From Candidatus Poribacteria bacterium (GTDB taxonomy: Bacteria > Poribacteria > WGA-4E > WGA-3G), in NCBI GenBank assembly GCA_965198235.1, contig OZ240248.1, positions 224,001 through 288,000 on the forward strand: DNA of 64,000 bases, in the 5' to 3' direction. The stretch's first letter is position 1; every line of letters starts with the position of its first letter. Positions 1 to 64,000 of this stretch are shown here, one piece after another. A program made the position numbers and the translations under genes. Below the pieces are notes generated by a model, which was not told the origin of the DNA, did not search any database, and worked only from the letters and a program-made list of their open reading frames with translations.

Positions 1-221
1 GTTTCCACATCTTCACCAATCGCTTCAATAATACCGACGTTTTCATGTCCGAGTAACACTTCTTGTTGGAAGCCGTTCTGCCAGTTGTGCAGGTCAGTTC
101 CGCAGATCCCTGCTAACTCCTGACGGAGCAGCACTGTGTTAGGTTCAGGTTCAGGAACCGGGTATTCACGAATTTCAAAATCTTTGCCGCACGCGACCAC
201 GGCTCTCCCTGTCCGACTCAT
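1..221 (-). CDS. Zinc-binding (MDR family) alcohol dehydrogenase, N-terminal part; runs off window edge
   Basis: Manual translation MSRTGRAVVACGKDFEIREYPVPEPEPNTVLLRQELAGICGTDLH...LLGHENVG with GICGTD and GHE Zn motifs; AAGGAG RBS upstream. Confidence 0.85.
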   Translation of the reverse strand, partial: MSRTGRAVVACGKDFEIREYPVPEPEPNTVLLRQELAGICGTDLHNWQNGFQQEVLLGHENVGIIEAIGEDVE

Positions 222-288
222 ATTTAGTTCTCCTTAGGTTCATTTTTTGGATAACGCGCGTTCAAAGCGCGCTACCGTTTGACTCTGT

Positions 289-573
289 TCATATATATCT
301 CCGCTTCTTTCGAGAGATAAGCACAATAACAATAATCGCGACAATCGTAATTGGCAGCCAGAACGCTTCAAAAATTTCCCAGAAAAAGTTAAACCCGATC
401 CAAAGTAGGACTTCAATCCCGACGATAAGGGCTGTTTTGTTCCATGGAAACTCGGCACCGTACTGTTTTTTCAACCGGCTGGCGTATATCCACGAGACCA
501 CCAAAGTGCCAACAATAGCCACGAAAAATAGGAGATTGACAAGCCCTTGGATGCCGTTTAAGATGCTTAACAT
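289..573 (-). CDS. Small membrane protein (about 3 TM segments)
   Basis: Hydrophobic 94-aa ORF with basic C-terminus; AAGGAG RBS upstream. Confidence 0.7.
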   Translation of the reverse strand: MLSILNGIQGLVNLLFFVAIVGTLVVSWIYASRLKKQYGAEFPWNKTALIVGIEVLLWIGFNFFWEIFEAFWLPITIVAIIVIVLISRKKRRYI

Positions 574-690
574 AAGAATTTCGCTCCTTTGTAGGAGGGC
601 TTTGTAAGCCCGAATTCCTTTTATCCCTATAGAAACACGGCATCTGAAAAAGATAGTAAAAGTTGTCCTGTTATCCTTTCCGTTTTCTCG

Positions 691-1527
691 CTATTCACGG
701 TGAATGCGCTCTGGACAACTATAGACTGCCATACTCTGACCCCGCATGAAACCTACTAATGTGAGGTTACCCTCTTTGGCGAGATCTACGGCGAGTGTAG
801 ATGCAGCGGAGACAGCGACGATAATCGGGATACGGGCAAAGAGTGCTTTCTGGACGATTTCAAAACTGGCGCGTCCGCTCACCATCAAGATATGCCGATC
901 CAGCGGCACCAAGTCAGCGAGTAACGCGTGTCCGATGACTTTATCGACAGCGTTGTGTCTGCCTATGTCCTCTCTGATAATCAGAAGTTCACCCTTTTCA
1001 TTGAATAACCCGGCGGCGTGGAGTCCACCTGTTCTTTCAAAAACGGGTTGCGCTTTTCTTAACCGATCGTTGAGCTTATAGAATACCTCTTGATTCACAC
1101 CGAACCCCGAATTCAACGGCAGCACCTGCTGTCTCACAGATTCAATCGTCATTTTGCCACAGAGTCCACAGCTTGCATTCGCGTGAAAATTCCGCTGCCA
1201 ACCTGATTCGGCATCAAGGTCCAGTTCCTCCACAAGACGAACGTTGACGATATTCTGCAACGACGATAAACCGGAAGGCTGCGTTTCAGAGGGCTCTTCA
1301 TCACAGTAGGCAATGATTTCGATGTCATCGCCAGAGGTTATGAGGTTTTCCGTATAAAGAAAACCCGCGGCGAGTTCAAAATCGTGTCCGGGAGTCCGCA
1401 TCACAACGATCAAACTCTGTTGCCCCACCCGAATCTCAAGCGGTTCCTCAACAACCAACTCGTCTTCGACCTGGGTGGGTTCAGTAGCTATCCAGCGTGT
1501 AATAAGTTTTGTGGATGTCGGTTGCAT
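691..1527 (-). CDS. fdhD: Formate dehydrogenase accessory sulfurtransferase FdhD
   Basis: EEPLEI, MRTPG.D.ELAAGFL, SCGLCGK, TGGLHAA, EDIGRHNAVDK, SGRASFE motifs. Confidence 0.95.
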   Translation of the reverse strand: MQPTSTKLITRWIATEPTQVEDELVVEEPLEIRVGQQSLIVVMRTPGHDFELAAGFLYTENLITSGDDIEIIAYCDEEPSETQPSGLSSLQNIVNVRLVEELDLDAESGWQRNFHANASCGLCGKMTIESVRQQVLPLNSGFGVNQEVFYKLNDRLRKAQPVFERTGGLHAAGLFNEKGELLIIREDIGRHNAVDKVIGHALLADLVPLDRHILMVSGRASFEIVQKALFARIPIIVAVSAASTLAVDLAKEGNLTLVGFMRGQSMAVYSCPERIHRE

Positions 1528-1562
1528 AGTTCTTTACGTTCGCGGACGCTCGCGAACAGATT

Positions 1563-3608
1563 TCATTGAGCGTTCATCGTTGCCAAACCGTTAGAAGTCG
1601 CTAACCATACTCTATTGTTTACTACGACGAGAGACTCTACTATTAATTCACCTGTGAGTATTTGAGGTGTCGTTGTGTACTGCCATACATCGGCAGAGCG
1701 TGTGTGATGTGTGTAAAGATCTTGATTCGTCGCTATCCACAAGACTAACGGAATTTGTGGCGTGGGAGGTGGTTCAGTTTCTAACTCTTCAGTTTCCGGC
1801 GAAAATTCGGATATTGTCGGATCCGATATTTCTTCTACCGGTTCTGCCTCAGGTTCTTCTATGACTATAGGTGAGGCATCCAGAGCACCTCTGATGTAAA
1901 TGTTCCTTAAGTCGTTTTCATTTTCTATGCCTGTGTCAAGTGTTGTCGATTTTCCGTTCCCACCGTCCATGTCTGCTCGAAAATAACCGTTGGATTTTTC
2001 ATCGGCATTGAACCACGTAAAGAGCAACTGCTCTTCTGCAATATCAAGTCCCACAATCTTCATGCCTTCTCGTATTGCTGTCGAGTGATAGGAATCCCAC
2101 TCCTCTTTTTCCCTGTCGAACATGACGACGTTTCCTTCTGCCGAGGCACCCCAAACCGTTTGAGGCGTTAGTAACAAGGTCTCGATGTCGTCTGCCGGTA
2201 GTAGACTGTTGTGGGTGTTGTAATGGAGAAAGGGCTCGATACCGCCGCGAATCCGTCGTATGATCCCGGTATCTGTGGCGAACCAAACCTCCGTGTCATC
2301 CATCTTAATGTCCTTAATCCAAGCAGGAAATCCATCAGTTGGGGAATAGTTTTGAATGTTGCCTGTTAGCTGGCTATAGTGAATCGCGCCTTGGGAACGC
2401 GTCCCGACCCACACTTCTTGCGAATTTGCTGCGATGGCTGTAACATCCGGCACACTTTCCAAGGCAGTGTTAATAAGTTGTGCGACGACTTCAAACGAAA
2501 TCCATTTGTCATACGCAGTCTGGAATAGCATTAACCCCTTTGGCGTTCCTATCCATAGCCATGTGCCATCAGTTGTCATGGTTTGGATCTGGTTGTCGGG
2601 GAGCCCGTCTGCCTCGGTGTAAACTGTCCATTTCGTTTGATCCAGAATCTCTTTTGCCTCTTCCTTTATCGCCTCATCATTGGTGATTTCTTCGACGAGA
2701 ATTGCTTCACTTGCGGCTTCTTCCAGTCTACCGAGTTTCAAGTTGGTAGCTGCACCAATGAGGTGTGCCTTATAGATCCACTCACTTTCCGGGTAACGCG
2801 TAACAAACCTGTCTAAGGTGTGAAGCGCATTTTCCAACTGGTCCATCTCTGATTGTAGTTTTCCAATCAGGAAAAGTGCTTTTTCGTGGGATGCCATGTC
2901 CGGATAATCTTTGATTGCAGATACGAGAAGAGATAATCCGGCACTGTGGCTCTCCAATTGTTCGATGAGTAGGAAGCCAGTAAGATATTTCAACACTGAT
3001 ACGTCGGGGTGATCTGGGTAATAGGTGAGAATTAGTTGGTAGTTATCCACTGCTACATCGTAAACTTCGTTCGCGAGGGCGATGTCCCCGAGTTCATGAA
3101 AGAGTGGCACAAGGTCGAAACTCGGGGCATCAAGAATGGCTACAAAACGAAATCGTTCCAACGCGTTCACATTGTCACCATTTGCTTTGTAAAGCAATCC
3201 GAGTTGGTAGTGTGCATCTGGGTATTTCGGGAATTCTTCAATAGCGGCTTCAAACCGCTGTCGTGCTTTTTCAGGGAGCCCTAACTCCAGCAATGTAAGC
3301 CCATTGTGAAAATACTTTGCAGCGGTTCGATCTGGAACATATGCCAAATCTGATGTAAAATTGAGAGTGTGTCCTGCCAAGGGGAGTCGTAAAATCTGCC
3401 CATTATATTCCATTTCAAAGTGAGTATCGGTGGCACTGCGCCAACTGCCGGTGAGTCTATCACCGTTTTCACTGTCCACAATGACGTATTGCTCACTATA
3501 GGCAAGGTGTTGATAGACAAGCAGGACGACTAACGCTATCAGTACAAATAGACGGTAAACTTTTTGTTTTTTTAACTGTGTCTCTTTTACGGGTTTCTGA
3601 TGCAACAT
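1563..3608 (-). CDS. Exported/membrane-anchored TPR protein with C-terminal beta-propeller repeats
   Basis: N-terminal hydrophobic segment, several TPR-like repeats, then ADGLPDNQI and LWIGT..GL propeller repeats. Confidence 0.75.
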   Translation of the reverse strand: MLHQKPVKETQLKKQKVYRLFVLIALVVLLVYQHLAYSEQYVIVDSENGDRLTGSWRSATDTHFEMEYNGQILRLPLAGHTLNFTSDLAYVPDRTAAKYFHNGLTLLELGLPEKARQRFEAAIEEFPKYPDAHYQLGLLYKANGDNVNALERFRFVAILDAPSFDLVPLFHELGDIALANEVYDVAVDNYQLILTYYPDHPDVSVLKYLTGFLLIEQLESHSAGLSLLVSAIKDYPDMASHEKALFLIGKLQSEMDQLENALHTLDRFVTRYPESEWIYKAHLIGAATNLKLGRLEEAASEAILVEEITNDEAIKEEAKEILDQTKWTVYTEADGLPDNQIQTMTTDGTWLWIGTPKGLMLFQTAYDKWISFEVVAQLINTALESVPDVTAIAANSQEVWVGTRSQGAIHYSQLTGNIQNYSPTDGFPAWIKDIKMDDTEVWFATDTGIIRRIRGGIEPFLHYNTHNSLLPADDIETLLLTPQTVWGASAEGNVVMFDREKEEWDSYHSTAIREGMKIVGLDIAEEQLLFTWFNADEKSNGYFRADMDGGNGKSTTLDTGIENENDLRNIYIRGALDASPIVIEEPEAEPVEEISDPTISEFSPETEELETEPPPTPQIPLVLWIATNQDLYTHHTRSADVWQYTTTPQILTGELIVESLVVVNNRVWLATSNGLATMNAQ

Positions 3609-3716
3609 AATTTATTTACCTTCAAAATGTCTGTTGATTGATATAGAGTTATAATATCAGAAAGACCCAGAAAAGTCAAGGACGTTTGAGGCGCGCTCAG
3701 CCCCTTCAGTTCTTCT

Positions 3717-3741
3717 GTAGGAGGGATCTCCGAATCCCGAC
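3717..3741 (+). repeat. GTAG-family REP (identical copy at 15549-15573)
   Basis: GTAGGAGGGATCTCCGAATCCCGAC. Confidence 0.8.
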
Positions 3742-3841
3742 GCTTTCTGACGGCTGACCGCCTTTGTAAGAGAGGTCTCCGAACCCGACACCTTGCTTCT
3801 ACAGAAGAGTTGGCCGATGATATAGGACGTAAATACCGTAC

Positions 3842-3870
3842 TTGATACCGAATCGGCTATCCGCTATAAT
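3842..3870 (+). promoter_or_regulatory. Sigma70-like promoter, probably leaderless hrpB transcript
   Basis: TTGATA-17-TATAAT, 7 nt before ATG, no SD. Confidence 0.55.
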
Positions 3871-3877
3871 ACTTATC

Positions 3878-6268
3878 ATGGACGAAATCGCACTTCCAAT
3901 TACAGAATTAAAGGAGATGTTTCAGGAGGCAATCGCAGCAGGTCCTGTGGTGATTGTAGCACCGACCGGTAGTGGAAAATCGACACAAATTCCGCCGTGG
4001 TGTGCTGCGCTATCGGATGATCCAGTACTTGTTGTCGAACCGAGACGTGTCGCATGCCGTTCACTCGCACGGTGGGTAGCAAAACAGCACGGCGAACCCT
4101 TAGGGCATTCTGTCGGTTATACTGTCCGCTTTGAAGATGTTGGTTCCAATGCTTTAACCCGCATCCGTTTTGTCACACCCGGTGTCGCTTTGCAGTATGC
4201 CGCGGGGTCAGAATTGGATCAATACGGGACCATCATCTTGGACGAATTCCACGAACGCGGTGTCGAGGCAGACCTCTTTCTCGCTATATGCCGAAAAAAA
4301 CGACGCGATGCGAGACTCGTTATCATGTCTGCCACGATAGCCGCGCAGCACCTCGCACAGTTTATAGGTGGACGGGTGCTACGGGCGGAGGGACGCGTCT
4401 ATCCTGTTACAGTGCAGTATCTTGGTGGGACAGTTGTCCCGACATCCCGTGATTTAGTGGAACGCGCTGAAAAAGGTGTTAATCATGCCCTCAAAGAGAC
4501 TGCCGGAAATGTCTTGGTTTTCCTACCGGGCAAGGGTGAGATTAATGAATGCCACGAGACACTTCGCAAGATGCGGCATATCGAACTCGTTCCACTACAC
4601 GGAGATCTGTCATCCGATGCACAGGATATAGCATTCGAGACACATTCCCAACGCCGCCGTGTTATTCTCGCAACCAACGTCGCTGAAACGTCAATTACAC
4701 TTCCCGGTATCACTGCCGTTGTAGATACAGGTTTAGTACGCCAGCGTATCCATCAAAACCGACGTATCGTTTTAGCGTTGCGTCCAATCTCCCAAGCTTC
4801 CGCTGAGCAACGTCGCGGACGAGCAGGTCGCCTCGGACCGGGAATTTGTTACAGACTTTGGGAGGAACACGGGCAACTTGAACAGGAAACACTTCCAGAG
4901 GTGCGGCGAGAGGATTTGACGCAATTCGTGCTGACGGTCGCTTCAACCGGCTTTCGTCCGCAGGATTTGACGTTTCTCGATGCTCCCCCTGACTTCGCAG
5001 TGGAACGTGCGCAAACTGCTTTGCAGAGTTGGGGAGTCCTCTCTGACGATGGCATGCTTACAGCGGAAGGGGCGAAGATCTGTGGGCTACCTGTCAATCC
5101 AGTGCATGCTCGATTGTTAGTGAAAGTTCCATCGCCTCTCCGACGCGATCTAATTGATTTGATTGCCACTTTGGAACGTCCTGCCCCCTTATGGCAGCGC
5201 ATGGTCCGTATGCCGATTGCGCAACAGGATGCTGTTCGGAAGGCTCGCCAGAAAGACCTATTTCGCGATGGATGTGATGCAACGACGGCGATCCGAACCT
5301 TACGCTCCGGCGATGAGAAGCACCATCACCTCCATAAGACTGCCCTCGCCGAGTGTCGCAGAATCGCGACGCAGCTCAGGACTTTCTTTCACTTGCCACC
5401 TGTGATGCAAGAAAACGCATCACCGCAACCTGACCGAGCCGCGCTTATTGCCTATCTTTTACATGAATGGGACGCTTGTGCTTACGTACGCAGACGAAAG
5501 GGGAAGGCATGGGGGAACGGGCAGGCGGAGGTTTTGCTTGATTCTGATTCGCTCCTTCCGGAAGGACAGAACGCCGCTTTGATCTTGGAAACCGTTGGTG
5601 TTGGTAAAGGCACACGCGTTCAATTGCTCGGACGCACCGCCATGCCTTGTGCTTTTGCCGACCTCGTCGATGCTGGGATTGGTACTTCACAACTTGCCGC
5701 CCCCAGATTGGACGGCGAGGACATTGTTGCAGAAGTGGTAACCGAATACGCGGGAAGGGAGATCGGACGCGAACGTCGCCCACTCCACGGGGCATTGCTA
5801 AGAGATGCCTTGGCATCTCTCATTCTCTCTGGATCTCTGTTCCGTGGAGTTGGGGAACAACTCACACAAGCGATCGATGCTTGGCAGTTGCATTGTGCCC
5901 TCAACCCCGATATGCCTGCCTCGGAAACCGTCGAAGTGACACCACACACATGGTTGGTCTCGCGACTCGCTCTGTTAGGTGTGGAAATTGCTGAGGAATA
6001 CCAACTCCTCTCCATAGACGATCTGATATTTACTGAGATAGACACGGACACCATCGCTGAAATTGAGGCGCAGTATCCGAGAGAATTTTCTGTCAACGGT
6101 GCTAAGTTCAGTGTGGAATATTCCCCAAACCAAAAGTTAGTCACGTTGCGATGGGAGCGCGGCATCCGTCAGCCAACGTTGAGTGCAGTACTGCTACCGC
6201 GCTGGAACAATTGGAAAGTCCAAGTTGACATCCGGGGGCAGCTGCGGACGGTGCGTCCCGCTTCCTAA
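3878..6268 (+). CDS. hrpB: HrpB-like DEAH-box RNA helicase
   Basis: APTGSGKS, DEFHER, MSAT, TNVAETSITL, QRRGRAGR motifs; start placed at ATG 3878. Confidence 0.85.
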   Translation: MDEIALPITELKEMFQEAIAAGPVVIVAPTGSGKSTQIPPWCAALSDDPVLVVEPRRVACRSLARWVAKQHGEPLGHSVGYTVRFEDVGSNALTRIRFVTPGVALQYAAGSELDQYGTIILDEFHERGVEADLFLAICRKKRRDARLVIMSATIAAQHLAQFIGGRVLRAEGRVYPVTVQYLGGTVVPTSRDLVERAEKGVNHALKETAGNVLVFLPGKGEINECHETLRKMRHIELVPLHGDLSSDAQDIAFETHSQRRRVILATNVAETSITLPGITAVVDTGLVRQRIHQNRRIVLALRPISQASAEQRRGRAGRLGPGICYRLWEEHGQLEQETLPEVRREDLTQFVLTVASTGFRPQDLTFLDAPPDFAVERAQTALQSWGVLSDDGMLTAEGAKICGLPVNPVHARLLVKVPSPLRRDLIDLIATLERPAPLWQRMVRMPIAQQDAVRKARQKDLFRDGCDATTAIRTLRSGDEKHHHLHKTALAECRRIATQLRTFFHLPPVMQENASPQPDRAALIAYLLHEWDACAYVRRRKGKAWGNGQAEVLLDSDSLLPEGQNAALILETVGVGKGTRVQLLGRTAMPCAFADLVDAGIGTSQLAAPRLDGEDIVAEVVTEYAGREIGRERRPLHGALLRDALASLILSGSLFRGVGEQLTQAIDAWQLHCALNPDMPASETVEVTPHTWLVSRLALLGVEIAEEYQLLSIDDLIFTEIDTDTIAEIEAQYPREFSVNGAKFSVEYSPNQKLVTLRWERGIRQPTLSAVLLPRWNNWKVQVDIRGQLRTVRPAS

Positions 6269-6855
6269 TTTGCTTTGATTTTTCCCCACACTGTGGTGAT
6301 CAACTGCGGTTGCGGCATAACAGACAACGTCGTAAATGCTGGATTGAACCAAGACGGTGTAACGCTTAAACCACGACGTGTCAGTTGTTTTTTCCGTCGA
6401 GTCTGCAAATCAATTGTGACAATTTGACGATCCCTTTCTACGGCTTCCTCCACATACACCAGCTTTTCACCATCCGGGGACCACGCCGGATGAAAGATAC
6501 CCAGCACAGGTTTACCAATTTGTTTCAATCCGCTGCCATCGCGATTTGCGACATAAATTGCGTCCCTATCTCCCAGACCCCATTTTAACCAAGAAAATGC
6601 AAGTTTTGTACCATCCGGGGACCACGCCGGACCATACATCCACGGCTGCTGATTCGGCAGAAACGCCCGTTCTCTCCGAGAACGGAGCTCCACAATGTAT
6701 ATACGACGACTTCCCTCGCCAGCAACGAAAGCGATCTCTTCTCCGTTGGGGGACCACGATGGATTACCACCCTGCACCTCCGCCAAAGCTACCTGAACGC
6801 CACCGATACCCTGTATCGTCCCGGTCTGGATGCTCCATTGCGGCATTTCTGCATG
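6265..6855 (-). pseudogene. 3' half of a TolB-like (PD40 repeat) protein, cut at the IS right end
   Basis: WSPNG/WSPDG repeats; frame open up to IS boundary 6856; ends PQPQLITTVWGKIKAN. Confidence 0.8.
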
Positions 6856-7015
6856 GTGATAGACCCAAGCCTAAAGACTTGGGCTTCTGCAATCATTAAG
6901 CAGAAGCATTTGTGGAATTCAGAATCGGATGGTTCGATTCAACGGAGGTGCCTACGATTTTGTTAAACAAAACAATAGGTCTTACAACTCCTAACCCAAA
7001 GGAAGCTACCCCTTC
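6856..7015 (-). ncRNA. Putative omegaRNA (reRNA) scaffold overlapping tnpB 3' end; guide would be flanking CAUGCAGAAAUGCCGCAAUG
   Basis: Conserved between both copies with compensatory stems; position matches known TnpB biology; 5' limit approximate. Confidence 0.7.
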
Positions 7016-8107
7016 CTTAAGAATGTTCATAGCAGCGTTCTCGTCGCGGTCGAGGTGTGTCTCACACTTTGGACACGTCCAGTCTCTATCTGATAGCGTG
7101 AGGTTTTGATTTTTATGTCCACAAACAGAACAGCACTTTGTGGTCGGCGACCACCGATTGATTTTCAGCACAGAGCGGATACGCTTTTTGCTCTGGTGTT
7201 TCAGCTTCTGCAGAAACTCACCGAAGGCGAGGTCAGATACCTGTTGACCCCAAAGTTTTTTCATACCGCGAAGGTTGAGGTCTTCAAAGAACAGGATATC
7301 AAACTGCCGACACAACTTTATAGCAAGTTTATAGTGGTGGTCTGTCCTTTGATTCGCCGTTTTCTTATGGATACGGGCAACGTTCTTACGTTCTCGTTCG
7401 AGATTCTGAGAACCTTTGACTTTATGGGAATATACCTTTTGTGCTTCCGCCAACTTTTCAGCGTTGAGTTTGTAGAACATTGGAGACGTATATCTATGAC
7501 CATCACTGCCAGTCAGGAAGTCTTTGATACCAAAATCAAACCCTTCAGCTTGACCCGTCTTGGGTTCAATTTTAATTTCGGTATAGTCTTCTGTCAGCGT
7601 AATATACATATCTCCGAGTGCGTCCCTCTTAACATGAAACTGTTTGATAGCACCTTGTATTTCACGGTGCAACGCGAAACGATACCAACGTCCATTCAGT
7701 CTTATCTTATAGGTCGGGTGGTTTCTTTCGTTCTTCTGCGCGTCAAGCACTTTCTCCAACGCAACTTGTTCACCAGAGAACGTCATCCCTTTGTGTTTCT
7801 TGCACTTCTTGAACTTCGGGTGACCTCTGCCAAGTGTTTTCATTTCTTTGAAACTCTGTGCCAAGCGTTTGAGCATATTCTGAAGACTCCACGCGTAAGG
7901 GATATTCCAATGTTGGTATTTCTCAAGCTTTTTCAGCCGCGTCAAATGTTTCGACATCTTGGAATACGACAAGTCCTTACCATACCGACGGTAATATCGC
8001 CGAGACAACGCATTGAAATGATTCCGAACAACGCCACAGATATTCAGGTCATCCTGGAGATGCTTCAAAGAGGTATCACGAAAAAGTTTATGTGTGGTGT
8101 TTCGCAT
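6896..8107 (-). CDS. tnpB: RNA-guided endonuclease TnpB
   Basis: RuvC D/E/D intact (GFDFG, FEDL, DRDENAA); Zn finger CSVC...CPKC. Confidence 0.95.
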   Translation of the reverse strand: MRNTTHKLFRDTSLKHLQDDLNICGVVRNHFNALSRRYYRRYGKDLSYSKMSKHLTRLKKLEKYQHWNIPYAWSLQNMLKRLAQSFKEMKTLGRGHPKFKKCKKHKGMTFSGEQVALEKVLDAQKNERNHPTYKIRLNGRWYRFALHREIQGAIKQFHVKRDALGDMYITLTEDYTEIKIEPKTGQAEGFDFGIKDFLTGSDGHRYTSPMFYKLNAEKLAEAQKVYSHKVKGSQNLERERKNVARIHKKTANQRTDHHYKLAIKLCRQFDILFFEDLNLRGMKKLWGQQVSDLAFGEFLQKLKHQSKKRIRSVLKINRWSPTTKCCSVCGHKNQNLTLSDRDWTCPKCETHLDRDENAAMNILKEGVASFGLGVVRPIVLFNKIVGTSVESNHPILNSTNASA

Positions 8108-8200
8108 GGTATCTCAAGTCTCAAGTTCTTAACCCCTGAACAGTGGGTAGGCAGACACGTAACCTTGCGATTACGCTGTTCATGTCTGCCAGCTTGATAC
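8108..8200 (-). ncRNA. Structured pseudoknotted tnpB leader RNA, copy 1
   Basis: GGCAGACA/UGUCUGCC, CGUAAUC-GCAA-GGUUACG and UGAACAG/CUGUUCA pairings; covaries with copy 2. Confidence 0.7.
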
Positions 8201-8204
8201 TCTA

Positions 8205-8233
8205 ATTATACCACATTTTTCACCGAAAGTCAA
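8205..8233 (-). promoter_or_regulatory. Sigma70 promoter of tnpB copy 1
   Basis: TTGACT-17-TATAAT with TG extension. Confidence 0.8.
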
Positions 8234-8321
8234 GTCTTTTTTTAACAGAGACCCTCTGGTCTAATTCACAACGGCGAGACTGTATCCCAAACCTAAAGGA
8301 TTGGGTTTTAGTCTCGGAAGG

Positions 8322-8720
8322 TTAGATAAAAGGGAAGGGTTCGTCGCCGTACCGAACAGTGATGACGGTAAATTGACCCAACACATCCGTGTCACCGTTT
8401 TTGCCACGGTAGTTGTACATACCTTTTTCCTCGAAGAATTCAAGCGTGAGATTCTTCAGGTCAAGGGCATAAAGTGCAGCTTTGGTTTCCGCAATTTCTT
8501 CGCTGACATTACTTTCCTCAATCTCAAGGTTCAGGAACTTCCACTTCCCGAGGAGTGTATCGGTTATATTGGTTTTGAGTTTGAGTTCATTATGTTCCTC
8601 GCGGAGGTCCTCGTAATTCTTGAGCAGCTGATCTCGTTCTGCTTGCATCTTTTGATACTCGGTACTTGTACAGCCAGCGAACATCAGAACGCAGATACCA
8701 AAAATAATCCAAGTTTTCAT
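8322..8720 (-). pseudogene. Lipoprotein probably truncated at 3' end by the IS left end
   Basis: Lipobox FAGC; AAGGAG RBS; stop codon lies inside the IS left end. Confidence 0.65.
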
Positions 8721-8830
8721 CGATGTTTCTCCTTGTTACAGGCATGGGCATGCTACAGCAGCATTATACCAGAGCAACCTGTAAACGGCAAATCCCAGAT
8801 CCAAATTGTGCATCGCTTCACCCCTTGCTG

Positions 8831-11245
8831 TCAAAATTCAAGCGTCAATCCGAAATAAACTATCCGAGGCAGTTGCGGTGCGTCAAAGACTTCACGTTCA
8901 ATGCCGACTTCCTGACCTTGAACGTCAAGGGTTGCCTCTTCAAAAATGAACCTTATCTTGTTTTTCCGGTTGTATACATTCAGAATATCAAGGAATCCAC
9001 CTGCCTTCAGTCCCCAAATGTTCCATTTATAACTCACCCGAAAGTCTAACTTATGATACGGTGCCAGTTCGGTGCTTAATTGTTCGTCAGCACTCGCCAA
9101 AAGCGGGTTCAATCCACGCGTTACGGGGTCTTGGATGAGAACGATCGAACTGATAGGGACTTCGGAGGTGCCGCTGAGATACTGCCACTTCGCGCCGATC
9201 TCAAAATTCGGTGTGAAGTTATAGTTAGCGACAATACTAACAATGTGCGTGTTATCGAAGAGGTAAGGTTGATAGGATCTTTTCGGGTTCTCGCGTCGTT
9301 CTGCGTGTGTATAAGCATAGGAAATCCAACCGAAGAACTTATCTGGAATCCGATGCCGTAAGAATACCTCCGCACCCCCGACGTACGCTGTCCCTTGATT
9401 GAGATAGTTCGAGACTTCATCGGGTGTTACCAACTTCTGTGCGTCCTTGTAATAGGTGGCAAGTTTGAGTTCGGTCCGCGATGAGAGTTCGTGTTCTAAT
9501 TCCATGATATAGTGCCGTGTGAGACTCGATTCCAATGCCCGGTTGCCGTTTTCCGACAGCAGATGAGACGGTTGTGGGCTCTGTTCATAATGTCCATACG
9601 CGAAGCGAAGATTGGAACCGTTCGGCAGTATGAAACTCACACTCCCGCGTGGCTGAATAGAGACCTGCTCCGTCACATTCAGATAGTCCAATCGAACGCC
9701 GAGTGCCACAGACAAGAACGAAAGCGGATCATATCGTCCTTGCACGTATCCTTCAGTCCGATAAAAATCGTGTCCGAATTCATCATGTATCTCCTCGAAA
9801 GAGGACTCTTCGACGACTTCACCGTCAGGTGTCTCTACCGTCCAATCTAAGTCGGGCTCTGCCTCAAAATTCTCCTCAATCCAGCCGTTTTCTGAGCTTT
9901 TCGCGGGATTGAAAGCGTAGAGAAAACCTGACTCCAATTGAAGCGTCGGATTTAACCTGTAGGAGACATCTTCGCGCAGCGTGTAGACTGGCGCATTAAT
10001 CTTTATTTCATAGTGGAAGTAGTTCGCTGCATAGCTTGACGGTTCCACCCTGCCCTCAACGATAGTGTATCTCTCGCCGGTGACAGCTTGGAGATCGATA
10101 TTGAGAAAATTATGAGAACGGGTCAAAGAGAGATGAGAGGTAAGATTTTCGGTGAAATTTGAGCGGAGATGAAGCCCTTGTCCATCGAACCCGTTTTTGA
10201 ACTGGACACTTGAGCGCGCAGCATCTTCATAGGGAATTTCTTCTATATCTTGTATTTCTTCGCCCTCTTCTACCAAGGTTGCCTCTTCCTCAATCTTAAA
10301 ATGGTCAGTTGCGGCGAAGGCGTTCACCGTGAGGTGATGTTTTTCAGTCAGCGCGTAGGTAGATTTTAGTTGATAGTCTGAAAAATAGGGTAACTGCTGT
10401 GCCGTTCCCGTTTGCTCCGCAATGATAGGTCCAGCGATGAGATCTAAGTAACTGCGCCGTCCAGAGGCGGAGATGTATCCCTTATCACCGATTTTGGTTT
10501 CGAGGAGTCCTTCAGAATAGAGGAGATTTAAATTGAATTTTCCGCTCCACGACTTTTCAATGTTGTCGCGTGCATATATGTCAAGCACGGCTTGCGAGTC
10601 CAGTCCGAATTCAGCACCATATCCACCCGCATAGATGTCAATTTTTTCAAGTGTTTCAGAACTGATTGTTGAAAGTAAACCGCCCCAATGGAAAGGGTAG
10701 CCGAGAGGCGTTCGATCGAGATAATAAAGGTTTGATCCGGGTTCACTCCCACGGATATAGAGAGCCCCGAAGTAGTCGTTTGGAATACCGATACTTGGAA
10801 GGGTCATGAGTCCTTTGAGTGTATCGTTGAAGGTGCCGGGGATGCGGAGGAGTTCACTGCCGAGAATTTCCGTGCGACTCACCGTCGGTGGGAGGCGTTT
10901 CCCTTCTACCACTACTGTTTCGAGCTTAAAAACCACCCCGAGGTGTATTTTGACTTCGGTGGTATCGCCGCTACTGATGTCCATCGACACTTTTGTGGGT
11001 GCCGTTTCCACAGGATGGGTTACGACGATGGTATATGTGCCTTCGGGTAGTTCTGTGAACTGAAAGCCCCCGTTTTCATCGGTCTTTTGGTGCTGGTCAG
11101 TTTCGAGGATACGAACATCAGCACCTACGAGGGATTTCCCTGTACTTCGCTGATAGACGGTTCCTTGAATATCACCGGTTTGGGCTATAACAGAGAGTGG
11201 CATGGTGATAAACACAAATAGAACTATAACGATTTGTGGCTTCAT
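8831..11245 (-). CDS. TonB-dependent receptor with N-terminal carboxypeptidase-regulatory-like domain
   Basis: Signal peptide, plug YIRGS, GGYGAEFG, NVYNRKN, C-terminal Phe. Confidence 0.9.
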   Translation of the reverse strand: MKPQIVIVLFVFITMPLSVIAQTGDIQGTVYQRSTGKSLVGADVRILETDQHQKTDENGGFQFTELPEGTYTIVVTHPVETAPTKVSMDISSGDTTEVKIHLGVVFKLETVVVEGKRLPPTVSRTEILGSELLRIPGTFNDTLKGLMTLPSIGIPNDYFGALYIRGSEPGSNLYYLDRTPLGYPFHWGGLLSTISSETLEKIDIYAGGYGAEFGLDSQAVLDIYARDNIEKSWSGKFNLNLLYSEGLLETKIGDKGYISASGRRSYLDLIAGPIIAEQTGTAQQLPYFSDYQLKSTYALTEKHHLTVNAFAATDHFKIEEEATLVEEGEEIQDIEEIPYEDAARSSVQFKNGFDGQGLHLRSNFTENLTSHLSLTRSHNFLNIDLQAVTGERYTIVEGRVEPSSYAANYFHYEIKINAPVYTLREDVSYRLNPTLQLESGFLYAFNPAKSSENGWIEENFEAEPDLDWTVETPDGEVVEESSFEEIHDEFGHDFYRTEGYVQGRYDPLSFLSVALGVRLDYLNVTEQVSIQPRGSVSFILPNGSNLRFAYGHYEQSPQPSHLLSENGNRALESSLTRHYIMELEHELSSRTELKLATYYKDAQKLVTPDEVSNYLNQGTAYVGGAEVFLRHRIPDKFFGWISYAYTHAERRENPKRSYQPYLFDNTHIVSIVANYNFTPNFEIGAKWQYLSGTSEVPISSIVLIQDPVTRGLNPLLASADEQLSTELAPYHKLDFRVSYKWNIWGLKAGGFLDILNVYNRKNKIRFIFEEATLDVQGQEVGIEREVFDAPQLPRIVYFGLTLEF

Positions 11246-11385
11246 TCAGTCGTTTTGACCTCCGATTCGGGCATTGACGTGACAATTCAACGTTCAATTA
11301 AGATTTTGGGTTTACTTAACATTAACGTGAGTTCGATGGAAGAAACGTAGTTTTGACATCAGCAAGGAAACACCTTCTATTTATT

Positions 11386-11417
11386 AGATACAATCTAAAG
11401 AAAAAAAGGTTGCATAA
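11386..11417 (-). promoter_or_regulatory. Putative ECF-type promoter motif
   Basis: TTATGCA-N18-TGTATCT followed by ATAGAAGGTG, upstream of the TonB receptor. Confidence 0.6.
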
Positions 11418-11543
11418 TTTTTCAGAGAGTCGTCTGAATGTTGGCTGTCAGCCGTCAGCGGTCAGGAGAATAGCGGTATTGCGAGTAGGTGGGGTTACAA
11501 ACCCCGCCAGCGGAGAGGTAGACAAATCCAGTACAGTACGCAG

Positions 11544-11582
11544 AAAAACCAAGCGCATGGCAAACACACGCTTGGCTTTTTT
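11544..11582. terminator. Likely intrinsic terminator after NHL gene
   Basis: CCAAGCG...CGCTTGG stem flanked by A and T tracts. Confidence 0.5.
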
Positions 11583-11633
11583 AAATAAACTGTAGTTTTG
11601 TTTCGCTGATAGGGTTCTAACCTTGCCCAGGTC

Positions 11634-12647
11634 CTATTCCTGATGCAACGTGACCGACCGACGCGGTGGGCTAAATTCCTGTTCTGTCAACGGCACTACC
11701 ATATTCCGATACACCTGAACCCGATAGGACCCAAAGTCTGGCACGAACATCAATCCCTCATCACTGACTGCGACAGATTTCGGTGAACGCAGGTATTTCT
11801 GCGGCTCCAGGTCCGCCATATCGCGCATCCGATTTGGGCTGGCGTTTGTCATCATGTAAGCCAGGGACACCTTTGACAAGGTGGCATCGCCGAGGAATTT
11901 CTGCACATATTGCCCTTCGGCGTTGAAGAGTTGAATGCGGTCATTGCCTCGGTCGGCGACATAGATATCGCCGTGCAGGTCAACATCAATCCCGGCGGGA
12001 CGGTTGAGCTCACCATTGCCACTACCGGATTTGCCGAATGCAAAGAGGAATTCTCCAGCGGCGTTGAATTTCTGTACCCTATCGTTTCGCCAATCGGAAA
12101 CATAGACATCGCCGAGTTCGTCTACAGCGACTCCCCAGGGCATGTTAAATTCACCTTCACCGTCGCCATAACCTCCCCATTGCATGAGGAACTTACCATC
12201 TTTCGTGAACTTCTGCACGCGATGCCCCAAGCTGTCAGCGACGTAGAGATTCCCCTCCGGATCGAAGGCGATACCCGCGGGTCCGTTGAGTTGCCCCGGA
12301 TCGGTGCCGTGTTCACCCCACGTACCGATATGTTCACCTTCACTGTTAAAGGCGACGATCCGATGCAGATATTCATCGGATACATAAAGATTTTCTTCGC
12401 TGTCAGGGGTAATCGTCACGGGCCACGTGAATTGACCGTCACCCTGTCCGTAACCACCCAGCGTGCCGAGGTCTTCGTCCTCAACGGTATATTTCCGAAT
12501 CATCGCCGTGCCGTCACTACGGCACATGATATACAAACGTCCCTCTTTTCCGATTGCGATGTCAACCGGAAAGTTGGTCGTTCGCCGCATGCTCAGGGTC
12601 TTGTGAAATGGAAACCCGGCACGCAGCAAGCCGTAAGGTCTACCCAT
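11634..12647 (-). CDS. NHL repeat beta-propeller protein
   Basis: Repeated G.G.GEF..P.GIA.D..G..YVAD..N.RVQKF. Confidence 0.9.
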   Translation of the reverse strand: MGRPYGLLRAGFPFHKTLSMRRTTNFPVDIAIGKEGRLYIMCRSDGTAMIRKYTVEDEDLGTLGGYGQGDGQFTWPVTITPDSEENLYVSDEYLHRIVAFNSEGEHIGTWGEHGTDPGQLNGPAGIAFDPEGNLYVADSLGHRVQKFTKDGKFLMQWGGYGDGEGEFNMPWGVAVDELGDVYVSDWRNDRVQKFNAAGEFLFAFGKSGSGNGELNRPAGIDVDLHGDIYVADRGNDRIQLFNAEGQYVQKFLGDATLSKVSLAYMMTNASPNRMRDMADLEPQKYLRSPKSVAVSDEGLMFVPDFGSYRVQVYRNMVVPLTEQEFSPPRRSVTLHQE

Positions 12648-12702
12648 GATAGCCTCCTACCGTTATTCTTAAGTCATTTAATAGCAAGTTTCAGTTTGCA
12701 AA

Positions 12703-13845
12703 CTACACTGAAAAGGGGTGAAGCTGTTCAAAATTCCCACCGACAATGTGGGTCGGATCTACACCCATCCACTGCTCTAAAAGCGTTCCGTATATGCCCC
12801 GGAAGTCGATGGTATGCTCAAGGTCTTCGCCGTGTACCCAACGGGACGGATCGAGAGACGGATATTCGGCGTAGAGTCCGCCTTTCACATGGTCACCGAT
12901 GATGAACGCACCGCCGCCGGTACCATGGTCAGTGCCGCTGGCGTTATCTCGGATACGTCTGCCGAATTCTGTGAAGACGTACATGACGATCTCTTCCGAG
13001 GCGTTCTGCGACCGTAGATCGGCGAAGAATGCTTGGATAGCTTCCGTGAGTTCTGTCAGAAGTCGTGGGTGTGTCGGGACCTCGTTGGCATGGTTATCGT
13101 AACCGCCGTGCTGCGTGTAAAAAACGCGTGTGCCGAGATCGGCGAGGTGGACCCGTGCGACATCCCGTAGGCTCTTTGCGATCGAGTTTTGTGGGTATTC
13201 CACTTCAGACGTATACATCGCCGGTGCCTTTTTGAGTTCATCAGCACCTTTGATCACGTCTAACCCGGTTTGGCTGAGGTAGTCCATCACGATACCGGTG
13301 CCAACCGTGCCACCGTACATCCCTTTGAATATCTCAAGTGCTTTTGTCCGTTGCCCCTCATCACCAATGCTGGTCATCAATCCGTAGTTATCCAAATCGC
13401 CAACAGAAGTGACGGGAATGCCGGAGAGTGCACAGGCGCGCGGGAGACCCTGTCCGAAACTGACACCTGTTAAGACGTTGCGGCTCTGTGGATCGAGTTC
13501 TCGGACGAGCCTGCCGACCCAACCTTCATCACCGATTTTCAGGGGTTCACAGGTATGCCAGATGTCCATTGCCCGGAAATGTGAGCGGTTTGAGTCCGGG
13601 TATCCGATTCCCTGCACAACAGCGACATCACCGGCGTCAAACATCTCTTTTAAGGGAGCAGCTTGCGGGTGCCAGCCCAAATGGTCGTCTACCTCTGCCG
13701 GTAGCACGTCTTCCGCTTTGATGCCGACAACCGGACGGGAATCGTGATAAATCCCGCTTGTGTACGGAATGAGTGTATTCATGAAGTCGTTGCCGCCGCT
13801 GAGTTGTACAACGACGAGGACCGGGGCTTTCTTAGTCGTACTCAT
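12703..13845 (-). CDS. DUF1501 family protein
   Basis: VVVQLSGGND, NRSHF, GGYDNH, EFGRR...GTDHG motifs; AGGAG RBS before ATG 13845. Confidence 0.88.
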   Translation of the reverse strand: MSTTKKAPVLVVVQLSGGNDFMNTLIPYTSGIYHDSRPVVGIKAEDVLPAEVDDHLGWHPQAAPLKEMFDAGDVAVVQGIGYPDSNRSHFRAMDIWHTCEPLKIGDEGWVGRLVRELDPQSRNVLTGVSFGQGLPRACALSGIPVTSVGDLDNYGLMTSIGDEGQRTKALEIFKGMYGGTVGTGIVMDYLSQTGLDVIKGADELKKAPAMYTSEVEYPQNSIAKSLRDVARVHLADLGTRVFYTQHGGYDNHANEVPTHPRLLTELTEAIQAFFADLRSQNASEEIVMYVFTEFGRRIRDNASGTDHGTGGGAFIIGDHVKGGLYAEYPSLDPSRWVHGEDLEHTIDFRGIYGTLLEQWMGVDPTHIVGGNFEQLHPFSV

Positions 13846-13897
13846 GTCGATGTCTCCTATATTTGAAGCCGCGATCACGGGACCGGGCTACAAAAGG

Positions 13898-15283
13898 TTA
13901 GCCAAGTTGATACTCTCTTGAAGCCACGATTAATTGGAGCATACTGACGACTCGCTCTTGGTTTTCCTCCGCAGCGTCATCATCTCCAAGGTTGAGTTCA
14001 CCGTTCGCTTCCGCAAATTGGGTGAGATACTCACGAGTGGTGTCGCCTATTGTCAGCGGTCCGGTGAGTTCAAGACATCTCTCCACAAACGCTTCCGGCG
14101 AGAGTGAACCCCCGTTATTTTTCAAACGTGTGATGAGATCCTGAATTCCGGGTTTCGATGCGTCGCTGACTTCACTAACGGCGAAGTTGACGCGAGCGGT
14201 AAGCAAACCCCCATCGATCCACTCTTTACCGGTGTGCCACCCTTCTACGGTAGGTGGATCCATGAGCTTCTGTCCCATCAATTGCGTAGCACCTGCATAT
14301 TGCCCCATTCCGGGTTGCGGACCTTGGAAGGTGCCTACCAGTTTCAGAATCCCCATGACGAGTTCCGTCGGACTCTTGACCTTCTTGAATTGGGCTTCCT
14401 TGAAGAAGTCGGAATTGAAAAGGACGTTGAGGACGTGGGATATATTCCCGTTAGACGCCATGAATGCGCCCGCGAGGGTCTCAACCGCTTCCGGATCCTG
14501 AGGTGGCGTCACGTTCCACGACGGGACCTGTGGCTCATCTGCGACAAAGAAGTTATAGAGGTGTCTGGAGATAAATCTGGCACAAGCGGGTTGTTCGACG
14601 ATGATGTCGATGATGTCATCACCATTGAGATTTCCGGTGTGCCCCAAGAAAGTTTTCTCCCCGTGGTCGTGTTCCTCTTCAACGAACAGGAAGGGGGCCG
14701 AGTAGTAACCGTGGGGATACAACGGAATCGGCTGCCCGAATGTCCAGCCTGTGAAGGCGCGAGCGCAACTCTTGATGTCATCTTCACTGTAGTTGCCCAC
14801 TCCCAATGAGAAAAGCTCAAGGAGTTCTCTCCCGTAGTTCTCGTTGGGTTCGCCTTTGCGATTTTCATTATTGTCGAGCCAGAAGATCATCGCCGGATCT
14901 TTGGAGAGTTCGAGTAGAGTGTCTCGTATCTGTCCCATACCGAGGCATCGAAGCATATCAATCTGGTTCGAGGATGCAAGGATATGCTGATTCTTACCTA
15001 ACCCCGTTGCAAAGACATGATGCCAGAAGAGTGCCATCTTCTCTTGAAGTGGACATCTGCTGTTCAACATCCGATAGATCCAAATACTGACATAAGCACC
15101 TTCACCGCCGAAGTAGCGTTCTAAAATGTCTTCATCAATGGGGGTCCCGCGTTCAGGATGGACGAGATCCTCAACGACATTCTCGTAGCCCTTTTCGACG
15201 TAGGCTTCCAGCTCGGTGCGGGTTGTTCCAAACCCTGCGCGGCGCATGAGGTGCGCCATTAACGCAACATCGTTCTGTGACAT
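13898..15283 (-). CDS. DUF1800 family protein
   Basis: HLMRRAGFG, EKMALFWH, PNENYGRELLELFSLG, ARAFTGW, PPTVEGW; GGAGG RBS before ATG 15283. Confidence 0.88.
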   Translation of the reverse strand: MSQNDVALMAHLMRRAGFGTTRTELEAYVEKGYENVVEDLVHPERGTPIDEDILERYFGGEGAYVSIWIYRMLNSRCPLQEKMALFWHHVFATGLGKNQHILASSNQIDMLRCLGMGQIRDTLLELSKDPAMIFWLDNNENRKGEPNENYGRELLELFSLGVGNYSEDDIKSCARAFTGWTFGQPIPLYPHGYYSAPFLFVEEEHDHGEKTFLGHTGNLNGDDIIDIIVEQPACARFISRHLYNFFVADEPQVPSWNVTPPQDPEAVETLAGAFMASNGNISHVLNVLFNSDFFKEAQFKKVKSPTELVMGILKLVGTFQGPQPGMGQYAGATQLMGQKLMDPPTVEGWHTGKEWIDGGLLTARVNFAVSEVSDASKPGIQDLITRLKNNGGSLSPEAFVERCLELTGPLTIGDTTREYLTQFAEANGELNLGDDDAAEENQERVVSMLQLIVASREYQLG

Positions 15284-15638
15284 GTTCACCTCCGATACGT
15301 TTACCGTGAGGGGATCCCTCACGTGAGTAACTTTCGATGGAATACCGTTCTGAACTTTCGGTTTCATCAAATTGGGAGAAACCGCTATAAGATTGCCTAT
15401 ATCTTATAATTAAAGTCAAAAAAATGTCAAGTTTTTTGTTTTTTGTCCAATCGCACTGGAATATCCAAACCGCCTCACCCACCGCTGGCGAGGTTTCCCA
15501 ACCTCGCCTCTTCTTTCTCACCCAATGGTCCGCGCACCACCCTCTTCTGTAGGAGGGATCTCCGAATCCCGACGCTTGCTAACCGCCGATCGCTACCCTC
15601 ATTGGATTAAAAATCACATTTTTTACATTTTTTTCAAA

Positions 15639-15670
15639 TTATGCACAGTTTTTCTCCGAAAATTGTGTCT
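15639..15670 (+). promoter_or_regulatory. Putative ECF-type promoter motif
   Basis: TTATGCA-N18-TGTGTCT followed by ATAGAAGGTG. Confidence 0.6.
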
Positions 15671-15785
15671 TTAATTATAGAAGGTGTGACGTACACGATA
15701 GAATTTAAGACACTTGCAATCCTGCGATGCTCGGACGGAATGGAGGTGATAGACCCAAGCCTAAAGACTTGGGCTTCTGCAAATA

Positions 15786-16997
15786 TTAAACAGAAGCATT
15801 TGTGGAATTGAGAAGCGGACTACACGCTTCAACGGAGGTGCCGACAATCCTGTTGAACAAAACAATCGGTCTTACGACTCCTAACCCAAAGGAAGCTACC
15901 CCTTCCTTAAGAATGTTCATAGCAGCGTTCTGGTCGCGGTCAAGGTGTGTTCCACAACTTGGGCATGTCCAGTGACGATCTGATAGCGTTAAGTCTTTAT
16001 TATGAGAGTTACAAACAGAACACGCTTTTGTAGTGGGCGACCACCGATGAATCTTCAGCACAGAACGGATACGCTTTTTGCTCTGGTGTTTGAGTTTCTG
16101 CATGAATTCACCAAAAGCAAGGTCAGAAACTTGTTTACCCCACAAGCGTTTCATACCCGAAAGGTTCAGGTCTTCAAAGAACAGGATGTCAAACTTCCGA
16201 CAGAGTTTTATCGCAAGTTTCCAGTGGTGGTCTGTTCGCTGGTTTGCTGTTTTCTTGTGGATACGGGCAACGTTCTTACGCGCTCGTTCCTGATTGTTAG
16301 AACCTTTGACTTTACGGGAATATACCTTTTGTGCTTCCGCCAACTTTTCAGCGTTGTGTTTGTAGAACATCGGAGATATTTCTCGGTGTCCGTCACTGGT
16401 AGTCAGGAAGTCTCTAATACCAAAATCAAACCCTTCAGCTTGACCCGTCTTGGGTTCATATTTGACTTCGCTATAGTCTTCAGTGAGCGTGATGTAAACA
16501 TCTCCGAGTGCGTCTCGTGTAACCTGAACTTCAATGATTTCGCCTTCTATCGGACGGTGCAGGGCGAAACGATACCAACGCCCATTCAATCGGATTTTAT
16601 ACGTCGGGTGATTTCTCTCGTGCTTCTGTTTCTCACAGACCTTTTCAATCTTCACCTGTTCACCGCGAAACGTCATCCCTTTGTGTTTCTGACAGGACTT
16701 GAATTTCGGGTGACCTCTACCTAATGTTTTTATTTCGCGAAAACTTTGTGCCAGACGCTTGAGAACATTTTGCAACGCCCATGAGTAGGGAATATTCCAA
16801 TGCTGGTATTTTTCAAGACGCTTAAGTTTCGTCAAATGCTTACACATTTTCGCAAAAGAAAGTCCCTTACCATACCTACGATAATATCGCATGCAGAGCG
16901 CAAGGAAGTGATTTTTGATAACGCCACAGATATTGCAGTCGTCCTGCAGGTGACGCAACGTCTTATCCTTGAAAAGTTTGTGTTTTGTGTTTCGCAT
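15786..16997 (-). CDS. tnpB: RNA-guided endonuclease TnpB
   Basis: 403 aa paralog of 6896-8107; RuvC and Zn finger intact. Confidence 0.95.
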   Translation of the reverse strand: MRNTKHKLFKDKTLRHLQDDCNICGVIKNHFLALCMRYYRRYGKGLSFAKMCKHLTKLKRLEKYQHWNIPYSWALQNVLKRLAQSFREIKTLGRGHPKFKSCQKHKGMTFRGEQVKIEKVCEKQKHERNHPTYKIRLNGRWYRFALHRPIEGEIIEVQVTRDALGDVYITLTEDYSEVKYEPKTGQAEGFDFGIRDFLTTSDGHREISPMFYKHNAEKLAEAQKVYSRKVKGSNNQERARKNVARIHKKTANQRTDHHWKLAIKLCRKFDILFFEDLNLSGMKRLWGKQVSDLAFGEFMQKLKHQSKKRIRSVLKIHRWSPTTKACSVCNSHNKDLTLSDRHWTCPSCGTHLDRDQNAAMNILKEGVASFGLGVVRPIVLFNRIVGTSVEACSPLLNSTNASV

Positions 16998-17007
16998 TGT
17001 TTTTCCT

Positions 17008-17086
17008 TAGCATCGTTCCCAATGTTACTTGGTTCGGTAGAGACCGCGCCTTGCGGCGCGGGTAACATTCTCTACCAACAATGCTA
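17008..17086 (-). ncRNA. Structured pseudoknotted tnpB leader RNA, copy 2
   Basis: UAGCAUUGUU/AACGAUGCUA, GGUAGAGA/UCUCUACC, CCGCGCC-GCAA-GGCGCGG, AUGUUAC/GUAACAU. Confidence 0.72.
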
Positions 17087-17091
17087 CTTTA

Positions 17092-17121
17092 AGTATAATA
17101 CTTTTTTTAGACAGATGTCAA
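17092..17121 (-). promoter_or_regulatory. Sigma70 promoter of tnpB copy 2
   Basis: TTGACA-18-TATACT. Confidence 0.75.
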
Positions 17122-17218
17122 GTCTTTTTTCAATATAGACCTATGGTCTAATTCACAAGGGCGGGCATTCATCCCAACGCTAAAGCATTGGGCTTTCTGC
17201 CCGTAAACGTGGTAAACC

Positions 17219-17445
17219 GTGAAAAGACGTTGGACGTTAGACATCTTGATTATCTGTGTCCCGTTAGTTATGACGCAAAGACGGCTGCGTTATGGCATTT
17301 TGATGAACCGAGTGGAACACGGAAATTCTCAGACGCATCGGGTCATGCGCATCATCTGGTGGGCGAAGGTGGGGCGAGGACCGGCATCCCACTCACAGTC
17401 GAACCCCACGGAAAACTCACGACAACCTGGGGACGACTGAAGTAA
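17219..17445 (+). pseudogene. Internally deleted secreted LamG-type gene
   Basis: GTG start MKRRWTLDILIICVPLV joined out of frame to DAKTAALWHFDE...VEPHGKLTTTWGRLK. Confidence 0.7.
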
Positions 17446-17564
17446 TGAAATCTCTTGTAGAAGGGAATTCTAATTCCTGGGGAAACACCCTATCAAAAAC
17501 ACTCTTAACTGAGAACCGAAAACTGAAAACTAATTCTTCACTTTTCCCAAATTATGCACAGTTT

Positions 17565-17630
17565 CTATCCTAAAGGAGGCGGCGTTTCCTTCCCCGAATA
17601 AATTCGAGGGTTTTCACGCCGAAAAATTTG
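17565..17630 (-). mobile_element. Solo IS200/IS605-type left end
   Basis: GGCGT-GAAA-..CCTCGAA-TTTA-TTCGGGG..ACGCC nested hairpin after target TCAT (the ATGA start of the next gene). Confidence 0.6.
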
Positions 17631-19664
17631 ATGAAAAGCGCAATTGTTAATCGAAAAATCTTGGTAGTGATTTTAGGTGTTGTGTTGATAGGCATCGGCA
17701 CGCAGGGCATTAGTTATGGTCAAACTGCGGACGAGTATCCGCCAGCAGTAACTATCGAACTACTCAAGGACGGAATTAAAATAGGCTTTGGAACACACGG
17801 AAGATTTTCCGTTTTTAACGTAACGAACCGCAGTACTGCTTCTACTGATTCAGTTCGCGACTCCAAATGGCAGAGGCGGGATGATTCAACGAGCCCCTGG
17901 GTTGATGTTCCTGATTCAGAAAAAGCTACCGGATTATACGGCTATGTGGTAACGCTTCCCGGTGAATACAGATGGGTTGGCGAGGTTAACCACAATAGTG
18001 TATGGGGAAAATACGCCAGCGGGAATATTCTTCAGCTCACGCCAGACGGAACAGTGACGAGCAGTCTAGCAGAAGTAGAGGGTGTCCCGAGCGACCCACA
18101 CAAACTGGCACTTGAGGGGCATACGGATGGTGTCCTTTCCGTAGCGTTCTCCCCTGATGGTCGCACGTTAGCGAGTGGGGGTCGGGACAGGACGATTCGG
18201 TTGTGGGATACTGAAACCGGACAACACAAACTGACGCTTGAGGGGCATACAAATGGTGTCACTTGCTTAGCGTTTTCTCCCGATGGTCGCACGTTAGCGA
18301 GTGGGAGTTGGGACGATACGGTTCGGTTGTGGGACGCGAAAACAGGGCAACACCTGCAGACACTTGAGGAGCACACGGATGGTGTCCGTTCTGTAGTGTT
18401 TTCTCCCGATGGTCGCACGTTAGCGAGTGGGGGTTATGACAATAAGCTTCGGTTGTGGGATACTGAAACCGGACAACACAAGCCGGCACTTGAAGGGCAT
18501 ACGGATTATATCCGTTCTGTAGTGTTCTCTCCCGACGGTAGCACGTTAGCGAGTGGGAGTTATGACAGGACGCTTCGGTTGTGGGATGCTGAAACCGGCG
18601 AACACAAGCTGACGCTTGAGGGGCATACGGATGGTGTCCTTTCCGTAGGATTCTCTCCTGATGGGCGCACGTTAGCGAGTGGGAGTTATGACAGGACGCT
18701 TCGGTTGTGGGATGCTGACACTGGAGAACACAAACTGACGCTTGAGGCGGATATGGATTATGTCAATTCCGTAGCGTTTTCTCCCGATGGTCGCACGTTA
18801 GTGAGTGGGGGTTATGTCAATACAATTCTGTTTTATGACGATACACTTCGGTTGTGGGATGCGAAAACCGGGCAACACCTGCAGACGCTTAGAGGGCACA
18901 GGCGTGGTGTCACTTCCGTGGCCTTCTCCCGGGATGGTAGCATGCTGGCGAGTGGGAGTTATGACAATACGATTCAGGTGTGGGAACTGACACCCGCTAC
19001 GCCCACTGTCGAACCATCTCAACCCGCTACGCCTGCCGGCGAACCAGTCCAACTCGCAGGCGATCTCAACACCGACGGTGTCGTCAATATCCAAGATCTC
19101 GTCCTCGTTGCGTCGCAGTTCGGACAAACCGGGCAGACTGCGGCGGACATCAATGAAGATGGTGTGGTCAACATTCAAGACTTGGTCTTGGTGGCAGGGG
19201 CGTTCGATACGACTGCGTCGGCACCCACTGCGCATCCACAAGTCGTTGAGATGCCCACCGCAGGAGAGGTCCAGGGGTGGTTGCGCGATGCAAAGCAATT
19301 TGAACATAAAGATCCAACGACGGCAAGAGGGATCGAGATGCTTAAAGACCTCTTGGCACTTCTGATGCCAGCAGAAACCGCTTTGTTGCACAACTACCCG
19401 AACCCGTTCAATCCAGAGACGTGGATCCCCTACCAGTTAAAAACACCCGCAGCGGTTCGCATCGCGATTTACAACCCGCGTGGCGTTCTGGTGCGTGAAC
19501 TGTCGCTCGGGTATCAGGTAGCGGGGCGGTATACCTCGCGCGCGCGGGCAGCGTATTGGGACGGCCGGAATACAGTCGGCGAACCGGTCGCCAGTGGCCT
19601 GTATTTTTACACGCTTACCGCCGGGGATTTCTCAGCGACGCGGCGGATGGTGATTTTGAAGTAG
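17631..19664 (+). CDS. Secreted WD40-repeat protein with dockerin-like and C-terminal FlgD-Ig/T9SS-CTD-like domains
   Basis: 7 WD40 repeats; two D.N.DGVVNIQDLVLVA repeats; NYPNPFNPETWIPYQL...WDGRN..GEPVASGLYFY. Confidence 0.88.
   Translation: MKSAIVNRKILVVILGVVLIGIGTQGISYGQTADEYPPAVTIELLKDGIKIGFGTHGRFSVFNVTNRSTASTDSVRDSKWQRRDDSTSPWVDVPDSEKATGLYGYVVTLPGEYRWVGEVNHNSVWGKYASGNILQLTPDGTVTSSLAEVEGVPSDPHKLALEGHTDGVLSVAFSPDGRTLASGGRDRTIRLWDTETGQHKLTLEGHTNGVTCLAFSPDGRTLASGSWDDTVRLWDAKTGQHLQTLEEHTDGVRSVVFSPDGRTLASGGYDNKLRLWDTETGQHKPALEGHTDYIRSVVFSPDGSTLASGSYDRTLRLWDAETGEHKLTLEGHTDGVLSVGFSPDGRTLASGSYDRTLRLWDADTGEHKLTLEADMDYVNSVAFSPDGRTLVSGGYVNTILFYDDTLRLWDAKTGQHLQTLRGHRRGVTSVAFSRDGSMLASGSYDNTIQVWELTPATPTVEPSQPATPAGEPVQLAGDLNTDGVVNIQDLVLVASQFGQTGQTAADINEDGVVNIQDLVLVAGAFDTTASAPTAHPQVVEMPTAGEVQGWLRDAKQFEHKDPTTARGIEMLKDLLALLMPAETALLHNYPNPFNPETWIPYQLKTPAAVRIAIYNPRGVLVRELSLGYQVAGRYTSRARAAYWDGRNTVGEPVASGLYFYTLTAGDFSATRRMVILK
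18101..18990 (+). repeat. Near-identical 126-bp intragenic tandem repeats (WD40 units)
   Basis: Recurrent TTCTCCCGATGGTCGCACGTTAGCGAGTGGG and CGGTTGTGGGA at 126-bp spacing. Confidence 0.9.
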
Positions 19665-19690
19665 CGGCGTTATGGGTGCGCGTATGAGGA

Positions 19691-20440
19691 GAGTTTGGGG
19701 GCTACGACCGAAAAGGACCTCGGGGTGCGTTCAGATATAAAAAGAACGTCGAGATGTATGACACAGGAACCGACACATGGGTCAAAAAACGGGATATGCC
19801 AACGCTGCGTGACCACTTCACCATCGCGATCGTTGATGGAAAGATATACATCATCGGTGGGCGTGTTCACGATAAAAGACTTGATGAGCCTGTGGTAACA
19901 GGTCTCGTTGAGGTCTACGATCCGTTAACCAATAAATGGGAGAAGCGCGCAGACATGCCGACAGAACGAGAGGTGACCGATGCTGCCGTTGTAGACGGTA
20001 AAATTTATGTTCTTGGCGGTTATGATAGGCGGAGGGCACCCCGCCTTGCCGAACGTTTTGTTAGAAGTATTGAAGAATATAATCCGAAAACCGACGAATG
20101 GTATCAGCTCCCTGATATGCCAATGTTCAGAGGTTGGTTTGCATCCGTTGCCGTCGATAATGAGATTTATACAATAGGTGGTATTAATCGGGAAATTAAT
20201 CGCATCGGTGATGTTGATGTTTATAATCCAAGCGTTAACAAATGGCGTAAAATAGAGCCAATGACGATCCCAAAAACGACAAGAGCAGTTGTTGTTAAGG
20301 GTACCATCTATGCCTTAGGTGGTCTTGAAAATGGTGGTAAATTGTCGCCAATCGTTGAGGCGTTTGACACCGGTTTTCTGGCAGTTGACCCAAAAGACAA
20401 ACTACTGACACGCTGGGGTGAACTGAAAAAATCCCAGTAA
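19691..20440 (+). pseudogene. 5'-truncated Kelch repeat protein
   Basis: GKIY.IGG...VEVYDP..N.W repeats; frame open back to FGGY at 19694 then stop; no signal peptide or RBS. Confidence 0.75.
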
Positions 20441-20445
20441 ACTAT

Positions 20446-20631
20446 ATAACCCGAGTTGCCACCTATAGGATTTTAGGTAGGCAGACATTGTGTTTCATGA
20501 AAGAGGTCTGCGCAAGCCTATAGGAAACCTGCGGGACAATATCCGTAGAGGTCTTGTAGCGTAAACTTTCAGTTTGCGCACGGATATGCACAATCTAAAA
20601 GATTATGCTACAAAATGGCAACTTAGGTTAT
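20446..20631. mobile_element. MITE-like element containing a REP pair
   Basis: Inverted ends ATAACCCGAGTTGCCA / TGGCAACTTAGGTTAT (14/16 match). Confidence 0.55.
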
Positions 20632-20838
20632 TAGAGTCTGTGCGAGCAGCTTTCGTACCTATCCAGTTTATCAAAAAAATAGAAATGTGATATACTGTTT
20701 CATGTCAAGGAAAACATTATGCAGTAAATTATTTAATTTTCTCGCCTACCTAAGCGTGTCGATTAAATTGCTCGTGAGATAACTTATGATGGGAATGTGG
20801 GGACAACCAAATCTGTTCGCGCACCGTGGAGGATCCTG

Positions 20839-21762
20839 ATGGTAGAAAACGATGTTCAACTGATCCATAGAATTTTGTCAGACGATGACGAGGCATTTAG
20901 CATCTTGGTCCAAAAGTACCAAAAGAGTGTTCATGCCCTTGCGTGGCGGAAAGTTAACGATTTTCACTATGCTGAGGAAATTACGCAAGATACCTTCCTC
21001 CAAGCATATAAAAAACTCTCGACCCTCAAAAACCCTAACCAATTTGCGGGGTGGCTCTATGTCATTGCAAATCGACTCTGTATTAATTGGCTCAACAGAC
21101 ACAAACCCGCGATGCAATCGCTGGAGGACACGCCTATGGAAGAAATAGAGGAATCCGCTTATAACCATCATGCCGCAGAACAGCGCGAAGCGGAAGGCAC
21201 CACGTATCGCTATGAAATCGCCCAAAAACTTCTCTCCAAACTGCCGGAGAGTGAACGCACAGTCATGACGCTCTACTATCTTGGTGAAATGACAGCGAAG
21301 GAGATTAGCAAATTCTTAGGCGTCTCCGTAAACACGATTACAAGTCGACTGCGGCGGGCGCGAGAACGTTTACGTCAGGACCAAGAACGCTTGGTTCAGG
21401 AAGTGCTCGGCGGCGTGCAGTTATCCACCAACCTCACCGAGAACATCATGCGGCAGGTCGCCGACGTGAAACCGATACCGCCTCCGGTAGCGAAACCGTT
21501 GCTCCCGTGGGGTGCTTTTGGTATCGCGAGCCTTCTGATTGCCTTGCTGTTAGGCGTGGCCGGCGAATACCTCGTCCGCTTTCAGAGACCGTACAGTTTT
21601 GAGGTAGTCTCCGAACCCACCGTTGAAATTGTTGACACTTTTATCGTTCTCGATGTCGATTCAAAACCCGATGTTCGGTTAAAATTCATAATTCATCCAT
21701 TTTTTTCATATTATGCACCCTTTCCGTCCGTAAAGTGTGTCTTTAATAATGGGGGAATATGA
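20839..21762 (+). pseudogene. ECF sigma factor with TM segment; C-terminal domain deleted
   Basis: Sigma2/sigma4 motifs; similarity to the two long paralogs stops at DSKPDVR (~21678) and the frame runs into the next promoter. Confidence 0.8.
21711..21742 (+). promoter_or_regulatory. Putative ECF-type promoter motif
   Basis: TTATGCA-N18-TGTGTCT. Confidence 0.6.
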
Positions 21763-22337
21763 TTACAACGACCTTTAAGATAAAGGAACATATTCGGATG
21801 AGCCTTGCCAACAAAACGTTAGTGTTAGTCGGGGGCTTAGCGTTTGGTTTTCTGTTGTCCTATGCCCAAGGGCTTGTCCCGCAGGACACGCGAACCGAGG
21901 AAAACGCTGTATCACTGAACCCTAATCGACGAACTGCACAAACCGGAAAAGCCGCCACAGTGATCTTAATTGTTAACGCTGCCGACGGGATAATTGGCAA
22001 CGGTAGTGGTTTCTTCGTTCGACGGGATCTGGTTGTTACCAGCGTTCACGTCCTTGCTGGCATTTATGGAGAGTCCCATAATTGGGAGGTAAAGTCGGTT
22101 AACCAACCGATACGGCACACTATCAAAGGTGTCGTGGCGAGCGATCCGGAGCACGATCTGGTTATCTTAAAGGTGGAAGGTAAAGAAGCAGGGGTTCTCC
22201 AACTCGGGGATAGTGATACAATGAAACTTGGCGAAAAGGTTATCGCCGTGGGCACCCACGGGAGTACCCACAAGAATGCGCTGGGTGAGCGCGATCATAT
22301 CTGTTCGCGCATCATGGAGGATCCTGATGGCAGATAA
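21759..22337 (+). pseudogene. Trypsin-like serine protease, truncated before catalytic Ser
   Basis: GSGFFV, VTSVHV, DLVILKV, LGDSD...GEKVIAVG present; no G.SGGP. Confidence 0.75.
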
Positions 22338-25300
22338 CGATGTCCAACTGATCCGAAGAATTTTATCAGGCGACGATGAAGCATTTGGTGTCTTGATCCA
22401 TAAATACCGAAAGGGTGTTCATGCCCTTATATGGCGGAAGATTGGCGATTTTCACTACGCTGAAGAAATTACGCAAGACGTTTTTCTTCAGGTATACAAG
22501 AAGCTTTCAACGCTCAAGAATCCCAATCAATTTGCCGGGTGGCTCTATGTCATTGTGGATCGGCTCTGTATTAATTGGCTCCAAAGACACAAACCTGCGG
22601 TACAATCGCTGGAGGCAACAAGTGCAAAAGAGATAGAGGAATTCTCTTATACCTGTTATGTATCCGAGCAACGCGAAACAGAATCGCTTGATCGTCGGCA
22701 TGCAGTCGTCAAGAAGTTGCTGAAGAAGCTACCGGAGAGTGAACGCACAGTGGTGACACTCTACTATCTCGGCGATATGACAACAAAGGAGATTGGCAAA
22801 TTCCTCGGTGTATCCGTGAACACGATTAAGAGTCGGCTCCGCCGGGCGCGGAAACGTTTATTGGATGACCAAGAACTCTTAGTTCAAAAGGTTCTCGGCG
22901 GTGTACAGTTATCGGAAAATCTAACAAGCCATATCATGCGACAGATCGCCGACATAAAACCAATACCACCTCCGGCTGCGAAACCGCTGTTCCCATGGGT
23001 TGCTTTCGGTACCGCTACCCTTCTAATCACTTTGCTGTTAGGCGCGAGCCAACCCTACCTCACCCGTTTTCAACAACCCTATAGTTTCGAGGCAGAATCC
23101 GAGCCGACCATCGAAATTATTGATGTGCCTTTTACGCTTAATATTGATTCAAAACCGAGTGTCCGGAATCAGGCCGGAAGTGCTGTATCCCCGGGTAAAA
23201 ACAACAGTGCCGGTTTACAGTCTTCTGAAGCGCATTTGACGACCGCTACGGAAACGGATGTGCCCGCTAAATTCTCTACAGCGCAGTGGACACAGGCAAG
23301 TGGCCCCCAAGGGACCCCAATCTTTGATACCTTTGCTGCGTCTGATGGCACACTCTACATTGACACACAAACAGGTATCTACAGATTGACAGCGGATACA
23401 CCTGCATGGACACGCATCAACGCGAATATCCCAACCCCTGGGGGCTATATGTCTATGGCAGAGCATAGCGGCACCCTCTATATCGTTTCTGATGATGAAA
23501 TCTTCACTTCGAGTGATGATGGCGAGACATGGGACGTCTTTTGTCCTCGACCAGAGGGAGATCATCATGTTGGGCTGATCGTAACCGATGCGCCGCAAAT
23601 CACTCCTTCACGAACAGGCATTGCAATGTATCTTGCGTTTCGAGATGAAGGTATTTTCCGATCTACGGATGCTGGCACACGATGGAACTCGTTTAACGAA
23701 GGGTTGTCAGGTAAACGCATTCGCGCAGTGGCAGAAATTGGAAGCGTGGTATTTGCTGGCACAAACAGGGGACTCTACCGTCTCGGCGCAGATCGTTGGG
23801 AGCAGGTGCCAGTGGAAACCTTCAAAACTCCCCGATCCTTTGAAACTGAGGCGTTTGCTGACGTAGACAGCGGATTCTATCGTCTCAACGCAGAACGATG
23901 GGAGCAAGTGCCGGTGCAATTCTCCAATGCTATCCATTTCCTGAAGGTCTTTGAAAACAATCTCTATGTTGGCGTCGGTTCGGATCTGTCTATGTGGCAC
24001 TCGCCTGAAACGAAAAGAGGGATAATAGTAAATCCAAAAGCACTCAGAGGGGCGATTTTCCACTCAGTTGACTTCGGTAAATCGTGGACGGAGATAACGC
24101 CTAAAAATGAGCCTCTCTTTTTTACGGCAAGCACGGAGATAGAGTTCTGGGTTGCTGGCGAGACGCTCATCTTACACGGTTCTGAGCAATTTCGGTCAAC
24201 GGATGCGGGGAAAACTTGGACAAAACTTGATGTTAACACACGTTCCTTAACAGGTCTTAATTCGCGACATATAGGCGTAAACGGTAGGACTTTTTATGCG
24301 GTTGGAACGAACGGGATTTATCAAACCATTGACACCGGTGAATCGTGGCACCCATTTATGGATGGAATCATAGGAACGAAGATAGGAAGTTTGGTGGCAT
24401 TCAACAACCGACTCTATGCGTATACCTACAGTGATATTGCCCAATCAACCGATGCAGGTGAATCGTGGAAAAGCGTTCTGGTGGATTCCAAATCCACACA
24501 GGAAGAGCGGTCTCCCGTTGATTTCTCTTCTAATTCAAACTTGGTGGTCGTAGAGGGTGAGCTTTATGCGATTGCGTCTGAAAAAGAGAATCTGCGTATT
24601 TACCGCTTGTCTACGGATGCCAATGTCTTCGCGCCAGTTCAAGGAATACCCGCTTTTCATACAGAAATACTGTCCACCGAATTATGGAAATCTATTACGG
24701 AAGCCAAATATTTCTCTTTCTTTGATGACGTAGAAATGGATTCTCGGTTGATGAAGGCATTGCGTAGTGCTGCGACCCGTGCGACAACCGGTGGATTTGC
24801 GATCAGTGATGGGACGTTCTACGTGGAATACCAGCGAGTGCTTTTCAAATTGAAAACCGGCGATTCGGAATGGACGAATACGGGATTAATAGACCTCACC
24901 GAACGGTCATCAAGGGGTACACCTTGGAGACAAGGATTCCGGTTGGCTGCTTCAGGGGAGACCGTCTATGTCGGAAAACGAGATGGCACACTGTTTCAAT
25001 CACTTGATGAGGGAGACAGTTGGAGAGATATTACACCGAATCTTCCACTCCACTTTACCCACTTCAAAGAGATCGTCTTTATCGGGTCAACGGTTTACGT
25101 CGCAACGGACGCAGGTGTCTTGGCTTCACAGAACGGCGAACACTGGCGCGTGCTCACCGATGAAATGGGGACCCGTCCCGTCATAGATAGATTCACTGTC
25201 GATCATACCAACGTTTATGGTGCTGGTAATGCAGGGGTCTATCGCTTGGATGACTATAGCAAGTGGGAACAGATTTCTCCAAGTATTCGGGGTACAATTG

Positions 25301-25386
25301 ACGCGCTTGTCGTCGGTAATAATAAACTTTACATTGATCTTGAGCAAGGTGGGATGTCTCATATCCCGCTTGAAGAATTACAATAG
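22327..25386 (+). CDS. ECF sigma factor - TM - BNR/Asp-box beta-propeller fusion
   Basis: AEEITQDVF, FAGWLY, LPESERTV..LYY, IKSRLRRAR; TM near aa 225-245; multiple S.D.G.TW; GGAGGA RBS. Confidence 0.88.
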   Translation: MADNDVQLIRRILSGDDEAFGVLIHKYRKGVHALIWRKIGDFHYAEEITQDVFLQVYKKLSTLKNPNQFAGWLYVIVDRLCINWLQRHKPAVQSLEATSAKEIEEFSYTCYVSEQRETESLDRRHAVVKKLLKKLPESERTVVTLYYLGDMTTKEIGKFLGVSVNTIKSRLRRARKRLLDDQELLVQKVLGGVQLSENLTSHIMRQIADIKPIPPPAAKPLFPWVAFGTATLLITLLLGASQPYLTRFQQPYSFEAESEPTIEIIDVPFTLNIDSKPSVRNQAGSAVSPGKNNSAGLQSSEAHLTTATETDVPAKFSTAQWTQASGPQGTPIFDTFAASDGTLYIDTQTGIYRLTADTPAWTRINANIPTPGGYMSMAEHSGTLYIVSDDEIFTSSDDGETWDVFCPRPEGDHHVGLIVTDAPQITPSRTGIAMYLAFRDEGIFRSTDAGTRWNSFNEGLSGKRIRAVAEIGSVVFAGTNRGLYRLGADRWEQVPVETFKTPRSFETEAFADVDSGFYRLNAERWEQVPVQFSNAIHFLKVFENNLYVGVGSDLSMWHSPETKRGIIVNPKALRGAIFHSVDFGKSWTEITPKNEPLFFTASTEIEFWVAGETLILHGSEQFRSTDAGKTWTKLDVNTRSLTGLNSRHIGVNGRTFYAVGTNGIYQTIDTGESWHPFMDGIIGTKIGSLVAFNNRLYAYTYSDIAQSTDAGESWKSVLVDSKSTQEERSPVDFSSNSNLVVVEGELYAIASEKENLRIYRLSTDANVFAPVQGIPAFHTEILSTELWKSITEAKYFSFFDDVEMDSRLMKALRSAATRATTGGFAISDGTFYVEYQRVLFKLKTGDSEWTNTGLIDLTERSSRGTPWRQGFRLAASGETVYVGKRDGTLFQSLDEGDSWRDITPNLPLHFTHFKEIVFIGSTVYVATDAGVLASQNGEHWRVLTDEMGTRPVIDRFTVDHTNVYGAGNAGVYRLDDYSKWEQISPSIRGTIDALVVGNNKLYIDLEQGGMSHIPLEELQ

Positions 25387-25932
25387 ATGCAGTTTCCGAA
25401 TTTCCACCTGCCGCCCTGATAAGGGGAATTTAGGGGATTGAGAATTCCCGCTGCCAATTGACCACCGCTTCCCGCTGGCGAGGTTTCCTAACCTCAATTC
25501 TTCCGTCCAAACCCCACACCGGTCGCTGGCGAGGGTTCTTGGGGAAAAAGAAACGCCCAAGCAAAAACCCCTATCAAAAACACCTCGACTCTTCTGTTGC
25601 GATCTCCCGATCGCGCCCCTTGAAGCTTCTTGTGGGAGGGGTTTGTAACCCCGACCTCTTTCATCATCCGATGCATCTGCGATTCAGACGAACATCGCTG
25701 GGGTTCTCATTTCCCACCGACCACTGACAACCCTCCTCTGTAGGAGCGAGTGTTTTTGCTTGGGTATTTTCCCATGCTCGCGATATCTTTCCTATATTTA
25801 CAGAGATGTCACCCCTATGGGGTTCAAGATAATCACCGAGACGTATTTCTACACAGATGGGGTTCTCCTCTGGGGCTGACGGCTGATGGCTGATGGCTGA
25901 CTCCTGACCGCCGACTCCTGATTTTTTACATT

Positions 25933-25963
25933 TTATGCAAGTTTTCCCTCCAAAATTGTGTCT
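25933..25963 (+). promoter_or_regulatory. Putative ECF-type promoter motif
   Basis: TTATGCA-N17-TGTGTCT followed by TTGAAAGGTA. Confidence 0.6.
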
Positions 25964-26237
25964 TTAGTAATTGAAAGGTATCGTGTACCACGTTCAGGTG
26001 GGTTTACGCTTTGAATTCTATGTGCTACAACTTGAGGTGAGGCGCGTAAACAACGCCTCCCTGCAGACCTTTGCGATAATGTGCTGAGTGTGGCGGACAC
26101 CAACAGCATTTTCATGGAATAGGATGAATGTCTGCTATGTCCGCTTAGGAACCTTTCAAAAACGGCGGTGTGTTATTGGATAGAGAATCGGACAGAAATT
26201 GTCACCCTATACCAATCAATTTAATGGAGAGACTTTA

Positions 26238-27683
26238 ATGTTAATAACCTTGATTCAGAAAGAGATGATGCATCATATCCTGAGTGCTCGGTTTGTTGCG
26301 CTACTGCTGATGTGTGTCCTGCTGATCCCGCTCAACTTCCATATCAACTACCGTCGTTATCTCCAACGCCAAGTCGACTATCAAGAAGCCATCGAAAAGG
26401 AAAACAATAAGGACCTGGCGGAGCAACCTTGGAAACAGAGGAAGACGACAGACCCGAATCTTGAAGTTTCCAAGCTGATTCTTAAACCTACGCCTTTAAG
26501 TGTGTTCGCGACCGGTTTAGAATCTGCCCTTCCGAGTTATCTCGGTATGACACGCAACGGAATAACGCGGGGAGAAGCGGCACTGTCTACCGCGCCGATC
26601 GCCTTTCTTTTGGGGCATCTCGACTTTGTGTTCGTTGTCAGTACCGTCTTTAGTCTACTCGCGCTACTATTCACCTTTGATGCAGTCGCAGGCGAAAGAG
26701 AAGCAGGAACACTTCGGATAACCCTCGCCAACGCGCTACCACGCGATATCTTTTTGTGGAGCAAACTCATCGGTGGATACCTCGTATTCATCCTTCCGTT
26801 CTTAATCTCGTTAATCATCGGCTTGCTCGTGTTGGTCTGGCAGGGGTTCCCGTTGGCTGAACCGGAAATTTTTCCGCACGTCCTCTGCCTTGTCCTCGTC
26901 TCGCTGCTCTACATTGCTGTCTTTTTTGCAATGGGAGCGGTAATTTCAATTTATTTTGACAGTTCCAAGACAGCACTCATCGTCGCCTTTACCATTTGGG
27001 TGTTCGCTGTCCTCATTTTACCTCGGGTTGGCTTTCTCGCGGCGCAAATCGTCACGCCGACTTCAACAACAGCAGAAAGCGTCTACAGGGAAAAGGCAGC
27101 GAGGCGCGCAGAAATGCGTCTCTCCCTCGAAGCGAAAAGAGGCGAAATCATGGGTAAAATGATACAGGAATCTAATGCTAATGCCCTGCAGGGAGGGAAA
27201 ACGACAGGCTTCTTTAGGTTAGATGAAGAATTTGTCGACAAAATGAATGAGGAGATGGCACCTCTTGAAGAGGAATTTCGGTTGAAATACCAAGATCTCG
27301 CGACGCAACTCGACAGGCGTTATCAGCAAGAAAGAAAACACCAAGATGCAATCGGCATAAACTTTTCGCGAATCACGCCTACGGCTTCCTTCATTTTTCT
27401 GGCGACGGACACCACGCAAACCGGTCAAGTGAAAAGGAATACCTACTTCAAAACAGGGACTCGCTACTATGAGACACTCGATATGGAAATGTTCAGCAAA
27501 ATGTCAGAGGCGGCTCTTATCCAGGCAGAAGGAATCCCGGACCCGATGCTACCCCCGCTGCTCTCAGAGTTAAGCTTAGAGGAGACGCTGCAGCACGCCG
27601 CCCTGGATTTGCTATTGCTCTGCTTTTTCGCAGGTGGGTTTGCAACCGTGGCGTTCCTGAAATTCTTCCGTATGGATATTTGA
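26238..27683 (+). CDS. ABC-2 type transporter permease subunit
   Basis: LIQKE N-terminus, FDAVAGEREAGTLR..LAN, multiple TMs; GGAGA RBS. Confidence 0.85.
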   Translation: MLITLIQKEMMHHILSARFVALLLMCVLLIPLNFHINYRRYLQRQVDYQEAIEKENNKDLAEQPWKQRKTTDPNLEVSKLILKPTPLSVFATGLESALPSYLGMTRNGITRGEAALSTAPIAFLLGHLDFVFVVSTVFSLLALLFTFDAVAGEREAGTLRITLANALPRDIFLWSKLIGGYLVFILPFLISLIIGLLVLVWQGFPLAEPEIFPHVLCLVLVSLLYIAVFFAMGAVISIYFDSSKTALIVAFTIWVFAVLILPRVGFLAAQIVTPTSTTAESVYREKAARRAEMRLSLEAKRGEIMGKMIQESNANALQGGKTTGFFRLDEEFVDKMNEEMAPLEEEFRLKYQDLATQLDRRYQQERKHQDAIGINFSRITPTASFIFLATDTTQTGQVKRNTYFKTGTRYYETLDMEMFSKMSEAALIQAEGIPDPMLPPLLSELSLEETLQHAALDLLLLCFFAGGFATVAFLKFFRMDI

Positions 27684-27948
27684 ACGGAGAACGTCAGAGT
27701 TTGGAATTATGAGGGAATTTAACGTCTTGGCATTCCACTTCCTCCACAATGACTTCGGTGGTAAGGAACTTTGGGAAAATAATAACGTAACCAAATCGAT
27801 GCTCCGCGGTCCCCTTGCAACCGGCGGAGAAACCGAGTTTGGCGAGAAATTTGAAGGCAGGTGGGAAGAGCTTATAAACGGTGTGCTTGCCTCTAATAAA
27901 TTGGTTTATTGAGGCTTCTTGTTTGGCCAATCCAATGGGAGGACAAAA

Positions 27949-28773
27949 ATGAGACATGTATTTCTCCAACTTTTATTATTCGTTCTGATACTTATCACAG
28001 CAGGATACACTACAGCGGATCTCACTAAAGGGCTTGTTGTTTACTTCACGTTCGACAACGTCAAAGGCGAACGGATTCTCGATGAGTCCGGCAATGGGCT
28101 TGATGCCGAAGTTGTCAAAAACACCAAATTTGTCAAGGGCAAATACGGAAATGCTATCTCTATCACTACCGAGACCGAAGATTGTGTGAATATCCCATCC
28201 GCAGATGCTCTGGAAATCAGTGAGGAGATCACGATGATGGCATGGGTATATCACGAGGATTGGACGGGAAGTTCTTCCCAGTGGCTTGATAAAGGGACTC
28301 GTGGCAAAGCCCCCCATAGTGTATACGGTATGGCAGTCTTTGATGAGAAGGATCTTGGTGGTGCTGGAGGGCTCAAGGATGGCTCCGGTATTGAAATTGT
28401 ATTAGGGACAGGTGAAGTCCAGCAAATCCAGATAGTTGAGAATACAATGAAAAATAAAAAGTGGCATCACATTGTGGGTGTCTGTGAGCGTAGAGGTGTG
28501 AAAATCTATCTTGACGGAGAAATTATACTCCAACCTATAGACAGATTTAACATTAATTTCAAGGGCGTAAATGAAGAGGATTTGCGGATTGGCTGCGTGA
28601 AAAATAAGCCACAGTACGCGTTTGAAGATGGCTCCATCGATGAAGTCGCGATATGGTCTCGTGCCCTCAGTGAAGATGAAATCAGAAGGACAATGCGAGG
28701 CCCCTTGCTCTCGGTTTCTCCGAAGGATAAGGTCGCTACGACGTGGGGCAATATTAAGCGGAAGGCGTTTTAG
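27949..28773 (+). CDS. Secreted LamG-like jellyroll protein
   Basis: Signal peptide, LVVYFTFD, KWHHIVG, GSIDEVAIWSRAL, C-terminal KVATTWGNIK. Confidence 0.88.
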   Translation: MRHVFLQLLLFVLILITAGYTTADLTKGLVVYFTFDNVKGERILDESGNGLDAEVVKNTKFVKGKYGNAISITTETEDCVNIPSADALEISEEITMMAWVYHEDWTGSSSQWLDKGTRGKAPHSVYGMAVFDEKDLGGAGGLKDGSGIEIVLGTGEVQQIQIVENTMKNKKWHHIVGVCERRGVKIYLDGEIILQPIDRFNINFKGVNEEDLRIGCVKNKPQYAFEDGSIDEVAIWSRALSEDEIRRTMRGPLLSVSPKDKVATTWGNIKRKAF

Positions 28774-28821
28774 TTGTCTGAATCGCGGATTGACACGGAT
28801 TTCGTAGATTTCGCGGATTAA

Positions 28822-28966
28822 ATGACTTCGCTATAGTCTTCAGTGAGAGTGATATAAATGTCTCCAAGTGCGTCTCTGGTAACGTGAACTTGATTCATAG
28901 CACCTTGTATCTCACGGTGCAAGGCAAAACGATACCAATGTCCATTCAAACGGATTTTATACGTTT
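28822..28966 (-). pseudogene. tnpB: Internal fragment of a third tnpB copy
   Basis: TYKIRLNGHWYRFALHREIQG...VTRDALGDIYITLTEDYSEV matches both full TnpBs; no IS ends. Confidence 0.85.
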
Positions 28967-29217
28967 GGACGTTTCCACAGCGTTGTTCAATTAATTTCCT
29001 CACCCGGGGTCCCCACCCGTTACTCGGAAGGAGGACGGGGTGATATTGCTTCGCAGTGAGAATAGAGACGGTGTATTCAAGCAACTGCCAGCCGAAGAAA
29101 ATGCTATGTCTATAAATAGGTGGCAACTTGCGTAATAATAATAGAAGTAGAGTTTCACCATGTTACGAGGAATGTTCAAGACGACTCAACCTATTCATTA
29201 AATCATGGAGAATCCTG

Positions 29218-32115
29218 ATGGAAAAAGATGATGTTCAACTGATTCACAGCACTTTGTCGGGCGACGACGCGGCGTTCAGCACCTTGGTTCAGAAATACCA
29301 AAAAAGCGTTCATGCTTTGGTGTGGCGGAAGATTGGCGATTTCCACCACGCTGAAGAAATTACGCAAGACACCTTCCTCCGAGCATACAAGAAACTCTCA
29401 ACACTCAAGGATCCAAACCAGTTTGCCGGGTGGCTCTATGTCATCGCAAATCGGCTTTGCATTAACTGGATGCGAAAGAAAAAACCTGTAGTGCAATCAT
29501 TAGAGGGCACATCCGCGGGAGAAATAGAAAAATACTCCTATATCCATTACGTGTCGGAGCATCGCGAGACAGAAGCCGCAGAACGTCGCCGTGAAATCGT
29601 CAAAGAACTTCTCGCCAGGCTGCCAGAGAGCGAACGCACGGTCGTCACGCTCTACTACCTCGGCGAAATGAACGCGAAGGAAATTGGTAAATTCCTGGGT
29701 GTGTCCGTGAAGACGATTCACAGTCGACTGCACCGGGCACGAAAACGTTTACAAGAGAAAGAAGAACTCTTGGTTCAAGAGGTACTTGGGGGTGTCCAAT
29801 TACCCACGCACTTAATCGAGAACGTCATGCAGCAAGTCGCTGACCTGAAACCAATACCACCTCCTGTTGGGAAACCGCTGCTCCCGTGGGCGGCTTTTGG
29901 CGCGGCTACCGTCTTGGTTATACTGCTGCTGGGCATGAGCAATCAATATCTTGCCCGTTTTCAGAAGCCGTACAGTTTAGAGGCACAATCTGAGCCCACG
30001 ATTGAGATCATTGACGCGCCTGTTATGTTCAATGTTGATTCAAAGCCTGCTGTACGGAGTCAGGTCGGGCGTGCCGTTATTCCGGGCGAAAGCAGGGGTA
30101 TCAGTCAACAAATTACCCAGACGGTTTTAGCATCCAATACACTGAAAGATTCCACTAAGTTCGATAATTCGCGGTGGGCACGAACGAACGGCCCCGACGG
30201 TGGTAATGTGTTCGATATCTTTGTTGCAGCTGGAAGAACGCTCTACGCTGCTGCGCCGACGGGTATCTATAGACTGGCACCGGACGCAACCACATGGATG
30301 CGCATCAATATGAGTATACCAAGCGGACGGTTCCGGATGCCGATGGCAGAACATGCCGATACCCTCTATATTGTTTCCACCGATGAAATATTCGCTTCAA
30401 CGAATAACGGTGAAACGTGGAAGGTCTTTTGCTCCCGACCAGAGGGACATGCCGTTGGGCTTATCGTCATAAATGAAACAGATGAGCATAACTCACAACC
30501 ACGTCCTGTAATGTATCTCGCCCTTCAAACGAAAGGCGTTTTCCGATCCACAGATGCTGACGGACAGTGGAATCTCTTGGAGAATGGACTCGCAGACGAC
30601 AATGTTTATGCAGCAACTGCGGTTAAAAACACGATATTTGCTGGCACAAACAAGGGGCTTTACCGCCTCAATTCAGATGTGTGGGAGCGATTGCCGGTTC
30701 ATCCGTCCCAACAAGCCATCCTGTCTCTAACCGTTTTTGAAAATAATCTCTATGTTGTAACGGGACCTGAGCCATCAAGATGGAAGTTTAAGTCTCTCGA
30801 ATTAAGCGAAAATATTGCAGTACAGATACACATCACGGACAGTCCAAGTTTAGAGAGGGTTTTCCACTCGATTGACTTGGGAGCATCGTGGACTGAAATA
30901 ACGCACGGAAAAGAGTCTCCTCTTAGGAGTACAGCACTTGGTGCGGTAGTTCTGACGAACACTGGCGAAACGTTTTTACCACAAGGGGTTGTAACGGCAG
31001 ACAAGAATACTTTTTACACGGGCGGTTCATTTGGTATTCATCGCACAACTGATGGAGGCAAATTATGGCACCCATTTATGAATGGAATCATGGAAACGAC
31101 AATACAGGATCTTGTCGCAATTAACGATAGACTTTATGCACGGACCGATAGGGGACTCGTTCAGTCAGTTGACGGGGGTGAGGTGTGGGAAACCGTTGGA
31201 ATTGATTCCGATAAGCACATACTTGAAGGGATGGAAGAAGAGTTTTCGCCGCTTCATTTTTCTCTCGCTTCACAGTTAGAAACTACTGGAGACGTTCTTT
31301 ATGGAATTGCCCCCGGAAAAGACAGTCTACGCCTTTTTCAATTATCTGTAGGTGACAACACACTTGTCCCGGTTCAAAGGGGACCCACTTTTGAACGGGA
31401 ATTCTCGTCTATGGAGTTGGAGGCATGGACAGAAGAGATCAAACAGGGGCGTTTGTCAGATAATAGTGAAGAAAACGAGAACTTTCCAGCAGTAGTAGCG
31501 TCCTTAGTTACCGACTATAGCGGAATTGGCGGGTTCGCAGTCAGTGGACAGACGTTCTACGCCGAATGGAAACACCGGCTCTTCAGGTGGAAACCCGGCG
31601 ACTCGGAATGGATAGACACGGGATTCGTAGACACCGATAGCACGCTTGATTATGAAATTGGTACCAGTTTTGAATTAGCCGCCTCGGAGGAAACCGTCTA
31701 TGTAGGTAAACGGGACGGTAAGTTGTTCCAATCACTTGATGAGGGCAACAGTTGGAAAGATGTCACACCGATCCTTCCGCTTCGCTTTACCCGTTTCAAG
31801 GAAATAATTTTTGCGGGGTCAACGGTTTATGTCGCAACTGATGAAGGTGTCTTGGCTTCACAAAACGGCGAACACTGGCGTGTGCTCACCGATGAAATGG
31901 GTGAGCGTCCCGTCATAGATAGATTCGCTGTCCATCACACCAACGTTTATGGTGCCGGTGATGCGGGGGTCTATCGTTTAGATGACCGTGGAAGATGGCA
32001 TCACATTTCTCCAAGCGTTCCAGATGAGGTTGGCTCTCTTGTCGTCAGCAACGACAAACTTTACATTGCCACCCGACACGGCAGGATGTTTCACATCCCC
32101 CTTGAAGAACAGTAG
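29218..32115 (+). CDS. ECF sigma factor - TM - BNR/Asp-box beta-propeller fusion
   Basis: Paralog of 22327-25386 with the same leader GGAG(G/A)ATCCTGATG. Confidence 0.88.
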   Translation: MEKDDVQLIHSTLSGDDAAFSTLVQKYQKSVHALVWRKIGDFHHAEEITQDTFLRAYKKLSTLKDPNQFAGWLYVIANRLCINWMRKKKPVVQSLEGTSAGEIEKYSYIHYVSEHRETEAAERRREIVKELLARLPESERTVVTLYYLGEMNAKEIGKFLGVSVKTIHSRLHRARKRLQEKEELLVQEVLGGVQLPTHLIENVMQQVADLKPIPPPVGKPLLPWAAFGAATVLVILLLGMSNQYLARFQKPYSLEAQSEPTIEIIDAPVMFNVDSKPAVRSQVGRAVIPGESRGISQQITQTVLASNTLKDSTKFDNSRWARTNGPDGGNVFDIFVAAGRTLYAAAPTGIYRLAPDATTWMRINMSIPSGRFRMPMAEHADTLYIVSTDEIFASTNNGETWKVFCSRPEGHAVGLIVINETDEHNSQPRPVMYLALQTKGVFRSTDADGQWNLLENGLADDNVYAATAVKNTIFAGTNKGLYRLNSDVWERLPVHPSQQAILSLTVFENNLYVVTGPEPSRWKFKSLELSENIAVQIHITDSPSLERVFHSIDLGASWTEITHGKESPLRSTALGAVVLTNTGETFLPQGVVTADKNTFYTGGSFGIHRTTDGGKLWHPFMNGIMETTIQDLVAINDRLYARTDRGLVQSVDGGEVWETVGIDSDKHILEGMEEEFSPLHFSLASQLETTGDVLYGIAPGKDSLRLFQLSVGDNTLVPVQRGPTFEREFSSMELEAWTEEIKQGRLSDNSEENENFPAVVASLVTDYSGIGGFAVSGQTFYAEWKHRLFRWKPGDSEWIDTGFVDTDSTLDYEIGTSFELAASEETVYVGKRDGKLFQSLDEGNSWKDVTPILPLRFTRFKEIIFAGSTVYVATDEGVLASQNGEHWRVLTDEMGERPVIDRFAVHHTNVYGAGDAGVYRLDDRGRWHHISPSVPDEVGSLVVSNDKLYIATRHGRMFHIPLEEQ

Positions 32116-32573
32116 TAGGCGCGGTTTCCGAATTCCCCTGATAAACTCTACATAGATATCGCCCCTCTGGGGCTGACCGCCCTTTTTGTAGGAGCGAGTT
32201 GTGCTCGCGATGTTCCAATAGGCGCAATTCACGCCAGTTTTACTCTGAATACTCTGAAAATTGCACACCTTTTCTCTCCCGTAGGTTGGGTTGAACGAGT
32301 AATGCTAAGACGCTAACGATTCAAAGAAAAATCACATCCTTCCGTCCGACTTTCATTCCAGAGATACCGAGTGAAACCCAACACCTGATAGCCAATTGTT
32401 GGGTTTCGCTACGCTCTATCCAACCTACGAAACGACTGACCGCTGACGAGTGTAAACAAATCCGATGCCCTTTTTTCTGCAAAAAATGTGAAGATGTGGT
32501 AAAATAGAGATACATTGTGGGTCCCAATACGACACGAAGGACGGTTTAGAATCATACCGCAAATACCGAAGTT

Positions 32574-33653
32574 ATGAAAATCACCGACGTTAAAACTTAC
32601 AACTTACGCTATCCACTCATTGAACCCTTCGCGAATTCACGCGGTTGGACGAACACGCGAACTGCCGTTGTTGTCGAAATTCGCACAGATGCCGGCATTA
32701 CCGGTTGGGGTGAAGGCGTAAGCGTTCCGTCCACCTCAGCTATTGAAGCGCATCTGATCGGACAGTCGCCTTTTGAAACGGAGCGGATTTGGGAGGCGAT
32801 GCGCGGCGATATCGGTGCGCTGAGCGGGATAGACATCGCACTCTGGGACATCATGGGCAAAGCCCTTGATATGCCGATCTATCAACTCCTCGGCGGCGCG
32901 TTCCGATTGAAGATTCCGGCTTACGCAAGCGGACTTTTCAAGAAAGACAAACCCAACATAACCCAAGCCTTGATGGATGAAGCGAAAGGCTACGTCGATG
33001 CAGGATTCCCCGCCGTCAAGATGAAAATCGGTTTCGGCGAGGCTTATGACGTGGAGAACGTTGCCGCGGTTCGGCGCGCCATCGGGGACGATACTCTCTT
33101 CGCCGTTGACGCAAATTGTGGATACGATGTCGGGACTGCGATTGATGTCGGGCAGAAACTTCTGGATTACGACCTTTTCTGGTATGAAGAACCGATTACG
33201 AGTGATGATGTAGCAGGTTATCGGGAAATCCGACACGCACTGAAGGTGAGAATCGCTGGCGGCGAGATGCTGAAAGGACGTTGGGCGTTCCGAGACCTAC
33301 TGCAGGAACGCGGGTTGGACATTGTGCAACCCGATATAAGCATCGCAGGCGGTTTCACGGAGTGCCGAAAAATCGCTGCCATGGCGAGTGCGAACTATGT
33401 TCGGGTGCTGCCCCACATGTGGGGCGGTAGCATCCGCCTCGCGGCGACGTTGCACTGGCAAGCCACGCTCCCGGATGCGCCACAAGCACTCCACCCGATC
33501 CCTTCGCTGTTGGAATTTGATATGACCGAGAACCGTCTCCGCACGGCGTTGGCACAGCAACCGATACATGCCGTTGATGGATACGTTAACGTTCCACAGG
33601 CACCCGGATTGGGCATCGACATCGACCGAGATGTATTAGAACAGTACGTATGA
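32574..33653 (+). CDS. Mandelate racemase/muconate lactonizing family enolase
   Basis: KMKIG, VDAN, WYEEP, GGE, QPD, PH motifs. Confidence 0.9.
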   Translation: MKITDVKTYNLRYPLIEPFANSRGWTNTRTAVVVEIRTDAGITGWGEGVSVPSTSAIEAHLIGQSPFETERIWEAMRGDIGALSGIDIALWDIMGKALDMPIYQLLGGAFRLKIPAYASGLFKKDKPNITQALMDEAKGYVDAGFPAVKMKIGFGEAYDVENVAAVRRAIGDDTLFAVDANCGYDVGTAIDVGQKLLDYDLFWYEEPITSDDVAGYREIRHALKVRIAGGEMLKGRWAFRDLLQERGLDIVQPDISIAGGFTECRKIAAMASANYVRVLPHMWGGSIRLAATLHWQATLPDAPQALHPIPSLLEFDMTENRLRTALAQQPIHAVDGYVNVPQAPGLGIDIDRDVLEQYV

Positions 33654-33936
33654 AGACACTATCTGCGAGGACACCGCACCTCCGCTGGTGAGATTTGATA
33701 ACGGTCAGAAGAATGGTTATCGGTTATCAGTTTTCAGTTAAGAGGTTTTTGTTAATTGGAAACCATCAGCATTGTCCCGCAAGCCTCTATAGGCTTGCGC
33801 CAATCAGCAATCCGTAAAGAGACTTCTGTTAAACGAAACCCTCTTTAAAATCCTGCTAAGATCGAAGAAGCACATAAATCCCGGTTCAGACTTCTGCCGA
33901 CAACCATTTTCCCTGACGGCTGACGGCTATAAAAAC

Positions 33937-34737
33937 ATGAGAAAACGTATCCTAATTGTATGCCTCTTACTTTTATCCGTATGTAGCGTGCTTTTCCTCT
34001 ACCACTTCCGCGTCGAAGCGGATTCTCGCACCCAGCAACCGACATCTAATGCCTCATTTTCGCATGAACTGTTTGATCAGGTTCTCCAAGAGCATGTCGA
34101 TGAAAAAGGACGGGTCAATTATACAAAACTGAAGGCGAACCCTAAAAAACTGGAAGCGTATCTGGATCTATTGGCTTTTGCGAATCCAGAGGAGTTGTCC
34201 TATAATGAACGGCTGACGTTCTGGATTAACACTTACAATGCCCTCGTCATTAAAGGTGTCGTCAACCACTACCCGACAACGAGTGTCCGAAAGGTCAAAC
34301 TCTTCAACGGTTTCTTCTCTCGGCTGAAGTTCCAAGTTGCGGGTAAGATGTATACACTCAATCAGATCGAACACGGCATTATCCGTACAGAGTTTGTAGA
34401 TCCGCGTGTTCACTTCGTCCTTGTATGTGCTTCAAGTAGCTGCCCGCCATTATGGAACCGTGCTTATGCTGTCGAAACGATTGAGGAGCGTCTTGAGACT
34501 GCAACGTTCAACTTTATTCGGAATCCCGAACAGGTGAGGATTGATCGTCCGGAACGCCGCGTCTACGTTTCAAAAATTTTCAAATGGTATGACGACGATT
34601 TTAAGGAGGGTTACGACGGCGCAGTGGATTTTCTCGCCGACTATCTACCACCTGAAGACGCAGAATTTTTGGAGTCAACTGATGTTAAACTGCACTATTT
34701 GGACTATGACTGGACACTGAACGATCAAAAACAATAA
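33937..34737 (+). CDS. DUF547 domain protein, exported
   Basis: FWINTYNAL, DPRVHF.LVCAS.SCP, SKIFKWY, YDWTLN. Confidence 0.88.
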   Translation: MRKRILIVCLLLLSVCSVLFLYHFRVEADSRTQQPTSNASFSHELFDQVLQEHVDEKGRVNYTKLKANPKKLEAYLDLLAFANPEELSYNERLTFWINTYNALVIKGVVNHYPTTSVRKVKLFNGFFSRLKFQVAGKMYTLNQIEHGIIRTEFVDPRVHFVLVCASSSCPPLWNRAYAVETIEERLETATFNFIRNPEQVRIDRPERRVYVSKIFKWYDDDFKEGYDGAVDFLADYLPPEDAEFLESTDVKLHYLDYDWTLNDQKQ

Positions 34738-34748
34738 AAGGGACGTAA

Positions 34749-35807
34749 ATGACCGCAAGGAACATTAGAAATATGGTGAATACAGCCGTTATTGGCTACG
34801 GATATGCTGGACGCGCTTTTCATACCTATCTCGTCGGTTTGGCAAATGGGCTGAACCTTTATGCGATTGCAACACGGGATGCCAAACGCCGTGAAGCGGC
34901 ACGCGCGGCATACCCAAACGCACAGATGTATCAAACGATTGACGAAGTCATCGCAGATGACGCTGTTGACCTCGTTGTATTAGCGACACCGCACGACACA
35001 CACGCCGAACTCTCCATCAAGGCGATGGACGCCGGCAAGCACGTCGTCACGGACAAAATCATGGCGATGAATACCGCCGAAGCGGACGCGATGATTGCGG
35101 CAAGTGAGCGAAACGATGTCCTGCTCAGCGTCTTTCATAATCGCCGATGGGATTGGGATTATAATACCGTCAGAAAGATCATCGACGACGGTCTGCTCGG
35201 AACGCCTTACCTCTTTCAGGTCGCGATCATGCGTTACGGACCGCCTCGCGGCTGGCGCGGCATCAAAAGTCAGAGTGGCGGCATCCTTTTCGATTGGCCC
35301 GCACACTTCGCGGATCAGGCACTACAACTCGTGACGGCACCCGTTGAATCTGTGTACTGTGACGTTCACTACGATTCGAGATGGGACATCGATATCGGCA
35401 ACTACGCCAACCTCATCATTAAGTTTGAGAACGATGTGCGGTATCAGATTGAGATTGGCAACCTCGCCAAAGCGGAGAAACCGCGTTGGTATATCGTTGG
35501 GGATTTGGGCGGATTAATCAAATACGGCTTGGACCCGCAGGAGGGACCGATGGTGGCGGGCAATATCGATGCCGCGCAGCAGGATCCCGAAAACTATGCC
35601 AAAGTCTGGACAGATGTAGGTGGTGAGAACAGAGAACTCGTCGTTGAAAGCATCCAAACGACATGGAAATCTTACTATCAGAACATTGCGGATGTGCTGA
35701 ACAAGGGTGAGGAATTGGTCGTTAAGCCTGCGGAGATTCGCAAAGTCATGCAGGTCTATGATGCGGCGATGCAGTCTGCCGAGACGAGAGAAACCGTGCG
35801 ATTGTAG
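34749..35807 (+). CDS. Gfo/Idh/MocA oxidoreductase
   Basis: IGYGYAG, AGKHVVTDK, VFHNRRWD, GGILFD...H. Confidence 0.9.
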   Translation: MTARNIRNMVNTAVIGYGYAGRAFHTYLVGLANGLNLYAIATRDAKRREAARAAYPNAQMYQTIDEVIADDAVDLVVLATPHDTHAELSIKAMDAGKHVVTDKIMAMNTAEADAMIAASERNDVLLSVFHNRRWDWDYNTVRKIIDDGLLGTPYLFQVAIMRYGPPRGWRGIKSQSGGILFDWPAHFADQALQLVTAPVESVYCDVHYDSRWDIDIGNYANLIIKFENDVRYQIEIGNLAKAEKPRWYIVGDLGGLIKYGLDPQEGPMVAGNIDAAQQDPENYAKVWTDVGGENRELVVESIQTTWKSYYQNIADVLNKGEELVVKPAEIRKVMQVYDAAMQSAETRETVRL

Positions 35808-35937
35808 ACGCGATTTTCTGATTTCTGCTCAACCCGACTTACCTGATAAATCGTTCAGATTATGGACAATAGCGTTCATTTTTTGACGCATTATCCTTAT
35901 GAATTCCGAGAATTCACGCGGAAACAGGCTTTTAGCG

Positions 35938-35954
35938 TTGGCATCGTATTTGCT
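35938..35954 (+). promoter_or_regulatory. Sigma54 (-24/-12) promoter
   Basis: TTGGCATCGTATTTGCT: GG-N10-GC, about 40 nt before ATG 35996. Confidence 0.65.
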
Positions 35955-35995
35955 ATTATTATATTAACAAACAACTTGTCGAAAGGGAGAGACAA

Positions 35996-37108
35996 ATGAA
36001 AATGAAAACGCAGTGTGGATTAATACTGGTGTTGCTCCTTATATTTACCGTTGTCCAGAGCGGTATAACGGATCAGCACGCCGCCGAGGCATCAGAATAT
36101 GATGAATTAAACCAGCAGGTCGTCGCGAGCATTGACCGAGGCTTGGAATGGCTGAAAGGGCAGCAAGCCGAAGATGGGCTATTCGCCAATCATCCGGGGA
36201 TAACGGCTCTCGCACTCACCGCTTTTTTGCGGCATCCACAGAACAAATACTCGGAGGCAGAACATCCGTTTATCCAAAAAGGACTTCAGCGGTTGGTCGG
36301 AATGCAACAGCCGAACGGCGCGATCTACGATATCGAGATGCAACCCGCGCTTCCGAATTACAATACCGCTATCTCGGTAATGGCACTTTCCTCAACCGGC
36401 AACTCGGAATACGCGTCGATTATTGAAAGGGCGCAAGGTTTCCTGAAAAGTTTACAGGTCACAGATGAGGAGAGCATCTATTACGGTGGAATCGGTTATG
36501 GAAGCCGTGAGACCGTGCATGACCTGTCCAACCTGAACTTCGCCATCCAAGCGTTGAAAGAGAGTGGTTCCGATGACCAAGAGGTGTGGAACAAAGCGAT
36601 TAAGTTTCTGGAACGCACACAGAATCGGAGTGAGAGCAACGATCAGTCGTGGGCGGGCAATGATGGCGGGTTTATCTATTCGCCTGACGGTGAAAGCAAA
36701 GCCGGCACGGATGCCGCTGGAAGCCCGCGCTCCTATGCCAGCATGACGTATGCCGGGCTGTTGAGTTTCATCTATGCCAATGTTGATAAAGACGATGAAC
36801 GCGTTCAGGTGGCTTTTGAGTGGATTAAGCAACATTTCACAACCGAAGAAAACTACGGCATGGGCGCACAGGGTCTATACTACAACTATCATACGATGGC
36901 GAAAGCATTGCGCCTTTACGGTGAACCCATTTTTACGGACGCGAAAGGTATCTCGCACGATTGGTACCGAGAACTCGCAGAAAAACTAATCGAGGTCCAG
37001 AAACCCGATGGATCCTGGGTAAATGACGAGAGTCGTTGGATGGAGGCACTTCCTGTATTGGCAACCAGTTATGCGGTTCTCTCTCTGGACACTGCCTATC
37101 CGAAATAG
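35996..37108 (+). CDS. Exported prenyltransferase/squalene-oxidase (QW) repeat protein
   Basis: Signal peptide; WL..QQ.EDG, QQPNG, DGGFIY, QKPDGSW repeats. Confidence 0.8.
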   Translation: MKMKTQCGLILVLLLIFTVVQSGITDQHAAEASEYDELNQQVVASIDRGLEWLKGQQAEDGLFANHPGITALALTAFLRHPQNKYSEAEHPFIQKGLQRLVGMQQPNGAIYDIEMQPALPNYNTAISVMALSSTGNSEYASIIERAQGFLKSLQVTDEESIYYGGIGYGSRETVHDLSNLNFAIQALKESGSDDQEVWNKAIKFLERTQNRSESNDQSWAGNDGGFIYSPDGESKAGTDAAGSPRSYASMTYAGLLSFIYANVDKDDERVQVAFEWIKQHFTTEENYGMGAQGLYYNYHTMAKALRLYGEPIFTDAKGISHDWYRELAEKLIEVQKPDGSWVNDESRWMEALPVLATSYAVLSLDTAYPK

Positions 37109-37335
37109 GTTTTTCTATTTTTAATTATGGGCATCTGGACTGCGCTCCAAATGTAAAGCAAAGACAAATTATGCCATTTAAGGAAACATAATTTCATTAC
37201 GCGCAGGTTCTTGATATGCGTAGGAGCGGGTTGTGCTCTTCAGCTCAGCAGCCTGCAACAACGGCGCAGGCGGATGCTGATCAAATACAGTCAAATTCCG
37301 AACCCCGTCGTTCTCCCGCAAGGTATAATTAAAAC

Positions 37336-38163
37336 ATGTATCAGTCAATCAAAGTCTCCGCAATTTCGCTGAAACCTACCAAATGGGATAAAGCCTCCAA
37401 CGCTGAGAAGCTGGAGGCTTTCTTCGTAGAAGCTGCCAAGGACGCTCCACAGCTGATTTTGGCGACCGAGGGTGTCTTGGAGGGCTATGTCGTGATGGAT
37501 GTCATTGAAGGCAGAGCCACACCAGAGGCGATGCTTGAAATCGCAGAGCCGCTTGACGGTACGCATATCCACCGATTCCGTCGGTTAGCACGGCAACTCA
37601 AAACCTGTCTCTGTTTCGGGTTCGCTGAACGGTGTGGGACTTCTTCTGTCTATAACTCCGCCGTGTTTATTGATGCCAATGGGGACATCTGCGGCACCTA
37701 TCACAAAACGCAGTTCGCCGAAGGGACGCATCCGGCGTGGAACTTCAATTGCATCGGCGAAACGATCCGGGCATTTGATACACCTTTCGGGCGCGCCGGC
37801 ATTTTAATCTGCAACGACAGGTGGAATCCGCTGATAGCGCGCACACTGGTTTTAGACGGCGCGCAGTTCCTCCTAATTCCCTCGTATGGTTCAAAGGGCA
37901 AAGCGCAGAACCGGACCGTGCTTGCCAGAGCACGTGAAAATGGTGTGCCGATTGTAGAAGCGAATGTCGGGATGAACCTCATCATCAGTAAAGGTGAAAT
38001 TGTCGCATACAAATGGGGCAACGACCAAATCAGTACAGCAGACATTGATATCCCAATTCTCCCTTCAACCGAGGCGGCGCGCCGTTCGGAACAGGCGTAC
38101 TTGCAGGCTCAAGCACCTGAGATGGAAACCCGCTATCGGAAGACTGTTACCCGTTTGGAATAA
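37336..38163 (+). CDS. Carbon-nitrogen hydrolase (nitrilase family)
   Basis: E-K-C triad: ATEG, YHK, ICND. Confidence 0.88.
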   Translation: MYQSIKVSAISLKPTKWDKASNAEKLEAFFVEAAKDAPQLILATEGVLEGYVVMDVIEGRATPEAMLEIAEPLDGTHIHRFRRLARQLKTCLCFGFAERCGTSSVYNSAVFIDANGDICGTYHKTQFAEGTHPAWNFNCIGETIRAFDTPFGRAGILICNDRWNPLIARTLVLDGAQFLLIPSYGSKGKAQNRTVLARARENGVPIVEANVGMNLIISKGEIVAYKWGNDQISTADIDIPILPSTEAARRSEQAYLQAQAPEMETRYRKTVTRLE

Positions 38164-38179
38164 CGTAGTGAAATCCCCT

Positions 38180-38203
38180 GTAGGAGCGATCTCCTCATCG
38201 CGA
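38180..38203 (+). repeat. GTAG-family REP (identical copy at 40737-40760; relatives at 32188, 38361, 25740)
   Basis: GTAGGAGCGATCTCCTCATCGCGA. Confidence 0.8.
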
Positions 38204-38430
38204 CTTCCCACTCATCCATCATCAAATCTGCAATAGCGTGATATATCGTGGCAAGTCTCTCTAAAACCTTAAGTCGAACTCATGTTGTATAAACCTATTT
38301 CCGATAATTGTGTCAAATACTTTATTGGTGTCTAAAAAGGATTTAGAGATCCAGTGAAGATCGCGAGCACAGCTCGCTCCTACAGGAAGAGGTGCCTCGT
38401 CCTATAGTCCAACACACCCTTATACAGATA

Positions 38431-39330
38431 ATGCTTACACCACAATTCCTGAAGCAACTTGAACCCTTCCATATCCGATCGGACCGCTCGTTCCGAGGTA
38501 AATTCAGAGGTGAACGCCGGAGTCTGAACCGTGGTGTAGGTATGGAATTTGCCGATTATCGGGTCTATGAACCCGGTGATGACCTACGGCATGTCGATTG
38601 GAACATCTACGCCCGTTTGGGGAAACTCTTTATCAAGCTCTTCCACGCTGACGAGGGATTACCACTCGCACTTCTCATTGATAACAGTCGTTCTATGGAG
38701 TTTGGCTCGCCGACCAAGCTAACGTGTGCCAAACAGATCGCCGCGGCGTTAGGCTATATCGCTTTGGGACACGCTGATAGTGTTGCTGTCTATACTTGTG
38801 CGGAACGGCTCTCCTCGACATTGCCACCTGCATCGAGTACATCGCAATTTTCACGTCTCACAAAGGTTCTGACCGCAATTACTGCACACGGGCAAACGCG
38901 GCTGACGGAATGTCTCAGGCAACTTCCGATGTATCAACGGCATCCGTGCGCGATTGTTGTCCTTTCCGATTTTTTGGATCCGAATGGCTATGAACAGGGC
39001 TTCAAATTGCTCACAGGACGCGGCTTCTCGCTCACAGCTATCCACCTGATGAGTCCAGAAGAGATGAACCCGCAGGTGTACTTGGAAAACACACCTACCG
39101 GAGGGGACTGGTTGGTAGAGGATGCCGAAACCAGTGAAACGAGAGCCATCACAATTAATCCCGAAACGCTCTCGCAATACCAGAATCAGCAACAGATTTT
39201 TTGCGACACCTTGCTACGTTTCTGTATCGACCAAGGGATTGGCTATGCACAACTAAAAAGCGATACGCCTATAGAACCCTTTATTTTACAGGAGCTGCAC
39301 AGAGCCGGTTTAATTCAGAGGAATCGTTAA
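38431..39330 (+). CDS. DUF58 (vWA-like) protein
   Basis: EFADYR.Y.PGDDLRHVDWN, DNSRSM, SDFL. Confidence 0.9.
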   Translation: MLTPQFLKQLEPFHIRSDRSFRGKFRGERRSLNRGVGMEFADYRVYEPGDDLRHVDWNIYARLGKLFIKLFHADEGLPLALLIDNSRSMEFGSPTKLTCAKQIAAALGYIALGHADSVAVYTCAERLSSTLPPASSTSQFSRLTKVLTAITAHGQTRLTECLRQLPMYQRHPCAIVVLSDFLDPNGYEQGFKLLTGRGFSLTAIHLMSPEEMNPQVYLENTPTGGDWLVEDAETSETRAITINPETLSQYQNQQQIFCDTLLRFCIDQGIGYAQLKSDTPIEPFILQELHRAGLIQRNR

Positions 39331-39359
39331 AATAGTAAAAAAACTGAAAGTCACCCAAA

Positions 39360-40538
39360 TTGAACCACCGCAAATTTAGCCGAGTCTCGCTAATCTTTCC
39401 CATCTATATTCCAGCGTTTCTGTTGGCAACAGGCGGAGGCATTGTTTCACCAACGCTTTCGATTTATGTTAAATCGTTTGAGTTATCCTATACGTTGACG
39501 ACGGTTGTCCTTGCTGTTGGTGTGCTTGGAAATATCCCCGCTGGCATTTTAGTGGAACGACTCGGGCGCAAGCCATCGATGTTGCTCGGTTTAGTCATGA
39601 TAGGACTGTCAACGCTGGGCATGGGAACGGCGCGAAATTTCTTCCAACTCATCGGTGCGCAGTTATTTGGTGGCATTGGATACGCATTGTGGATGCTTGC
39701 TCGGCATGCATATATGACGGATGTGATCCCGATAGCGAATCGCGGGAGAGCAATTGCACTGTTCGGCGGTGTGAATCGGATGGGCACCTTCGTAGGTCAG
39801 TTCTGCTCTATCTTTCTTGGGGTAAATCTCCGCTTTCCCTTCTTCATCTATGCTGGTATCGTAATGCTGAACCTTTTCCTCTGTTTCTTCTTCATTCCCG
39901 GGACACGGCGCACCACAACTGAAGTAACAGGTAAGAAGCCTCCTTACCTAAAACATCTACTTGAGGTCTCGCGCCAGCATGCGCGGCTCCTCGCCACTGC
40001 GGGGGTAGGGCAGGTGTGCGTACAGACGTTGCGTCGCGGGTGCAATATCATTATTCCACTCTATGCCGACGAGGTTGTCGGATTAACGACGCAACAGGTC
40101 CGCTCAGTCGTCATGATCTCCTCAGCGGTAGATATGTCGATGTTTCCAATTGCCGGCTATATGATGGATCGGTTCGGTCGGAGATATGCGACGGTGCCGG
40201 GGGTGTTCATTTTTGCCACGGGGATGGTGTTGATGCCGTTTACAGGTACATTTACGGGGTTGCTGCTCGCAGCAATCTTCATGCGTATGGGTAACGGTAT
40301 CGCTTCGGGAACGATGATGACACTCGGCGCAGACCTGGCCCCACGCGAAGGGATAGGGGAGTTCTTGGGTTTATGGCGACTCACGGGAGATTTCGGTGGT
40401 TCGGCGGGACCGGTTATCGTTGGCAATCTTGCCGATCTGTTCGGATTGAGTTATTCCGGTTTTGCGTTGGGGGGCATCGGTTATCTCGCGGTGAGCATTT
40501 TCCTGTGGTTGGTACCGGAGACGTTGCAGAGAGAGTGA
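39360..40538 (+). CDS. MFS transporter
   Basis: About 12 TMs; ERLGRK and DRFGRR motif A. Confidence 0.9.
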   Translation: MNHRKFSRVSLIFPIYIPAFLLATGGGIVSPTLSIYVKSFELSYTLTTVVLAVGVLGNIPAGILVERLGRKPSMLLGLVMIGLSTLGMGTARNFFQLIGAQLFGGIGYALWMLARHAYMTDVIPIANRGRAIALFGGVNRMGTFVGQFCSIFLGVNLRFPFFIYAGIVMLNLFLCFFFIPGTRRTTTEVTGKKPPYLKHLLEVSRQHARLLATAGVGQVCVQTLRRGCNIIIPLYADEVVGLTTQQVRSVVMISSAVDMSMFPIAGYMMDRFGRRYATVPGVFIFATGMVLMPFTGTFTGLLLAAIFMRMGNGIASGTMMTLGADLAPREGIGEFLGLWRLTGDFGGSAGPVIVGNLADLFGLSYSGFALGGIGYLAVSIFLWLVPETLQRE

Positions 40539-40544
40539 AGCAAA

Positions 40545-40569
40545 CAGGCGCGCTTGGAAGGCGCGCCTG
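40545..40569. terminator. GC hairpin between convergent MFS gene and tRNA
   Basis: CAGGCGCGC...GCGCGCCTG. Confidence 0.45.
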
Positions 40570-40585
40570 CATCGTCTTTCATAGA

Positions 40586-40671
40586 TGCCGGGAAAGGGAC
40601 TCGAACCCTTACGCGCATAATGCACACTAGACCCTGAACCTAGCCTGTCTACCAAATTTCAGCATCCCGGC
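40586..40671 (-). tRNA. tRNA-Leu(CAG); CCA not encoded
   Basis: GCCGGGA acceptor stem, CTAGG-TTCAGGG-TCTAG anticodon arm, long variable arm, GGTTCGAGTCC T arm. Confidence 0.95.
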
Positions 40672-40681
40672 AAGCAATTAT

Positions 40682-40710
40682 AGTATACCGTAATTTCCAT
40701 CCTTTGTCAA
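40682..40710 (-). promoter_or_regulatory. Sigma70 promoter of tRNA-Leu
   Basis: TTGACA-17-TATACT. Confidence 0.85.
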
Positions 40711-40778
40711 ATTAAATTGGGGATGTTTGGTGCCCTGTAGGAGCGATCTCCTCATCGCGATTCATCAACAGAAAGCAC

Positions 40779-40900
40779 AGCCCCAGCGGGGGTTTTTGCT
40801 TGGGTGTTTCTTCAACATCTGTGTAGAAAATCTGTCCACCCGCGAGAATAAGCCCCAGCGGGGGTTTTTGCTTGGGTGTTTCTTCAACATCTGTGTAAAA
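40779..40900. repeat. Two direct copies of a ~47-bp composite repeat, period 72
   Basis: AGCCCCAGCGGGGGTTTTTGCTTGGGTGTTTCTTCAACATCTGTGTA at 40779 and 40851. Confidence 0.85.
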
Positions 40901-41027
40901 AAGGTCTTGGGTTTCGACAAATACCTAAGATGTTTCTTGATCCAGATTATCATCTAAGGATTCTCAAAAATCGCCCAAAGTTTACTGGATTCTTAAGACG
41001 TGCAGTGAATCGCACAACTACAAACGC

Positions 41028-41193
41028 CAGGGCTATTTAGTTTTCCATTTTTTAGGACATTTTCGGGGACCCCGGACCCGGTAGGAGTGGTGTTTTTGCT
41101 TGGGTGTTTCCTCTAAGTAACCGCTCCGCGCATGGAAAAAGAGGTGTTCAAACGCCAAACACTCCGATAATTTCTTAAAACTAAATGGCTCTG
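41028..41193. mobile_element. MITE, 166 bp, 10-bp TSD
   Basis: TIR CAGGGCTATTTAGTTTT / AAAACTAAATGGCTCTG; TSD CTACAAACGC on both sides. Confidence 0.85.
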
Positions 41194-41264
41194 CTACAAA
41201 CGCACTCACGCGTAGATAGAAAATCGGATTAAACTTGCAGTATACTTAATCAGTCTAATGTAAT

Positions 41265-41366
41265 TAGGACTTACGCATTCTCTCTTAAAGTCCCCCTGAT
41301 AAGGGGGATTTAGGGGGTTAAATACAACGAAATATGCCCTTTCCTGTTCAATTTGCGTAAGTCCTG
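41265..41366. mobile_element. MITE, 102 bp, 5-bp TSD
   Basis: TIR TAGGACTTACGCA / TGCGTAAGTCCTG; TSD GTAAT. Confidence 0.8.
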
Positions 41367-41452
41367 GTAATTAACATAACGATTGCGTTTCTGCCAATAG
41401 AGGCGATTTGTAGTCGTGATTCTCCGGACAACAAAAAAAGGAGCGCAAATCC

Positions 41453-42202
41453 ATGAGAATACGAATATTTGTCTGCACGATACTCGCGTTAAGCCTCGTC
41501 GTCGGTTATAGTCAAGCCGAGATTGATCCAGATAGGATTGTCGGTATTTGGCTATTGGACGAAGGCAAAGGCGATGTCGCTGAAGACGCGTCTGAAAACG
41601 GGCGTAAAGGTACAATTACGCGAGCGGAATGGGCAAAAGGCAAGTTCGATGGTGCCCTTGAAATCAAAAAGGGCGGAACCGTTACTATCCCTCTCGGTAA
41701 AGGTATTATCGAAGATAAAGTGACTTTCATCCTGTGGCTGAACTTTACTGACATCGGCGGTCAACAGAACTATTTCTCTATATGGGATCAGAGCAACAAC
41801 CGCTATGTTCCGTACAAAAACGGTGGAAATCTCCTCCGAAGTTGGACGAACACTTGGGACGTCGCCAGTGGCGTGACCGTCAAAGATGGAACCTGGTACC
41901 ACGTTGCCAATGTCTACGACGGAGAAACCTGTAAAATCTACGTCAACGGTGAAGAAAAAGTGTCACAAAAGGTGCCGAAGTTCCAACTCCAGGATCAGGA
42001 TCAGACGGCGTGGCTCGCGACTGACAAAGGAACCGGTTTCCTCTCCGCCACTATTATGGACGAGGTCGGTCTCTTCAACGATGGACTCACCGAAGATGAA
42101 ATTCAGGATATTATGAACGATGGTATCTTCTTCACCGCTTTTGCTGTGGAGCCGTCGGATAAACTTCCTGTGCTGTGGGGAAGATTGAAGTCGCATTTTT
42201 AA
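41453..42202 (+). CDS. Secreted LamG-like jellyroll protein
   Basis: Signal peptide, GIWLLDEG.G, WYHVA.VYDG, MDEVGLF, C-terminal AVEPSDKLPVLWGRLK. Confidence 0.88.
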   Translation: MRIRIFVCTILALSLVVGYSQAEIDPDRIVGIWLLDEGKGDVAEDASENGRKGTITRAEWAKGKFDGALEIKKGGTVTIPLGKGIIEDKVTFILWLNFTDIGGQQNYFSIWDQSNNRYVPYKNGGNLLRSWTNTWDVASGVTVKDGTWYHVANVYDGETCKIYVNGEEKVSQKVPKFQLQDQDQTAWLATDKGTGFLSATIMDEVGLFNDGLTEDEIQDIMNDGIFFTAFAVEPSDKLPVLWGRLKSHF

Positions 42203-42443
42203 TTATGCCTTGCGGATAAGTATCGGCTGCTTGTATCTGCAAGTTTCCCGTATTCGAGTCGCACTCCATTACATTCCGTGCTTAGTTTTTAGCGGACCCC
42301 CATCTAATATAGCGTGCTATGGTCAAAATTGCGTCCGTGCTGATAAGCTCAGGTGTGTAGCTCGTAATGTAATGGAGAGCGGGTCTAAGAAACGCACGTG
42401 AAGGTCTAAACGCACGAAGTTTAACCGCAAGGTATAATTAAAA
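42197..42443. mobile_element. MITE-like element with 19-bp inverted ends
   Basis: TTTTAATTATGCCTTGCGG / CCGCAAGGTATAATTAAAA (18/19 match). Confidence 0.7.
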
Positions 42444-42935
42444 ATGATATATTTTGCATACGGGTCCAACATGAACCTCTCTCACATGCAACAGCGGTGC
42501 CCGGGTGTCACGCACATAGAAAAGTTCCAACTTGAAGGGTTTCGCCTTGTTTTTAAATACCACGCCGATATTATCCCTACGGAGGGGTGTACAGTCCACG
42601 GTGGACTCTGGGAAATTACAGAGGATCACGAAGAAGCACTTGATACGTACGAAGGTTATCCCGACTATTACGGTAAGTATTACCAAGACGGTGTCATGTT
42701 TTACAGGATGAGAGAGGCGTATGAGAAGGATATTGAAGCTCCTTCAAAATGGTATCTAAAAACCATTATTCAGGGTTACCGTGATTTTGGGGTAACGCAG
42801 GAAGAATTTGAAGAGAGCCTCGGTGTCCAACACCTTCGGTTAACGCAAAAGGACCTTGAAGAGAGCCTCGGTGTGTCGATGGATGAACTCGCCCGCCTAT
42901 TTTCCCGTGTCGCAACCTCTCCTGTCTATGAGTAA
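42444..42935 (+). CDS. Gamma-glutamylcyclotransferase (AIG2-like)
   Basis: YFAYGSNM, LDTYEGYP. Confidence 0.88.
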   Translation: MIYFAYGSNMNLSHMQQRCPGVTHIEKFQLEGFRLVFKYHADIIPTEGCTVHGGLWEITEDHEEALDTYEGYPDYYGKYYQDGVMFYRMREAYEKDIEAPSKWYLKTIIQGYRDFGVTQEEFEESLGVQHLRLTQKDLEESLGVSMDELARLFSRVATSPVYE

Positions 42936-42953
42936 ACCAATAAACCTCGTCCT

Positions 42954-44684
42954 TCAAATCACCCGTTTCACATACACATAATACACCCCAATTGCCAACT
43001 CGCCAGTTTCGTCGGTGAACTCGGTATGCATGCGCGTCTGACCGGCGGTGAGATCGAACGTAAACGTTACGCCCTTCGCATCTGGTGGAATCACTTTCGT
43101 CGCAACCTTATCCCCGATGCGGATTTGCGCTGCTGTTAATGCCAGAGCCTTTCCACCGTTGTAAAGATCAATATGCTCACCGGGAATACCGTCCGTTATT
43201 GCCCTGTCTTCAGCGAGGGGCCACCGACGCAACTCGAAACTGTACTCTCCATCTTCGGGGACCTCAATTGCCCAATAGCCGTTGCACTCCAATCCTCGGC
43301 GAATCATGCCCTGATTCCATGCGTGTGCTTCCCCGTGCCAATCGTGGGTCGTGATGCATGTAACGGGTTCGTTTTGCGTCCCGATAACGATGGGACAGTC
43401 CTCATCAAACCGCTCCGAGACCAATTGCCACCACGCTTCATAATGCTCACGAAGGTCCGCGACGACTTCGGGGTGTTCGTCAGCGATGTCGTCCTGCTGC
43501 CCGGGATCGGCTTGTATATCGTAAAGTTCGGTTCCGTTGATGAGCCGCCACTGTTGCGACATCGTCGCGCTATCTTTCCACTTAATCGGGTTTTCAACGC
43601 GCTGCGAATCGGTGACGATAACCCGTTCCTCCCATGCATCCGTTTCGCTTCTCAACAGCGGCGCAATGCTGGTGCCGTGGAAGTGGGCGTTTGAGGAAAC
43701 CTCAAGATCGCACAGATCTATCAGCGTCGGGAGCAGGTCGATGTTTGCAGTGAGCTCATGCACCTCGTGCTTTTCGGTGAAATCGCCGCCAGGCCAATGC
43801 ATAAACAGTGGCACACGGTGTCCACCTTCATACGGCGACCCTTTTCTACCGCGCATTCCGGCGTTGTAGCCTGCTGTGACGAACTGCTGTGCATCCAGAT
43901 CGCATCCAGCCGCGGAGCCGTTATCGGTCATGAAGATGAGGATCGTGTTTTCCTCAAGTCCCAAGACCCGGAGATGGTGCCGTAACCGCGCCATGTTGTC
44001 GTCTATATTGGTGATCATGCCATAGAAATTCGCACGCTCGCCTGGCACACCCTTCCTCCGATAAACCTCACTGTAGGCATCGGGGACACGGAACGGACCG
44101 TGCGGGGCATTGGTAGAGAGGTAACAGAAGAACGGACGGTTCTGGTCGCCTTCCGCCTGTCTCTCGATAAACGCCATCGCTTCCTGAAACCAAACATCTG
44201 TACAGTAACCGTCAAACGGTTGTTCGGAACCGTTGCGGAAATAGGTGTCGTCAAAATAGTCGTTGCCCCAATAGTCGGGAGTTTGACTGATGCCACCACC
44301 GCCGTGGTAGAGTGCTTCGTCAAAACCTCTGTCGTGTGGACGGAACGGGTAATTGTCGCCGAGATGCCATTTCCCGAACATACCCGTCTTATAGCCGTTG
44401 CGTCGGAAGATATCCGCCATCGTGACCTCGTCGCTGCGAAGGAGTGAGCGTCCGCCGATAGTATGCCACACACCTGTGGAGTTGCAATAGTGCCCTGTCA
44501 TAATCCCTGCTCGTGTCGGTGAACAGGTGGGACCGACGTGCAGGTTCTGCAGTTGCACGCTCTCTGCGGCAAGTGCGTCCAGATTCGGTGTGTTGATAAC
44601 GGGGTTTCCGGTGCTTCCCAAGTCGCCATAACCTTGGTCATCCGTAATAACGAAGACGAGGTTAGGTGTTGTCTGTTCTGCCAC
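42954..44684 (-). CDS. Arylsulfatase
   Basis: TDDQGYGD, CSPTRAG formylglycine motif, GKWHLG, EGGHRVP. Confidence 0.93.
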   Translation of the reverse strand: MAEQTTPNLVFVITDDQGYGDLGSTGNPVINTPNLDALAAESVQLQNLHVGPTCSPTRAGIMTGHYCNSTGVWHTIGGRSLLRSDEVTMADIFRRNGYKTGMFGKWHLGDNYPFRPHDRGFDEALYHGGGGISQTPDYWGNDYFDDTYFRNGSEQPFDGYCTDVWFQEAMAFIERQAEGDQNRPFFCYLSTNAPHGPFRVPDAYSEVYRRKGVPGERANFYGMITNIDDNMARLRHHLRVLGLEENTILIFMTDNGSAAGCDLDAQQFVTAGYNAGMRGRKGSPYEGGHRVPLFMHWPGGDFTEKHEVHELTANIDLLPTLIDLCDLEVSSNAHFHGTSIAPLLRSETDAWEERVIVTDSQRVENPIKWKDSATMSQQWRLINGTELYDIQADPGQQDDIADEHPEVVADLREHYEAWWQLVSERFDEDCPIVIGTQNEPVTCITTHDWHGEAHAWNQGMIRRGLECNGYWAIEVPEDGEYSFELRRWPLAEDRAITDGIPGEHIDLYNGGKALALTAAQIRIGDKVATKVIPPDAKGVTFTFDLTAGQTRMHTEFTDETGELAIGVYYVYVKRVI

Positions 44685-44707
44685 GATTATATCTCCTTTA
44701 TTAACAA

Positions 44708-46138
44708 TTAGCGTAAAACGCCTTGGGCTTTCAATCGAGAAATCAACTCGGCTTGTGTGCCTTGTCCTTTTGTAGAGTTGCAGGCACCGCAGAGGAGCTG
44801 GAGGTTGTCCTCGTGGTCGGTGCTACCTTGCGATTGTGGTACGATGTGATCAATCGTCATGTTTCTAAATGGAAATTGTGTCCTGCACCCGTTACATAAG
44901 CCTTCCTGTTTACCGAACAAGGTATGCTTGTGTGTGCAATAATTGGGGAGTTTCTCACTCCGTTTCGGGATATCCGTGCGGTGGATAACTTTTCCGAAGA
45001 GTCCTACCTCATTCTCTAACCGCATACGTACAAGGTCAACGGCTCTGGGTGATATGTCAATACCGATCCAGTGTCGTTGTAGCCTTTCTGCAGCTACACA
45101 AGTTGTGGCACACCCACAGAACGGGTCTAATACCACATCTTTCTTGTTGCTACTTGCTTTGAGGAGGCGCTCTAATAACGCGACGGGTTTTTGGGTGGGA
45201 TAGCCGACACGTTCTTTGGATTTACTTGCAATCGGATTTACATCCGTAATAACATCATGTACTTTTCTTCCCTTTGACGTTGATAGGTAACGCTTGAATC
45301 TTGGCACCCTCCCTTTTGGAGGCCAATAAATCAAACCAGCAGCGTCTAAAACGTCCAGTCTTTCGTGAACTGAAAGTTCTTCATAATTGTCAGGCGGTTC
45401 CACACCTTCTGGCCACGCTGATCTTTGCGGAGTGCTCCAGTTTCTACCGACAAGACTTGGATCTATACCGCGCCAAGGTTGACCAGATTCCCCTTTTTCT
45501 GGGACGCTTCCTCCAGTAAGATTATCAACTTGGAAAAGTCCCCTTTCGTCGCGATGGCGATAAATTCTCTTTACGTATTCTGGATCATGTTCCGTATAGA
45601 CATTATTCCATACTCTTTGGCTGCTTTTGCTATAAAACAGTATTGTGTCATGAACCCTACCAAACAACTTACCCAGACTATGTGTGCTTGTCCGTTGCCA
45701 CACAATCTCATTCCGAAAATTATCCTTCCCAAACACCGCATCCATTAGTCCTTTGAGATAGTGGCTCGCAGTCGGATCGCAGTGCAAGTATATATTGCCC
45801 GTGTTTTTGAGAACGCGCTTCATCTCTAACAACCGCACTGCCATCATAATCAGGTAAGACTTCATACCCTTGCCGTGTGTGAGCTCGGCTGCGTGTATTG
45901 CCTGATACAAAGCGGGTTCGCGGTCGGCTATTTCGCCGTGCCATGCGTTGTCTACATCGGAGAGTGTCCAGGTATCTTTGAAGGCTGCGCCTGCTGCATC
46001 GCTGCCGATAGGTGCAGCATAGTTGCGATTGGAATTGAATGGCGGGTCAAGATAGATCAGATCGACTGATTCGGTGTCTATACCTCGCAGGATAGGTAGA
46101 TTATCGCTTGAGAAGATAGTTCGGTTTTGGACATTCAT
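44708..46138 (-). CDS. N4/N6 DNA methyltransferase fused to C-terminal HNH domain
   Basis: DPPF, YPTQKP, LDPFCGC; CNGC...IDHIVP...NLQLLCGACN. Confidence 0.88.
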   Translation of the reverse strand: MNVQNRTIFSSDNLPILRGIDTESVDLIYLDPPFNSNRNYAAPIGSDAAGAAFKDTWTLSDVDNAWHGEIADREPALYQAIHAAELTHGKGMKSYLIMMAVRLLEMKRVLKNTGNIYLHCDPTASHYLKGLMDAVFGKDNFRNEIVWQRTSTHSLGKLFGRVHDTILFYSKSSQRVWNNVYTEHDPEYVKRIYRHRDERGLFQVDNLTGGSVPEKGESGQPWRGIDPSLVGRNWSTPQRSAWPEGVEPPDNYEELSVHERLDVLDAAGLIYWPPKGRVPRFKRYLSTSKGRKVHDVITDVNPIASKSKERVGYPTQKPVALLERLLKASSNKKDVVLDPFCGCATTCVAAERLQRHWIGIDISPRAVDLVRMRLENEVGLFGKVIHRTDIPKRSEKLPNYCTHKHTLFGKQEGLCNGCRTQFPFRNMTIDHIVPQSQGSTDHEDNLQLLCGACNSTKGQGTQAELISRLKAQGVLR

Positions 46139-46413
46139 GGGTTTTTTAGTTGTCGGTTTTCGGTTGTTGGGTTTCGCTGCACTCTACCAATCTACAGATT
46201 CCCACAGAATGTCCGAAGCGCAATAAATTGCGCAACTACAAACGGCGATCCTCTTAAAATCCGCGCAATCTGCGAAATCCGTGTAATCCGCGATTTGCGG
46301 CGTACTCGCCCAAATGCGACGTGCATTCAGACAAGGGCGGGCCCAGAGACCCGCCCCTACAATAAGAAAAAAATCGGGCTTACAAGGTTTCTTTCCCACA
46401 AGAAAAAATAATA

Positions 46414-47601
46414 TTACTGCAACGCCGCCTTAATTCGATCCAGCCCGCGGTTGATCTCCGTCAACGAGGTCGCGAAGGAGAGTCGCAAATGATTGTCCGC
46501 GCCGAAACCGTCCCCGGGCACAACGCCGACACCCGCCGAATTAAGCAGATAATCGGTTATATCCATCGAGTTTTTGATCTTCTGTCCGTCGAGTGTTCTG
46601 CCGTAGTGTTCAGAGAAATCGGGGAAGATATAGAACGCGCCCTGCGGTTTGACGTAGCCAACACCGCTGATCTCATCAAAACGTTGACAGATCACATCTC
46701 GGCGTTCCTCAAACGCTTTTCGCATCTCTTCGACAGCGTCTTGCGGTTCATTGAGTGCGACAACGGCGGCTTTTTGTGCAATCGATGTCGGGTTGGAAGT
46801 GCTGTGTGATTGGATGCGCGACATCGCCGATACCGCGTCTTCGGGCCCGGCGGTGTATCCGATCCGCCACCCTGTCATTGAATAGGCTTTGGACATCCCG
46901 TTGACAACAAAGGTAATCGCTTTCGTTTCCTCGTTGAACGAAGCCGGACTCTCATGCGTTGCCCCGTCGTAGAGCAATGCCTCATAGATCTCATCGGAGA
47001 TGAGGTAGACCTGATGTTTGACGGCGATTGCGGCGATCTGTTTGAGCGTATCCAGATTGTATGTGGTGCCAGTCGGATTGCTCGGACTGTTAACGAGGAT
47101 CGCCTTCGTTTTTGCCGTGATGGCTGCCTCGACCTGATCCGGTGCCATGCAGAAGTTTTGCGCCGGTGTCGTCTCAATGACGCGCGGCACTGCACCTGCA
47201 AGTTTAATCTGCTCTGGGTAGCTTACCCAATACGGTGCGGCGAAGATGACCTCATCACCCGGATCACAGATGGCTTGAAAGATGTTATAAATGGTGTGTT
47301 TGGCACCGCACGAAACGATGACTTCGGAGGGTTTGTAGCTTAGCCCGTTGTCTCGTTTGAATTTCTTAGTGATTGCCTCTCGGAGTTCAGGGGTGCCGGG
47401 GACAGGGGTGTATTTGGTGAACCCCGCATTGAGTGCGGCGATTGCGGCATCTTTGATATAATCGGGTGTGTCAAAATCAGGTTCGCCTGCGCCGAATTTG
47501 ACGACATCTACGCCATCTGCGATCAACGCGTTGATTTTCGCGGTGATCGCCAAAGTGGACGATGGGGTTACGTTTTGACTCCGTTGTGATAATGAAATCA
47601 T
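46414..47601 (-). CDS. aspC: Class I PLP-dependent (aspartate) aminotransferase
   Basis: GEPDF, NSPSNPTG, SDEIY, SKAYSMTGWRIG. Confidence 0.9.
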   Translation of the reverse strand: MISLSQRSQNVTPSSTLAITAKINALIADGVDVVKFGAGEPDFDTPDYIKDAAIAALNAGFTKYTPVPGTPELREAITKKFKRDNGLSYKPSEVIVSCGAKHTIYNIFQAICDPGDEVIFAAPYWVSYPEQIKLAGAVPRVIETTPAQNFCMAPDQVEAAITAKTKAILVNSPSNPTGTTYNLDTLKQIAAIAVKHQVYLISDEIYEALLYDGATHESPASFNEETKAITFVVNGMSKAYSMTGWRIGYTAGPEDAVSAMSRIQSHSTSNPTSIAQKAAVVALNEPQDAVEEMRKAFEERRDVICQRFDEISGVGYVKPQGAFYIFPDFSEHYGRTLDGQKIKNSMDITDYLLNSAGVGVVPGDGFGADNHLRLSFATSLTEINRGLDRIKAALQ

Positions 47602-47717
47602 TCGTTCTCCTTGCTTTTAAGTGTAACCGATTCACGAATCAGGCAGTATTCACACAGACTTTTGGCGCGTGTCCTAACTAACCGTCTTAAGGCAACAGAG
47701 ACATAGGTCTTACTCAT
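47598..47717 (-). pseudogene. N-terminal remnant of an HNH endonuclease
   Basis: MSKTYVSVALRRLVRTRAKSLCEYCLI then abrupt join to the aspC leader. Confidence 0.65.
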
Positions 47718-47952
47718 TTTTCAAGTAGTATCGGGCACGAGATTTCGCAAGACGCCTCAGATGTTCAAGTTGCAAACAATGATTGAGTTCTGCCGTTTCT
47801 TCAGAGGTTAATCCCCTTGTCTTCTCACGGTGGATGATATCTGCAATACGTTCCTTTGCATCTTCGGATGGGCAAAAGTCTATTAAATTTTGAGGGGTTG
47901 TCCCTGCTGCAATAAAATCAACGATTTCTTGATAGGCAGGTGATATGTACAT
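47710..47952 (-). CDS. Small hypothetical, antitoxin-like partner of the HNH remnant
   Basis: AAGGAG RBS; AYQEIVDFIAAG...LEHLRRLAK; overlaps HNH start. Confidence 0.6.
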   Translation of the reverse strand: MYISPAYQEIVDFIAAGTTPQNLIDFCPSEDAKERIADIIHREKTRGLTSEETAELNHCLQLEHLRRLAKSRARYYLKNE

Positions 47953-48090
47953 TAGAATTCTCCTTTTTTTCGCCCCGCTACACAAAGTTGTGTGTGTGTG
48001 AGTCACTCACTTCAACGCCAGAAGGGGTTATCAGCGATAAAACTGAAAGATAGCATTTGCTATTGAGTGGCTAACAGTTGAAATACGAGG

Positions 48091-48273
48091 TTAAACCAGA
48101 TGTTTCTCTGCCTTTTCCTTCCGATGGCCCGAGTAATCAACGTATTTCACGCCTTGCTTCATACGTTTCTTTTGCTGCTTCATTAAAAAATCCATATACG
48201 TTTCTAAGTCACCGAATAGGGCGACGAGACGCGCTTTAGCTTTTTAGATGTCTTCTACGGGATTATCACACAT
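48091..48273 (-). pseudogene. Small hypothetical with in-frame stop
   Basis: GGAGG RBS; MCDNPVEDI*KAKARLVALFGDLETYMDFL... Confidence 0.5.
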
Positions 48274-48304
48274 GAGAGTTCCTCCAGTATCGCTTCGGGA
48301 GAGT

Positions 48305-48368
48305 TAACGTGGACGATGGCGTTACGTTTTGACTTGGGTGTGAAAATGAGATCACTCGTTTTCCCTTG
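48305..48368 (-). repeat. Diverged copy of the aspC RBS and first 16 codons
   Basis: 40/47 nt identical from the start codon; VISFSHPSQNVTPSST vs MISLSQRSQNVTPSST. Confidence 0.85.
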
Positions 48369-49470
48369 AGGATGGGTTTGGTACGTTTTCAGAAATAACT
48401 GTGCTAGCCCGGTCAATTCCTCGCGCGGCAGAGCGGAGAGAAATCTGTACTTCCTCAAGTTCTTCCTGCACATCTTGCTGGATTTCTCTGAGCTGATCAT
48501 TCTCGGATGTCAAGGTCGCGATCTGATTACGAGCAGATTGAAGGTCCCGGTCTGTTCGTTTTCTAATCTCTGTCTTAAATTGATCGCATGTAATTTGCTC
48601 ATACTGGCTCTGTCCCTGCTTCTTATAAAATTCCCACTGGCTGGGATCTACCCGATTTGCAAATATGCCAAAGCCTGTGTTACTTGCAGATAGGTAACCA
48701 TTCAACTGTTCCCGTCCATTTCCTTCGTATCCAGCACCTTTACATTCTGCAATAGCAGCGAATTCATGGGTTCCGTCCCTAACCAATACCACATCGGCTC
48801 TTCGGTTGTTAGCACCCATTTGAATTTGCCGTTCTTTTTCCGGGGAGAATCCATTGCCTCCGAGCGCATCAAAGTAAGCATAGACCGCCTGCGCGACTCT
48901 ATCCTCGCGATCTGGACTTTCATGATAACAATTAGCGCACAACTCATATTCCGGATCTTGTAAGGATGGACACGATTGGTTACCACCTTGTGGATGACAT
49001 GGTCAGAGCACTCTGGAGTCTAGACTCTGTTGTCGGTCCTACTTCAGTGACGTTAACCTGATATAAGCTTCTCGGCCTAATTTCACCTCGCATACGTTAA
49101 CTTGTCCCAAGGTTCAGGATTTACACTCTGAAGTGCCGATCTCACAGAGTTCCCAATTAGAAGTATTTTGAAAAATCGCTAAAACTTCACCTTGTATCCA
49201 ATTTTGCAGTTCTCAAATTTGATCCGGTGTAACGCTAAACGTATTCTGTTAACCCCGTTAACTTGTATGTCGCTAACAGTGATCAATGGGAGAAAAAAGC
49301 GTAATCTTCCCATCTACGACTACTACCTGTCCTTGTTCCAACATAGGAGCCACAACGCCTTGTGGTATGAAACATCTAAGTTTATTCGATTCATTTATGA
49401 GATAAAAAGCATGAAGGTCCATCTGTTAATATCTCTACCTCACCCTGTACCAATACATTTCTCTGTATAG
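48352..49470 (-). pseudogene. Decayed gene: possible OB-fold 5' part, HsdR-N-like PD-(D/E)XK nuclease and coiled coil
   Basis: RADVVL...IAECK...EQL..YL in ORF 48352-48942; upstream part disrupted; 5' limit approximate. Confidence 0.55.
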
Positions 49471-49587
49471 TACCTGATAATATATTCGTTATGTCACTCA
49501 CAACATCTGCGCTTGCTCCTATACACTATTTTACACAAAGAACCGCTCAAAACAGAAAAAAGAATTTCAGAAGTGATTTTACTTTTC

Positions 49588-50170
49588 TTATCCAAGAAAA
49601 CAGGATAAACGAAATCCGAGGGCCGAAAGTGCCTTCACGTAACATACATACGCTTCCTCTTGGAATAGGAAAAACTGAATGAGTCTCGGCACGGAACATG
49701 TCGCTGTGTCTCCACAAATTCTGTCACGGTTTTCAGCGCAAAGGTGCTGCCTTTTCAAGCGGGTATCTAAACGTCCCAGTACTTCGCCGGAAACGCTATG
49801 ATTGAATTCCATTTTCCACAGCCAATTGGAGGCATTCTCGGTGACAATTCTCAAGTAACTTGGGTTCTCCAATTCCGCCTCCGGTCCAGATCGGCCCGAC
49901 GGTGTGAATGAGATACTTTACAGAGAGGTTACCCGCCGGGGTGATGACCGCTTCACCTGTTTGACAACCACCATAGTTTTCGCGAATTCCTCACATGCAC
50001 GACCTCTCTACCAGCAGCTTGACGAATCACGAAATCCAGGCCTCCCCCGCCGCTGAGAACAAGATCCGTCGGGTTTACAATAGCATCGACTTCCGCATCC
50101 ATTATATCGCCCTGGATGAGTTCAATCGGGTTCGGTTAAATTTTGTTTCGTGTTCTTGTTGGTTGTGCAT
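49588..50170 (-). pseudogene. Macro domain (YmdB-like) pseudogene, multiple frameshifts
   Basis: Across frames: [44 protein letters not shown]. Confidence 0.8.
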
Positions 50171-50544
50171 AACATCCGATCCAACTTCTTTTCCACTGGT
50201 TTGGTAGACCTTTTTTTCGCCTCAAGCAATTCTTGGGATACCTTTGCAAAACGTTCCCGCAATTCAACTATGAAAGGCGGAGGATTCCGTAGTTGCTCCT
50301 GTGATGCTTCCTCGTCAAGTTGTCTCACCCGTTCCAGATATGCCCCCACCTTCTCTTTTTTTGCTAAGTAATAGAGGATAGTCGCGTGTATTTTTTCAAG
50401 AGTTAAAGTTGGATAGCGCAGTAGGATTTCTTCGGGACTCGCACCTTCCAAATAATCTTCTAATACAATTTCAATCCCAATACGGTTTCCCTTGATCCGG
50501 ATAACATCTTCTTGGATGAAGTCGAAGTAATTTTCTAATTCCAT
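50122..50544 (-). CDS. DUF433 antitoxin-like protein
   Basis: IRIKGNRIGIE.VL..Y..GASPEEI...YPTLTLE.IHA.I.YY. Confidence 0.85.
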   Translation of the reverse strand: MELENYFDFIQEDVIRIKGNRIGIEIVLEDYLEGASPEEILLRYPTLTLEKIHATILYYLAKKEKVGAYLERVRQLDEEASQEQLRNPPPFIVELRERFAKVSQELLEAKKRSTKPVEKKLDRMLCTTNKNTKQNLTEPD

Positions 50545-50563
50545 CGATGTATTTCCTCATATC

Positions 50564-50635
50564 TCATAAGGTCCTCTCAAGTTTTTTCAGGAGCCTCCAT
50601 TGGTTGCGCCACAACGATTTTGGCACTTCCATAAT
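50564..50635 (-). repeat. Diverged copy of the dnaJ 3' end
   Basis: EVPKSLWRNQWRLLKKLERTL* vs [21 protein letters not shown]. Confidence 0.8.
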
Positions 50636-50677
50636 CGATTTTCGCATAACTACGAGAAACGCCAATCATGATAGGAT

Positions 50678-50965
50678 TCAGTTCCCATTTGATCCCAAGA
50701 TTCGCTTGAATTCATCAAGAGTCGACACGCGAACTGCCTCGCGCAGCAGCTCCCTGAGGTGCTGGATTTCTTCGATGCTCTCAAGTGTAGGTTTTAACGC
50801 ATGTACCTCGCTGGTTTGAAAGCGACTCTCCAATACATCTAACAGAGATCCCAAAACACCTTTTCTTTCACCCTGCTCAATGCCCTGTTCAATGCCTTGT
50901 TCCGTGAAGTGTTGAATAACAGATGATTCGTGCATGGTTTCCTCCGATATAATCTCACGAAAAAT
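50678..50965 (-). pseudogene. C-terminal remnant of an Rpn/YhgA-like protein
   Basis: MHESSVIQHF, EQGIEQGIEQG repeat, LESRF, LRELLREA. Confidence 0.65.
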
Positions 50966-50972
50966 GCTTTTT

Positions 50973-51842
50973 TCATAGCGTTTTCTCAAGTTCCTTCAAC
51001 AAATTCCGCTGTTTGCGAGACAAAGATTTCGGGATTTCCACGACCAACCGCACCCGCAAGTCGCCTTTTCTACCGGAGGTGTCTACCCCACCTCGTCCAC
51101 GTAAGCGGAACTGCTGTCCGGGTTGCGCGCCGGGCGGGATTTTCAGATCCACATCCCCTGTTAGCGTTTGTACCCGAACGAAACCGCCTAACGCCGCTGT
51201 TGTCATAGAAATCTTTGCGTCTGTCAGCAGGTCTGTCCCTTCGCGGGTCAGTGTCGGATGCGGTTGTACAGAAACGGTTACCAACAGGTCGCCTGAAATA
51301 CCGCTGCCGAGGGATTCTCCATGACCCTGAATACGTAAGGTTTTTTCATCCTGAATACCCGGCGGAATTGTGAGCGTGAGACGCTTTCCTTGGACATTCA
51401 CCTCTTTCTTGTTCCCTAATGCCGCGTCCGCGAAAGGGATACTGACGTTCATACGGATGTCGCGTCCGCGAGGCGGAGCAGTCGTGCGTCGCTGTCCGAA
51501 CGCATCACCGAATGCATCGCCAAATCCACCGAACCCACCGAATCCGCCGCGTCCGAAAATATCGTCGAGGTTCAGGTGCGTGAAAATGTCGTCCATCGTC
51601 CGATAACCTTCAAAACCCATACCCTCAACGCCTGCGTGCCCGCGGGTATCATACATACGTCGCTTTTCAGGATCGGAGAGGACCGAATACGCGTTCGATG
51701 CCTCTTTGAACTTCTCCTCTGCCACTTTGTCACCGGGATTCTTGTCCGGATGATACTGGACTGCGAGTTTGCGATAGGCTTTTTTGATTTCTTCTGGAGT
51801 GGCACCCCGATTCACGCCGAGGATTTCGTAGTAGTCTCTCAT
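50973..51842 (-). CDS. dnaJ: DnaJ-class chaperone without Zn finger (CbpA-like)
   Basis: [15 protein letters not shown] region, C-terminal domain. Confidence 0.9.
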
Positions 51843-51876
51843 AAGTACTCTATAATAAATGATATAGCGATTATCC

Positions 51877-53013
51877 TTAAAGCATAGCGAGGACCGCTGA
51901 CACATCTCGTAAGGATCGGTGCTGTTTAACGAGTGTTGCTCCGAATTGAAGTGCTGCCTTTTCTATGCGCAGTTTTTTAGGTATATCAGCAATACCCTCT
52001 ATGTCTTTAACGTGTGCCGCACCGATAAGGCGACGCAGCATCTCCAGTCCCGCAAACCCTATTGCTTCGTGGAAGACTTGTTGTAACGTTTGTTCTTTCA
52101 ACGTCCCATCAACTGTTCTAAATTCAAGCGTGTAAGTGTGCCACGTCTTTGCAATCGCTGTTTTGAGGGCGGCTTGCACGTCCGAGGTGTCTTGATGTGA
52201 AAAATAGGATAAGAGATAGTTCGCCCAATATAATCCGAGGTCAAATCCTACGGGACCATAAAAGGCAAACTCGGCATCAATCACTTTCGCTGTGTTGTTT
52301 TGGACGAGAACACTTCCTGTGTGCAGATCGCCATGGGTTAGGGCTTGCTGCGCTGTTAGAAAAATCTGTTTGAGGTACTCTACCTGCTGCAGAAAGTCCG
52401 TATCCGTTTTCAATCGCCGGACATCGGGCTCTAATCCTGGAGTCCAGAAATTCGTTTCATGTTCGGTGTACGGAAAAGTGAACACATAATCGGCAGTTAT
52501 CGACTGCATGGTGGTGTTTGCAAATTGCTGTCTATAATGCTGCACAGTTGTGCTGTCAAGGTTCTCGACATAGGTGTGGCTATGTACGATGCCCATAAAT
52601 CGCCCAATCTGTTCAGCGATGCCGGTGTCCACTCTGCCTACGATTAGGTCCGCGCGCAGGACCTGGGCATCTCGGAGGTCCTCCATTACTATGACCGCGG
52701 TTTCAGCATCAAAGTAGTATAATTCAGGGACGGGCCCGCTTGCGAACTGGTTGTAGATGTCCAGGGCACGGGACTCGTAAATCAGACGTTCGACGGATAA
52801 TGGATACTCGGGGCCTAATATCTTAATGTAGGGTGGCGCGTGTTTCAGGACGACCGAACGCTCCGGTTGCGCTGCGTCCGAGACGCGATAGACTGTATTA
52901 AGATTACCATCGCCAATCTCTTCTATGCGGAGTTCCGTCTCCGATTCAAACATACGGATCTCAGCACGTCGTTGATGTAGATAGTCCGGCAGCGTGGCAA
53001 GGTCGAGTTCCAT
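51877..53013 (-). CDS. mtnK: S-methyl-5-thioribose kinase
   Basis: [38 protein letters not shown]. Confidence 0.93.
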
Positions 53014-53028
53014 ATCTTTCAGACAGCC

Positions 53029-54027
53029 TTACAGCAGATTTTCGGCTATTTGGATAGCGTTTAGAGCAGCACCTTTGCGGAGGTTGTCTGCTACTACCCA
53101 GAGATTCAAACCGTTTTCTATGGAAGCATCATCACGAATTCTACCTACATAGACTTCATCTTCCCCTGCGACATCAACAGCGAGTGGATACTGTTGGTTG
53201 TCGGGATCGTCCACAACTTTGATCCCGGGGGCAGTGGCGAGGCACTCTCTCGCTTGGGCTGCCGTGAGTTTCTCGTGCGTCTCGACGTTTATCGATTCAG
53301 AATGCGCGAAGAAGACTGGGACTCGGACAGTTGTAGCGGAGACACCAATCGTATCGTCTGCAAGTATCTTCCGGGTCTCATCGATCATTTTTACCTCTTC
53401 TTCGTTGTCCCCGCTGTCTAAGAAGGGCCAATCGAACGCGACATTGAACGCCATCTGATGTGGGAATTTATCTAAGGTGATCGGCTTGCCTTCGAGTGCT
53501 TCAGTCGTTTGTTGAACCAGTTCCATAACAGCACGTCCACTTTTACCAGAGACGCTTTGATACGTGGAGACAACGACCCGTTTGATGCCGACAAGGTCGT
53601 AGATAGGTTTAAGTGCTACCATCATTTGGATGGTAGAGCAGTTTGGATTGGCGATCAGTCCATTGTGACTGCGGGCAGCATCCATATTGACTTCCGGGAC
53701 AACGAGAGGTGTTCCGGCGTCCATACGGAAGGCACTCGTATTGTCAATGACGAGTGCACCTTTTTCTACGGCTGTGGGGATGAACTCGCGACTGACAGAC
53801 GCGCCTGCTGATGAGAACACTACGTCCACGTCTTCAAAAGAGTCGTGTGTCAGTTCCTCAACGATAATCAGATCATCTTTAAAGGATAGAATTTCACCCG
53901 CAGAACGGTGCGATGCTAAAAGCTTGAGGGAAGAAACTGGGAACGATCGCTCTTCAAAAATTTGCAACAGGGTATTACCGACAGCACCCGTTGCACCGAC
54001 AACCGCAACACGATAACTCTCACTCAT
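53029..54027 (-). CDS. asd: Aspartate-semialdehyde dehydrogenase
   Basis: GATGAVG, NPNCST, VRVPV..HS, DNLRKGAALNA. Confidence 0.96.
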   Translation of the reverse strand: MSESYRVAVVGATGAVGNTLLQIFEERSFPVSSLKLLASHRSAGEILSFKDDLIIVEELTHDSFEDVDVVFSSAGASVSREFIPTAVEKGALVIDNTSAFRMDAGTPLVVPEVNMDAARSHNGLIANPNCSTIQMMVALKPIYDLVGIKRVVVSTYQSVSGKSGRAVMELVQQTTEALEGKPITLDKFPHQMAFNVAFDWPFLDSGDNEEEVKMIDETRKILADDTIGVSATTVRVPVFFAHSESINVETHEKLTAAQARECLATAPGIKVVDDPDNQQYPLAVDVAGEDEVYVGRIRDDASIENGLNLWVVADNLRKGAALNAIQIAENLL

Positions 54028-54339
54028 TTCTGATGTTTTCCTCTTTTGTGTGATTCAAGCAGAATTTTTGTAAGGTTTGTTTAACGTATAATTTTACCAC
54101 AAACACGCCCTTTAAGCAAATATTTCGGTAAAAGATGCCGTGTTACAGCGGAATTCGTTGCCTCCAGGACAAAAAAACTTGACAAATTGTGTAGTCTGTG
54201 GTATTAAAATTAAGAGACCTATATATTATGTCAAGTTAACCGTGTTCTATCTTCTCTATCTCTAATACGGTTATTCAGGGTTGAGCGTAGGCTTTTCCCG
54301 TAACTCAGGTTAATTTTTTGGCGCTAACCAAATTTTATC

Positions 54340-54368
54340 TTGACATATCTATATCTGTATAGTATAAT
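54340..54368 (+). promoter_or_regulatory. Consensus sigma70 promoter of hup
   Basis: TTGACA-17-TATAAT; a second TTGACA at 54179. Confidence 0.85.
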
Positions 54369-54491
54369 ATAATTACTATTAGTTTTTTGTTAAATCCATT
54401 TTGCGTCCGAGGCGTGTGAATCTCGTTTTCCGAACAGTTCGGAAAACGTAGTATTTTCTTAATCGGACTAAAAATTAGAGGAACACTTGAC

Positions 54492-54773
54492 ATGGCAAAA
54501 TTAATGAAAAGCGATGTCGTCAGCAGCATCGTTGAACAAACAGGCCTTAGCAAAAAAGATGCGAACGCCGCTGTTGATGCTTTTGCTGCGACTATTTACG
54601 ACGCTTTGAGTAATCGCGACTCTGTTGGATTAATCGGTTTTGGAACATTTGAAGCCAAACATCGTCCAGCTCGCACGGGTCGCAACCCGCAGACTGGCGC
54701 ACCACTTGATATTCCAGAGAAGACAGTCCCTGTCTTTAAAGCTGGTAAGAAACTTCGCGACTCTACTGCCTAA
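54492..54773 (+). CDS. hup: DNA-binding protein HU
   Basis: GFGTF, ARTGRNPQTG, PVFKAGK. Confidence 0.96.
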   Translation: MAKLMKSDVVSSIVEQTGLSKKDANAAVDAFAATIYDALSNRDSVGLIGFGTFEAKHRPARTGRNPQTGAPLDIPEKTVPVFKAGKKLRDSTA

Positions 54774-55068
54774 AACTGGCGGTTCTCTCGCTCAGTTTCT
54801 GGAAAAGCCGCCGGGCTGTGCCTCGTTTTTAATTGAGGGATGGCTGCGGCTTTTCCACGTTACGCCTATTGACAAGAGTCTCTGCAGGGTTTTTTCATAA
54901 CGGGAACTACCTTCACAACATATTCCAACACTCTGCTATCGCCTGCAGTTATCGACACAATTTTTTGTCTGTATTGTTTGTAGGTCCCTTTTCCATTCTT
55001 TTGTCCGCATCATTTATAGGCACGCTTTCCGAGCGCGTTGGTTAAAATCTGATGTCAGGAGACACATC

Positions 55069-56154
55069 ATGTTAATCCGAACGAGAGCCCCAGTCCGCAT
55101 CGACTTTGCCGGCGGATGGAGTGATGTAGCCCTCTTTACTGAATATTCAAAAGGGCTTGTCGTCAACGGGGCAATTAACCGATACGCTTATGCAACCCTC
55201 CGCTGTGAACGCCAAGTGGCAGACGACGATTCTGTTGAACTCCAGCGCGTTCTGGATAAAAGCATTCGTATCTATTCCGCGGATTTTGATACATTCATTG
55301 AAGCGGACGATATACGTCAACTTGAATATGATGGGAACATTGATTTAGTCAAGGCAGCTGTGCGACGCATGTCCATACAGATCGGCGGTTTCGACCTGAT
55401 TACTCAGTCCACTGCGCCGCCGGGAAGTGGATTAGGCACTTCCGCCGCAATGGGAGTCGCACTCGTCGGTGTGCTTGGTGCACTTAAAGAAGCTACCTAT
55501 CTTCCTTATGAGTATGCGGATCTCGCGAGCAATATTGAACGTCATGAACTCGGTATCCTCGGCGGAAAGCAGGATCATTACGCGAGCGCAATCGGCGGAA
55601 TTCATTTTATGGAGTTTCAGGGGGAGGAGGTGAAGACCTCACCCTTGAAATTTCCACCACACATCCGTTACGAACTTGAAAAGAATCTTGTCCTCTGTTA
55701 TACCGGAAAGTCTCGCCTCTCTGGTAATATACATCAGAATGTAACTGAAGCTTATAAAAGCGGGCAATCGAGTGTCCGCGACGCATTGGAAACTCTCAAA
55801 GCCACCGCTGAGGCAACAAAAACAGCACTGATGCGCGGGCGGTTGACCGAATTCGGCGAACTCCTCACCCAAAATTGGCAGAATCAGAAGAAGTTACACC
55901 CCTCTGTCACAAACGAACAGATAGAATCCCTTTTTAAAATTGCAATGACGCACGGTGCGATCGGCGGGAAAGCTTGTGGTGCTGGTGGCGGTGGGTGCCT
56001 CCTGTTTTACTGCGAACCTACACGTGAGCATCGCGTCCGTCAAAAACTTGAAGAAGCAGGAGCGCGGGTCATTGATGTTAACTTTGATTTTGACGGGCTC
56101 CAAATGTGGAAAGTCCAAACAACGGATATGATGGATGGAAAACCGACTCCATAG
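55069..56154 (+). CDS. GHMP sugar kinase (HddA-like heptose-phosphate kinase)
   Basis: RAPVRIDFAGGWSD, PPGSGLGTS, GGKQD, GAGGGG. Confidence 0.85.
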   Translation: MLIRTRAPVRIDFAGGWSDVALFTEYSKGLVVNGAINRYAYATLRCERQVADDDSVELQRVLDKSIRIYSADFDTFIEADDIRQLEYDGNIDLVKAAVRRMSIQIGGFDLITQSTAPPGSGLGTSAAMGVALVGVLGALKEATYLPYEYADLASNIERHELGILGGKQDHYASAIGGIHFMEFQGEEVKTSPLKFPPHIRYELEKNLVLCYTGKSRLSGNIHQNVTEAYKSGQSSVRDALETLKATAEATKTALMRGRLTEFGELLTQNWQNQKKLHPSVTNEQIESLFKIAMTHGAIGGKACGAGGGGCLLFYCEPTREHRVRQKLEEAGARVIDVNFDFDGLQMWKVQTTDMMDGKPTP

Positions 56155-56384
56155 CCTCTTGATAACTGTTCATTTCTCCATTCTCCATTGGCATTAACCA
56201 AAAACCGGGGCCCCGCCCGTTACTGGGAAGGGACGTGGAACGATTTAACCATCAACTCGACTCCGTTATAAATGTTAAAGCACGAGTGTTTTTGCTTGGG
56301 GTGTTTTTGCTTGGGTATTTCTGCGTATTGCTTGGGTGTTTCTGCGGATTTCTTCGATGGTTAACATATTTGATAGTTTAAAAA

Positions 56385-57404
56385 ATGAAAAATGACATTT
56401 CAGCGACGCAGACCGGAACAGATATAGAAGCCGCCGAAGCCTTGAAAACGGCGAAGGAAAATATTTTAAACCAACTCAGGAAGCGAATCATTGGGCAAGA
56501 CGCAGTAATTGAGCAGCTTCTTATCGCACTCTTTTCGCAGGGACACTGTTTACTGGTGGGCGTGCCGGGGTTAGCGAAGACCCTGCTCATCAGCACATTC
56601 GCGCAGATTCTGGAACTCCCTTTCAATCGAATCCAATTTACGCCGGACCTGATGCCATCGGACATTATCGGCACAGATATTATTGAGGAAGGCGAGGCAG
56701 GGAAACGCGCGTTCCGCTTTATTAATGGACCCGTCTTTGCTAACATCGTCCTTGCTGATGAGATTAACCGAACACCCCCTAAAACGCAAGCCGCACTCTT
56801 ACAAGCGATGCAGGAGTACCAAGTCACCGCGGGCGGCAGAACATATCCATTGGAACGCCCGTTTTTTGTTTTAGCGACGCAGAATCCGATTGAGCAGGAA
56901 GGCACCTATCCGCTACCCGAAGCGCAACTCGATCGATTCATGTTCCATATCACACTTGATTATCCCGATAAAGCTGCCGAAAAAGAGATTGTAATGACAA
57001 CAACTGCGGCTTATGAACCGGAGATAGAATCTGTTATCACAGGGGAAGAGGTCTTGCGAATACAACAGGTCGTCCGGAAAGTGCCGATTGCCGAAGCAAT
57101 CGTGGATTATGCAGTGGAATTGAACCGACAGACGCGACCTACTTCAGAGGCACTTGATTTCATTCAGGATTGGGTGCAGTGGGGTGCAGGACCGCGGGCA
57201 TCGCAGTATCTCGTGCTGGGCGCGAAGGCGCGCGCTATTCTTCATGGACGCTATCATGTTGCTTATGAGGATATCAAGGCAGTCGCTATACCTGTGCTAC
57301 GCCACCGGATTTTGACGAATTTCAACGCCGAGGCTGATGGTGTCACAAGTTTGGATATTATCAGTAGATTGTTGGAAAAGGTTCAACCGCCAGCGGTACA
57401 ATGA
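56385..57404 (+). CDS. moxR: MoxR family AAA+ ATPase
   Basis: GVPGLAKT, RIQFTPDLMPSD, DEINR, TQNPIEQEGTYPLPEAQLDRF. Confidence 0.93.
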   Translation: MKNDISATQTGTDIEAAEALKTAKENILNQLRKRIIGQDAVIEQLLIALFSQGHCLLVGVPGLAKTLLISTFAQILELPFNRIQFTPDLMPSDIIGTDIIEEGEAGKRAFRFINGPVFANIVLADEINRTPPKTQAALLQAMQEYQVTAGGRTYPLERPFFVLATQNPIEQEGTYPLPEAQLDRFMFHITLDYPDKAAEKEIVMTTTAAYEPEIESVITGEEVLRIQQVVRKVPIAEAIVDYAVELNRQTRPTSEALDFIQDWVQWGAGPRASQYLVLGAKARAILHGRYHVAYEDIKAVAIPVLRHRILTNFNAEADGVTSLDIISRLLEKVQPPAVQ

Positions 57405-57446
57405 ACGGAGGGTCTTAGAGCAATACGACCGATTGATACTTTTAAG

Positions 57447-57639
57447 ATGGACAAGAAAACGATCTTTATCACATCGCTTTTTGAAGAATCAGATGAGAAG
57501 GAATATTGGCTTTCTAAAACTTTTTTCGACCCGCTTGGAAGCACTCGAATTGATGCGACAGATTAACTATGGCTACAACCCAATTACCGATCGACTTCAA
57601 AGAATTCTTGAGGTTGCTAAAATACGCCATTTGCTATAG
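57447..57639 (+). pseudogene. Small antitoxin-like gene with frameshift
   Basis: MDKK...EESDEKEYWLSKT joined out of frame to RLEALELMRQINYGY...RLQRILEV. Confidence 0.55.
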
Positions 57640-57840
57640 ATATATCACCCTGTCCCCTTTCCCAGTAACGGGTGAGGGGAAAGCACCTGAAAAACCTTGC
57701 TGAAACGTCCAAAATTTGTTAGTAGAGACTTGAGTTAGTTATAGATTCTTAATAACTGCTCATGTTCCCATCCCGGTTGGAATTAACCAAAACCATCGTG
57801 AAACGTAGTGAAACGATGACCATATTTGATAGCTTAAAAA

Positions 57841-59220
57841 ATGAAGATTGCAATCATAGGAACAGGATATGTCGGCTTGACCACGGCTGTGGTGCTTGCC
57901 TATCTCAATCATGATGTCGCTGCAGTGGACAAAGACGAGAGCAAACTAAACCTTTTGCACGAGGGGAAAAGTCCGATTCATGAACCCGGCATCCAAAGTC
58001 TTCTTGAAGAGGTGCAGCACACGATCCGTTTCACGCCGAATGTAGCTGAAGTTGTACCGGAGGCAGAGTTGATTCTGATTGCTGTGGGGACACCACCGAA
58101 AAAGAACGGTGAAGCGGATACACAACATGTGGAACAAGCTGCGAGGGAGGTCGCCCACGTCTGTCTACCTGACAGGCACTACACACTTGTTGTCAAATCT
58201 ACAGTCCCGATAGGCACGAATCAGCGTGTCGCTGAGGTTGTGGAGGCGGTATTTTCGGAACGTGGGCTTCGAGGGAACGTCTCCGTCGCTTCAAATCCGG
58301 AATTTTTGCAAGAGGGACTGGCATTGCAAGGCGCGTTCTATCCGGATCGGATCGTCGTTGGTGCGAACAGCGATGAAGCGATTGATACCTTACGTCGCCT
58401 CTATAAACCGATCCTCGAACAGACATTTGACCCGCCGAGCGAGTTTCCACGTCCGTCTTCTTACCACCTGCCACCAATGATGACAACGGATCCGAACAGT
58501 GCTGAAATGATTAAATACGCTGCGAACACCTTCCTTGCGCTTAAAATTAGTTTTATCAACGAAATTGCCGGGCTTTGTGAGGAGGTTAATGCAGACGTGA
58601 CAGAAGTCGCACGCGGTATCGGACTTGACGCACGTATTGGGAATCGGTTTCTCCAAGCAGGTCTCGGATGGGGGGGTAGCTGTTACCCCAAAGACACCGC
58701 TGCTTTGTTAGGAGTCGCAGCGCAATCTGGGTACGAGATGCCGATTACGGAAGCCGCGCGCACCGTCAACTTCCGCCAGCGGGAGCGTGTCGTCGAAAAG
58801 TTGCACAGCACATTGGGCACCCTCAAGGACAAGACCATTGGTATCCTTGGGCTCGCCTTCAAACCAAACACCGATGACGTTCGCGAAGCACCCGCACTTG
58901 ACATTATCCGTGAACTGATTGCCGCGGGTGCGACTGTTCGGGCACACGATCCGATCGCTATTGCAAACGCACGGCGTGCTTTAAGCGAGAACGAGAAAAC
59001 TAACAATAACAGATTGCTTTTCACAGAAGATGTATACGAACTCTCGGACGATGCCGATGCTCTCGTGCTCGTTACCGAATGGGATCTCTACCACAGACTT
59101 GAACTTCGTAAGCTCGCCAAACAGATGAAAACTCCGATCCTCATTGATGGGCGCAACGTTTATTCTCCGGAAGAAGCGAGAGCGGCAGGTTTTCAATACA
59201 TTGGGATCGGCAGAGTGTAG
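57841..59220 (+). CDS. ugd: UDP-glucose 6-dehydrogenase
   Basis: GTGYVG, KSTVP, NPEFL, GGSCYPKD, FKPNTDD.RE, DGRN. Confidence 0.93.
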   Translation: MKIAIIGTGYVGLTTAVVLAYLNHDVAAVDKDESKLNLLHEGKSPIHEPGIQSLLEEVQHTIRFTPNVAEVVPEAELILIAVGTPPKKNGEADTQHVEQAAREVAHVCLPDRHYTLVVKSTVPIGTNQRVAEVVEAVFSERGLRGNVSVASNPEFLQEGLALQGAFYPDRIVVGANSDEAIDTLRRLYKPILEQTFDPPSEFPRPSSYHLPPMMTTDPNSAEMIKYAANTFLALKISFINEIAGLCEEVNADVTEVARGIGLDARIGNRFLQAGLGWGGSCYPKDTAALLGVAAQSGYEMPITEAARTVNFRQRERVVEKLHSTLGTLKDKTIGILGLAFKPNTDDVREAPALDIIRELIAAGATVRAHDPIAIANARRALSENEKTNNNRLLFTEDVYELSDDADALVLVTEWDLYHRLELRKLAKQMKTPILIDGRNVYSPEEARAAGFQYIGIGRV

Positions 59221-59243
59221 GGGCGAGGTCACCTCGCCCCTAC
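59217..59243. repeat. Palindromic GTAG REP overlapping the ugd stop codon
   Basis: GTAGGGGCGAGGTCACCTCGCCCCTAC. Confidence 0.85.
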
Positions 59244-59250
59244 GGACAAT

Positions 59251-59820
59251 ATGGACGCTATTAAACAGCCCGAACCTTTTGATGTAAATTGGCAGCGGTA
59301 TTGTCCACAGAAGCCGTTTCCGCCGTATCGTCATATACCGGGTGTCACGCCGCACCCGATTCGCGACCCACTTGGACATAGTTACGGGGTAGAAGAAGAT
59401 CACGGTGCTGAAGCCTTACCGCCAAAAATGTGGAGACAAAACGAGGATTACCTATACGGCGTGGACCTCTACAACTTTGCGTATTGGTGGGAGGCGCATG
59501 AGGCGTGGGAAGGGTTGTGGCACCGAGCAGAAGATACGTATCGCTTGTTCCTTCAAGGGTTAATTCAGGTGTCGGCAGCCTTCATCAAGTATCATACACG
59601 AATGCTGCGTCCGCTACGCACGCTCTCTACCGCGGGACGCGATAAATTGCGACAGGTTGTGGTCGAATGTGACGATGCATCGGGAAATTATATGGGACTC
59701 AATCTGCCAGCGTTTTTAGACACCGCCGACGCGTTTTTTGATCCGTTCTTTGACGACACCGTTACGGAAGCCACCTTTCGTAGCGACTCTGTTAAACCGT
59801 TAATACTGTTGATGGATTAG
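59251..59820 (+). CDS. DUF309 domain protein
   Basis: YWWEAHEAWEGLW...QGLIQ. Confidence 0.85.
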   Translation: MDAIKQPEPFDVNWQRYCPQKPFPPYRHIPGVTPHPIRDPLGHSYGVEEDHGAEALPPKMWRQNEDYLYGVDLYNFAYWWEAHEAWEGLWHRAEDTYRLFLQGLIQVSAAFIKYHTRMLRPLRTLSTAGRDKLRQVVVECDDASGNYMGLNLPAFLDTADAFFDPFFDDTVTEATFRSDSVKPLILLMD

Positions 59821-59966
59821 CGAGTTGTACGGGTTATTTTCACGCTTGGCGCGAATTTGATTTCTGCAGAATGCAAGCAGCATTGCAACAACGGCGCAAT
59901 GCGGAACTTAGACCAAGCCCGCTGTTAAACTCATAACGCCGTTTTACGCTTGGCGCGAGTTTAAAA

Positions 59967-60245
59967 ATGCCTTTTCTCTTTTTCAGCCTCTTCTGTGTCT
60001 TCATCGTCGTGTTGTTGCTTGTCCTCTTTAAGGTAGGTGCCTATTTTGGCAAAAGCGATGCAGATGAATTTCGTGCTGTTCGGTGTCCACAATGTCAAAC
60101 CCGACGGAAACCCGAAAGGACCGGGACTGTCAGAAACCTCATTGAACTTGAGATGCGCTGTCCACGTTGTGGGTATATCTCCTGGGATATTCCGCCAAAA
60201 ACGAATCTCTCCACACGTCCCACTGATCAGGATAACACGCTATGA
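59967..60245 (+). CDS. Small membrane-anchored Zn-ribbon protein
   Basis: N-terminal TM; CPQC...CPRC. Confidence 0.55.
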   Translation: MPFLFFSLFCVFIVVLLLVLFKVGAYFGKSDADEFRAVRCPQCQTRRKPERTGTVRNLIELEMRCPRCGYISWDIPPKTNLSTRPTDQDNTL

Positions 60246-60267
60246 GGACTGTTCTGTATATGGCTGG

Positions 60268-61392
60268 CTAATAATCGGCGAAAGCCCCGTCGTCTGAGTG
60301 CCAGAACATTCCACGCAACCGAAACGTCTCATCTCGAACCGCTTCAATAGCAGCATCGTCCATATCGACACCGAGCCCGGGGGCTGTTGGTAGTTCAATG
60401 AATCCATCCTTGAACACCAAAGGAGTCGAAAATAGTCCTTCTCCGCGTCGGTGTCCACCCTCACATATCAGTAAATTCGGCACAGTCGCCATCACATGTA
60501 CAGATGCCGCGACTCCGATAGGACCGGCGGCGTTGTGTGGTGCGACTGCCATATTATGAATCTCCGCCATCGCTGCAATCTTTTTCAGTTCTGATATCCC
60601 ACCACAATGCCGGATATCCGGTTGCAAAATCGCGCACATCTCTCCTTCAATTATCTCTCGGAAACCCCATCGTGTCAAATGCCGCTCACCGGTCGCGATC
60701 GGCACTGTCGTTGATTGAGACAGGATCAGTAGGGGTTTGTTGTTTTCTGGATGGCACGGTTCTTCAGCGAACAGCAATCGGAAGGGTTCTAATTCTTTCA
60801 CTAAAATCATCGCCATCGTTGGGCTTAATCGCCGATGCAAATCAACAGCGATGTCAACCTCGTCACCCACTGCTGTTCGTACTGCCGCCACCCGCGCCAC
60901 CATCGTATCAATTGTCTTGGGTGTATCCACGAACCGAACAGGCTGCGGTGAGGCTCCCATCTTCACTGCCCGAAACCCTGTTGCAACTGCTTTCTTGGCA
61001 CGCTCTGCACACGCCTCAGGTGTTGTACCACCTATACCGGTATAGACACGGATCCGATTACGTACTGAACCTCCCAACAGTTTCCATACCGGCATCCCGA
61101 CAACTTTGCCGAACACATCCCACATCGCCATCTCAATACCGCTCAGTGCGCCGACCAACACTGGCATGCTCCGGCTATAACTTGACCGATACATCGCCTG
61201 CCAATGGTCTTCAATCTGTAGCGGGTCTTTGCCGACAAGGTATTCTGCCATGTCGTCCACGGCTTGGGCGACGACGCGCCAATGCTCGTAGTTCATGGGT
61301 TCACCGTAGCCGATTATCCCTGCGTCGGTGAACATTTTCAGCACCATTGCGCGACCTTGGATCGGTATCGTCTCAAATCCAGTAATCTTCAT
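60268..61392 (-). CDS. dgoD: Galactonate dehydratase-like enolase
   Basis: MKITGFE, SGIEMAMWD..GK, VDLH, EEP, ATGER, QPD, APHN. Confidence 0.8.
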   Translation of the reverse strand: MKITGFETIPIQGRAMVLKMFTDAGIIGYGEPMNYEHWRVVAQAVDDMAEYLVGKDPLQIEDHWQAMYRSSYSRSMPVLVGALSGIEMAMWDVFGKVVGMPVWKLLGGSVRNRIRVYTGIGGTTPEACAERAKKAVATGFRAVKMGASPQPVRFVDTPKTIDTMVARVAAVRTAVGDEVDIAVDLHRRLSPTMAMILVKELEPFRLLFAEEPCHPENNKPLLILSQSTTVPIATGERHLTRWGFREIIEGEMCAILQPDIRHCGGISELKKIAAMAEIHNMAVAPHNAAGPIGVAASVHVMATVPNLLICEGGHRRGEGLFSTPLVFKDGFIELPTAPGLGVDMDDAAIEAVRDETFRLRGMFWHSDDGAFADY

Positions 61393-61402
61393 AATCCTCG
61401 TC

Positions 61403-62467
61403 CTAAACCGGTTGCCACCGGATGATGCAGAAGTGTGAGTTTCCTGTAGCGTTCTCCCATTTGCTAACATCGCCGTAGCAGGAACCGATGAAGGTTAGTA
61501 TCTCTTCTCCGTCTAAACCAATGTGTCGTGGGAAACCAGCGACGTGTCCGTGACAGAGATAATAAACCTCGTCGGACCAGTTCTCGCCATTGTCGTCACT
61601 TACCATAGCCCTGCCACTACCGAGTTCTCGGGGATAACGATGGTCATAAGCTACAACAGCGCGGTTGTTAGAAAGCCCAACTGCGGCACCGTGGCATTGT
61701 CCATGCACGCTGGTCAGTTGACGGAGGTTTGTCCATGTAGCACCGTTGTCCACCGAGTCGGCGAGGAAAACAGTTTTGTCCGTGTGGGGTTGATCCGGCG
61801 GTCCCGGCTGATATCGGATAACCGCGAGCAGCCTTCCGGGAAAAAGTTCTGCAATGTTGACTTCGTTGCCGTAGTCTGACAAGAAGAAGCGGTTCGAGAA
61901 GGTGTGTCCGTCATCACCTGAAACGAAAACATAAGTCGGGTTCGTGCCTTCATAAAACGGGTCATCACGTCTTTTGATCGGTAGCAGGAGCGTCCCATCG
62001 CTGAGTCGAGTTAGGCTTGAACCGGCGACGGTTTTCTGAAATGGCGTGACATCTATTTCGCTCGTTTGCTCCCACGTTTGACCTTCATCATCGGAAAGCC
62101 AGACAGTGATTGGCGATTCTTCACCCTGTTGACTGACGTTAATGAGTTGCCCGTGATTATTGGCTTGCAACAACCACCCGTTGAAACCGAATGCAGACGG
62201 ATCTCTGTTGAGATGTTCCCACGTTCTACCGCCATCTGTAGACTTGGAGATGATGGTCTGTTGCACTGCATAGATAGTGTCGTCGGGAGCCAGAACGAGG
62301 TTCAATCCTTGGTAATGCGCTTGCGGATCCAAGGGCATACGGATTTTCTCCACTCCCACCTTGTTCAGCACGCCATCGCAGGCGTGTAGGATGTAGTCGT
62401 CGGCTTGCATCTCGCTTAATTGGCTTGGGATGACGACAACGCCTCCCATGTTTTCGGTTGATAACAT
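61403..62467 (-). CDS. Sialidase/BNR repeat protein
   Basis: Five Asp-boxes S.D.G.TW. Confidence 0.8.
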   Translation of the reverse strand: MLSTENMGGVVVIPSQLSEMQADDYILHACDGVLNKVGVEKIRMPLDPQAHYQGLNLVLAPDDTIYAVQQTIISKSTDGGRTWEHLNRDPSAFGFNGWLLQANNHGQLINVSQQGEESPITVWLSDDEGQTWEQTSEIDVTPFQKTVAGSSLTRLSDGTLLLPIKRRDDPFYEGTNPTYVFVSGDDGHTFSNRFFLSDYGNEVNIAELFPGRLLAVIRYQPGPPDQPHTDKTVFLADSVDNGATWTNLRQLTSVHGQCHGAAVGLSNNRAVVAYDHRYPRELGSGRAMVSDDNGENWSDEVYYLCHGHVAGFPRHIGLDGEEILTFIGSCYGDVSKWENATGNSHFCIIRWQPV

Positions 62468-62603
62468 TTGCAGGACTCCCTCTACGGTAAATTTTCTCTT
62501 GTCTAACGTGATGAATTATGGCAAAATGTTTGACATGTCCTACTCCGCTAATTTACACCATAGCACCATACAATGCAAGCCATATTTGAAGGAAAAGATA
62601 GAT

Positions 62604-63284
62604 ATGAACATATTTGATGCGACTCGGAAAAAGTATAACGCGTCTGGTGTTCACCCGACAACCGATCCCGATGATCTGAGATCACAATTTGCTGTTGACA
62701 GATACAAAAACCACCTACCTAAACTGATAAAGCCCGGCATGCGCGCATTAGATTTAGGCTGCAATGCAGGACGTTTTACCTTTGCTATGGAAGACATGGG
62801 TGCGATAGCCACCGGTATTGACTTCGCAGAGATTCCACTCCGCCACGCCAGAAAGGTCGCAGAAAAAAGAAGGAGTCAATGCCAATTTAATATCGGGGAT
62901 ATAGTTGCTCTGCCTTACAAAAAGAACTCTTTCGATCTTGCCCTACTCCTTCAAAATAATGGTTACTTATCGTATCAGACGTTGGAGAGTTTATCAGTTC
63001 AGCTTAAGGAGATTCTATCGGACAGCGGTATTTTCGTTGTAATTATGCACGATGAATTGGTCAAGAGAGCAGGTGAGGAAACCCTTCCAGAGCGATACGA
63101 TATACAGACCGGTTTGATGGGCGGAAACATTACAATTCCTAACAAAGGTGTGTACGCGTCCCCATGGTACTTTTGGACAGTTGCCTTTGTGAAGTACATC
63201 ATTGAGCAGCACCTTCCTTTAAAAGCGATAGAGGAGATAGAAGAAAACAGATTCCTATTGGTATTCTGCAATAAAAACAGATGA
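62604..63284 (+). CDS. Class I SAM-dependent methyltransferase
   Basis: ALDLGCNAG, GIDF, GD...LPY...SFD. Confidence 0.85.
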   Translation: MNIFDATRKKYNASGVHPTTDPDDLRSQFAVDRYKNHLPKLIKPGMRALDLGCNAGRFTFAMEDMGAIATGIDFAEIPLRHARKVAEKRRSQCQFNIGDIVALPYKKNSFDLALLLQNNGYLSYQTLESLSVQLKEILSDSGIFVVIMHDELVKRAGEETLPERYDIQTGLMGGNITIPNKGVYASPWYFWTVAFVKYIIEQHLPLKAIEEIEENRFLLVFCNKNR

Positions 63285-63299
63285 GGGTTGAATAAAATT

Positions 63300-63535
63300 T
63301 TAGCCAACCCGACCGATGTACAAGATATGCGCAGCCATGTCCACGATGGCGGGTTCCGTTGCCGTTTCTAAAACTAATTCGACCCAACGTTTCCACTTTG
63401 CTGGGTCTTCTGCCATCTTGTTAGTCGCGGTAGATAATCCTGTTGAGAGTCCCTCACAACCCACCATTTCCAGTGTGGTCAACCCACATGATTCAGCAAG
63501 TTGCTGCAGTTCAGATGCCCGAAAGAAATGCCATA
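63300..63535 (-). pseudogene. Probable C-terminal remnant of a methyltransferase
   Basis: HFFRASELQQLAESCGLTTLEMVGCEGL...HILYIGR, no 5' part. Confidence 0.5.
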
Positions 63536-63739
63536 GACTATCTTGAACGAGGTTATTTCCTTAATCCTATATAGTTTTGAAAATTCGTAATTTTTCCGCT
63601 TGTTCTCACACGATAAAGCGTGGTAAAATAGCCAATACGCTTTTCAAGACCGCCTTCGCATTGATTGGTTACTTCAATTAGACACAATAAGGACGCACTG
63701 ATACCGAAGGATTCTCTGAAAAGTGCAGGAGTTCTGTAA

Positions 63740-64000
63740 ATGGCACAAAAAGACGCAATAGTACATCTCGAAACATTCGGTTATTGTTTGATTGAAGATG
63801 CAATTCCTGGGGCACAGGCCGATGCAATGGCGGAGAAATACTTCCAACTCCACCAAAATCCAGCGAATCGCGACGCTTTTCAGGATCCCGGTGCTGACCT
63901 GTATCAAACCCTTTTCGGTGTAGTTAACCTCGATGAGATGTGTTGGGAATGCATCGCGCATCCGCAGGTACTACAGGTCGTCCGCCATTTTCTCGGCGAT
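63740..64000 (+). CDS. Phytanoyl-CoA dioxygenase (PhyH) family protein, N-terminal part
   Basis: AGGAG RBS; LETFGYCLIEDAI...HPQVLQVVRHFLG. Confidence 0.75.
   Translation, partial: MAQKDAIVHLETFGYCLIEDAIPGAQADAMAEKYFQLHQNPANRDAFQDPGADLYQTLFGVVNLDEMCWECIAHPQVLQVVRHFLGD

What the first reader, a model, noticed from the sequence alone, without database searches (positions are those of the whole stretch)
17008..17086. Covarying pseudoknotted leader RNA upstream of both tnpB genes
Seen: between the sigma70 promoter and the tnpB ATG, the two IS copies differ strongly in sequence but share one geometry: 8-bp P1, 7-nt bulge, 7-bp P2 with GCAA tetraloop, P1', 6-7 nt linker, then 7 nt complementary to the bulge. 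Copy 1 (8108-8200): GGCAGACA UGAACAG CGUAAUC GCAA GGUUACG UGUCUGCC UACCCA CUGUUCA. Copy 2: GGUAGAGA AUGUUAC CCGCGCC GCAA GGCGCGG UCUCUACC GAACCAA GUAACAU. An outer stem (UAGCAUUGUU/AACGAUGCUA in copy 2; weaker GUAUCAAG/CUUGAGAUAC in copy 1) closes it next to the translation start. The 3' strand may sit in a small hairpin loop (CCAA/UUGG, CCC/GGG), making a loop-bulge kiss. Known: the TnpB omegaRNA comes from the 3' end, and that scaffold is separately present here. Inference: this is a second, selected RNA of the element, e.g. a translational switch, TnpB autoregulatory site, nuclease-resistant cap or accessory scaffold.
Basis: partly seen in the sequence, partly recalled or inferred. Interest (0 to 1): 0.88.

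Follow-up and report, generated by a model that had tools for sequence, protein, structure and literature searches.

The report
Pseudoknotted leader RNA of tnpB transposons
A compact, knotted RNA fold sits at the very start of the messenger for a transposon's RNA-guided nuclease in sponge-symbiont bacteria, is preserved in many hundreds of copies, matches no catalogued RNA family, and probably gates or stabilises expression of the gene behind it.

Summary
Both tnpB genes lie on the minus strand. Between a near-consensus promoter and each ATG lies a ~95-nt leader with closing helix P0, P1, a 7-nt bulge, P2, a small hairpin P3, and a 7-bp pairing of the bulge with the P3 loop.

In 85 distinct copies, 31 of 31 proposed pairs show changes on both sides. 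The pseudoknot is fully paired in 81 of 85, using 48 different words.

The motif is found in 107 of 151 Poribacteria genomes searched. It stands before TnpB clades only 33-45% identical to each other. No Rfam 15 family matches it, and the literature searches found nothing.

Two new facts:
- The 3' strand of P0 is tandemly duplicated and both copies covary with the 5' strand. The distal copy abuts or covers the Shine-Dalgarno-less start codon.
- In one genus the promoter+motif cassette also precedes unrelated genes.

Best reading: a cis-acting, bistable 5' leader that controls translation and stability. It is not TnpB-specific. The function is untested.

The parts
17092..17121 (-). Promoter of copy 2: TTGACA, 18-nt spacer, TATACT
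   Evidence: 11 of 12 matches. The -10 hexamer ends at 17092, 5 nt before P0.
17077..17086 (-). Copy 2, P0 5' strand (UAGCAUUGUU), at the inferred 5' end of the RNA
   Evidence: It pairs with 17008-17017, or alternatively with 16994-17001.
17036..17076 (-). Copy 2 core: P1 (17069-17076 with 17036-17043), 7-nt bulge (17062-17068), P2 (17055-17061 with 17044-17050), GCAA loop (17051-17054)
17018..17032 (-). Copy 2, small hairpin P3 (CCAA/UUGG) whose loop carries the pseudoknot 3' strand GUAACAU (17022-17028)
   Evidence: Pseudoknot complementarity.
17008..17017 (-). Copy 2, proximal P0 3' strand (AACGAUGCUA). An AAGGA Shine-Dalgarno-like word follows at 17004-17008.
16994..17001 (-). Copy 2, distal second partner of the P0 5' strand (AACAAUGC), covering the tnpB AUG (16995-16997)
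   Evidence: Read. Tandem partners across the family.
15786..16997 (-). tnpB of copy 2 (403 aa)
15745..17210 (-). Whole IS1341-type element, copy 2 (left-end hairpin, promoter, leader, tnpB, 3' scaffold and right-end hairpin)
   Evidence: An empty-site contig joins 15744 to 17211, with 3 nt of ambiguity. The right-end word GGGTCTATCAC lies at 15746.
8205..8233 (-). Promoter of copy 1: TTGACT, 17-nt spacer, TG-TATAAT
   Evidence: 11 of 12 matches, with an extended -10.
8108..8200 (-). Copy 1 leader: P0 5' strand 8193-8200; P1 8183-8190 with 8150-8157; bulge 8176-8182; P2 8169-8175 with 8158-8164; loop 8165-8168; P3 CCC 8145-8147 with GGG 8134-8136; pseudoknot 3' strand 8137-8143; proximal CUUGA 8121-8125; distal CUUGA 8114-8118
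6896..8107 (-). tnpB of copy 1 (403 aa)
6856..8325 (-). Whole element, copy 1 (approximate ends)
   Evidence: The right-end word lies at 6856. The left boundary comes from comparison with a near-identical copy elsewhere in the genome.

Best explanation
This is a genuine, selected, cis-acting 5' leader RNA. It forms one cassette with the promoter of IS200/IS605-family (IS1341-type, tnpB-only) elements of Poribacteria.

The transcript is inferred to start within about 2 nt of helix P0. It folds into a compact core: P1 and P2 are separated by a 7-nt bulge, and that bulge pairs with the loop of a small downstream hairpin (P3). P0 closes the whole fold.

The 5'-terminal strand of P0 has two tandem partners. 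Pairing with the proximal one leaves the roughly 10-13 nt before the AUG free. Pairing with the distal one buries that ribosome landing zone. In the subfamily of the finding (copy 2), the distal pairing buries the AUG itself.

I therefore read the leader as a two-state gate on translation of an mRNA that lacks a Shine-Dalgarno sequence. In both states the mRNA's 5' end stays base-paired, which should also protect it from 5'-end-dependent decay.

Shown: the structure, its covariation, the tandem partners, the lack of a Shine-Dalgarno sequence, the distribution, and the independence from tnpB.
Inferred: the transcription start, the two-state behaviour, the effects on translation and stability, and whatever sets the balance between the states.
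For: Structure:
- 13 copies, MAFFT alignment: 96.9% of cells paired, 0 of 500 shuffles reach it.
- 85 distinct copies: 31 of 31 pairs changed on both sides, 98.3% paired against 76.6% shuffled and 32-43% slid.
- Pseudoknot fully paired in 81 of 85 with 48 different words. Cross-pairing of unrelated copies gives 158 of 6992.
- In a second set chosen by TnpB similarity, the pseudoknot is fully paired in 47 of 51, with 26 words.

Strand: nested helices hold 72 G-U against 9 A-C cells in one set, and 51 against 12 in the other.

Promoter: it ends 5-6 nt before P0.

Tandem partners:
- 78 of 85 copies have two sites for a 5-nt core.
- 49 of 85 have two sites for a 6-nt core, with 19 distinct cores. 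The cross control gives 205 of 5182.
- The distal site ends 5-6 nt before the AUG in 40 copies and overlaps the AUG or coding sequence in 4.
- The two registers differ by a median of 2.9 kcal/mol, and 36 of 78 lie within 3 kcal/mol.

Shine-Dalgarno sequence: an SD-like word is present before 3 of 72 and 1 of 47 leaders. It is present before 297 of 657 long ORFs of the genome and in 481 of 5000 random windows.

Conservation: the leader stands before TnpB clades only 33-45% identical to the query. It was found in 107 of 151 genomes of the phylum.
Against: - No transcript data. The only RNA runs are metatranscriptome contigs, which cannot show starts, ends or strand. The start site is inferred from promoter consensus alone.
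- In the common subfamily (type I, copy 1), the AUG itself is unpaired in both registers (structures).
- The proximal, open register is favoured by more than 3 kcal/mol in 38 of 78 copies, so the closed state may be rarely populated.
- Cassettes before non-tnpB genes keep both tandem partners although the distal one is 26-110 nt from the next start codon. Hiding a start codon therefore cannot be the only role.
- No trigger for switching is known.
- The nested helices of the large alignments were fitted to the model, which favours them. The pseudoknot was not in the model.
Confidence: 0.45

Rival explanations
1. The leader is a constitutive 5' module with no switching. It either shields the 5' end from RNases (a 5' stabiliser or exonuclease block) or acts on the transcribing polymerase so that it reads through to the 3' omegaRNA region, like a promoter-proximal antitermination RNA. 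On this reading the tandem P0 partners are redundancy.
For: - The fold begins at the inferred 5' end.
- Almost every nucleotide is in a helix, and few unpaired positions are conserved across the three subfamilies.
- The cassette also serves unrelated genes that have their own Shine-Dalgarno sequences 26-110 nt downstream. This fits a generic promoter-proximal function.
- The comparison with 5' stabilisers and with phage HK022 put RNA is recalled, not tested.
Against: - It does not explain why two 3' partners are both kept by covariation.
- It does not explain why tnpB leaders avoid a Shine-Dalgarno sequence.
- There are no half-life or termination data.
Confidence: 0.2
2. The leader is an operator RNA bound by a protein: TnpB or its omegaRNA complex (autoregulation), or a host protein. 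Binding sets the P0 register.
For: - The P1 helix is conserved in sequence as well as in pairing within each subfamily: 64-83 of 85 copies share the commonest pair at each P1 position.
- The motif is linked to tnpB in 74 of 88 hits.
Against: - The leader does not resemble the element's own 3' scaffold.
- The P1 sequence differs completely between subfamilies.
- The same leader serves TnpB clades 33-45% identical.
- Cassettes persist, with compensated pseudoknots, before non-tnpB genes.
Confidence: 0.12
3. The leader is a self-cleaving ribozyme with a fold like a circularly permuted pistol ribozyme (a hairpin loop pairing with the 5' side of an internal loop). It would cut at the invariant G|U junction between P2 and P1.
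For: - The pairing topology matches.
- The A before the bulge, the C after it, and the G-U step are nearly invariant: 83, 83 and 83 of 85 (pairs 28-55 and 37-54).
- The pistol architecture is recalled from memory, not taken from a call.
Against: - No ribozyme family of Rfam 15 matches at E up to 10 or up to 1.
- The junction nucleotides are predicted to be paired, leaving no unpaired catalytic positions.
- The order of the domains differs.
- There is no evidence of cleavage.
Confidence: 0.05
4. The structure forms in single-stranded DNA of the transposon's top strand and acts in TnpA-mediated excision or insertion, not as RNA.
For: - IS200/IS605 elements move as single-stranded DNA and use hairpins (established knowledge of the family).
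- The G-U over A-C bias fits the top DNA strand as well as it fits the mRNA.
Against: - The left-end and right-end hairpins are separate and lie elsewhere.
- The fold starts exactly after a promoter.
- Cassettes without any transposon end keep the structure by compensation.
- GCAA loops dominate, 50 of 85.
Confidence: 0.05
5. The leader is a metabolite-sensing riboswitch whose aptamer is the pseudoknotted core and whose expression platform is the tandem P0 partner.
For: - Two alternative registers lie next to the start codon.
- The core is a compact pseudoknot.
Against: - Few unpaired nucleotides are conserved across the three subfamilies, so no obvious ligand pocket exists.
- The apical loop of P2 tolerates a 28-nt insertion.
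- The downstream genes are mobile-element genes with no shared metabolism.
Confidence: 0.05

Closest known systems
Translational control structures of other insertion sequences (IS10/IS50 fold-back inhibition; the IS200 tnpA 5' UTR stem-loop).
   Same: An RNA helix inside the element's own 5' leader hides the ribosome binding region of a transposon gene and keeps expression low.
   Different: - Those are single hairpins or long-range pairings without a pseudoknotted core.
- They act on the transposase, not on tnpB.
- They have no tandem alternative partner.
- There is no sequence or model relationship.
hok-family mRNAs with coupled covariations (alternative pairings of a 5' element with two partners).
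   Same: Three-way covariation reveals mutually exclusive helices that involve the 5' end and the translation start region.
   Different: Different genes and different architecture. The hok partners lie hundreds of nucleotides apart, and switching there depends on 3' processing.
TnpB omegaRNA (right-end RNA)
   Same: It belongs to the same element, and it is a structured RNA with pseudoknots in the solved examples (recalled).
   Different: - The omegaRNA overlaps the 3' end of tnpB and runs across the right end to carry a guide.
- The leader lies at the 5' end, wholly inside the element, about 125 nt from the left boundary.
- The leader has no guide-like flank and no similarity to the 3' scaffold.
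Rfam IS605-orfB-I (RF03065) and the other 4226 families of Rfam 15
   Same: IS605-orfB-I is also a structured RNA associated with IS605 orfB (tnpB) genes.
   Different: - No match in the window at gathering score.
- No match around either element at E up to 10.
- No match in 16 further leader-bearing loci at E up to 1.
- RF03065 finds nothing in the whole genome at E up to 1. That call's control genomes also gave no match.
Pistol self-cleaving ribozyme. Its architecture is recalled.
   Same: A hairpin loop forms a 6-7-bp pseudoknot with the 5' side of an internal loop between two coaxial helices.
   Different: The order of domains is permuted. There are no unpaired catalytic nucleotides. No covariance-model match. 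No evidence of cleavage.

Membership tests
Any Rfam 15 family (including IS605-orfB-I, ribozymes, riboswitches) | Covariance-model match at or near the family's gathering score | tested here: not met
   - 0 matches in 64 kb.
- only unrelated matches of 15-20 bits, against gathering scores of 40-47 bits, and none on the leader.
- 0 matches at E up to 1 in 16 loci (57.5 kb).
- RF03065 gives 0 matches in the genome.
TnpB omegaRNA | Encoded at the 3' end of tnpB and running over the right end, so that flanking DNA supplies the guide | tested here: not met
   The leader lies between the promoter and the ATG, inside the element. It shows no similarity to the conserved 3' 240 nt.
Structured cis-regulatory 5' leader RNA | Lies between promoter and start codon on the sense strand | tested here: met
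   - Promoters.
- The model match ends exactly at the ATG in 55 of the 61 loci searched, in a set chosen by TnpB similarity.
- G-U over A-C bias.
Structured cis-regulatory 5' leader RNA | Secondary structure supported by compensatory changes | tested here: met
Structured cis-regulatory 5' leader RNA | Measured effect on expression of the downstream gene | not testable with these tools
   Needs reporter or probing experiments.
Start-site-sequestering switch (IS10/IS200-like) | An alternative helix occludes the ribosome binding site or start codon | tested here: inconclusive
   The distal partner ends 5-6 nt before the AUG in 40 copies and overlaps the AUG or coding sequence in 4. The AUG itself stays unpaired in the common subfamily, and the open register is usually favoured.
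Pistol ribozyme | Pseudoknot between a hairpin loop and an internal loop (feature recalled) | tested here: met
   This is a match of topology only.
Pistol ribozyme | Conserved catalytic nucleotides, domain order and self-cleavage | tested here: not met
   No model match. The domain order is permuted. Cleavage cannot be tested here.
Riboswitch | Conserved unpaired nucleotides forming a ligand pocket across all members | tested here: inconclusive
   The unpaired stretches differ between the three subfamilies. The closing pairs and the G-U step are conserved.

The most novel reading that the evidence does not exclude
TnpB transposons of Poribacteria carry a previously undescribed class of bistable sensor RNA. 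The knotted core would read a cellular signal (a protein, a small molecule, or the state of the RNA's own 5' end) and flip the closing helix between two tandem registers. This would decide when the RNA-guided nuclease is made. The same promoter+sensor cassette has been captured by host and defence genes. A bolder version holds that the core is a new self-cleaving fold related to pistol by circular permutation.
Probability: 0.2. Interest if true: 0.85.

Novelty: new variant of a known kind. Interest (0 to 1): 0.62.

Why it matters
TnpB is the ancestor of Cas12 and is a genome-editing tool. How its own expression is controlled inside transposons is little known. Here a second, strongly selected RNA of the element appears, at the opposite end from the guide RNA. 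It has three notable properties:
- an unusual bulge-to-loop pseudoknot;
- a three-way covarying closing helix;
- conservation that exceeds that of the protein it precedes.

The motif gives a ready-made, covariation-validated RNA with hundreds of natural compensatory variants for structural and regulatory study. It also shows that a transposon's promoter+leader cassette can be reused by other genes. Its known range is one uncultivated phylum, and its function is still inferred. Both limit its immediate reach.

Tried and rejected
1. Rfam: nothing matched. Asking for a family by the name 'Poribacteria-1' was not accepted, and I do not know its accession. I can only say that no family of the library matched, not that this named family was checked by name.

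2. Literature. None of these searches or passages described a tnpB 5' leader structure:
- 'TnpB + leader + pseudoknot'
- 'IS605-orfB'
- 'TnpB + untranslated region + cyanobacteria'
- 'Poribacteria-1' (0 papers)
- 'Poribacteria + RNA motif' (0 papers)
- 'TnpB + autoregulat + mRNA'
- 'Poribacteria + TnpB' (0 papers)
- passages read in PMC11701678, PMC8136920, PMC5737381 (0 mentions of Poribacteria, IS605 or orfB in the main text) and PMC9956272

The supplement of PMC5737381 lists that paper's 224 motifs. It may bear on novelty.

3. Expression. The run search gave only metatranscriptome contigs holding 13-15% of the words, plus runs of unknown kind. Laying four RNA runs gave fragments that cannot show starts, ends or strand. 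Loose ends at 16997 (2 contigs in X1, 4 in X3) continue into leader-like sequence of related copies. DNA carry-over is not excluded, so I do not count this as evidence of transcription. The low cover over 17036-17163 says nothing.

4. A third partner for the variable 7-mer. Its own word or complement is no more frequent elsewhere in the same element than the words of other copies are. Rejected.

5. Mimicry of the omegaRNA by the leader: only chance 6-8-nt matches. Rejected.

6. Diversifying selection on the pseudoknot. It differs in 6 of 8 element pairs whose first 600 nt of tnpB are 90-95% identical. However, identical words also occur before distant TnpB clades, so exchange of leader modules explains this as well. 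Left open.

7. My first count of two P0 partners was confounded: its cross control gave 3706 of 5304. I replaced it with the core-word count.

9. Rows left out:
- Copy c11 (genome 4993640) was omitted from alignment A1 because it has no leader.
- Of loci L001-L101, 88 were given. Left out were L011, L021, L023, L025, L028, L029, L034, L083, L089-L092, L094 and L098. They were duplicates, had no leader, or looked decayed.
- Of L102-L165, 61 were given. L157, L159 and L163 lack the gene's 5' end.

Full report
WHAT IS THERE

Both carry the Pfam families OrfB_IS605 and Cas12f1-like_TNB.

Read on that strand, the sequence between promoter and ATG is exactly as quoted. It runs through these parts in order:
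- a closing helix (P0);
- an 8-bp P1;
- a 7-nt bulge;
- a 7-bp P2 with a GCAA loop;
- the 3' strand of P1;
- a 6-7-nt linker;
- seven nucleotides complementary to the bulge, sitting in the loop of a 3-4-bp hairpin (P3).

A promoter matching 11 of 12 consensus positions ends 5-6 nt before P0 in each copy. The RNA should therefore begin at the foot of P0.

Each gene sits in a tnpB-only element of the IS200/IS605 family:
- An empty-site contig in a public run joins window 15744 to 17211.
- The right end carries a conserved terminal word at 15746 and at 6856.
- The left-end hairpin lies upstream of the promoter.

IS IT MORE THAN CHANCE?

The same genome holds 14 copies of this TnpB at 78-100% identity. 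Thirteen of them have the leader.

On a plain MAFFT alignment of these 13:
- 96.9% of cells form standard pairs, against 82.0% after shuffling (0 of 500 shuffles reach it) and 31-45% when partners are slid.
- Six of the 7 pseudoknot pairs show changes on both sides.
- All the unpaired pseudoknot cells come from one row that is shifted by one column.

A covariance model built without the pseudoknot finds 26 copies in the genome. All of them stand directly before TnpB-like frames. These include clades only 33-45% identical to the query.

Across 88 matches from many genomes (85 distinct rows):
- All 31 proposed pairs show changes on both sides, and 98.3% of cells are paired, against 76.6% shuffled and 32-43% slid.
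- The pseudoknot is fully paired in 81 of 85 and has one mismatch in the other 4. It uses 48 different words.
- Pairing the bulge of one copy with the tail of another succeeds in 158 of 6992 cases.

A second set, chosen by TnpB similarity rather than by the motif, gives a fully paired pseudoknot in 47 of 51, with 26 words.

Two caveats apply. The nested helices of the two large alignments were fitted to the model; the pseudoknot was not. And the copies are related by descent, so cells are not independent events.

WHICH STRAND AND WHICH MOLECULE

In the nested helices, G-U cells outnumber A-C cells 72 to 9 in one set and 51 to 12 in the other. The sense strand is therefore the one that folds.

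That bias alone would also fit the top DNA strand of the transposon. RNA is the better reading for three reasons:
- The fold starts right after a promoter.
- GCAA loops dominate, 50 of 85.
- Copies without any transposon end keep the structure (see 'Not tied to tnpB' below).

NEW FEATURE: A DUPLICATED CLOSING STRAND

The 3' strand of P0 occurs twice in tandem. The two copies lie 7 nt apart in the common subfamily (type I, copy 1) and 12-18 nt apart in the subfamily of the finding (type II, copy 2). Both copies covary with the 5' strand:
- 78 of 85 leaders have two sites for a 5-nt core.
- 49 of 85 have two sites for a 6-nt core, with 19 distinct cores. The cross control gives 205 of 5182.

The distal site ends 5-6 nt before the AUG in 40 leaders, and it overlaps the AUG or coding sequence in 4. 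In copy 2 the distal partner (16994-17001) covers the AUG.

Forced folding puts the two registers a median of 2.9 kcal/mol apart, with the proximal one favoured. The range is -8.1 to +5.3, and 36 of 78 lie within 3 kcal/mol.

The leaders also avoid Shine-Dalgarno words. Such a word is found before 3 of 72 and 1 of 47 leaders. It is found before 297 of 657 long ORFs of the genome and in 481 of 5000 random windows. This pattern is what a two-state gate on translation would look like. No experiment shows it.

DISTRIBUTION

The records found with the protein are almost all Poribacteria MAGs: 63 of 64 loci. The exception is a cyanobacterial record at 31% identity, which has no leader.

| Search | Genomes with the motif |
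|---|---|
| First model, own genus | 36 of 36 |
| First model, family (G000 included) | 97 of 112 |
| Second, broader model, phylum sample | 107 of 151 |

- The family search returned about 1,360 matches.
- In the phylum sample, two families carry the motif (89 of 99 and 17 of 26 genomes), and seven other families gave 0 of 25.
- The motif was seen in 5 of 22 genera.

Three subfamilies share the architecture but differ completely in helix sequences. The following features are nearly invariant:
- the A before the bulge;
- the C-G pair that opens P2;
- the G-U step between P2 and P1;
- the hairpin that presents the pseudoknot strand;
- the tandem P0 partners.

NOT TIED TO tnpB

Of the 88 hits, 74 are followed by a TnpB-like frame. 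The other 14 break down as follows:
- Two sit at contig ends.
- Two precede another TnpB clade, judged by reading the ORFs.
- Two look decayed.
- Eight, all of the finding's subfamily (type II) and all in one sister genus, have a promoter and an intact motif. They show no similarity to tnpB, the left end or the right end.

In those eight, the next genes have their own Shine-Dalgarno sequences. One of them is a DNA methylase, N6_N4_Mtase at E 2.4e-35.

Three such copies from three genomes share flanks but differ by compensated changes in the pseudoknot. The fold is therefore under selection even without tnpB. This weakens a TnpB-specific role and favours a generic cis function.

WHAT IT IS NOT

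- No Rfam 15 family matches the window, the two elements or 16 further loci. RF03065 finds nothing in the genome.
- The leader does not resemble the element's 3' end. The last 240 nt of the element are separately conserved, with 58 predicted pairs, 9 of them compensated.
- The variable 7-mer has no third partner in the element.

VERDICT

This is a real, new, pseudoknotted leader RNA family. It is best read as a bistable cis element that controls translation and 5'-end stability of the mRNA behind it.

I am about 95% confident that it is a selected structured RNA, and about 45% confident in the proposed mechanism. The rivals are a constitutive stabiliser or antiterminator, a protein operator, a ribozyme, a DNA structure and a riboswitch. 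Experiments are needed to tell them apart.

Noticed in passing
Genome C1:2106833-2106875 and C1:2575407-2575448 (outside the window; loci L005, L013): A 43-nt palindromic insertion splits the -35 region of two tnpB elements at the same position. These are its only two copies in the genome. The two elements have different pseudoknot words. One has CTG in place of the ATG and the other has a split tnpB. This suggests exchange of 5' modules between elements.
   Followed up: partly
L125:477-603, L127:475-603, L131:475-603: In three leaders from other Poribacteria genomes, a 28-nt G+C-rich hairpin replaces the P2 tetraloop. The rest of the fold, including the pseudoknot, stays intact.
   Followed up: no
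L085, L097, L100, L088, L093, L099, L086, L101 (sister genus): Promoter+motif cassettes stand without tnpB or transposon ends, in front of unrelated genes. One of these genes is an N6_N4 DNA methylase. Some cassettes retain the first codons of tnpB as a relic.
   Followed up: partly
window 15745-15985 and 6856-7095 (minus strand): The last ~240 nt of both elements overlap the tnpB 3' end. They are more conserved than the rest of the gene and fold into several stem-loops, some with compensatory changes. This is probably the omegaRNA scaffold plus the right-end hairpin. No Rfam family matches it.
   Followed up: partly
window 17211-17220 and 8326-8330 (minus strand flanks): The DNA just outside the left end reads TTTAC (copy 2) and TTTAT (copy 1). 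A TTTAC word recurs just inside copy 2. This is a candidate target or transposon-adjacent motif.
   Followed up: no
Genome C1:4993640-4994845 (locus L011): One full-length tnpB copy, 78% identical, lacks the promoter and leader. The left-end hairpin lies about 45 nt from its ATG.
   Followed up: no
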